Shown here: in pieces, positions 1-34,811 of the stretch
Layout of the letters: every line of letters begins with the position of its first letter
Position numbering within the stretch: the first letter of the stretch is position 1
Virus record (IMG/VR): IMGVR_UViG_3300025018_000077
Coordinates: 1-34,811 of that record
From: a virus
Taxonomy: Duplodnaviria > Caudoviricetes
DNA length: 34,811 bases
Strand: one strand, 5' to 3'
Made by a program: the position numbers and the translations under genes
The notes under the pieces: model-generated
Told to the model about the DNA's origin: nothing
The model's database searches: none
The model's input: the letters and a program-made list of their open reading frames with translations, nothing else

Positions 1-127
1 CTCATATCCAACAAGCTGATAATGAGACGAAAGAACAAACTGCTAGTATGTTTACTTTGTCACACATTGTCTGGTGTCCGCTAGATACTGATATAGAAAT
101 TGGTGATCAGATTGTGGCCACTGGTAC
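1..127. repeat. Terminal direct repeat (copy 1), circular-assembly overlap
   Basis: Bases 1-127 (ctcatatcca...cactggtac) are identical to 34685-34811. 127 nt is a typical assembler k-mer length. Confidence 0.97.
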
Positions 128-203
128 ATATTTTGTCAGAGGAAAAAGAGAAAACAATATTGGAGCTAATCAACACTTAGAACTTTATGTCGAACAAGTA
201 TGA
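1..203 (+). CDS. Head-closure/head-tail joining protein, C-terminal part (gene starts at 34585 and crosses the circular junction; 100 aa)
   Basis: Frame reads HIQQADNETKEQ...WCPLDTDIEIGDQIV...QHLELYVEQV, stop TGA 201-203 overlapping the next ATG. Lies between the head-tail adaptor and the gp10-like gene. Confidence 0.8.
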   Translation, partial: HIQQADNETKEQTASMFTLSHIVWCPLDTDIEIGDQIVATGTYFVRGKRENNIGANQHLELYVEQV

Positions 204-601
204 TAAATGTAAAAATAAGTGGAATGGATGAACTAAAAAAAGTCATCCGCCAAAATCCAGAAGTTGTGAAAAAAGAAGCTAAAGCCTATTTTGTCAGATC
301 ATTAGCAAGTTTGAAAAGTAGCTTAGGACAACAACCTTGGCGGGTGAGTGGAAGTAACGGAGGGGTACCTATAGACACAAAATATTTACGTAAATTTGCT
401 AGTCTTGAAAAAATACAGGACTTCAAAGCTATTATTTTCACTGATACCGATATTGTGCCTTATGGACTTTATGTCCACGAGGGAACCAGAAAAATGAAAG
501 CCAGACCATATTATGAAGCAGCCAAAGAAAAATCACAAAATACTATTAAAAAATATCAAGAAAATTTGATAGATAACGTAGTCAAAGCACTAGCCAAATA
601 A
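200..601 (+). CDS. HK97 gp10-family neck/tail-completion protein
   Basis: PIDT..LR and YGLYVHEGTRKMKARPY motifs; synteny. Confidence 0.85.
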   Translation: MINVKISGMDELKKVIRQNPEVVKKEAKAYFVRSLASLKSSLGQQPWRVSGSNGGVPIDTKYLRKFASLEKIQDFKAIIFTDTDIVPYGLYVHEGTRKMKARPYYEAAKEKSQNTIKKYQENLIDNVVKALAK

Positions 602-605
602 AAAT

Positions 606-1043
606 ATGTTTACAGATATTATCTCAAAAATCAACACAGTATTGCAGGCATTAATAAGTGATAACGAAAAGTATTTGGCTGCAAAATACGATTATCCGGA
701 AGAAAATGTAACAACATATCCGGCGGCCGTATTTTTTCCAGCGAACTTCACGAATCAATATGATAACGTCGCTGAAAATAGAAAGGTCTACACATTTACA
801 ATATTTCTATTACAAGAAATGAACGTACAGACAAAGTCAAACGCTTATACGGTATCAATGCCAGCATTGCTCGACGAGATTATACAAGCCTTTGACGAAA
901 GCTGGAATCAGGGAGCTAGTAGTGACGGAAATAGAATCTGGTGGACTTTGACAAATGGGGCGTGGGTAGAAATTAAAATGCAAAATGGCAATGCCTTGCA
1001 AGCCGAATTGACACTAGAGGTCAAGGTAAATACACAAAATTAA
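606..1043 (+). CDS. Probable tail terminator protein
   Basis: 145 aa, YPAAVF motif, directly upstream of the tail tube gene. Confidence 0.6.
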   Translation: MFTDIISKINTVLQALISDNEKYLAAKYDYPEENVTTYPAAVFFPANFTNQYDNVAENRKVYTFTIFLLQEMNVQTKSNAYTVSMPALLDEIIQAFDESWNQGASSDGNRIWWTLTNGAWVEIKMQNGNALQAELTLEVKVNTQN

Positions 1044-1075
1044 TAAAATATTTTAACAAAGTTAATAATAAATAT

Positions 1076-2065
1076 ATGGAAATATTGGGAAGACAGCTAG
1101 AATGTGGAGTAAGTGTGGAATCAGTGAGAGGTGTCGCTGAATCCGCCGCTTCTGTTTGGCTAAAAAAAATCAGCACGACTGTAGTAGAACGTGCTAACAA
1201 AGTAGTCGACGAGTCAGTGAGAAATGTCATGGCTGATTCACTCGGTAATAGAATCGTCCAAAAATGGATAGAGGGAGATATTGAGGGAAATCTACACGCC
1301 AACGCTATAGGTTATTTGCTTTATTCTTTGTATGGTGCGGTCAGTCCAGCAACTGTAGAAAGTGGGGTATATCGTCACACTTTTAGCGACGCAAACACAA
1401 TATTATATCCGTCTCTTTCATTATTTGCCAAAGACGGGGCAATTTCAAATCTAGTATTTAGCAACGTAATGCTAAACAGTCTTGAAATAAGTGCGGCCGT
1501 AGATGACTATTTGAAAGTCACTGGCTCATTTATGGGCAAAGAATCGGGAGTAAGTACCGACACACCATCATACGAGACAGACTATGATTTTATTGGCAAA
1601 GATATCACTGTAAAATTTGCTGATACAGAAGCCGGTCTAGCTGGAGCAACTGCTGTACAAGCCAAAGACTTAACTGTTACTTGGTCCAAAGATTTGATAA
1701 ACAACTTTGTACTCGGTGCAGAGAAGCCAAGTGACATCCTAGCGTCTAAAATGGCCATTGAGGGCAGTATCACTGTAGATTATGAAGATACTACATATAA
1801 AGCATTGTATCTAGCAGACAGCTACAAATACATGCAAATCACAGTGACTGGATCACAGACAATCGGTGCAGTAAGTCACCCAATTCTACAAATCACACTA
1901 CATAGAGTAGCTATAACAGACTGGAACCGCGAAGATAGTGCCGCCGACCTATCTACTCAACCTATTACTTTCAAGGCTTTTTATAATCAAACAGACAGTA
2001 AACAATCAGAAGTAAAATTGACAAATACTGTAGCTGATTATGAACCAGTAGAAGAAAGTGTCTAG
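1076..2065 (+). CDS. Major tail tube protein
   Basis: 329 aa; N-terminal G.S.ES.RG motif, YRHTF, beta-rich; lies upstream of the chaperone and tape measure genes. Confidence 0.85.
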   Translation: MEILGRQLECGVSVESVRGVAESAASVWLKKISTTVVERANKVVDESVRNVMADSLGNRIVQKWIEGDIEGNLHANAIGYLLYSLYGAVSPATVESGVYRHTFSDANTILYPSLSLFAKDGAISNLVFSNVMLNSLEISAAVDDYLKVTGSFMGKESGVSTDTPSYETDYDFIGKDITVKFADTEAGLAGATAVQAKDLTVTWSKDLINNFVLGAEKPSDILASKMAIEGSITVDYEDTTYKALYLADSYKYMQITVTGSQTIGAVSHPILQITLHRVAITDWNREDSAADLSTQPITFKAFYNQTDSKQSEVKLTNTVADYEPVEESV

Positions 2066-2075
2066 TAAAAATAAA

Positions 2076-2101
2076 AAAGGCGTGGTTTTCGCCACGCCTT
2101 T
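2076..2101. terminator. Hairpin terminator between convergent genes (U-tract on the - strand)
   Basis: AAAGGCGTGG-ttttcg-CCACGCCTTT, preceded by an A-run. Confidence 0.75.
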
Positions 2102-2113
2102 CGTTCTTTAAAA
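2101..2113 (+). promoter_or_regulatory. boxA-like antitermination element
   Basis: TCGTTCTTTAAAA resembles boxA (GCTCTTTAACA) and the two TCGTTCATTA copies at 17844 and 18201. Confidence 0.45.
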
Positions 2114-2114
2114 T

Positions 2115-3128
2115 TTATTTACAAGGTTCATGTAAAGTTCTGTTTGGAAATGCGGACAATAAACTATTTACAGAGTTAAAAGATTTTAAATATTTTGTTG
2201 ATAAATCTTTCCAAGCTAAGTCAGTATCGCAATAATAATATTTTGCAGAGTAATAACTAGAAGTATAGTAGATATTACCAGTGATAATGCTTTCTGTTTT
2301 TTGTTCAGTTTGAACATCAGGAACTTTATTTTCTGTAATTGTATTTACTTTTTCTGTCGTTGTAACATCTGGAGCAGGCTCATCATTGCAAGTATCTTTA
2401 TTCCAAAGACCTAAATTGTTTTCTCTTGCATATTTTTCTGATGATTTGAAATCGGATTGATATTTATAGGGAAGATTATAGGTATATTCATGAGCATATC
2501 CATTTTGGATCATGTATCTATTATAGAAAGTATTATCTTGCAAAAAAACATAAGCCAACAAACGATTATATTTGTCACGTTCACCTTGAGAAGAATCTGT
2601 TTCAATTCTCACTGATTTATTTAGTAGTAATTGAGTAGCTTTGTTTGAGGCTTCAATACCAAAACATTGAACGGGTTTTCTAGGGTCTTTCGTTTCTGGA
2701 GTATCTATACCAATAAGACGTAATCGTTCAACTTTACCATTATAATCTATATCAATAGTATCTCCATCAACGACTTTGACCACCTTAAAATATTGATAAT
2801 TTTCTGACTGTTCTGGCTTTGGTACTTCTAAAGTTTCACTTTGTTTTTGTTCTATTATTGGCTTATTACTTTCAATATCCAAAATTATTGTTTCAGTTGT
2901 ACTCACTATATTTAAAGTAGAAGTATTTGATAATTCATTTATTATTTCATTTTCTGTATTGTCGATATTTTCTTCTTGTACTTGAGTATTTTCTGCTATT
3001 GTTTCACTTTGTTTCAGACTTTCATTTTCAGGTGTTGAGGGAAGAAAAGACACAAAGATAACAAAACCAAAAAACCAGACAAAAACTTTACCTAACTTTG
3101 TAGAATAAATCTTTTTAAATAAATTCAT
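2115..3128 (-). CDS. Membrane-anchored thermonuclease (SNase family), accessory moron
   Basis: VVDGDTI, RLIGIDTPET, RDKYNRLLAYV and GLW motifs; N-terminal hydrophobic helix and acidic linker. Confidence 0.93.
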   Translation of the reverse strand: MNLFKKIYSTKLGKVFVWFFGFVIFVSFLPSTPENESLKQSETIAENTQVQEENIDNTENEIINELSNTSTLNIVSTTETIILDIESNKPIIEQKQSETLEVPKPEQSENYQYFKVVKVVDGDTIDIDYNGKVERLRLIGIDTPETKDPRKPVQCFGIEASNKATQLLLNKSVRIETDSSQGERDKYNRLLAYVFLQDNTFYNRYMIQNGYAHEYTYNLPYKYQSDFKSSEKYARENNLGLWNKDTCNDEPAPDVTTTEKVNTITENKVPDVQTEQKTESIITGNIYYTSSYYSAKYYYCDTDLAWKDLSTKYLKSFNSVNSLLSAFPNRTLHEPCK

Positions 3129-3157
3129 AAATATTTAATATATATAATATAAAATAT

Positions 3158-3490
3158 ATGGAAGTAAAAACAATCAAACACACATCTCCAAGTGGTAAAG
3201 AAGTTGAAGTAAAACAATTTCTTAATGTTTTAGAAAGACGTTCTTTGAGAAGTATTTATTTTGGAGATAGTGGTACTGAGTTAGATGTTGATACAAAAGC
3301 CCCAAAAACAAAGATAACTTCTCAAATGGTTGATAATTTTGAAGATACAACAATCAAACTCTTGGTGACATCCTATGATAATTCTAGTGAAAAAATACTT
3401 GAAAGATTATACGAAGTACCAGAAGATTTTGATTTTGCTTTAGAAATCTCAAACAAAATTGCAAACGGAAATTTAACGAAAGCGAAATAG
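3158..3490 (+). CDS. Tail assembly chaperone (G-like)
   Basis: Lies between tail tube and tape measure genes; ends with slippery heptamer A AAT TTA (3469-3475). Confidence 0.75.
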   Translation: MEVKTIKHTSPSGKEVEVKQFLNVLERRSLRSIYFGDSGTELDVDTKAPKTKITSQMVDNFEDTTIKLLVTSYDNSSEKILERLYEVPEDFDFALEISNKIANGNLTKAK

Positions 3491-3702
3491 AGCATAGCTG
3501 GATACTTTATTTCGCTGGCAAAAACGTTGAGATGACTGACGACATGATAGTTGCTACAATTTGTCGGGAATTCAAATGGACTTATCAAGAGTTTATGGAG
3601 TCACCAGCTGTTTTTATAGACAATGTAATGATAATGATGAGAGCGGAAGCTAAACAAGAGAGAATAAGAGAAAGAATGTCCAAGATGAACTCAAAAAATT
3701 AG
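3469..3702 (+). CDS. Tail assembly chaperone -1 frameshift extension (G-T)
   Basis: The -1 frame is open 3433-3702 (...SEIEHSWILYFAGKNVEMTDDMIVATICREFKWTYQEFMESPAVFIDNV...), with an XXXYYYZ heptamer in the correct phase. Confidence 0.75.
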   Translation, partial: KFNESEIEHSWILYFAGKNVEMTDDMIVATICREFKWTYQEFMESPAVFIDNVMIMMRAEAKQERIRERMSKMNSKN

Positions 3703-3947
3703 CGTTGAGACATTATCAAATCGTAGAGTTTTCTTTTGAGTGATAATCTAATTATAATATCATATTTTTTTCCAGAAGTTGTCCTTATTCTCAATTTTTG
3801 GGTAAGAGGGTTAAACAATTCTATAGAAGAAACTTCCGATAGTGGAATTGAAAATTCTTTGTTCATAAAACCTTTTTTGTAAAAAAGATGATCAGAATAT
3901 AAAATAACCTTAAAACCCAAAAGTGAAGACTCAAATATTTTTTCCAT
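3699..3947 (-). CDS. Small bacterial PH-domain-like protein (moron)
   Basis: Pattern ILY.D.L.YKKG...E.SIPLSEVSSIE...LRIRTTSG; has its own - strand promoter. Confidence 0.6.
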   Translation of the reverse strand: MEKIFESSLLGFKVILYSDHLFYKKGFMNKEFSIPLSEVSSIELFNPLTQKLRIRTTSGKKYDIIIRLSLKRKLYDLIMSQR

Positions 3948-3976
3948 AAAAAATTATATTAAATAAATAACGACTT

Positions 3977-4005
3977 AAATTAGCATAAATAAATTAATTT
4001 GTCAA
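3977..4005 (-). promoter_or_regulatory. Sigma70-type promoter for the PH-like gene
   Basis: - strand TTGACA, 17 bp spacer, TAATTT with TG extension. Confidence 0.5.
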
Positions 4006-4009
4006 GTAT

Positions 4010-6187
4010 ATGGCCGACAGCAGAATTCTACAATTAATTTTAACACTAAAAGATGAAGCTAGCAAATCTTTGAATGAATTTTCAAAAAGGATGGAGACCT
4101 CTGTTGATGCTTCACAAAAAGTCGCAAAAGGCTTATCTCTTGTTAGTTTGGCGACAGTAGCTGTAGGTGGTTTTGCATTTAAAGCAGCTTCCGATTTGCA
4201 ACAAACAAATATTGCCTTTACGACAATGCTTGGTTCGGCTGAAAAAGCACAAAAATTCGTCGAAGAAATGAAAAATTTTGCTAGAACCACACCACTGGAA
4301 ACAAGTGATATCGCACAAGCTTCTCAAACATTACTTGCTTTTGGAATAGACGCAAACAAAGTACTACCTAATCTACGTATGATTGGAGATGTTGCTTTGG
4401 GTGATAAAGAAAAATTCAAAAGTCTGTCTTTGGCTTTTGCACAAGTACAAAGTACTGGTAAATTGATGGGGCAAGATTTATTGCAAATGGTTAATCAAGG
4501 ATTTAACCCTTTACAAATAATGTCTGAACAAACTGGTAAAAGTATGGCCGTTCTAAAAGACGAGATGTCCAAAGGTGCAATATCTGCAGATCAGGTGACA
4601 GAAGCTTTTAAAATTGCCACTAGTGAGGGTAACAGATTTTTTGGTGGAATGGACTCACAATCAAAATCATTTAAAGGAAAGATGTCAACAATTAAAGATG
4701 ATCTAAAACTAATATTAGAGGAAAATATTGGTGGACCTTTGCTAGAGGGTTTTATGAAAATATTACCAACCATCGAAGAATTTATCAAGAAGCTACCAGA
4801 ATTAATAGAAAAAATAAAAAATGTTGGAAAATTTTTTGAAGAACATAAAGTACTTTTATATGTTGTCGCTGGAGCAATTCTCGGTGCTTTGGTTCCTGCA
4901 ATTTGGGCAAGTGTGGTTGCTTTTGCAGGGTTAGCTATTGCTTTGGCTCCTTTCATTATAGGTGGTGCTATTATTGGTGGAATTGTTGCTGGTATCGTTT
5001 GGATCGTAAAAAATTGGGAAATAATTTCTCAAAAAGCAAAAGAAATTTGGGGTGCTATCAGAGATTTTATTGGTGGAGTTTTCACTAAAATAAAAGATTA
5101 TGTCACTACTACAACAGAAAATATAAAAAATTCATTTTTAACTGGTTTAGGGATTATACGCGACTTTTTTGTCAATATTTGGACTAGTATTGTATCTTTT
5201 TTTCAATCTAGTATCCAAAATATAGTATCTATAGCACAATCAATCTGGGGTAGCATAACCGCTGTTTTTAGTGCTGTTTGGGGGGTTATACTTAATATTT
5301 TCAAGTTTAGCATTGCTTTCATTGTAGGTTTTGTGATAGAAGCATTTAATGTTATGGGTATAGACATTGTAAGTGTATTCAATAATGTTGTTACTTGGAT
5401 TAAAGACGCTTGGAATAGTGTTTTAAAATTTACTTCTGAAATACTAACGGCAACCTTTGAATGGATTAAAACTAGACTCAATGAATTTGTATCTCTTTGG
5501 ACTGACGTTTGGAACGCGGTATCAACTTTCTTTGTAAATATTTGGAATACAATGACCACTTTTATCTCTTCTGGTTGGGAGTGGATAAGTAGTCTTTTTA
5601 TGACAGGCTTACAGGTCATTTCAGAATTATGGAATACCGTTTGGACAGCTATATCAACTTTTTTTGGTGGAATATGGACATCTATAAAAGGAACTGTCAG
5701 TGCTGGTTGGGCTTGGATTAAAGAAAAATTTACTACTCTAGCAGATCCAGTCAAAGACGCTTGGAATAATATGTGGCAAGGTGTATCTAATATTACCACA
5801 TCAGTTTTTGAGGGTATTAAAAATACAGTAAAATCAAGTATAAATTGGATAATTGAAAAAATTAATACTTTTATTAGAGCAGCAAACTCACTAGCTCAAT
5901 CAGGTGCAGGGGCTGTTGGTTTGTCTATCCCGAGTATTCCAGAAATTCCAATGCTAGCCAAAGGTGGTATAGTCAATAAACCAACGCTAGCTATGGTTGG
6001 AGAAAATGGACCAGAAGCTGTGATACCTCTTAGCAGAAGAAACAATCCAAATGGATTTGGTATGGGTGGAATCACTATCAATATCACCGGCAATTCAATC
6101 TCAAACTCAATGGACTTGAACAACATAGCTGATCGTGTGAGCGACGCTATCATGAGCAGAATGAGATTATCAGGTCAAATATCATAA
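4010..6187 (+). CDS. Tape measure protein
   Basis: Tape-measure N domain (FARTTPLE, GKLMGQDLLQM), hydrophobic segment, Trp/Phe repeats, C-terminal LAKGGIVNKPTLAMVGENGPEAVIPL. Confidence 0.95.
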   Translation: MADSRILQLILTLKDEASKSLNEFSKRMETSVDASQKVAKGLSLVSLATVAVGGFAFKAASDLQQTNIAFTTMLGSAEKAQKFVEEMKNFARTTPLETSDIAQASQTLLAFGIDANKVLPNLRMIGDVALGDKEKFKSLSLAFAQVQSTGKLMGQDLLQMVNQGFNPLQIMSEQTGKSMAVLKDEMSKGAISADQVTEAFKIATSEGNRFFGGMDSQSKSFKGKMSTIKDDLKLILEENIGGPLLEGFMKILPTIEEFIKKLPELIEKIKNVGKFFEEHKVLLYVVAGAILGALVPAIWASVVAFAGLAIALAPFIIGGAIIGGIVAGIVWIVKNWEIISQKAKEIWGAIRDFIGGVFTKIKDYVTTTTENIKNSFLTGLGIIRDFFVNIWTSIVSFFQSSIQNIVSIAQSIWGSITAVFSAVWGVILNIFKFSIAFIVGFVIEAFNVMGIDIVSVFNNVVTWIKDAWNSVLKFTSEILTATFEWIKTRLNEFVSLWTDVWNAVSTFFVNIWNTMTTFISSGWEWISSLFMTGLQVISELWNTVWTAISTFFGGIWTSIKGTVSAGWAWIKEKFTTLADPVKDAWNNMWQGVSNITTSVFEGIKNTVKSSINWIIEKINTFIRAANSLAQSGAGAVGLSIPSIPEIPMLAKGGIVNKPTLAMVGENGPEAVIPLSRRNNPNGFGMGGITINITGNSISNSMDLNNIADRVSDAIMSRMRLSGQIS

Positions 6188-6191
6188 AATT

Positions 6192-8207
6192 ATGAGACTA
6201 GATATAAATACAACCGACATGACAAACCAAATCGACCAAGAATCACTTGTGGTCGAGAAGAATATAACAAATCAAGTTCACACTGCTAGTTTTAGATACA
6301 CAAAATTTGGCACAAGAACATACTCACCAGAAATCAGCGACGTGGTAGAAGTCTATGACGGAGCAACCAAAATTTTCAAAGGCTTGGTGGTAAAAGTCAA
6401 AGAATACTCACAAGGTCCAGACGGTCTGACTTATAATATCGACTGTGCCAGTTCAGCACATAAATTGACAGCCAGATTATTCTCAGGGGCTTTTATAAAT
6501 AAAACAGTCAAAGAAATTATAGAAGAAGTCGTGACAGAAAGTGCTTCGGAGTTTACCACAAACAACGTAGAGTCAAACTTTTTGATTAAAAATATTGTTT
6601 TTTCTCAATTGCCAGTTTTTGATATTATGAAACGCTTGGCAGATATATTGAGGTATGACTGGTATGTCGACGAAAGCGACGATATCCATTTTTTTGCAAA
6701 ATTTAGTACACCAACACCTTATGATTTGACAGACAGCTCAGGCAATTATGTCTATAAATCCCTAGTGCGTGAAATAGACGGCTCACAAATAGTCAATAAA
6801 GTAATTGTGCGCGGTGGCGAATACAACGGGGCAGAATTGTCAGGTGTAATAACGGTCACCGGCAATGACAGCAATATTTTTTCTTTGCCTTATAAATTCG
6901 CAAATTTGGGTATTGAGCTAGACACTGGCTCGGGATACGTTGCACAGTCTATCGGTATTGATTTTATAAACGACTTTAGTGGGGGATACAACCTTTTATA
7001 CAATTACAATGAAAAATCTATCAGATTTGAAAATAATTTGTCTAATGGTACAAAAATAAGATACACCGGCAATCCAAAACGTCGAGTATTGAGTCTTGAT
7101 ATCGACGAAGCGTCTATCAACGAATATGGCCTAAAAGAACGCTTTATAACCGATACTAGTATTCAGGATCAAGACACTGCTAGAAAAAGAGCAGCCGCCG
7201 AAATAAACACGTACAAAGACGGAGTAGAAGATACTAAATTCAAGACATACACCGCAGGATTGGAAGTTGGAATGTCTATCAATTTGACCTCGACACTACG
7301 AAACACAGCAGAAATAAACTACGTGATAAAAAGGATACGTTTTTCGCCACTTGATTCAAATAATTTCGGTTATGAAGTAGAACTTGTCACCACTAAAAAA
7401 CTAGATTTGATTGATATTTTACAGAAATTGTTACAACCGGACAACGCCTATGACGAACAAAGTATCGCCGAGGTACTCGAAACCGACACAGCGACAATTA
7501 CAATTCAAGAACTCATAGCAGTAGTAGAGCCGGTGACAGATTATTTGACTATTACTATTAACGAAGAAATAGAAGCTGATCCATTAGGTGCTGGGGTAGA
7601 GCCTGTCTGGGTATTGGCTGATTATTTCCCAACTAGTATAACAGATGTGAAGCGTGTGGGATTGCTGGATAGAAGTATGAAAGTTTATAATCCAGTTAGT
7701 ATAGAAATTGTAGATAGTTATTCTGAAAGTAATTTTAATTTATATTCTATTGTTGGTAATACAGTCAAAGCCACTGGTCAAACTTTTACAGCTAAAGATG
7801 GGGTTTTATCTAGCGTAAAATTTTTTATGGGAAAATCTGGTTCTCCAACTGGTAATGCTGTGGCTAAGATATATGCAATAACAGGAACATTAGGAACAGA
7901 CGGAAAACCGACAGGAAGCCCTCTTGCTGTTTCGGACGTATTAGATGTTTCTTCTCTAAGTACAACTCTTCAATTAGTAGAATTAAATTTTAGTGGAATA
8001 AATAAAATAAATTTGTTAGCAATGAATTATTGTATTGATTTAGAATATTCAAATGGAAATTCTTCAAATCATATTAGGTTTGGTATTGACAACTCATCAT
8101 CAAGCCATTCTGGTAATAGGTTCTATTCATTAAACCTCAGCTCTTGGACGTCAACTATATCTGATGATAATATATTTTATGTTTATGAAGAAATAGAAAA
8201 ACCATAA
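6192..8207 (+). CDS. Tail hub/baseplate protein with C-terminal beta-sandwich extension
   Basis: Follows the tape measure gene; WYVD...IHFF, NKVIVRGG and SINEYG motifs typical of tail hub proteins. Confidence 0.7.
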   Translation: MRLDINTTDMTNQIDQESLVVEKNITNQVHTASFRYTKFGTRTYSPEISDVVEVYDGATKIFKGLVVKVKEYSQGPDGLTYNIDCASSAHKLTARLFSGAFINKTVKEIIEEVVTESASEFTTNNVESNFLIKNIVFSQLPVFDIMKRLADILRYDWYVDESDDIHFFAKFSTPTPYDLTDSSGNYVYKSLVREIDGSQIVNKVIVRGGEYNGAELSGVITVTGNDSNIFSLPYKFANLGIELDTGSGYVAQSIGIDFINDFSGGYNLLYNYNEKSIRFENNLSNGTKIRYTGNPKRRVLSLDIDEASINEYGLKERFITDTSIQDQDTARKRAAAEINTYKDGVEDTKFKTYTAGLEVGMSINLTSTLRNTAEINYVIKRIRFSPLDSNNFGYEVELVTTKKLDLIDILQKLLQPDNAYDEQSIAEVLETDTATITIQELIAVVEPVTDYLTITINEEIEADPLGAGVEPVWVLADYFPTSITDVKRVGLLDRSMKVYNPVSIEIVDSYSESNFNLYSIVGNTVKATGQTFTAKDGVLSSVKFFMGKSGSPTGNAVAKIYAITGTLGTDGKPTGSPLAVSDVLDVSSLSTTLQLVELNFSGINKINLLAMNYCIDLEYSNGNSSNHIRFGIDNSSSSHSGNRFYSLNLSSWTSTISDDNIFYVYEEIEKP

Positions 8208-8228
8208 TTCGCACAAAAAAATAAAACG

Positions 8229-8320
8229 TGTTATAATAAATACAAATTTAATTTGCTCGAATAGAGAACTATAGAGCCGAAAAACAAACCATACTATGGG
8301 GCGTTTTCGGCTCTTTTTTT
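8229..8320 (+). promoter_or_regulatory. Structural-operon leader A: extended -10 promoter, antiterminator hairpin and intrinsic terminator
   Basis: TGtTATAAT 8229-8237; GCTC-GA-ATAG-AGAA-CTAT-A-GAGC 8255-8277; AGAGCCGAAAA 8273-8283 pairs with TTTTCGGCTCT 8304-8314, followed by a T-run. Confidence 0.8.
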
Positions 8321-8332
8321 ATTTTAAAAAAT

Positions 8333-8887
8333 ATGCTCAAACAAAAAACAAAAGGCAAAGTAGCCATACAAGAGAACATCCAACAATTCAAAATTTTAGG
8401 AAAACCGACAGCAGAACAACTCGCAAGATTGCGTGATTTTGTACGTGGAAAAATTGGCTTTCACGCTGTCAAAAGTTTTGTCACTGCTTATGAAAGCAAA
8501 TCTAATTTGACAACTCTAGTAGGTAGGGAAGTTCTAACAAGACGTCTTGTCGGTAATACAGTATACAGTGGCGAGATCACACACGGAGCAGTCGGCGACG
8601 GTACACCAGATACAAACGAAAACAGGACATCTCTAGTCAATGAAGTATTCCGCGTTATACCAGCTTCACACGTTTATGAAAACAATGTCGCTTATATAGA
8701 TTTTGTTTTCGCGGCCGACGACGTAGACGGAACTTTTACCGAATTCGCAAACTTTATTGACGGCGAAAATTGGAACGCTGGTGCTGGTGCAGACACAGGC
8801 CGAATGTTCAGTCTTATTGCCACAGGTGGCTGGGCAAAATCCAACGTAGAAAGTTTGTTTGTTTCTTGTAAATACACTTTAGTTTAA
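8333..8887 (+). CDS. Tail/baseplate-associated structural protein
   Basis: NLTT.VGR, ITHGAVGDG, LVNEVFR pattern resembles tail-fibre/collar N-terminal domains. Confidence 0.55.
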   Translation: MLKQKTKGKVAIQENIQQFKILGKPTAEQLARLRDFVRGKIGFHAVKSFVTAYESKSNLTTLVGREVLTRRLVGNTVYSGEITHGAVGDGTPDTNENRTSLVNEVFRVIPASHVYENNVAYIDFVFAADDVDGTFTEFANFIDGENWNAGAGADTGRMFSLIATGGWAKSNVESLFVSCKYTLV

Positions 8888-8892
8888 ATTTT

Positions 8893-9108
8893 ATGCCTTT
8901 AATTGTGACACAAGGAATGGGAGCCGATGACTTACCAGAAAGAGAATATCTTGTCAGACAGGGGCTAGATTTGGACGTACCAGACAACGCAATATCACTG
9001 GCGACAGATACCGATATCAACATAGATATTCAAATAGAAGATACCGAAATTGAAACAGAAAATACAGATATTTCAATAGAAAATAACAACATTAATATTT
9101 CAATATGA
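8893..9108 (+). CDS. Hypothetical acidic protein
   Basis: ORF in operon, overlaps the next start (ATGA). Confidence 0.6.
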   Translation: MPLIVTQGMGADDLPEREYLVRQGLDLDVPDNAISLATDTDINIDIQIEDTEIETENTDISIENNNINISI

Positions 9109-9425
9109 CATTATCAATAAAAAAAGGCGTACGCCTAGAATGGACGGCCACAGTAAAAGATAGTGACGGAAATGCTTTGAATTTGACAAGCTATGACTCA
9201 ATCAAATTCACAATGCAAAAAGACGATGGCACAAAAATCATTGACGAGGCAGTAGCTTCTTTCGTGACAAAAGCCAGTGGTACTGTTACTTATGCTTTTA
9301 CAGACGCTGATGTGGCAAATGCTGGAAAATTCCGAGCATACTTCACACTTTTCAAAGGAACAAGTCCCGCGATTAGACGTTTGTCTTCACCAAGTAATTT
9401 TTTTGTAATAGAAATAAACGAATAA
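9105..9425 (+). CDS. BppU N-terminal-like baseplate protein
   Basis: VKDSDGNALNLT...GTVTY.FT..D...AG.F.A pattern. Confidence 0.6.
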   Translation: MTLSIKKGVRLEWTATVKDSDGNALNLTSYDSIKFTMQKDDGTKIIDEAVASFVTKASGTVTYAFTDADVANAGKFRAYFTLFKGTSPAIRRLSSPSNFFVIEINE

Positions 9426-9432
9426 AATCCGT

Positions 9433-11316
9433 ATGGGTTCACTACAGACACAATCCAAAGGTGGTGGTATCAGCTCAGTATTGGCTCAATATGTCAATAT
9501 TGTAGACGCTGGTCTTTTTTTTGTATCTGGAAACGTTGAGGGTGCTTTGCAAGAAATAGGTGGCAATTTGGAAACCTTGGAAAGTGGAAAATCAGATGTT
9601 GGACATATTCATGATGATCGCTATTATACCGAGTCAGAGGCTGATATTCTACTCAATGCAAAATCAAATAATGGTCATACACACGACGATAGATACTACA
9701 CTGAAAGCGAAGCTGACACTCTTTTGAGTGGAAAGTCCAACGTAGGACATGGGCACGCTATTTCAGATGTAACAAATTTATCAACAGAACTAGGCAATAA
9801 AGAGGCCACAGCAAATAAAAACCAAGCAGGAGGTTATGTGGGGCTTGGAATGGATAGCAAAATTGCTTCATCTTATTTACCAGCAATTGCAATCACTGAA
9901 ACATTTGTAGTAACAAGTCAGGTTGATATGCTGGCACTAACGGCTCAAACTGGCGACGTGGTAGTAAGAACAGACTTGAACAAATCATATATTTTGGCAG
10001 GAACAGACCCAAGTATTTTGGCAAACTGGCAAGAATTACTTACACCAACCGACACAATATTATCTGTAAACGGACAGACTGGCACAGTGGTGCTAGATAC
10101 CGATGATGTTTCCGAGGGTGGCACAAATCAATATTTTACACAGGCACGCGCGAGGACATCACTGTCTTCGAGTATTACCGGAATTAGTTATGATAATTCC
10201 AAAGGTATTTTTTCTTTGACTGCTGGATATGTGATACCAACGACCACACAAAAAGATAATTGGAATAGTGCCTATGGCTGGGGTAATCATGCTTTGGCTG
10301 GATACTTAACAAGCTACACCGAAACGGACCCAATTTTTGTGGCAAGCCAAGCTCACAATATCACGCTCACTGACATAACAAATTTGAGTAATTTATCTGG
10401 GGTCAATACAGGTGATCAAGATTTGTCTGGTTATGTAACAAAAGCCGGTTCACTTACTCAAATTACAACAAGAAGTCATGCTGATTTACAAAATTTAGGT
10501 GTTGATGATCATACACAATATGGATTATTAGCTGGAAGAAGCGGTGGACAAACACTAGTGGGAGGTAGTGCTATAACTGACAAACTAATATTACAAGGTA
10601 CATCAGGCAATGGAACACTTACATCACCGTCTGTAGTCGTCAATGTTGGAAACAATGGAGCGTCAGAAGCCATGAGCATTTTGAATAATAAAATTATAAA
10701 TTTTGGGGGACGTTCTCAAACTACTTACAATTATGATTTTTATGGTAATACTAGATTTTCTCACCGACTATATATAGGTGACAGTCAAACCGCCGCCGGA
10801 CTAAATACTGCTGTCTATGTATATCTAGCTAGTGGCTATCGTAACGCTTTGGCAGCCAATGGCTCGACAGGCAAGCTAGTGTATGTCGCAATCGGCGGTA
10901 CACAAGGTATTGAGATATTAACACTTAATAGGTCTGTAGATCTTACGATGCTCACTACAGATGCTAATCACGGACTAACACTCAATACAACAACATTAAC
11001 CTCGACAGGTCAACATCACTTAGGAATACAAACACGTTTCAACGGAGTTGGTACCTATGACGCACAAAATATTTTGCTAAAAGATGACGCGTCAAATTCA
11101 GCAAGTAGCTTTTTGGCAATGTATTTGTGGAATGGTTCGAGTTATATAAATAAATTTAAAATCAGAAAAGACGGACTACTTATAACAACACAAGATATTT
11201 ATATCAATGACACAAACAAAGGACTAATCCAAAAATCAGCAGACGGTACCTGCTGGAAACTATCCATAGATAATTCAGGGGTAATATCAGCGTCATCGCT
11301 TACTTGCCCAGCTTAA
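9433..11316 (+). CDS. Tail fibre protein
   Basis: Two H.HDDRYYTESE repeats, SVNGQTGTVVL, WNSAYGWGNHA, C-terminal KGLIQKSADGTCWKLSIDNSG. Confidence 0.85.
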   Translation: MGSLQTQSKGGGISSVLAQYVNIVDAGLFFVSGNVEGALQEIGGNLETLESGKSDVGHIHDDRYYTESEADILLNAKSNNGHTHDDRYYTESEADTLLSGKSNVGHGHAISDVTNLSTELGNKEATANKNQAGGYVGLGMDSKIASSYLPAIAITETFVVTSQVDMLALTAQTGDVVVRTDLNKSYILAGTDPSILANWQELLTPTDTILSVNGQTGTVVLDTDDVSEGGTNQYFTQARARTSLSSSITGISYDNSKGIFSLTAGYVIPTTTQKDNWNSAYGWGNHALAGYLTSYTETDPIFVASQAHNITLTDITNLSNLSGVNTGDQDLSGYVTKAGSLTQITTRSHADLQNLGVDDHTQYGLLAGRSGGQTLVGGSAITDKLILQGTSGNGTLTSPSVVVNVGNNGASEAMSILNNKIINFGGRSQTTYNYDFYGNTRFSHRLYIGDSQTAAGLNTAVYVYLASGYRNALAANGSTGKLVYVAIGGTQGIEILTLNRSVDLTMLTTDANHGLTLNTTTLTSTGQHHLGIQTRFNGVGTYDAQNILLKDDASNSASSFLAMYLWNGSSYINKFKIRKDGLLITTQDIYINDTNKGLIQKSADGTCWKLSIDNSGVISASSLTCPA

Positions 11317-11326
11317 CAATAATTTT

Positions 11327-11545
11327 ATGCCAAAATTTATACAAGAGTTGGACTCAAAAGGAAGCCCAACAGGTAGCGTCATTGAACGCAACGATAGAAA
11401 ACTAAACAACAAAGAAATAAATGAAAGGATTGAAAATTTAAAAATTGATATACAAAATATGAGACAAAATCGTGAAGACATTGCTATAACTATTGCCGAA
11501 AAACAAGCACAAATAGATAAATTAAAATTATTAAAAATTAACTAA
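11327..11545 (+). CDS. Hypothetical coiled-coil protein
   Basis: ORF with heptad pattern. Confidence 0.6.
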   Translation: MPKFIQELDSKGSPTGSVIERNDRKLNNKEINERIENLKIDIQNMRQNREDIAITIAEKQAQIDKLKLLKIN

Positions 11546-11551
11546 AAAAAT

Positions 11552-12022
11552 ATGGTTACTCTAAAACTATTAGACGTAAAAACTCCAAAAAAATTGGAGG
11601 AAAAAATAAGAAAATCTATTGAAACACAAAGAGCTTTATACGTTGGCAAAATTGCCAAAGAAAAGGGCGAACAAATTATTATTACAAAAAAAAAAGCCGA
11701 AGAATTGCTCAAAATGCCAGAATATAACAAATTGGAAAATATTGTAAATAACATAATTGACATGATGGAAATTTACATAAAGTTAAAACACAAAGACAAA
11801 GAAACAGGCGATATTGTGGTACCTTGGAATACAAGAAAAACAATCGCTAAAATCAATCAAAAAATGATAGATGTGGAAGATGATGGAGTAGTTGAGTTGA
11901 GTGATGATCAGACAGATTTTTTGATTGGTATATCACGCGAAGAATTACCACTCAACGATACTTTTGTCTATTTCATTGAATATTTGGAAGACGAAAAACT
12001 AGCACAAAAATCTAAAGAATAA
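11552..12022 (+). CDS. Hypothetical protein
   Basis: 156-aa ORF in operon. Confidence 0.65.
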   Translation: MVTLKLLDVKTPKKLEEKIRKSIETQRALYVGKIAKEKGEQIIITKKKAEELLKMPEYNKLENIVNNIIDMMEIYIKLKHKDKETGDIVVPWNTRKTIAKINQKMIDVEDDGVVELSDDQTDFLIGISREELPLNDTFVYFIEYLEDEKLAQKSKE

Positions 12023-12024
12023 AT

Positions 12025-12417
12025 ATGTACATCACAGCATTTTTTACAAATAACGGCGTACCGGCCACTGGGCTGATACCAACAATAAAAATTCGCAAAT
12101 TGTCAGATAATTCTTTGGTGGTGACAGACGCGGTAATGGTCGAGGTAGGGGATGGAATATACAAATATAATTTCACTGGTTACAACGCGTCAATAGATTA
12201 TGCCGTGAGATGTGATGGTGGAGATGATTTGCAAGATAGTGACAGATATTCATACGGGACCGATTATGCCAAAAGTCCACTAGCCACAGCGAGCCACAGA
12301 ATAGTAGATCAGACTTTGGAAATCTACAATGAAAACGGAGTGCTTTTGTCTTTCAATCTATACGACGACACAGACAATCCAAGTGCAACCAATGTTTATA
12401 AAAAAGAAATAATTTAA
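12025..12417 (+). CDS. Hypothetical virion protein (Ig-like)
   Basis: GVPATGL.PTI...EVGDGIYKYNF pattern. Confidence 0.55.
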   Translation: MYITAFFTNNGVPATGLIPTIKIRKLSDNSLVVTDAVMVEVGDGIYKYNFTGYNASIDYAVRCDGGDDLQDSDRYSYGTDYAKSPLATASHRIVDQTLEIYNENGVLLSFNLYDDTDNPSATNVYKKEII

Positions 12418-12426
12418 TTTAATAAT

Positions 12427-12660
12427 ATGCCGTCAGACGAAATCGTCAAATTACAATTTGAACAAATAACCGAAAGTCTCAAAAGAATTGAAAAAAACTT
12501 TGAAAAATTAGAAAGCGAAAATAAAAAAGAAATTGAGGGAATTAAAAAAGAACAGACCACAATGAGAGAGGATTATTTGAAATTTAAAACCAAAGTGCTG
12601 ACTTGGGCGAGTGCTGGCGGGGTTATTGGTGGTTTTTTATCAACATTTTTAAGTAAATAA
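12427..12660 (+). CDS. Coiled-coil protein with C-terminal TM helix (XhlA/holin-like)
   Basis: Heptad repeat followed by VLTWASAGGVIGGFLSTFL. Confidence 0.5.
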   Translation: MPSDEIVKLQFEQITESLKRIEKNFEKLESENKKEIEGIKKEQTTMREDYLKFKTKVLTWASAGGVIGGFLSTFLSK

Positions 12661-12664
12661 TTGT

Positions 12665-13048
12665 ATGGGATTAGATAACATGCAGGGCGGGGACAAAGTC
12701 TTTGCCTTTGAAACAAATAATATAGTCAAAGCAATACGCACTTTGTTTGGACTTTTAACAAATAAGTGGCGTTTTATTTCTAAACAAACTATAACGTCAG
12801 GAACTTTTACAGTCCCAAAAAGAGCAAATTTTATTGTGATAGCTATTTCTCTTGTAGGAACGTCCACTACAATAAAAGGTGAAATTTTCTTATCAAGAAA
12901 TGGAAAAATGACAGGTAGTTTTATGGGTGAAACAAATAGTGCGGATAAAACAGGTCATTCATTCACTTGGAGTGGTGACACTATAACACTTGCTAGTATT
13001 GGTACTGTACTGACGAGTTATAGTCACACTGCTTATTATTATCAATAA
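12665..13048 (+). CDS. Hypothetical tail-associated protein
   Basis: TSGTFTVPK.ANFIVI motif seen in tail-fibre accessory domains. Confidence 0.5.
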   Translation: MGLDNMQGGDKVFAFETNNIVKAIRTLFGLLTNKWRFISKQTITSGTFTVPKRANFIVIAISLVGTSTTIKGEIFLSRNGKMTGSFMGETNSADKTGHSFTWSGDTITLASIGTVLTSYSHTAYYYQ

Positions 13049-13054
13049 AAAATT

Positions 13055-14773
13055 ATGAACAACACAATTATAGACAATTTTTTTAACACGAGCGTCCAAG
13101 ACAATGTCGTGGATTATATAGATAGTGTGGCTAATTCAGGACAAGCCAATGTAGTCGTCAGTGACGGCGGTAACTTTAGTGTCGGTGAACAAGTTGTATT
13201 ATACGACGGACAAAATGCTTTTGAAACGGTAATAATTCTTAGTATTTCTACAGACACGTTGACGATGACGACAAATTTAGCAAATACATATTCTGAGGGA
13301 TCACGAATTGGAAGATATCTCGGATACTTAGATACTACAAATAATAAATTTCAAAGATTGCTTGCACCGGATTTGGGAACGGGTGCAGACGGAGCTTTTG
13401 TATCAAGTGGAAATGCTACTTGGAATAGTGAAAAAAACTATACTTCAATTACAATCCAGAGCGGACATATAATCACAATTGACGGAAACTTTGCAATAAA
13501 ATGTCAGGGACTTTTTGATATTCAAGCTGGAGGAAAATTGACTGCTAAGGGGTACGGACACGCAGGAGGGGCTGGGGGTCAATACACCAATAGTAGACAA
13601 GGGACAAGTCAACTTGGGGTAGGAACAACTTCGCAAACAGCTAACGGAGGTGGAGGTGGTGGTGGAGATGGTTCTGGCAGTAGTACTTCTCGTGGTGGTG
13701 GTGGTGGTGCTGGATATGGAAACGCAGGTACTGATGGAAATAAATCAGCTGGGGAGACAACGGCTGTTGGTGGTTCAACCTATAATGACGCTGGACTTAC
13801 TACTTTTTCAATAGAATACTTAAAGGGATCAGGTGGTGGTGGAGGGGGAAGTTCTGAGACTGGTTGTGGTAATGGAGGTGAGGGAGGTGGAATAATTAGA
13901 ATTCACTGTTTGAATTTTATCTGTGCCGGTGAAATTGACTGTGATGGTAATGATGGTGTCACACCAAGTTTGGCTAGTGCTTATTACAAGGCGGCCGGTG
14001 GAGGAGGATCAGGCGGGACTATCTTTATTCAGGTAATCCAAAAAGCCATTGTCGGAACTGCCCTTATTCATGCTAGTGGTGGTGCTGGCGGACTAGGTAA
14101 AGGTACTGCTGGCAATGATAGTTCTGGCAATGGTGGTGCTGGTGGTGCTGGTCGCATACGTATCGAAGCTGGAAAAATTACAGGTACAACAAGCCCGACA
14201 CACGCAACAGGTTATTCCAATAATATGGGAGCCTTTGCAAAATATGGTTTCTATCACACAGAAGAAATACAATCACTTAATGATCTTATTACCGGCAATT
14301 GTTATATAGAACAAGAAATTGTCAGGACTGCAAATATTGCAAGTTCTGCCAGTGCTGGACAAGCCGATGTAATAGTTGACGACGCTTCTGTTTATAACGA
14401 GGGCGAAAAAATTATATTGATAGAAAATGAAAAAATGGAAGTAAAAACAATTGATAGCATTGTTTCAAATACTCTAACAATGACAGAAAACTTGATAAAC
14501 AGTTATACAACTTCGGGCGATGTCTATGGAATTGACGCCTATGCTGACGTGAGTATCGAGCCAGTAGGGGACGATGAGAACTTTCAAGCAATGACACTCC
14601 AGACGGTGGACGACTTGGGAGATAGTATTTATTTGATTACATATTCCAAAACTGTACGTAATGAAGACGTGGGCGAAGCTGGTGTGAGATTTGTGGGACG
14701 TGTGAGATTGCAAGGTAACGACAACGATACAACAGATATAAATGTAAAAAATATTAATTGGGCGTTTATTTAA
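13055..14773 (+). CDS. Glycine-rich virion/adhesin protein with duplicated flanking domain
   Basis: GTGADG and many GGGG tracts; the N- and C-terminal ~55-aa segments are similar. Confidence 0.7.
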   Translation: MNNTIIDNFFNTSVQDNVVDYIDSVANSGQANVVVSDGGNFSVGEQVVLYDGQNAFETVIILSISTDTLTMTTNLANTYSEGSRIGRYLGYLDTTNNKFQRLLAPDLGTGADGAFVSSGNATWNSEKNYTSITIQSGHIITIDGNFAIKCQGLFDIQAGGKLTAKGYGHAGGAGGQYTNSRQGTSQLGVGTTSQTANGGGGGGGDGSGSSTSRGGGGGAGYGNAGTDGNKSAGETTAVGGSTYNDAGLTTFSIEYLKGSGGGGGGSSETGCGNGGEGGGIIRIHCLNFICAGEIDCDGNDGVTPSLASAYYKAAGGGGSGGTIFIQVIQKAIVGTALIHASGGAGGLGKGTAGNDSSGNGGAGGAGRIRIEAGKITGTTSPTHATGYSNNMGAFAKYGFYHTEEIQSLNDLITGNCYIEQEIVRTANIASSASAGQADVIVDDASVYNEGEKIILIENEKMEVKTIDSIVSNTLTMTENLINSYTTSGDVYGIDAYADVSIEPVGDDENFQAMTLQTVDDLGDSIYLITYSKTVRNEDVGEAGVRFVGRVRLQGNDNDTTDINVKNINWAFI

Positions 14774-14787
14774 TTTAATCAAAAAAT

Positions 14788-15912
14788 ATGTTGGAAGAAA
14801 ATAAAAAAGAAGTCGTCGACTTCAACGAAATAATCCCGGGCTGTGATTTGGAAGCTAGTGTCGAGCATGATAAAGACGAACGGAATTTTAGGTATTCCAA
14901 TTTGGTTGGTAATAGTGTTGCCGTTGCAGTGACTAATGTAGCCGAAGTACAATTTGGAGCTATCAATTTACCTAATAGTTTTGGTGTAGATACTCCACAA
15001 ACTTATCAAGGAAAACAACCGGCTTGTGTAGGTCATGGTGTAGGTGGACATAAGAGTGACGTAGAAACAAAAGAAGCAGGAATACCTATAATATTATCAC
15101 CAAGATTTTTATATTCTTTGTGTAAGCGTGAACAAGGTTTTATTGGTTGGGGTACAAACGTACCTTTAGCAGTTAAAATGGTTGCCGAATACGGCATACC
15201 AACAATGCAAACAATACCAGAAGCAGTTGATCTATCGGAAGAAGTATATGTGAAAATATGTGATAACGTAGGTCAAGAAGTATATGACGAGGCTAAAAAA
15301 TATAAAGCTCAGCGTACTTATTGGCATGCGTATAACGATGAGGTCGATGCAATTAAACTTATGCTTTTTAATGAAAAAGTTTCTTTGCCAACAACTTTAC
15401 CATGGTATTCCAATTATAATTATGTACCAAATGGGTATTTACCAAAACCAGTAGGAAATTCAAGTGGACATTGTGTTCGTTTAAAACATTGTGATCTATT
15501 AAAATATACAGGACACGATCCAAATTATAAAGGTATCAAGGGGACTGGAATGGATTGGAGATATACTTTCAAAAATTCCTATGGTCTGAGTTATGGTGTA
15601 AATGGAGATTTTTATGTTTGGGAGCATGATCTTGTATCTGTACATCAAATTGGTACTTTCTTTTCGACAATAGATATTCCAAAAGTTGTGGCTACTATCT
15701 TAAATAAATACCAAGGTAAAGTAATCAAAAATCCAAACAATCCAACTTGCTATCTTGTAGATAAAAAACGTGTCATAAATATTGGTGATGAGACTACTTA
15801 CAATGTAGGAAAAGATTTAACAAATCCATTGTGGCAAGATTGGCCAACAATTTTGACTGTCGAAGATGAGATTGTAGAAACACATAAAATTATAATTTCA
15901 GAGACAAAATAA
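14788..15912 (+). CDS. Papain-like C1 cysteine peptidase in the endolysin position
   Basis: QGKQPACVG (oxyanion Q and catalytic C), LSPRFLY, GHCV (H), NSYG (N); next to the holin gene. Confidence 0.85.
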   Translation: MLEENKKEVVDFNEIIPGCDLEASVEHDKDERNFRYSNLVGNSVAVAVTNVAEVQFGAINLPNSFGVDTPQTYQGKQPACVGHGVGGHKSDVETKEAGIPIILSPRFLYSLCKREQGFIGWGTNVPLAVKMVAEYGIPTMQTIPEAVDLSEEVYVKICDNVGQEVYDEAKKYKAQRTYWHAYNDEVDAIKLMLFNEKVSLPTTLPWYSNYNYVPNGYLPKPVGNSSGHCVRLKHCDLLKYTGHDPNYKGIKGTGMDWRYTFKNSYGLSYGVNGDFYVWEHDLVSVHQIGTFFSTIDIPKVVATILNKYQGKVIKNPNNPTCYLVDKKRVINIGDETTYNVGKDLTNPLWQDWPTILTVEDEIVETHKIIISETK

Positions 15913-15937
15913 TTTATTTAATTTTTAATATAAAAGT

Positions 15938-16177
15938 ATGCAAATACAAGATTTTTTCGGAATTCTGATTGTCGGAGTTCTAGTGTCTTTAGTGGTAGAT
16001 TGGGCCAAAGCAAAATTTGGTGTTCAAAGTTTGAAAACTAAATTGCTTGTTGTTGGTCTATCTATTTTGACAGGTGGTTTTTACTTTCTTTTTAGAGAAA
16101 CCCCTTGGTTTCAAAGTATGGTCGGCGTGTTAACAAGTGCCTCGGCTGTATATGCTTTGATACTTAAAAAAGAATAA
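15938..16177 (+). CDS. Putative holin
   Basis: 79 aa with three hydrophobic segments and a charged C-terminus; last gene of the late operon. Confidence 0.65.
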   Translation: MQIQDFFGILIVGVLVSLVVDWAKAKFGVQSLKTKLLVVGLSILTGGFYFLFRETPWFQSMVGVLTSASAVYALILKKE

Positions 16178-16259
16178 ACAAATAGTACTACCTCGTTCGG
16201 ACTGGACGACGAGTTGGTATAGGTGTCTTTTCTTTGGAAAGGTTGCACCGAAACAAAAC

Positions 16260-16287
16260 AACGCTTGATTTCGTCAGGCGTTTTTTT
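16260..16287 (+). terminator. Intrinsic terminator (probably bidirectional)
   Basis: AACGCTTGA-tttcg-TCAGGCGTT followed by a T-run; A-rich upstream. Confidence 0.8.
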
Positions 16288-16330
16288 GTTTATCCACACC
16301 CAAAAAATACAAAAATTTGATATAATAAAA

Positions 16331-16392
16331 TTGCTCTACTAAACACAGAGCAAAATTCCACTGAGTTGCCCCTCCTTCTCAGTGGTTTTTTT
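16331..16392 (+). ncRNA. Candidate ~60-nt sRNA with two hairpins and an anti-SD loop
   Basis: TGaTATAAT at 16318-16326; TTGCTCT/AGAGCAA stem; CCACTGAG-TTGCCCCTCCTT-CTCAGTGG followed by T7. Confidence 0.65.
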
Positions 16393-16435
16393 ATTGACAA
16401 GTGATTGACAAGTGATTGTATAGTGTTATTGACAA
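16393..16435. repeat. 11-bp tandem repeats (ATTGACAAGTG x2, ATTGTATAGTG, then ATTGACAA)
   Basis: Read directly from the sequence, upstream of the recombinase gene. Confidence 0.8.
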
Positions 16436-16574
16436 AATTATATAAAACTGGTATGGTTTGGTGTTCTTACAAAAGAACAAAGACAATTTAATCAACCACT
16501 TGTGTTCGCAAGGACGCTTTCTTACAAAGGTTATCAGACAAGTGTTTTCAAAATTAGCCAGTATATATTTTTTT

Positions 16575-16712
16575 TGGTATACTGAAAATGTAATAGGCAC
16601 ATTCCCGAAAGGAGAAAGAGCGTGCCTACTACACGCCCTTTCGGGCATAAAGCTATCCATTGAAAACATAGACCCTGATAAGTTTATGTGAGTAAGTGGG
16701 TAGCTTTTTTTT
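16575..16712 (+). promoter_or_regulatory. Recombinase promoter and structured leader ending in a terminator-like hairpin
   Basis: TGgTATACT 16575-16583; CCCGAAAGG/CCTTTCGGG; AAAGCTATCCA/TGGGTAGCTTT, with a T8 run abutting the ATG. Confidence 0.6.
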
Positions 16713-17567
16713 ATGCAAGTAGCACTAAGTCAGTTTGTAGATTGGGGACGTATAAGATACGCGCAGAGAACAGTAGATACTTACAGGGGATTAATAAATA
16801 GGTTCATTGTTTGGACCAAAAACAAAAAGCTTTGTGATATCACCATAGACGATGTCACGCAGTACTATCTCAATCTGAAAAAGAGGGGATATGCAGAGTC
16901 ATCAATTGCTTTTATGATGATTTCACTGCGACAATTTTTCCGATTTTTATTTCTGCGAGGTGAGATAAAATGGGATTATCAATTGATACAAATACCAAAA
17001 TACATGAGTAATTCATACCCTCCGGCCACCAAGGCTATATTTGAGGAAATGTCAAAAATGAAAGTTTGTAATTTCAAAGATTTGAGGGATAAAACTATTT
17101 TGCATTTTCTGTATTCGTCCGGTGTGCGAGTGTCAGAATTATGCGCAATTAAAATAGCAGATATTTCTTTGGAAAAAGGATTTGGAGTGATCATCTCAAA
17201 GAAAAATCAAAAGAAACGCATGATATTTTGGGACGATCAAACAAGAGAGATACTGGCAAGGTATTTATTGCAACGAACAGAACACTCAAAAAGCCCCTAT
17301 TTGTTTATTTCTATAGCGAGCCGTAATCTAGGACAAAAACTAACAACAAGAAGCGTACAGCGAATTGTAGAGGCTTACAGGCAGTCACCAGATATCACTC
17401 CGCACAGTTTTAGACATGGTTTAGGCATGCGGGCGGTACAAGCCAATATTCACCCTCGCTATATCCAACAAATTCTAGGACATAAGAATTTGAATAGCCA
17501 AGAAGTTTACCTAGATACTGTAGATCAAGAAGTCAAACAAGCCTATGACAAGATAAAAGGGGATTGA
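16713..17567 (+). CDS. XerC/D-like tyrosine recombinase (integrase)
   Basis: Core-binding domain plus GVRVSEL (R), HSFRH (HxxR), LGH and VY catalytic residues; 284 aa with no arm-binding domain. Confidence 0.93.
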   Translation: MQVALSQFVDWGRIRYAQRTVDTYRGLINRFIVWTKNKKLCDITIDDVTQYYLNLKKRGYAESSIAFMMISLRQFFRFLFLRGEIKWDYQLIQIPKYMSNSYPPATKAIFEEMSKMKVCNFKDLRDKTILHFLYSSGVRVSELCAIKIADISLEKGFGVIISKKNQKKRMIFWDDQTREILARYLLQRTEHSKSPYLFISIASRNLGQKLTTRSVQRIVEAYRQSPDITPHSFRHGLGMRAVQANIHPRYIQQILGHKNLNSQEVYLDTVDQEVKQAYDKIKGD

Positions 17568-17592
17568 CGACACGTCAAACTTAGTGTATAGT
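17564..17592 (+). promoter_or_regulatory. Promoter for the HTH gene, with a palindromic operator over the -35
   Basis: TTGACG-17-TATAGT; inverted repeat TTGACG-ACA-CGTCAA 17564-17578; ATG 7 nt after the -10 (nearly leaderless). Confidence 0.8.
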
Positions 17593-17599
17593 ATCTTAT

Positions 17600-17791
17600 A
17601 TGAAAACAGAAAATAAAAAAACTATAGGAAAACCTGTCAATCAAAAAAGGAGAGAAATAATTGTCAAACTTCGAGATGACGAAAATTTGAGTTTTGCCAA
17701 AATAGGGGAGGCCTTAGGAGTGTCAAAACAGTGTGTTTATACCACTTATGTGAGGGCAAAGAACGTCAAACAAATTATCCACAGCCTTTAG
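17600..17791 (+). CDS. Small HTH DNA-binding protein (Cro/Xis-like)
   Basis: LSFAKIGEALGVSKQCV helix-turn-helix. Confidence 0.85.
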   Translation: MKTENKKTIGKPVNQKRREIIVKLRDDENLSFAKIGEALGVSKQCVYTTYVRAKNVKQIIHSL

Positions 17792-17821
17792 TTTGACACA
17801 TTTTGATTATAGGTTTATACT
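17775..17821 (+). promoter_or_regulatory. Strong early promoter with an upstream DnaA box
   Basis: TTATCCACA 17775-17783; TTGACA 17793-17798, 17 bp spacer, TATACT 17816-17821. Confidence 0.85.
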
Positions 17822-17842
17822 GAAATCATATAGCAAATACAT

Positions 17843-17853
17843 GTCGTTCATTA
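17843..17853 (+). promoter_or_regulatory. boxA-like element (copy 1; exact repeat at 18200-18210)
   Basis: GTCGTTCATTA occurs at both ends of the early leader. Confidence 0.55.
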
Positions 17854-17921
17854 CAACCTAGCATCCGGTGGGGAATACAGGATAAAGGCTTAGATAAAAG
17901 CCTTAAAAAAAGCTTTATCTA

Positions 17922-17949
17922 ATGTCGCACAAAATGTCTTATGTGACAT
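17922..17949. other. dif-like recombination site (candidate attP)
   Basis: ATGTCGCACAA-AATGTC-TTATGTGACAT: 11-6-11 pseudo-palindrome with a XerD-arm-like TTATGT. Confidence 0.7.
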
Positions 17950-17993
17950 AGAAAAAAGCCAAACAAACACAAAAACAAACATAAAAGTATAGT

Positions 17994-18022
17994 ACCCACC
18001 GAATAACACCGGTGGGTTTTTT
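17994..18022 (+). terminator. Intrinsic terminator/attenuator in the early leader
   Basis: ACCCACCG-aataacac-CGGTGGGT followed by a T-run. Confidence 0.8.
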
Positions 18023-18028
18023 GTTTGA

Positions 18029-18092
18029 TATAAAGCTTTGTTTGTACAGTCTCTCAACAAGATTGTGGTCCCCACCAAAACAAGGCTTTATA
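18029..18092 (+). ncRNA. Candidate structured antisense RNA (double stem with loop and bulge)
   Basis: 15-bp outer stem 18029-18043/18078-18092; inner stem 18045-18052/18060-18067; bulge TCCCCACC is complementary to 17867-17874. Confidence 0.5.
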
Positions 18093-18264
18093 CGAGCCAA
18101 GGAGCTCACGGCTTAGAGGAGGCATGATCTAGTTATCTCAGGCAATCACCTAGACCCGCTCGATATATCGCGGATTATGCCCCCAACAAAGTCATAAAGG
18201 TCGTTCATTAAAAATAAATTCTACACATAGGACTAGCGCCATGTGATAGATACAAGGAAAAAAT

Positions 18265-18525
18265 ATGGATATGTTCAAGCCATCACTTAACCAGATCAAC
18301 TGTCTTATGGACATGATCACAGACAGACAAAGAAAAATAGATACTTTGGTTGACATAAGTGATAGCGAAAAAATGTGGAATATATTAAGTAGCCTATCAT
18401 TTAGACAATATCAATACATCAAACATTTGGTGTTTGAAAACAAAAAAAAGAAGTTAAAAGATGTTTTGATAAACATCGGCTTCACAGATAATTCATCTGT
18501 CGGTTCTGCCGACATAAAAGAATAA
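18265..18525 (+). CDS. Hypothetical protein (first early gene)
   Basis: 86-aa ORF after the leader. Confidence 0.65.
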   Translation: MDMFKPSLNQINCLMDMITDRQRKIDTLVDISDSEKMWNILSSLSFRQYQYIKHLVFENKKKKLKDVLINIGFTDNSSVGSADIKE

Positions 18526-18530
18526 AATAT

Positions 18531-19553
18531 ATGTTCGAATTAAGAAAAGCAAAAAGAAGCCAAGCCAAAATAAGAATTGGTATGGCTGGTCCATCTGGTA
18601 GTGGTAAAACTTATTCAGCACTAAAGCTAGCACGTGGTCTAGTGAGTGATTGGGATAAGATTGTACTCATAGACACAGAAAATAAACGTGGTGATCTATA
18701 CAGTCATCTAGGTGGCTACAACATCATTACACTCGAAGCACCATTTTCACCAGAGAGGTTCGTAGAAGCAATACACTCATGTGAGCAGGCTGGTATGGAA
18801 ATGATCATCATAGATAGTTCATCACACGAGTGGGAGGGTGCCGGTGGATGTTTGGAAATTAACGAAAAATTAGCTGCCACAAAATTCAAAGGTAACACTT
18901 GGGCTGCATGGTCTGAGACTACACCAAGACACCAAAAATTCATCGAGGCTATTATTGCATCACCTTGTCACGTCATTACAACAATGAGATCAAAGACAGA
19001 CACAATTCAAACCGAAGACAAAAAAATTAAAAAAGTTGGTCTAAAAGAAATACAACGTGAGGGCTTCGAATATGAATTGACAGTAAGTTTCAATATTGAT
19101 AGAGACAATCACTATGTCACAATTGGAAAAGATAACACTGAAATTTTTGATAAGTTTGATCCTTTCATTATCACAGAAGAACACGGCAAATTGATAAGAG
19201 AGTGGAATGAAACGGGAGCCGTAGAAAAACCAACAGAAGAGCAAAACAAAATTTTTGCAGAACAGCTAAAACATTTCAATTTGACAAAAGAACAATGGAA
19301 TGAAAAAACAAAATCAAATTGGGATACCTTGCCAGAAAAGAAAGCTCAAGAATGGCTAAATGTTCAACAGAAGAAAATTGATTTGCTCGAAGCTGAAAAA
19401 GTGAAAGAGCCAAAATCAGAAAAAGAAGAAATGGAAGATTTGGCCAATAATCTAGGTGGCGAAATTGTAGTAGAAGAAGAAAGTACTGTAGCTCAGAAAA
19501 TGAAACAAGGAATGAAACAAGCCATTGAGAATGAGAAAGGAGAAAAGGTGTAA
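18531..19553 (+). CDS. AAA_24/Sak4-like P-loop ATPase (recombination)
   Basis: GPSGSGKTYSAL, LIDTE, IIIDSSSHEWEG and QREGFEYE motifs. Confidence 0.88.
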   Translation: MFELRKAKRSQAKIRIGMAGPSGSGKTYSALKLARGLVSDWDKIVLIDTENKRGDLYSHLGGYNIITLEAPFSPERFVEAIHSCEQAGMEMIIIDSSSHEWEGAGGCLEINEKLAATKFKGNTWAAWSETTPRHQKFIEAIIASPCHVITTMRSKTDTIQTEDKKIKKVGLKEIQREGFEYELTVSFNIDRDNHYVTIGKDNTEIFDKFDPFIITEEHGKLIREWNETGAVEKPTEEQNKIFAEQLKHFNLTKEQWNEKTKSNWDTLPEKKAQEWLNVQQKKIDLLEAEKVKEPKSEKEEMEDLANNLGGEIVVEEESTVAQKMKQGMKQAIENEKGEKV

Positions 19554-19555
19554 AT

Positions 19556-19759
19556 ATGTTTGCCAAAAAAGAAAAAGATTTGTCTATTTGGATATTTGCA
19601 CGCGAAACATTGTCTATGATTGGTGCTGTTATGAGAAAGCAAACCCGATATATTGATGAAAATGTTCTTAATCCACACCAGAGTGGTTGGAAAAAAAATT
19701 TGTCTGAAATAAGACAACAAGAACAACAACAGATTAAAAAAACTAATTCAAATCTATGA
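19556..19759 (+). CDS. Hypothetical protein
   Basis: Tightly packed ORF. Confidence 0.55.
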   Translation: MFAKKEKDLSIWIFARETLSMIGAVMRKQTRYIDENVLNPHQSGWKKNLSEIRQQEQQQIKKTNSNL

Positions 19760-20052
19760 AAACAGAATTAATGGAAGAGTATCAACACGTAGATATTCAA
19801 ATCAGAGAATTAACTAACAGAAAAAAAGAAATTAGTGAAAAAATATCACAGGACATGCAAAGGGATCAAGTAGATAAATTTGAAGCAGACTTTGGTAAAT
19901 TTTTTCTAAAAGCTGTGCCAACGTATGAGTATAGTGTCAATACTCAGTTAATGGAAAAAGAAATAAAAGAAATCAAAAAGCAAGAAATTGACACCGGGCG
20001 TGCAACGCTCAAATCAAACAAACTATCATTGTCGTTCAGACAGGCCAAATGA
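19756..20052 (+). CDS. Hypothetical coiled-coil phage protein
   Basis: ATGA-coupled ORF. Confidence 0.65.
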   Translation: MKTELMEEYQHVDIQIRELTNRKKEISEKISQDMQRDQVDKFEADFGKFFLKAVPTYEYSVNTQLMEKEIKEIKKQEIDTGRATLKSNKLSLSFRQAK

Positions 20053-20167
20053 TAGACGAAAAAGACCAATTCATTATGGATTGGTCCGGCTGAGTACACC
20101 TGATTGAAATATTTTATAAGATGGGTAGATCAATCAGTCAGCCGGACTAAATCATAATGTGTACTTT

Positions 20168-20752
20168 ATGAAAGATACTTACTATTTTTCCCATGACTAC
20201 AATGCAAGGGGGGATGAAAAAATTTTGAAACTTAGGATAGGAGAGGGGTGGAAAGGTTATGGGATATATTGGGCAATTATTGAAAAGTTATATGAAGCTA
20301 ATGGTTACCTTGATAAGGATTATACAACGATAGCTTTTGACTTACAGACAGATGAAGAAACTGTGCATAAGGTTGTGGAAAACTACGTATTATTTGAAGA
20401 AAAAAATGGAAAATTCTATTCAAAATCAGTTTTAAGACGTTTAAAAAATAAAAAAGAAAAGTCAGACAAGGCAAAGCAAAGTGCAAAAAGTCGCTGGAAT
20501 AAGCCTAATAATGACTATGCGAACGCATTGCCAACGCAGAGCGATAGCAATGCTATAAAGGAAAGGAAAGGAAAGGAAATAATATATAGTAAAAACAATC
20601 CAAAAAAATCTGTGTATAAAGACTTTGACCAATTTGAACTACACGACGGAACAATAGCAATTATGAATTGGGATAAGTGGGTAGATAAAAACAATACAAG
20701 TATAAATATTAACCGCGACGGGTATCCAGAATGTCCGCCGAATAACAAATAA
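20168..20752 (+). CDS. DUF4373 (Lin1244-like) putative replication initiator
   Basis: YFSHDYNARGDEKILKLR...GYGIYWAIIEKL; SAKSRW; ATG at 20168 preferred over the GTG at 20159. Confidence 0.8.
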   Translation: MKDTYYFSHDYNARGDEKILKLRIGEGWKGYGIYWAIIEKLYEANGYLDKDYTTIAFDLQTDEETVHKVVENYVLFEEKNGKFYSKSVLRRLKNKKEKSDKAKQSAKSRWNKPNNDYANALPTQSDSNAIKERKGKEIIYSKNNPKKSVYKDFDQFELHDGTIAIMNWDKWVDKNNTSININRDGYPECPPNNK

Positions 20753-20756
20753 TTTT

Positions 20757-21110
20757 ATGCAAGATATACAAGAAATTTTTACCAACGTGGAAGAAAAGAA
20801 AAAGGAGGTCAAGGAAATTAAGTCTAGTTTCAAAGAAGCTTTGGAAACTGTCCCAGAATATCAAGAGGTCCAAGAAAAAATAAAATCTCTATGTGAACAA
20901 AAAAAACGTATAGAATATACAATCAAAGAACAATTTTCAAAAGAAATTGAAAAAATAGAAGATCTAAAAATTGACATAGAGTCAGACATGGAAATGTTAT
21001 CAGATATTGCATTGGCAAAAATGGCTAAAGGGGAAAACTTGGAAGTATTCGATAAATACATGAACGAATACGAACCATTGTTCAAAGTAAATTTTAAAAA
21101 AATAACATAA
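20757..21110 (+). CDS. Conserved coiled-coil hypothetical protein, resembling a family I recall from CPR bacterial genomes
   Basis: MQDIQEIF...LKIDIESDMEMLSDIAL..M.KGE..EV.D.Y.NEYEP.F.V.FKK; recognition from memory, not searched. Confidence 0.6.
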   Translation: MQDIQEIFTNVEEKKKEVKEIKSSFKEALETVPEYQEVQEKIKSLCEQKKRIEYTIKEQFSKEIEKIEDLKIDIESDMEMLSDIALAKMAKGENLEVFDKYMNEYEPLFKVNFKKIT

Positions 21111-21115
21111 ATTTT

Positions 21116-21409
21116 ATGACGACCCAAAAAGAGCTTGTCCTCAAATGGGTGAAAGAACACGGGTATATTTTACCCGCCAAAATTTCGGGGACGGTTTATA
21201 AAGAAATAATGTTTGGATCAGAAACATCCAAGCGTTGTCGAGAGATGAGAAAAGTTGGAATATTAATCAGCAGATTATTCAAGGACAATCCAAAATTTGA
21301 GGTGTTTTATTTAGCTGGTGAGGTTGACGATAGAGAACTTAGAGAAAAATATCCTGTACTCTACAACGAAAAAGTCAAAGAAAATAGTTTCCAAACAAGC
21401 CTACTATGA
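21116..21409 (+). CDS. Hypothetical winged-helix-like protein
   Basis: TQKELVL...GSETSKRCREMRKVGIL pattern. Confidence 0.5.
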   Translation: MTTQKELVLKWVKEHGYILPAKISGTVYKEIMFGSETSKRCREMRKVGILISRLFKDNPKFEVFYLAGEVDDRELREKYPVLYNEKVKENSFQTSLL

Positions 21410-21828
21410 CACCAAAATTCAATGCCACAGTAGAAAAAAATAGACTGGTACTAGAAAACCCGCAAAGTTTCTCTATGTGGCTGACGAATTTGGTGGGTAA
21501 AAAAGTAGAGGTAATAGTCAAAAAAAAGAAAAAGAAAAGGTCCACAGGACTACCGGACGAACTAGGGAATCAAAACGGTTATTATTGGGCAGTAGTGTTA
21601 CCAATTTCAGCCAAGGGGCTCGGTTACACCATAGATGAAATGCACGAGATATTTATTGAGCTTTACGCGCCGTATACTGTTAAAAAATTCAAAGATAAAT
21701 TTGTAAATGTAAAAATCAGAACGTCAGAAATGGACACTCTACAATTCAAAGAATTTTTGGAGACAATCCAAATATCAATGGCAGAGCAAAATATAATAAT
21801 ACCGGATCCGGTAAAAATAGAAATATGA
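21406..21828 (+). CDS. NinB/Orf-like recombination protein
   Basis: KRS...QNGYYW, EMHEIF, RTSEMDT.QF..F and IPDP motifs. Confidence 0.7.
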   Translation: MTPKFNATVEKNRLVLENPQSFSMWLTNLVGKKVEVIVKKKKKKRSTGLPDELGNQNGYYWAVVLPISAKGLGYTIDEMHEIFIELYAPYTVKKFKDKFVNVKIRTSEMDTLQFKEFLETIQISMAEQNIIIPDPVKIEI

Positions 21829-21969
21829 GACAAAATAAAAAACATAGATGATTATGACATTATTGATATTCAAATTAAAAGATTAAATGTAATTTATTTT
21901 TTAAAATAATTTCTTCTTTCACTACATACCCGTGTAGTGGACAGAGGAAATTAACCAAGGAGACACTCA

Positions 21970-22149
21970 ATGCTCTGCTGTGAGATTTGTAACAAAGTTC
22001 TCGACTACCAGACGATGACGATCGACTCAGACTCCAAGACGGAGACTGTAACAATCGTCAAGGTCGCGAAGTGCTGTGACGAGAAGTACACGCTCATCTA
22101 CGAGCTGGACGATCGTATCTACCCATACGAGGAGGTGGAGAGTGGCTAA
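21970..22149 (+). CDS. Cys-rich microprotein 1 (59 aa), GC-rich cassette
   Basis: SD AAGGAG 21957-21962; MLCCEICNKVLDYQ...AKCCDEKY...VESG; absent from the ORF track. Confidence 0.7.
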   Translation: MLCCEICNKVLDYQTMTIDSDSKTETVTIVKVAKCCDEKYTLIYELDDRIYPYEEVESG

Positions 22150-22342
22150 GCTCATCTGTGGCTGTGGTCGTTTCATCCTTGAGGTGAAGAACGGCAGTGA
22201 CAACGAGTACATCGGCGAGTGTGTGGAGTGCAACACCACCCATCAAGGAGCCTACAACAACAGCTCTGCGTGGCGTGACAATCCGATCATCGTCAAGTAC
22301 AAGGAAAACCTGCAGAAGCCGAAACTGCGTGCTGTCAGATAG
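22142..22342 (+). CDS. Zn-ribbon microprotein 2 (66 aa), GC-rich cassette
   Basis: SD GGAGG then GTG; MAKLICGCGRF...ECVECNTTH. Confidence 0.7.
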   Translation: MAKLICGCGRFILEVKNGSDNEYIGECVECNTTHQGAYNNSSAWRDNPIIVKYKENLQKPKLRAVR

Positions 22343-22349
22343 GAGAAAC

Positions 22350-22556
22350 ATGGACGGCGTGACAATCAGTGACGAGTTCACCGAGAAGAAGATCGAGCAC
22401 TATCTGCTTGTCATCAGAGTACAAGTGGGAGTGCACTACATGGGTTGTGAGTGTGAGAGTGACGATTGCAAAGTCGTCTCAATCACCGAACACAGCCGAC
22501 ACATCGTGCAGATCTACTGTAGCCGTGGGCGCTACAGCTATCTGCCGAGGTTGTAG
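22350..22556 (+). CDS. Cys-rich microprotein 3 (68 aa), GC-rich cassette
   Basis: SD AGGAG then ATG; ...GCECESDDC...YCSRG. Confidence 0.7.
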   Translation: MDGVTISDEFTEKKIEHYLLVIRVQVGVHYMGCECESDDCKVVSITEHSRHIVQIYCSRGRYSYLPRL

Positions 22557-22607
22557 ACATACCAGTTCGGGGGAACTGCAGAAAAAATCCCCCCGTCTCA
22601 AAAAAAT

Positions 22608-22757
22608 ATGACTTACAAAGAATTTAAAAATGAATGTTTAAAATCTAGCTGGGGCAAAGTGGTATTTGTTTTATGGATGAATAACAAAATTTCTTTAGTA
22701 CCAGCTATGGATTTGTTACAAAAAAATCAAAATATTCAATTAAGTTTTAATCTATGA
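22608..22757 (+). CDS. Hypothetical 49-aa protein
   Basis: MTYKEFKNECLKSSWG...; ATGA overlap with the next gene. Confidence 0.5.
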   Translation: MTYKEFKNECLKSSWGKVVFVLWMNNKISLVPAMDLLQKNQNIQLSFNL

Positions 22758-22900
22758 AAAACATATATTCTGGAATAGGCTATGTCTTAATTCTAATTAT
22801 CGTTATTAGTTTGGCAGTATGGTGGGGAAAATATAAATATAATGATTGTTTAAAAGTTGGACACTCAAAAACTTATTGTATTTTAGATTTAGGTAAATAA
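22754..22900 (+). CDS. 48-aa single-TM membrane protein
   Basis: MKNIYSGIGYVLILIIVISLAVWWGKYKYNDC...YCILDLGK. Confidence 0.6.
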   Translation: MKNIYSGIGYVLILIIVISLAVWWGKYKYNDCLKVGHSKTYCILDLGK

Positions 22901-22904
22901 TTGT

Positions 22905-23180
22905 ATGAAAGAAATATGTATTTGTGCAGCAGTAAAATTTGAAAAAGAAGATGGTCAAACCTTGATTATAAGAGGACATAGGCACGCTGATTGTTTTTTG
23001 AATAAATATAATCGCCCAGATCAAAGACAATGGAAAGAAATAGAGCAAGGTTTTATCACTAGTGAAAATAGATTTGTCAGTAGAATTGACGGTAGAATAT
23101 TACAAGATTTAGCTGGTATAAAGTCAGTAAGTAAAGAGGGATATAGACACTATACTTTATTTAGTGAAGATTTATATTAG
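22905..23180 (+). CDS. Conserved phage hypothetical protein
   Basis: ICAAV, GHRHADC, QGFITSENRFVSR and LFSEDLY motifs. Confidence 0.75.
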   Translation: MKEICICAAVKFEKEDGQTLIIRGHRHADCFLNKYNRPDQRQWKEIEQGFITSENRFVSRIDGRILQDLAGIKSVSKEGYRHYTLFSEDLY

Positions 23181-23188
23181 CTAATTCT

Positions 23189-23335
23189 ATGAAAGAAATA
23201 TACCTTTGCGAGCGTTGCGGTAGCATGAGAGAAGTTCAGCGTTTCAAATCAAAGAAAAGACCAGTCGGACACGCAAAAACAATGTTTTGTATAAAATGTA
23301 AAAAGGATAAAAAATTTTATAACAGAAAAATATGA
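23189..23335 (+). CDS. bL33-like zinc-ribbon protein (48 aa)
   Basis: MKEIYLCERCGSMREVQRFKSKKRPVGHAKTMFCIKCKKDKKFYNRKI; CxxC-x23-CxxC, basic; absent from the ORF track. Confidence 0.65.
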   Translation: MKEIYLCERCGSMREVQRFKSKKRPVGHAKTMFCIKCKKDKKFYNRKI

Positions 23336-23619
23336 TAAAAGTATTGATAACCGCCGAAAATTTTAAAAAAATGGTTAAAAAGGAATTTGACATTAAACTT
23401 GAAAATAATTTTTGTGAAAAAATATCTCATGGAGAACCACTGGCCAAAGTAGTAAATAAAGAAAATGGGGAGGAAACACTATATCTTTTAAAAAAGATTT
23501 ACATCCAAAAATTTGATCTGAAATATAGTGCTAATCATAAAGTAAAAAAAGGAGGAGAGTTATTGATAAGTAGTTTGAAATTACCTAACGTACAAAAATA
23601 TTTAAAGAAAAAAGTATGA
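23332..23619 (+). CDS. Hypothetical protein
   Basis: ATGA-coupled ORF. Confidence 0.6.
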   Translation: MIKVLITAENFKKMVKKEFDIKLENNFCEKISHGEPLAKVVNKENGEETLYLLKKIYIQKFDLKYSANHKVKKGGELLISSLKLPNVQKYLKKKV

Positions 23620-23918
23620 AACAAAATTTTCACTCAAAATGGTTTTATAGGGAATGGGAAATATCTCAAAAATTAAGCCACTACGATTATGCTTTCCATT
23701 ATTTAAGAAAATCACTATTAAAAGGGTACGATGAAGATTATTTGTTGACAAGTGTTCAATATTCCGGTACCAAATTTGCGTCAGTTGGACTAAATAGTTC
23801 TGCTAAATTGTCCGGTAAAATTTCAGTAGAAATTAAAGGGAAAGGCACTGAGCATTTTTCAATAAGATTACTGCTAAGTGAAATTAAAAAGCACAAAAAA
23901 CAATTATCATTATTTTGA
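23616..23918 (+). CDS. Hypothetical protein
   Basis: ATGA-coupled ORF. Confidence 0.6.
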   Translation: MKQNFHSKWFYREWEISQKLSHYDYAFHYLRKSLLKGYDEDYLLTSVQYSGTKFASVGLNSSAKLSGKISVEIKGKGTEHFSIRLLLSEIKKHKKQLSLF

Positions 23919-24148
23919 AAAGTATGAAACAAATCACTATCACAATAAATAAACAGGATTTTGTGAAGTTTAGTGAAATAAAATATCCGGCCTTATATAC
24001 GCAAGCGGTCAAGATCAATGACCACCTAACAAGAGAAATTCACTCGCTGTTCGGGGTAGACCTAGATTATAGGCTGACTGACGAGAGGACGAGAGGTTAT
24101 AAGTTTTTACAAGATAATATTTTAAAAACATTATGTCAAAAAATTTGA
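23915..24148 (+). CDS. Hypothetical protein (start may be ATG 23924)
   Basis: ORF in operon. Confidence 0.55.
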   Translation: MKSMKQITITINKQDFVKFSEIKYPALYTQAVKINDHLTREIHSLFGVDLDYRLTDERTRGYKFLQDNILKTLCQKI

Positions 24149-24486
24149 CACCGCACGAGGATAAAGAACAGGAGGCTGTAGTCCAATATTTGGAAGCTAA
24201 AAAATTAAAATTTACAGCAATACCAAACAGCACTTACACAAAAAGTTTTAAACAAAAAATGAAAAACAAACGGATAGGATTGAGAGCTGGGCTGCCGGAC
24301 TTATTGATAATAATTAAAAACAAGCTTGTATTTATAGAAATGAAAAGGCAAAAGGGCAGTACGACATCATACGAGCAGAAAGAATGGATCAAAGCATTAA
24401 ACAATATATCACCTAGCATAGAGGCTCACATCTGTTATGGGGCTTCGGAAGCTATTGATTTAATAAAATTAATTTTTAAAAAATAA
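24133..24486 (+). CDS. VRR-NUC family nuclease (Holliday junction resolvase-like)
   Basis: E..EQ, IPN, GLRAGLPDLLI, FIEMKR and EQKEW motifs. Confidence 0.9.
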   Translation: MSKNLTPHEDKEQEAVVQYLEAKKLKFTAIPNSTYTKSFKQKMKNKRIGLRAGLPDLLIIIKNKLVFIEMKRQKGSTTSYEQKEWIKALNNISPSIEAHICYGASEAIDLIKLIFKK

Positions 24487-24535
24487 CTATTATAGAAGAA
24501 ACAAAAAACATTTTTTATTAATAATAATTTTGAAT

Positions 24536-25129
24536 ATGAATATAGAAAAACTTGTAAAAATAGTAGCCTCAAGAGCAAAAAATTTTGAGGAATTACAAAA
24601 AAGTGGTGAAAACTGGTTGAAAATGTTTTTAGAGAATGGTTGGATAAAAAAAGGGTATAGAATTTTAGACTATGGTGCGGGGTTGGGTCGTATTAGTATT
24701 CCATTTAGTAAAATTGCCGATGTGACCGCTGTTGACGGAAACAAAGAAATGGTTAAATTTTTGAAAAGCAAAAAAATAAAAGCGTCATGTTTAAGTAATC
24801 TTGATGATTTAAATTTTAATAAAAAATTTGATTTTATTATTTCAATTTATGTTTTGCAACATATTCACTTTCCAAACGCACAAAAATTAGTCACTAAAAT
24901 GGCAGAATTAACAGACACTTTATATTTTACATATCCTATAGAAGAAGACGGTTGTCCAGATAGTTATATTAACTATAAACAATCTTATGAAGTACCAGTT
25001 GAAGATAGTTCAGATGTTAGCAGAAAAATGAAACTTGAAGAATTACCTATTTTATTTGAACATAGTGATTTTGATCCAAATACTATAAAAAGATTATTTA
25101 GTAATTTGTTTGTAATAAAAAAAATATGA
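24536..25129 (+). CDS. Class I SAM-dependent methyltransferase
   Basis: ILDYGAGLGR, AVD and FDFIISIYVLQHI motifs. Confidence 0.88.
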   Translation: MNIEKLVKIVASRAKNFEELQKSGENWLKMFLENGWIKKGYRILDYGAGLGRISIPFSKIADVTAVDGNKEMVKFLKSKKIKASCLSNLDDLNFNKKFDFIISIYVLQHIHFPNAQKLVTKMAELTDTLYFTYPIEEDGCPDSYINYKQSYEVPVEDSSDVSRKMKLEELPILFEHSDFDPNTIKRLFSNLFVIKKI

Positions 25130-25647
25130 AAAAAGAAATAGCGCTAGAAAATCTTAAACTACTCACAAAAATACTAGGTAGAAAATTCTGGCTAGATTGT
25201 GGAACATTGCTCGGGGCAGTCAGAGAAAAGGACTTCATCGAACACGATACAGACATCGATGTCGGAATGTTGGAGGAAGAATGGGAAGATAAATATTTGG
25301 CATTATTTGAAAATGAGGGTTTCAAAATAAAAGTGTTGGGTCCAAGAAACTATGGAATGCAAATATCAATGAAAAGGAAAGATGTCAAAACTGATATTTT
25401 CCTTTATTTCAAGGAGGGAGGTGAAAGGTTTTTTGCATGTTGGTTGAATAAAGGGCAATTTTTGGAAGACATAATCAAGATGTCATATCCGGCATATCAT
25501 GTAGAACAATTGGAGATTCTAAAATTCAAAGGGGAAATCTACAACGTGCCGTCTGATTATCAAAAATTTTTAACTCAACGCTATGGTGACTGGTCAAAAG
25601 TGGATAAACAATTTCGCTGGGATACTTCACCAAAAAATATAAAGTAA
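25126..25647 (+). CDS. LicD/fukutin-family phosphotransferase
   Basis: FWLDCGTLLGAVRE.DFIEHDTDIDVG, DIF and L..RYGDW motifs. Confidence 0.92.
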   Translation: MKKEIALENLKLLTKILGRKFWLDCGTLLGAVREKDFIEHDTDIDVGMLEEEWEDKYLALFENEGFKIKVLGPRNYGMQISMKRKDVKTDIFLYFKEGGERFFACWLNKGQFLEDIIKMSYPAYHVEQLEILKFKGEIYNVPSDYQKFLTQRYGDWSKVDKQFRWDTSPKNIK

Positions 25648-25649
25648 TT

Positions 25650-26171
25650 ATGAACAAAGAATACTGGGATAAATACTATAAAGAAAAACATACAGATATT
25701 TTGAAGCCGTCACCATTTGCCGTATTTTGTAAGAGTTGGCTGGCAGATAATCCAATAGAAGACGCTTTTATTGTAGATATTGGGTGCGGTAATGGCCGTG
25801 ATATGTATTACTTGGGTGCTATTGGATATGATCAATCGTCATCAGCCGGTAATTATAAAAAAATCAGTGATGTAAATTTGGAACACTTCGATGTCGTCTA
25901 TGCAAGATTTGTAATCCACGCTTTGACAGAGGAAGAAGAAAAACAAATCTATGATCAATCAAGTGGCTATTTGATGATTGAGACTAGAAGCGACAAGGGA
26001 GTTAGACCAGACGAAACACACGAAAGACGACTTACTAATTCAGATGAACTTATCAAAAAACTAGAAGACAATAATTTCAAAATAATTTATTTCGTCGAGG
26101 GTTGGGGATTGGCTCCACACAAAGACGAAGACCCTGTTTGTGTAAGGGTAATAGCCAAAAAACAACTATGA
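25650..26171 (+). CDS. Class I SAM-dependent methyltransferase
   Basis: YWDKYY, PSPFA, VDIGCGNGRD and VYARFVIHA motifs. Confidence 0.88.
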   Translation: MNKEYWDKYYKEKHTDILKPSPFAVFCKSWLADNPIEDAFIVDIGCGNGRDMYYLGAIGYDQSSSAGNYKKISDVNLEHFDVVYARFVIHALTEEEEKQIYDQSSGYLMIETRSDKGVRPDETHERRLTNSDELIKKLEDNNFKIIYFVEGWGLAPHKDEDPVCVRVIAKKQL

Positions 26172-26962
26172 TGGACATAGAATTTCTAATAAAAACCTTT
26201 GAAAGAAAGGATTGTCTAGAGAGATTATTGCTAAGTTTAGAAAAATTTTATCCAAAGTATCCAATAATTATAGTAGACGATAGTGAGGAATTTGACAAAA
26301 AGTTTTATAAACAATTCAATCTCAATATAAGAATTTTGCACGTGGGGTATGATGTCGGACTATCCTATGGTCGAAATGTTGGCTGGCAACAAAGTGACAA
26401 AAAGTATATTTGTTTGCTGGACGACGACTTCGTCTTCACTGAAAAAACAGATATTGAAAAATTGTATAAAATAGCAGAAAGCACTGGGGCTGGAGTAGTA
26501 GCTGGAAGTTTGCAGAACGTGAGAAAGGTGGACGGCTATGACTACAATTTAGTGATTAGAGACAATACCTTATTTTACGAAAAAGGAAAAGAAAACTGGG
26601 AAAAATACAAAGGCATCGAATATAGGCAAAGTGAAATAGTATACAACTTTGGACTATTCAGAGTAGAGATGTTGAAAGAACATAGCTGGGATAATTTCAT
26701 TAAGATAAAAGGCGAGCACTCAGATTTTTTCCTAAGATTGAAAGAGACGGAATGGCAAGCCTTGTATGTGCCGGAAGTAGTTGTCAAGCATATACCAGTA
26801 AGAGATAGACACTACAACGAAAAACGAAGTAGAAATCAGTATCTAGCCTACATGATGAAAAAACATAATATCAAAACCATAGTCTCGCCATCGGGTACTA
26901 TGACAGAATTAATTAATAACAAAATTATAACTGGGAAAAAATATGAAAGCGACAATAATTAA
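26168..26962 (+). CDS. GT2-family glycosyltransferase
   Basis: IKTFER..CL.RLL.S, IVDDS, GLSYGRN, LLDDDF and EHSDFF motifs. Confidence 0.92.
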   Translation: MMDIEFLIKTFERKDCLERLLLSLEKFYPKYPIIIVDDSEEFDKKFYKQFNLNIRILHVGYDVGLSYGRNVGWQQSDKKYICLLDDDFVFTEKTDIEKLYKIAESTGAGVVAGSLQNVRKVDGYDYNLVIRDNTLFYEKGKENWEKYKGIEYRQSEIVYNFGLFRVEMLKEHSWDNFIKIKGEHSDFFLRLKETEWQALYVPEVVVKHIPVRDRHYNEKRSRNQYLAYMMKKHNIKTIVSPSGTMTELINNKIITGKKYESDNN

Positions 26963-27338
26963 AAAACTAGAAGATTTGTACAGTGAACACTCAAAGTATC
27001 AAGAATTGATGAGTGAGAACTACAATACAGTCAAAGATAGATTTGGTGAAAATGAGATTGATTGTGAAGACAAAGACGGAAAGAAAGTCATGATCAAGGA
27101 AAGACTACTGTGGGATGAAGTGTGGTACTACGGTCGAGACTCCCGCGGTGGCAAAATAATGACCAAAAAATATCCTGAAATATTTGAATACTTTGATAAA
27201 GCCAATGAAATCAAGAAAGAGATAGATAGCTACGAAGTTGAAAAATTTGGTTTCAAAGGTAGTGAAATGAGATTGATAGATTTTATTAAATTGATTGGCG
27301 AGATTGTGGAATTTAAGATGAAAAAGTATGAAGAATAA
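26943..27338 (+). CDS. Hypothetical protein
   Basis: 131-aa ORF. Confidence 0.65.
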   Translation: MKATIIKKLEDLYSEHSKYQELMSENYNTVKDRFGENEIDCEDKDGKKVMIKERLLWDEVWYYGRDSRGGKIMTKKYPEIFEYFDKANEIKKEIDSYEVEKFGFKGSEMRLIDFIKLIGEIVEFKMKKYEE

Positions 27339-27516
27339 TAAATTTGTAGTATTTTTAATTGTTATTACAGTGGTTTTTATTGGTTATTGCTTTTCAGTTG
27401 GTATTGTATTTTGTTTGCAATGGTTGATTAATGCTGCTTTCCAGACTTCTTTTGATGTAAATTTGTGGTGGGGAGGACTATTGTTTTATATTATTTATTT
27501 AATTTTTAAAGAGTAA
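27328..27516 (+). CDS. Small two-TM membrane protein
   Basis: Two hydrophobic segments. Confidence 0.6.
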   Translation: MKNNKFVVFLIVITVVFIGYCFSVGIVFCLQWLINAAFQTSFDVNLWWGGLLFYIIYLIFKE

Positions 27517-27520
27517 TAGT

Positions 27521-28006
27521 ATGTCTAAAAAAAAGAAGAAACCGGACAAACCAAAAAAAAAGAAAGTCACTAAAAGCAAAAAGGGGATTAATCCTAAACA
27601 AGAAGAGTTTTGTCAATTATTTGCTAGTGATAAAGAATTTTTTGGAAATGGTACCTTAGCATATATTGAAGCTTACAATATCGATTTAACCCAAAAAGGC
27701 GCTTATGATGGTGCAAAAGCTAATGCTTATAAGTTGCTTACAAAGACTTACATTTTGGAACGTATCAACAAAATTTTTGAAACTCGTGGATTGAATGACA
27801 CTTTTGTAGATAAACAACTAGAAAAATTGATTACACAGGACGCAGATTTCAAATCTAAAATAAATGCAATACGTGAATATAATGCTCTTAAAGGCAGAAT
27901 TCTTAAAAAAGTAGATCTTACATCAAAAGGCAAAAAAATCAAAAACGCACCAATAACAAATCAAATCACTCTCACTAATTTCAAAGATGAACCAGATAGT
28001 CAATGA
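27521..28006 (+). CDS. terS: Terminase small subunit
   Basis: NPKQEEFC...GNGTLAYIEAY...AYKLL...VDLTSKG; directly upstream of terL. Confidence 0.85.
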   Translation: MSKKKKKPDKPKKKKVTKSKKGINPKQEEFCQLFASDKEFFGNGTLAYIEAYNIDLTQKGAYDGAKANAYKLLTKTYILERINKIFETRGLNDTFVDKQLEKLITQDADFKSKINAIREYNALKGRILKKVDLTSKGKKIKNAPITNQITLTNFKDEPDSQ

Positions 28007-29261
28007 TAAATACACCCCTGTATTTACCAATACACAAGCCAGATATTTTATACTCATGGGGGGTCGTTCTGCTGGTCGTTCGACTGTTGCCAGTCAATAT
28101 GCACTAGCTAAATTAGTGGCCCCTGATTATTTTCGTTGTGCAATAATGCGTTTGGTGCTTGGTGATATTCGCAATAGTATCTATCAAGATATTGCCGATA
28201 GAATAGAAGAGCAAGAACTAGAAGAACAAATCAAAACAACAGAAAACCCACTGTCCATAGAATATGGCCAAAACAAAATCAATGGTATAGGTTTTCGCAA
28301 ATCTAGTGGAGATCAAAAATCAAAGCTCAAATCTTTGGCAAATTACAACTGCGTGATTATTGAGGAAGCTGATGAAGTATCAGAAGAGGACTTCATGCAA
28401 TTAGATGATAGTTTACGTACCTTAAAATCCGACATCAAGATTATTTTATTACTCAATCCACCACAAAAAAATCACTGGATAATAAAGCGTTGGTTTAATT
28501 TGGAAGACTCTGGTATTAAGGGTTTTTATATCCCAAAACTCAAATCAAACATAGATGATACGGTGTTTATACATTCCACGTTTAGGGATAATATCAAAAA
28601 TATTAGTCCATCGACTATAAGAAATTTTGAAAACTACAAAGAGATAAAGCCTGATCATTATTACAACATGATAGAGGGTCTAGTCAGCGAGGGTGCGAGA
28701 GGTAGAATATTTAAAAATTGGAAAGTTATCAGTGACGAAGCCTATGAGGCTATGCCATACAGTCCATACAATGGCCTTGACTTCGGCTTTACCAACGACC
28801 CGACTGCTTTGATTGAAATCAAAGAACATAACAACAAAATATTTTTGAAAGAATTGATATACGAAACGGGCTTAGTAAACAGAGACCCAGAAAACAAAGT
28901 TCCTAGTATTTCTCAAAAAATGAAAGAAAAAGGCGTAAAAAAAGAGACACCTACATACGCAGACAGTGCCGAGCCCAAATCTATTGCAGAATTGAAACTA
29001 GATGGCTGGAATATCAAGCCTGCAGAAAAGGGACCAGACAGCGTACGAGCCAGACTAGACTATCTATTGGGCAAAGAGGTCTATTATACCGAGTCTAGCA
29101 TTAACATCGCCCTAGAAGTCCAAGAATACCGCTGGGCGCTTGATAGAAATAAGGAACCTACAAATCAACCAGTTGATGAATTTAATCACGCAATGGACGG
29201 CACCGGCTACGGCGTATTTACTCACAACAAAAAAGGAAATATCAATATTGGTATTCTATGA
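27987..29261 (+). CDS. terL: Terminase large subunit (PBSX-like)
   Basis: GGRSAGRS Walker A variant, IIEEADE Walker B, LNPP, GLDFGFTNDPTA, ADSAEP and NHAMD motifs. Confidence 0.95.
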   Translation: MNQIVNDKYTPVFTNTQARYFILMGGRSAGRSTVASQYALAKLVAPDYFRCAIMRLVLGDIRNSIYQDIADRIEEQELEEQIKTTENPLSIEYGQNKINGIGFRKSSGDQKSKLKSLANYNCVIIEEADEVSEEDFMQLDDSLRTLKSDIKIILLLNPPQKNHWIIKRWFNLEDSGIKGFYIPKLKSNIDDTVFIHSTFRDNIKNISPSTIRNFENYKEIKPDHYYNMIEGLVSEGARGRIFKNWKVISDEAYEAMPYSPYNGLDFGFTNDPTALIEIKEHNNKIFLKELIYETGLVNRDPENKVPSISQKMKEKGVKKETPTYADSAEPKSIAELKLDGWNIKPAEKGPDSVRARLDYLLGKEVYYTESSINIALEVQEYRWALDRNKEPTNQPVDEFNHAMDGTGYGVFTHNKKGNINIGIL

Positions 29262-29470
29262 GTTACAAACAAAATGAATTTAAAAAACAGGTTATGCTTA
29301 GTCCCGAATGGGAGAGGCTGATCAAGGTAGCTCAAAGAATGCAATTCGGCGAAGCTACAATCACGTTCAAGCATGGCAAACCAATTATGATGAGTAATTT
29401 AATTCAACGCGTGAAGTTGGATGAAGACAGTGTTTTTCGAGATGGACTAAATGAAATACCAATAATTTGA
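29258..29470 (+). CDS. DUF2292/YezD-like small protein, candidate RNA-binding antiterminator
   Basis: ERLI....RMQFGEATITFKHGKPI......RVKL matches the I...L..L.FGSV.I.VHDG.V.QI....K.RL pattern; lies just upstream of leader B. Confidence 0.55.
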   Translation: MSYKQNEFKKQVMLSPEWERLIKVAQRMQFGEATITFKHGKPIMMSNLIQRVKLDEDSVFRDGLNEIPII

Positions 29471-29471
29471 T

Positions 29472-29617
29472 TTATCCACAGACAAAAAATAGAAAGTGTG
29501 TTATAATAAATACATGAAAATTTAATTTCTACTTTTGTAGATAGCTTCAATCGAGAACGATAGAGCCAAAGATGATGTCTTTTTTTATAAGAGCCAATAT
29601 CTTTGGCTCTTTTTTTT
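29472..29617 (+). promoter_or_regulatory. Structural-operon leader B: DnaA box, extended -10 promoter, Cas12a handle, antiterminator hairpin and terminator
   Basis: TTATCCACA 29472-29480; TGtTATAAT 29499-29507; GCTT-CA-ATCG-AGAA-CGAT-A-GAGC 29544-29566; AGAGCCAAAGAT/ATCTTTGGCTCT followed by a T-run. Confidence 0.8.
29524..29542 (+). CRISPR. Solitary type V-A (Cas12a) repeat handle; not an array
   Basis: AATTTCTACTTTTGTAGAT matches the conserved mature Cas12a direct repeat AATTTCTACTnnTGTAGAT. Confidence 0.8.
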
Positions 29618-29623
29618 GTTTAT

Positions 29624-30862
29624 ATGAATTTTTTTAAAAAAATTAAAAATCTAGTATCAGTCAAAAAGTCCTACTATGGGGCTCAATTTACTACACTAGC
29701 AGAACACAAACTAGACTGGAATACTACCAACTATTTGAAAGCATACGAGACTAGTCCCTATGTTTTTGCTTGCGTAAAGAAAAGAAGTGAAAAAGTGGGA
29801 CAAATTCAATTTAAACTATTCAGAGGTGATAAAGAAGTAGTCAAAGATGACTTATTGAATTTATTGTATAAGCCAAACAAAAATCAAACAAAGAATGAAT
29901 TTTTTGAGACTTATCAGATGTATAAAGACCTTGCTGGCTCGACTTTTATTTATTTAATCCGAGAGGGAAAGAAAGTGACAGAAATGCACAATCTACGTCC
30001 TGATTTTGTAACTGTGGTGGTTAATAAAGATACCGGAACTGTAGACGGATATAAATATAAAGTCGCTGGTGGTGGTAAAGAGTTGGTATTTGAACCAGAA
30101 GAGGTAATAGCTTCTCATTATTGTAGTCCACTAGGGGCATACAAAGGCCAATCAATGCTAAAAGCTGCCGCTTTGACAGTCTATACCGAACAACAACTTA
30201 ATCAATATCATGCTAATGTTTTGAAAAATGGTGGAAAAGTAGAAGGACTTTTGACATACAAGGTAGAGAGTCTAACTGATGAGCAAATAAAAAGAATTAA
30301 AACAGAATTTAAAAAGAAATTTGCCGGAGCAAGTAAGTCCGGTGAACCAATGGTCCTCTATGGAGGATTGGAATACGAAAATTTGGGACTTACTCCAACA
30401 GAATTGTCATACATCGAAAGCAAAAAAATGACAGTGGATGATTTGCTTGTTGTTTTTGGTATTCCAAAGGCTTTATTTGCTTTAGACAGTGGCTCACTTG
30501 GTAGCAATGGATATGACGCAGCCAAAGCAATATTTTTGAGTGAAACAATCAAACCATTGCAAGATAACCTTGTAGAAAAACTAAATGAATTTTTAGTACC
30601 TGCCGAATTTGAACTAAAAAACGTTGACCCCTCCCCTGAAAATACAGAAATGAAATTGAAACAAGTTGAGAATGGTATTAAAAATTATTACATGACACCA
30701 AACGAAGCTAGAGAATTGATGGGAATGGAACGTATAGACGGAGCTGACCAATTACTCATACCTTTTGGACTTTTACCACAAGACACAACGAATGAAGAAG
30801 ACACAGCAAACAAGAAGCTGTCAAAAAAAAAACTTTGCACCCACTGCAAAATCCAAAAGTAA
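29624..30862 (+). CDS. Portal protein (HK97-like)
   Basis: VFACV, LLYKPN..QT, LRPDFV, LSYIESKK and MTPNEARE motifs; ATG at 29624 preferred. Confidence 0.93.
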   Translation: MNFFKKIKNLVSVKKSYYGAQFTTLAEHKLDWNTTNYLKAYETSPYVFACVKKRSEKVGQIQFKLFRGDKEVVKDDLLNLLYKPNKNQTKNEFFETYQMYKDLAGSTFIYLIREGKKVTEMHNLRPDFVTVVVNKDTGTVDGYKYKVAGGGKELVFEPEEVIASHYCSPLGAYKGQSMLKAAALTVYTEQQLNQYHANVLKNGGKVEGLLTYKVESLTDEQIKRIKTEFKKKFAGASKSGEPMVLYGGLEYENLGLTPTELSYIESKKMTVDDLLVVFGIPKALFALDSGSLGSNGYDAAKAIFLSETIKPLQDNLVEKLNEFLVPAEFELKNVDPSPENTEMKLKQVENGIKNYYMTPNEARELMGMERIDGADQLLIPFGLLPQDTTNEEDTANKKLSKKKLCTHCKIQK

Positions 30863-31563
30863 GAGCTAAATACTACGAGGAATTTTTACAAAAATCAATA
30901 ATAATTGAAAGTAAATTTAAAAAAATATTAAAAAAGTATTTCAATGATCAATTACAAAGATTGAGAGAAAATCTAGGTGAACCGAGTAGTAAGCGTAAAA
31001 ATTTGGTAGATGATATTTTCTACTTTGAAAATGAAAACAAAATCGGACTAGATATATTATTTCCGTTTTTACTAGAGATACTACGAGAAAGTGGACAGGA
31101 TACTGTGGAATTTGCTGGACTAAGTACTTTCAAATTGACGAGTACGATAGAGGCCACACTAAGAGAACGCGCAGAATTTTTTATAAATAAAATGAATGAA
31201 ACGACGTTTGAAAAATTACAAACAATATTTATTGATAATTTGAATAATGCAGGTGGAGGAAAAGATTTAATAAGAAAAATAGAAAATTTATACGAAAATA
31301 CTATAACGAAATCAAGGGCTGGCACTATTGCAAGGACTGAACTACAAGTAGCCATACAGCAAGGTAAATTCGCGGGATACAAACAATCAGGAATAAGCAT
31401 AAAAATATGGGTACATACCTATTCTCAACAACCTAGAAACTGGCATGAAGAGATGGACGGTGAAGAAGTATCAATTGATTCAGTTTTCTCAAATGGTTTA
31501 AGATTCCCGGGTGATCCACAAGGTCCAGCAGAAGAAATAATAAATTGTAACTGTACAATATAA
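30835..31563 (+). CDS. MuF/SPP1 gp7-like head morphogenesis protein (possibly frameshift-fused to the portal)
   Basis: RAGTIARTE, KIW, R.WH..MDG, FSNGLRFPGDP and INCNCT motifs. Confidence 0.9.
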   Translation: MHPLQNPKVRAKYYEEFLQKSIIIESKFKKILKKYFNDQLQRLRENLGEPSSKRKNLVDDIFYFENENKIGLDILFPFLLEILRESGQDTVEFAGLSTFKLTSTIEATLRERAEFFINKMNETTFEKLQTIFIDNLNNAGGGKDLIRKIENLYENTITKSRAGTIARTELQVAIQQGKFAGYKQSGISIKIWVHTYSQQPRNWHEEMDGEEVSIDSVFSNGLRFPGDPQGPAEEIINCNCTI

Positions 31564-31587
31564 AAATTTTAAAAATAATATAAAAAT

Positions 31588-32331
31588 ATGTTATACAAAT
31601 TGCTAAATGTAGAATGTAAAAAAGCAGAAGAAAAAAATACGCTTGAGGCTGTGTTTTCAACGTCTGATACAGATAGACATGGTGATATAGTTTTGCAAGA
31701 TAACTGGGATTTGAAAAGTTTCAAAAAAAATCCCGTGATTATCAACTCACACAACTATGGTGACGCAACCGAAGTAATCGGCAAAGCCACTAAAGTATCA
31801 GTCAAAGACGGAAAACTAGAGGGAAAAATTGAGTTTGCTGTTGACGCAAATCCAAAGGCAAAAATCATATACGATTTATACGCCGGTGGTTTTCTCAAGG
31901 CTTTCTCAGTCGGTTTCATGGTAAAAGACTGGAATGAAAATGGCGAAATTACTGGAGCAGAACTTTTGGAAGTGTCAGCTGTATCAGTGCCAGCTAATGC
32001 CTATGCTTTGGCAAAACAAAAAGGTATTCACGTTGAACAATTGTTTGAAGACGCAAATACAAAACCAACAAAAAAGAAAAAAGTGGCTAAAAAAGAAGTA
32101 GAGAAAGTAGAAGAAAAAAAGACTGAAATCGTAGAAGAAAAGAAAGAAGTAGTGGAGCCAGTAATTAAACAAAAAACAACCGCGGACAGTTTGAACCGCA
32201 TTAATTTAGTAATAGGTTTAGTACGAGAAAAACAAAAAGTCGAAACACGCTCAGAGAGCGTCAGAGTACAAAACGCTAAATTAATCAATCAAGCAATTAG
32301 GGGATTGTTAAAAATTAAAGAAAAAAACTAA
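31588..32331 (+). CDS. HK97-family prohead protease
   Basis: DRHGDIV, NPV...H, FSVGF and ELLEVSAVSVPAN motifs. Confidence 0.93.
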   Translation: MLYKLLNVECKKAEEKNTLEAVFSTSDTDRHGDIVLQDNWDLKSFKKNPVIINSHNYGDATEVIGKATKVSVKDGKLEGKIEFAVDANPKAKIIYDLYAGGFLKAFSVGFMVKDWNENGEITGAELLEVSAVSVPANAYALAKQKGIHVEQLFEDANTKPTKKKKVAKKEVEKVEEKKTEIVEEKKEVVEPVIKQKTTADSLNRINLVIGLVREKQKVETRSESVRVQNAKLINQAIRGLLKIKEKN

Positions 32332-32342
32332 AAAACATTAAT

Positions 32343-33677
32343 ATGAACAAATTTTTGAAATTATACAAAAAATTGCTATCACAAGGTTTTGCTACAGCCG
32401 AAGAAAAAAAAGAATTGGCTAGTATGGCAAAAGACGTAGAGGGTAGCGAAGAAGCTGTAAGTGAAGTAAATGCTTTGCCAGATACAGATCCAGCAACAAA
32501 AGTAGAAGAAGAAAAAGAAGTCCAAGAACAATTGGAAAAAATGATGGGTGAAGCTACAAAATCTATCAAAGCAGACTTCGAAAAGAAAGTATCTGAATCA
32601 GTAGACTCAAAAGTCAAAGAAATCAAAGACGCAATGGAAAAGAAAGCTGGTATTTACGCTCAAGAGGGTGTAAGTGACAGAAAAGCTCTAAACGAAAAAA
32701 CACGTGAAATCGTGAAAGCTTTGTTTAGAAATGACAACGCTGTTTTGTCAAAATATTTGGGTACAACTACCAACGCTAGTGCTGCTTTCTTAGTAGATAG
32801 TGAAATGGCAACTGAAATCCAAAGACTTTCTACTGAGTACGGTGTAGCTCGTAGAGAAATGAGAGTTGTTACACTTTCAAAGCATACTTTGGATATTCCA
32901 ACAGCTTTGACAGACGTAACTGTCAACTGGACAGATGAAGCAGCCGTAAAAACATCATCTATTCCAACATTTGCTAGACCAAGTTTGTCACTTAAAAAAA
33001 TCACTGCAATCGTACCTTTTACAGACGAATTGCTAGAAGATGAAGAATTCGACCTTTTCCAATACGTAAGTGAAAACGTGGCTGAAAAAATGGCAGAAAA
33101 AGAAGATTTAGCTTTCTTCACTGGTGATGGTACTAGTATTTTTGGTAGTTTCACAGGTCTTTTGGCCGATACTACTGTAAATGAAGTAGTGTTGACTGGC
33201 ACAACTTTCGCTAGTATGACAGCCGATGACTTGCTAGATATGCAAGATAGTACACACTCAGGAGCTTTGGCAAATGGTAAATACTACATGCACCGTTCTA
33301 TCAAATCACATATCAGAACATTGAAAGATACACAAGGCTTATATGTCTACCAAGCACCAAGTGCTGCTGATCCAGCAACAGTTTGGGGTAAACCGGTAGT
33401 ATTCGTAGAAGTAATGCCAGCTATATCAGATAGTGCTGCAGATACATCATTCGTATTGTTTGGTGATCTAAAACGTGCTGCTTGGTTAGGAACAAAAGCT
33501 AGTGGTATGACCATGGCTGTATCTACAGAAGCTAGTGTACGTAACGTCGCTAATAATGCAGACATCAACTTGTTCACACAAGATATGACTGCTCTTCGCT
33601 TCGTTGAACGTATTGGTTATGTTGTTGTATTAGCCGGTGCTATTACAAAATTAACAACAGCAGCAGCTTCAGCTTAG
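32343..33677 (+). CDS. HK97-fold major capsid protein with N-terminal scaffold domain
   Basis: Coiled N-terminus; WTDEAA.K, ELLED, FFTGDG, WGKPV, FGD and LFTQDMTALR motifs. Confidence 0.95.
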   Translation: MNKFLKLYKKLLSQGFATAEEKKELASMAKDVEGSEEAVSEVNALPDTDPATKVEEEKEVQEQLEKMMGEATKSIKADFEKKVSESVDSKVKEIKDAMEKKAGIYAQEGVSDRKALNEKTREIVKALFRNDNAVLSKYLGTTTNASAAFLVDSEMATEIQRLSTEYGVARREMRVVTLSKHTLDIPTALTDVTVNWTDEAAVKTSSIPTFARPSLSLKKITAIVPFTDELLEDEEFDLFQYVSENVAEKMAEKEDLAFFTGDGTSIFGSFTGLLADTTVNEVVLTGTTFASMTADDLLDMQDSTHSGALANGKYYMHRSIKSHIRTLKDTQGLYVYQAPSAADPATVWGKPVVFVEVMPAISDSAADTSFVLFGDLKRAAWLGTKASGMTMAVSTEASVRNVANNADINLFTQDMTALRFVERIGYVVVLAGAITKLTTAAASA

Positions 33678-33745
33678 TAGTTTGATAATTGAAAAAGGGG
33701 CGGAGTAATCTGCCCTTTCAGCCAGTTATTAATAATTAAAAAAAT

Positions 33746-33979
33746 ATGTATAAATTTTATTATAAAAGAAAATCAAACGGAGCTAACGTCGTGTCACACC
33801 GTGAACTTAATGACGACGATTTAGTTTTGACAAGCCGAATATTAGATACTGCAATGACTGCCAAAGACATAAAAAATACTGCTATTAAAAAAGCACAAAT
33901 TTTTGATAAACCAGAAACATTGAATATCAAAAGAAAAGAAGATAAATCAAAAACAAATAAAAAAAGTGGTAAAAAATAA
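33746..33979 (+). CDS. Hypothetical basic protein
   Basis: ORF after the capsid gene. Confidence 0.6.
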   Translation: MYKFYYKRKSNGANVVSHRELNDDDLVLTSRILDTAMTAKDIKNTAIKKAQIFDKPETLNIKRKEDKSKTNKKSGKK

Positions 33980-33982
33980 AAT

Positions 33983-34588
33983 ATGCTTACTAAAAAATAT
34001 ACAACCCATAAAAATTTGGAAGTATTCCTCGGCAAAACTGTGGAAGCTGGCCAAGCTGATGACGCTATCAATGCGTCTATTGATATTGTGGAAAAAATGA
34101 CTGGTGTTGTATTCGTAGCTGGTGATACTGTCAGTGCTAGATTATTCAATGGTGATGGAAGTAGAGAGTTGATAGTAGACGAATGTACAGGAATAACAAA
34201 AGTAGAAAGGGGACTAGACCAATATGGTGACTCTTTTGAAGAAATAGCTAATACAGGACTCAGCAAGTATATTTTGCAACCAGATAACTACGGCTCAAAA
34301 GGCTTACCTGTGACATCAATATTACTTCGCGATAGATATTGGGGTAAAGGCACTCAAAACCACCGTATAACGGCAAAATGGGGCTATGGTGCAACTGTAC
34401 CACCAGCCGTGCAAATGGCTACGACTATAATTGCAGCCGGAATTTATAATTATAATTCTGCTGGCTCGGGAAATGTAAAAAGTGAAAAGATTGGTAATTA
34501 CAGCGTGACTTATAGTGATGATGAGGGCTGGGATGAAATGGAAAGAGCAAACAAACTTTTGCAAGGTTTTAAAAAATTCTCACTATGA
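33983..34588 (+). CDS. Head-tail adaptor/connector
   Basis: AKWGY..VPPAVQ.A...KSEKIGNYSVTY motifs. Confidence 0.85.
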   Translation: MLTKKYTTHKNLEVFLGKTVEAGQADDAINASIDIVEKMTGVVFVAGDTVSARLFNGDGSRELIVDECTGITKVERGLDQYGDSFEEIANTGLSKYILQPDNYGSKGLPVTSILLRDRYWGKGTQNHRITAKWGYGATVPPAVQMATTIIAAGIYNYNSAGSGNVKSEKIGNYSVTYSDDEGWDEMERANKLLQGFKKFSL

Positions 34589-34811
34589 TAGACAGATTTT
34601 ATACAACTTTTTTCCAAATAAGCAGATTGATTTACAGCGGAGACAAAGGAGCAGGCACAATGAGCCAAGTAGGAAGTATGAAAGCTCATATCCAACAAGC
34701 TGATAATGAGACGAAAGAACAAACTGCTAGTATGTTTACTTTGTCACACATTGTCTGGTGTCCGCTAGATACTGATATAGAAATTGGTGATCAGATTGTG
34801 GCCACTGGTAC
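34585..34811 (+). CDS. Head-closure protein, N-terminal part (continues to position 203)
   Basis: ATG 34585, MIDRFYTTFFQISR...; open to the end of the window. Confidence 0.8.
   Translation, partial: MIDRFYTTFFQISRLIYSGDKGAGTMSQVGSMKAHIQQADNETKEQTASMFTLSHIVWCPLDTDIEIGDQIVATG
34685..34811. repeat. Terminal direct repeat (copy 2)
   Basis: Identical to 1-127. Confidence 0.97.

Follow-up and report, generated by a model that had tools for sequence, protein, structure and literature searches.

The head-operon leader of this phage carries a complete Cas12a crRNA 5′ handle, and we interpret the leader as a probable type V-A RNA anti-CRISPR (Racr, a known class) in which a decoy rides on an attenuated late-operon transcript. 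Judging from sequence, we put the probability of this interpretation at roughly 55%. The window is the whole stretch of DNA analyzed, a complete virus record; it is 34,811 bases long, has a G+C content of 35%, and carries terminal repeats of 127 nt. The handle is an exact 19-mer with a UUUU loop of the CPR type on the plus strand; its positions, 29524–29542, and the preceding T are as described in the first-pass annotation. The genome holds one copy, and 0 of 100 shuffles contain any. Two further genome matches have 3 mismatches, and both lie within ORFs; a Pfam scan of the 52 ORFs found no cas domain, so that the earlier statement of no second repeat and no cas gene was confirmed. As in type V-A solitary repeat units, the handle is solitary, intergenic, and on an element without cas genes, and it lies behind a promoter, here identified by consensus match only. 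Rfam gave no match at gathering score.

All elements of the leader and its flanking genes are on the plus strand. Upstream lie the terminase large subunit gene (27987–29261; Pfam Terminase_3, E = 7e-32) and a 70-aa DUF2292/YezD-like ORF (29258–29470), whose match to Pfam DUF2292 (E = 0.011) falls under the cut-off and whose product is a candidate ligand of the leader hairpin. A sigma-70-type promoter with an extended −10 box, TG-TATAAT, follows at 29479–29507 (consensus match 10/12; −35 element CAGACA, 17-nt spacer), with the start predicted at ∼29514. On recomputing the spacing, the handle again begins 17 nt after the extended −10 box. The 23-nt guide-equivalent (29543–29565) overlaps a small antiterminator-like hairpin at 29544–29566 (4-bp lower stem, 2×1 loop, 4-bp apical stem, AGAA loop), in keeping with the earlier view that guide and hairpin coincide. 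The 3′ strand of this hairpin doubles as the 5′ arm of an intrinsic terminator (29562–29617) with a long stem (29562–29610), a U8 run ending at 29617, and a fold z of −5.0, which closes the ∼100-nt unit noted previously. A back-up terminator hairpin at 29589–29611, absent from the earlier account, arises from a second AGAGCCAA copy at 29590–29597 and is worth −12.2 kcal/mol alone. The terminator ends 6 nt before the ATG of the portal gene, the first gene of the head operon (29624–30862; Pfam Phage_portal, E = 8e-60), which MuF, protease, and capsid genes follow.

The paralogous leader reported in the first-pass annotation is present at 8228–8322 (plus strand), before a 184-aa ORF at 8333 in the tail region. 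The two leaders have in common the promoter core (repeated at 8228–8237), the small hairpin, whose fold recurs at 8255–8277 with one compensatory pair, and the terminator. The first 5 handle bases already occur in the paralogous leader, which is without the 15 nt completing the handle and without a 4-nt piece just past the start site. The idea that the handle is a 15-nt addition to a shared leader is thus correct as to the 15-nt difference, missed the 4-nt one, and assumed a direction of change that cannot be polarized. If the decoy interpretation is true, a 15-nt difference turns an attenuator by-product into a Cas12a decoy, which would show that such inhibitors arise cheaply. A third promoter-hairpin-terminator leader, without the shared motif, lies upstream of the integrase gene at 16318–16395.

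Comparison of the 52 ORFs with Pfam identified tail tube, tape measure, integrase, terminase, portal, MuF, protease, and capsid products. Portal relatives with names belong to Paceibacterota and Collierbacteria and also to Omnitrophota and Fermentibacteria records. The ORF at 20757–21110 shows 66–68% identity to Candidatus Magasanikbacteria proteins, a hint as to the host; its best genome match has 58% identity, and we took the order of that genome as the likely host order. Distant portal relatives (25–29% identity) were found in 4 of 401 genomes of the phylum, none of the four with the handle, which is weak host evidence. Taken from these sequence similarities, the host of the phage is likely a member of the Patescibacteria. 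The runs containing the stretch are all 2017 aquifer or groundwater DNA, possibly from one campaign, and a contig of another run (X3) covers 29308–29650 with zero differences.

The handle matches the repeats of CRISPR arrays in CPR genomes. In the genome collection, the exact 19-mer occurs at 121 loci from 26 of the 64 collection parts, and 61 of these loci are arrays with repeats ending in the 19-mer (39 from CPR lineages, 7 unlabelled, and 15 from other phyla, hand-counted by title). The remaining loci are array ends, solitary copies, and chance matches. The handle thus agrees with the V-A repeats at 19 of 19 nt in 61 arrays, and the match extends over 29520–29542, or 23 nt, in two; T precedes the 19-mer in just 11 of the 61. 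Of 240 genomes in the likely host order, 9 have a handle and 7 of these have arrays with the exact 19-mer, all with the UUUU loop. This comparison with Patescibacteria Cas12a arrays bears out the CPR type of the handle. A Cas12a family search scored above cut-off in 33 of 50 genomes picked from the 121 loci, mostly CPR, and in 3 of 100 genomes, which are incomplete, of the likely host family. None of two sets of spacers (1071 and 156) matched the phage better than shuffles did. The best single match, an L228 spacer to L188 (2 mismatches, TTTA PAM), was rejected because each control set also gave one 2-mismatch match.

Two side observations came from the same material. In L556, L562, and L571, from genomes reached via the handle scan, CreR-like solitary handles are close to cas12a. 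At L718:4427–4445 (G043:C7), on a host chromosome, a solitary handle lies 6 nt past the stop of a gene, presumably one for a ribosomal-protein-S21-like product, and is followed by a hairpin and a terminator; Cas12a was not found in the incomplete genome G043. This locus was rejected as a second case of a handle with an attenuator, as the hairpin-like sequence proved to be coding sequence of the S21-like gene.

Solitary handles recur in other phages. In the viral collection, the exact 19-mer was found at 19 loci (15 without ORF overlap, 3 with marginal overlap, and 1 inside a long gene), and a reversed-control 19-mer at 3 loci, all overlapped by ORFs. The generic handle occurs in an estimated ∼680 stretches compared with 91 for the reversed control. 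Removing duplicates from 120 and 90 parsed loci left 98 distinct handles and 62 distinct controls; 68 of the 98 are intergenic as opposed to 9 of the 62, and a terminator lies downstream of 31 as opposed to 1. Promoter, intergenic position, and terminator come together in 7 of 98 handles and 0 of 62 controls. Given this enrichment over the reversed control, solitary V-A handles are a real class in phages, and a chance origin of the present one is very unlikely.

The strongest alternative is that the handle is a neutral relic or a chance product, a captured repeat fragment or generic hairpin with no present function. The handle is certainly lineage-specific. A portal alignment recovered 159 loci of relatives, where a single-protein portal search of viral contigs had given none; they total 1.35 Mb without the window's own record, many are redundant, and their portal identity reaches ∼54% at most. 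Of these loci, 0 carry the exact handle and 2 have a one-mismatch copy that lies outside the leader. This answers in the negative the question, raised by the first reading of the sequence, of whether related phages have it. The lack of the handle in every relative, and of any DUF2292-like ORF close to the solitary handles elsewhere (183 loci; 60 loci), leaves selection on this copy without comparative support. The five bases that pre-exist in the paralogous leader and the chance occurrence of the 19-mer within genes (a conserved Bacillus gene and L328 are examples) also fit a relic or an accident. However, the match is perfect, takes in the loop of host type, and continues to 23 nt, the control yielded 3 exact matches in the whole viral collection, and its 62 distinct loci include none with the joint layout found in 7 handles. 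We therefore consider this alternative unlikely.

The decoy interpretation builds on elements that are directly established, namely the sequence, its solitary state, its identity with CPR array repeats, its absence from relatives, and the clade-wide switch described below. A CPR-type handle would sit atop an older switch of hairpin and terminator. Being of host type, the promoter would be active as soon as the DNA enters and also in the lysogen, while head genes are off, so that stopped RNA would be an abundant by-product, and the back-up terminator would raise its share. This ∼100-nt stopped RNA would serve as a decoy crRNA, tying up host Cas12a with a guide that has no target in the sequences searched. 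From the processing site of Cas12a relative to its handle, the enzyme would cut ∼10 nt from the RNA 5′ end and remain bound. Such a cut would remove nothing coding, ∼60 nt from the portal start, and the cost to the phage would be small.

Predicted RNA folds are consistent with this mechanism. In the terminated RNA, the handle stem has a predicted probability of ∼0.99, and guide bases 1–6 are mostly unpaired (0.64–0.98 before processing, at least 0.9 after). Guide bases 2–5 form the 5′ side of the lower stem in the small hairpin, and in nascent RNAs that end at 29567–29605 they are paired, with predicted probabilities of 0.95–0.97 for the two outer pairs. Cas12a pre-orders the seed of its guide. 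With the handle folded and the seed mostly free in the terminated RNA but paired in the nascent RNA, the stopped RNA would be the loadable form. Of the earlier proposal of a crRNA mimic with a nontargeting guide, the handle type, unit layout, predicted fold, and a guide with no target found all stood, and decoy action is a candidate function suggested by them.

Published work bears on decoy action in both directions. Three V-A Racrs inhibited a Cas12a system (PMC10651486), and FnCas12a could turn a lone 3′ repeat and the sequence behind it into a functional crRNA (PMC6610086). Other results of the latter source speak against a decoy: in one FnCas12a test, plasmid clearance was unchanged on removal of the terminal repeat, and processing can be inhibited by an adjacent stable structure. 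In bioRxiv 2024.10.29.618823, derepression of cas12a by the host deprived a nontargeting CracrVA1 mutant of its anti-CRISPR activity, which counts against a pure decoy. Our own results also count against a decoy in that Cas12a is rare in the likely host group, no spacer links host and phage, the T before the handle is shared by a minority of the arrays, and the handles near cas12a in L556, L562, and L571 are CreR-like.

The switch beneath the handle was traced through the relatives. A small ORF related to 29258–29470 precedes the portal gene in 61 of 117 loci, own record included; Atlas neighbours of the 70-aa ORF carry DUF2292 at scores of 0.84–0.85, a lead only. A small purine-loop hairpin was found in 33 of 45 distinct leaders with the DUF2292-like ORF (own leader included) vs. 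2 of 26 without it, counts that omit three too-short leaders, come from lineages that are not independent, and compare with a shuffle background of 247/2250. Aligning 34 hairpins gave 71% paired cells compared with 57% in shuffles, where only the lower stem counts as evidence since the three apical pairs were the selection criterion. Among the 34 leaders, 22 fold as a terminator, and forcing the hairpin abolishes the terminator in 21 of them. The window leader shares the architecture of this clade switch, a small hairpin overlapping the terminator 5′ arm together with a small upstream ORF. The resemblance does not extend to the hairpin sequence: R1, a model of the relatives' hairpins built without the window copies, listed neither window hairpin at E ≤ 10. 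The relatives' hairpin has a 3-bp stem and a 5-nt purine-rich loop compared with a 4-nt loop in the window copies, which accounts for the failure of R1 to find them and makes the window hairpin an architectural analogue.

The layout resembles known antitermination systems. In the RAT antiterminators of BglG, SacY, and LicT and in lambda N-boxB, a small hairpin has a 3′ strand that serves as the terminator 5′ arm. The present leader is like these in its hairpin-terminator overlap, its purine-rich loop, and the small adjacent protein as candidate reader; it is unlike them in that the candidate reader is DUF2292-like and matched no solved fold. The AlphaFold model of the 70-aa protein is poor (pLDDT 57.6), and this low-confidence model gave no match among solved folds (best Z 3.0). 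The Pfam scan gave no match to a CAT-domain antiterminator, the mark of BglG/SacY RAT systems, and a literature search by title and abstract start found no published function for DUF2292. We infer that the DUF2292-like protein, and not Cas12a, likely controls read-through. Because the handle leader has a back-up terminator, pure strand competition is disfavored; portal expression past the terminator might instead depend on partial read-through or on the small protein acting on polymerase in an N-like manner.

Three side observations concern the relatives. Second hairpin copies lie ∼2.6 kb upstream of the portal gene at L157:266, L169:380, and L171:389, matches of R1 outside its training set. 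Eight leaders (L133, L134, L136, L150, L157, L169, L171, and L173) have the small hairpin and no terminator-like fold before the portal start, which suggests translational control in that branch. Other relatives without the small ORF look leaderless.

The first-pass annotation had also proposed a sensor, in which Cas12a on the nascent leader alters read-through into the portal and capsid genes. In its likeliest form, Cas12a would hold guide bases 1–6 single-stranded, block the small hairpin, and favor termination, delaying virion genes while Cas12a is free. The pairing of guide bases 2–5 in the nascent hairpin accords with such a sensor, as do phages L399, L423, and L662, in which 11–14 nt separate the handle from a following start codon and the guide is the ribosome site, so that binding must affect expression. 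However, the hairpin/terminator switch is present without the handle in all relatives examined and goes with the DUF2292-like protein. In the handle-bearing leader, moreover, both folds end in a terminator, which still formed with the small hairpin forced (−25.1 vs. −30.3 kcal/mol unforced), as in only 1 of the 22 relatives. Hairpin and terminator are mutually exclusive in the other 21 and in the 8228 leader, where forcing the hairpin cost the terminator (−14.5 vs. −24.3 kcal/mol). Forcing the guide unpaired left the final terminator fold unchanged, and since the back-up terminator persists with the hairpin forced, Cas12a on the guide would not obviously change the outcome. In these fold models, the back-up terminator favors more stopped RNA and weakens a simple sensor. 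The sensor claim is therefore unsupported, and we regard it as quite unlikely.

A third alternative assigns the guide a target. As in CracrVA1, whose layout of single repeat, spacer, and terminator is shared here, the guide would direct Cas12a to the promoter of the true host's cas12a gene and repress it; CreR-like units do occur in CPR cas12a loci. The longest PAM-proximal guide match reached 6 nt both in the phage and in 175 kb of CPR cas12a loci (shuffled guides typically give 6–8), and 7 nt in 150 kb of sequence belonging to the likely host order, compared with the at least 9 PAM-proximal matches of the published criterion for Cracr and CreR. No guide target with a PAM was found in the phage or the sampled CPR cas12a loci beyond the level of shuffles, consistent with the nontargeting guide proposed earlier. 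The guide is moreover the attenuator hairpin, which is also in the handle-less paralog, and we consider promoter repression very improbable. Least probable of all is a role unrelated to Cas12a, in which a phage repressor would bind the 5-bp inverted repeat as its DNA operator or the repeat would simply form a 5′ stabilizing hairpin: it lies at ∼+15 to +28 from the predicted start and a small HTH protein is encoded at 17600, but there is no second palindrome copy with comparable spacing, the sole other one-mismatch match is in a gene, and the asymmetric flanks are identical to the Cas12a handle.

The decoy interpretation is partly known in kind, since V-A Racrs and phage Cas12a RNAs made of a single repeat, spacer, and terminator are described in PMC10651486 and bioRxiv 2024.10.29.618823. 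Like the Racrs of the former, RacrVA1–3 included, the window unit is a single repeat-like unit, intergenic, behind a promoter, without cas genes, and with a repeat of the type found in arrays of the likely host order. Unlike them, it consists of a 19–23 nt handle only, lies in a head-operon leader rather than beside acr genes, and has a regulatory hairpin as its guide. It resembles CracrVA1 and CreR (bioRxiv 2024.10.29.618823 and bioRxiv 2023.03.03.530964) as a V-A repeat-spacer-terminator unit in a phage, and it differs in that no promoter target was found and the unit runs on into virion genes. According to the second preprint, about half of V-A loci have solitary repeats. In the extraneous crRNAs of Cas12a terminal repeats, as presented in PMC6610086, a lone handle plus arbitrary sequence is processed and loaded; those crRNAs are selected against in arrays, whereas the phage leader has its handle intact. 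The words capsid, structural, and leader are absent from the main text of PMC10651486, and the 19-mer was not found in the part of its supplementary text that was searched. No published Racr in a late-operon leader was found in a literature search that covered few subscription papers. The known RNA anti-CRISPRs are stand-alone small RNAs or lie beside acr genes. The decoy, if true, would be a candidate for counter-defense against Patescibacteria Cas12a systems.

Units of this kind may have gone uncatalogued. The SRUFinder search of PMC10651486 used a cut-off of 41.1 bits. In our own comparison a 20-nt match scores 40.1 bits; the 19–20 nt range spans 38–40 bits, the 19-nt value being calculated. 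Handle-only units of 19–20 nt thus fall below the published cut-off, and hundreds of phage cases may be uncatalogued in view of the ∼680 stretches. Among 34 loci scanned against PHROGs, 8 intergenic handles precede virion or packaging genes, in a biased sample that pools four scans and was drawn from 39 distinct intergenic handles with a sense ORF start within 260 nt. Three of these have a UUUU loop: L322:3035, where a major head protein is encoded by the gene after next; L326:6001, where a terminator and then protease-like and head genes follow; and L333:6001, before a tail gene. Others lie before a tail gene (L399:2001/L632), a neck gene (L360), a small terminase gene (L648:2501), and, 14 nt from its start, a major head gene (L662:2501). 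Handles ahead of virion genes in unrelated phages are a matter of recurrence and not enrichment. We hold as a doubtful extension that minimal Cas12a handles in late operons are a general phage strategy, baiting Cas12a while antiterminator or ribosome-site guides (L399, L423, and L662) make virion genes respond to free Cas12a; if this is true, the phages would have turned an effector of the host into an immune-sensing switch.

Further observations concern single loci and the rest of the genome. The late-operon handles of unrelated phages also include L423:2001, and in some of them an upstream stop codon gives the first handle bases and the guide comprises the ribosome site and start codon. At L325/L338:6001, a full 36-nt CPR-type repeat, solitary and with a leader-like flank, adjoins phage terminase genes. 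In the window, portal and MuF are separate genes whose overlapping frames part at a run of 10 A (30787–30862). Most relatives have a portal-MuF fusion of 630–700 aa, and several likewise end shortly past a lysine/A run. Because the 10-A run is identical in contigs of two runs (X1 and X2), a programmed −1 slip is likely. A gene cluster at 24530–26962 encodes a methyltransferase, a LicD-like protein, a second methyltransferase, and a glycosyltransferase, possibly with a role in surface or DNA modification. Minus-strand insertions in the tail operon encode a staphylococcal-nuclease-family protein with a hydrophobic N-terminus (2115–3128) and an 82-aa ORF (3699–3947).
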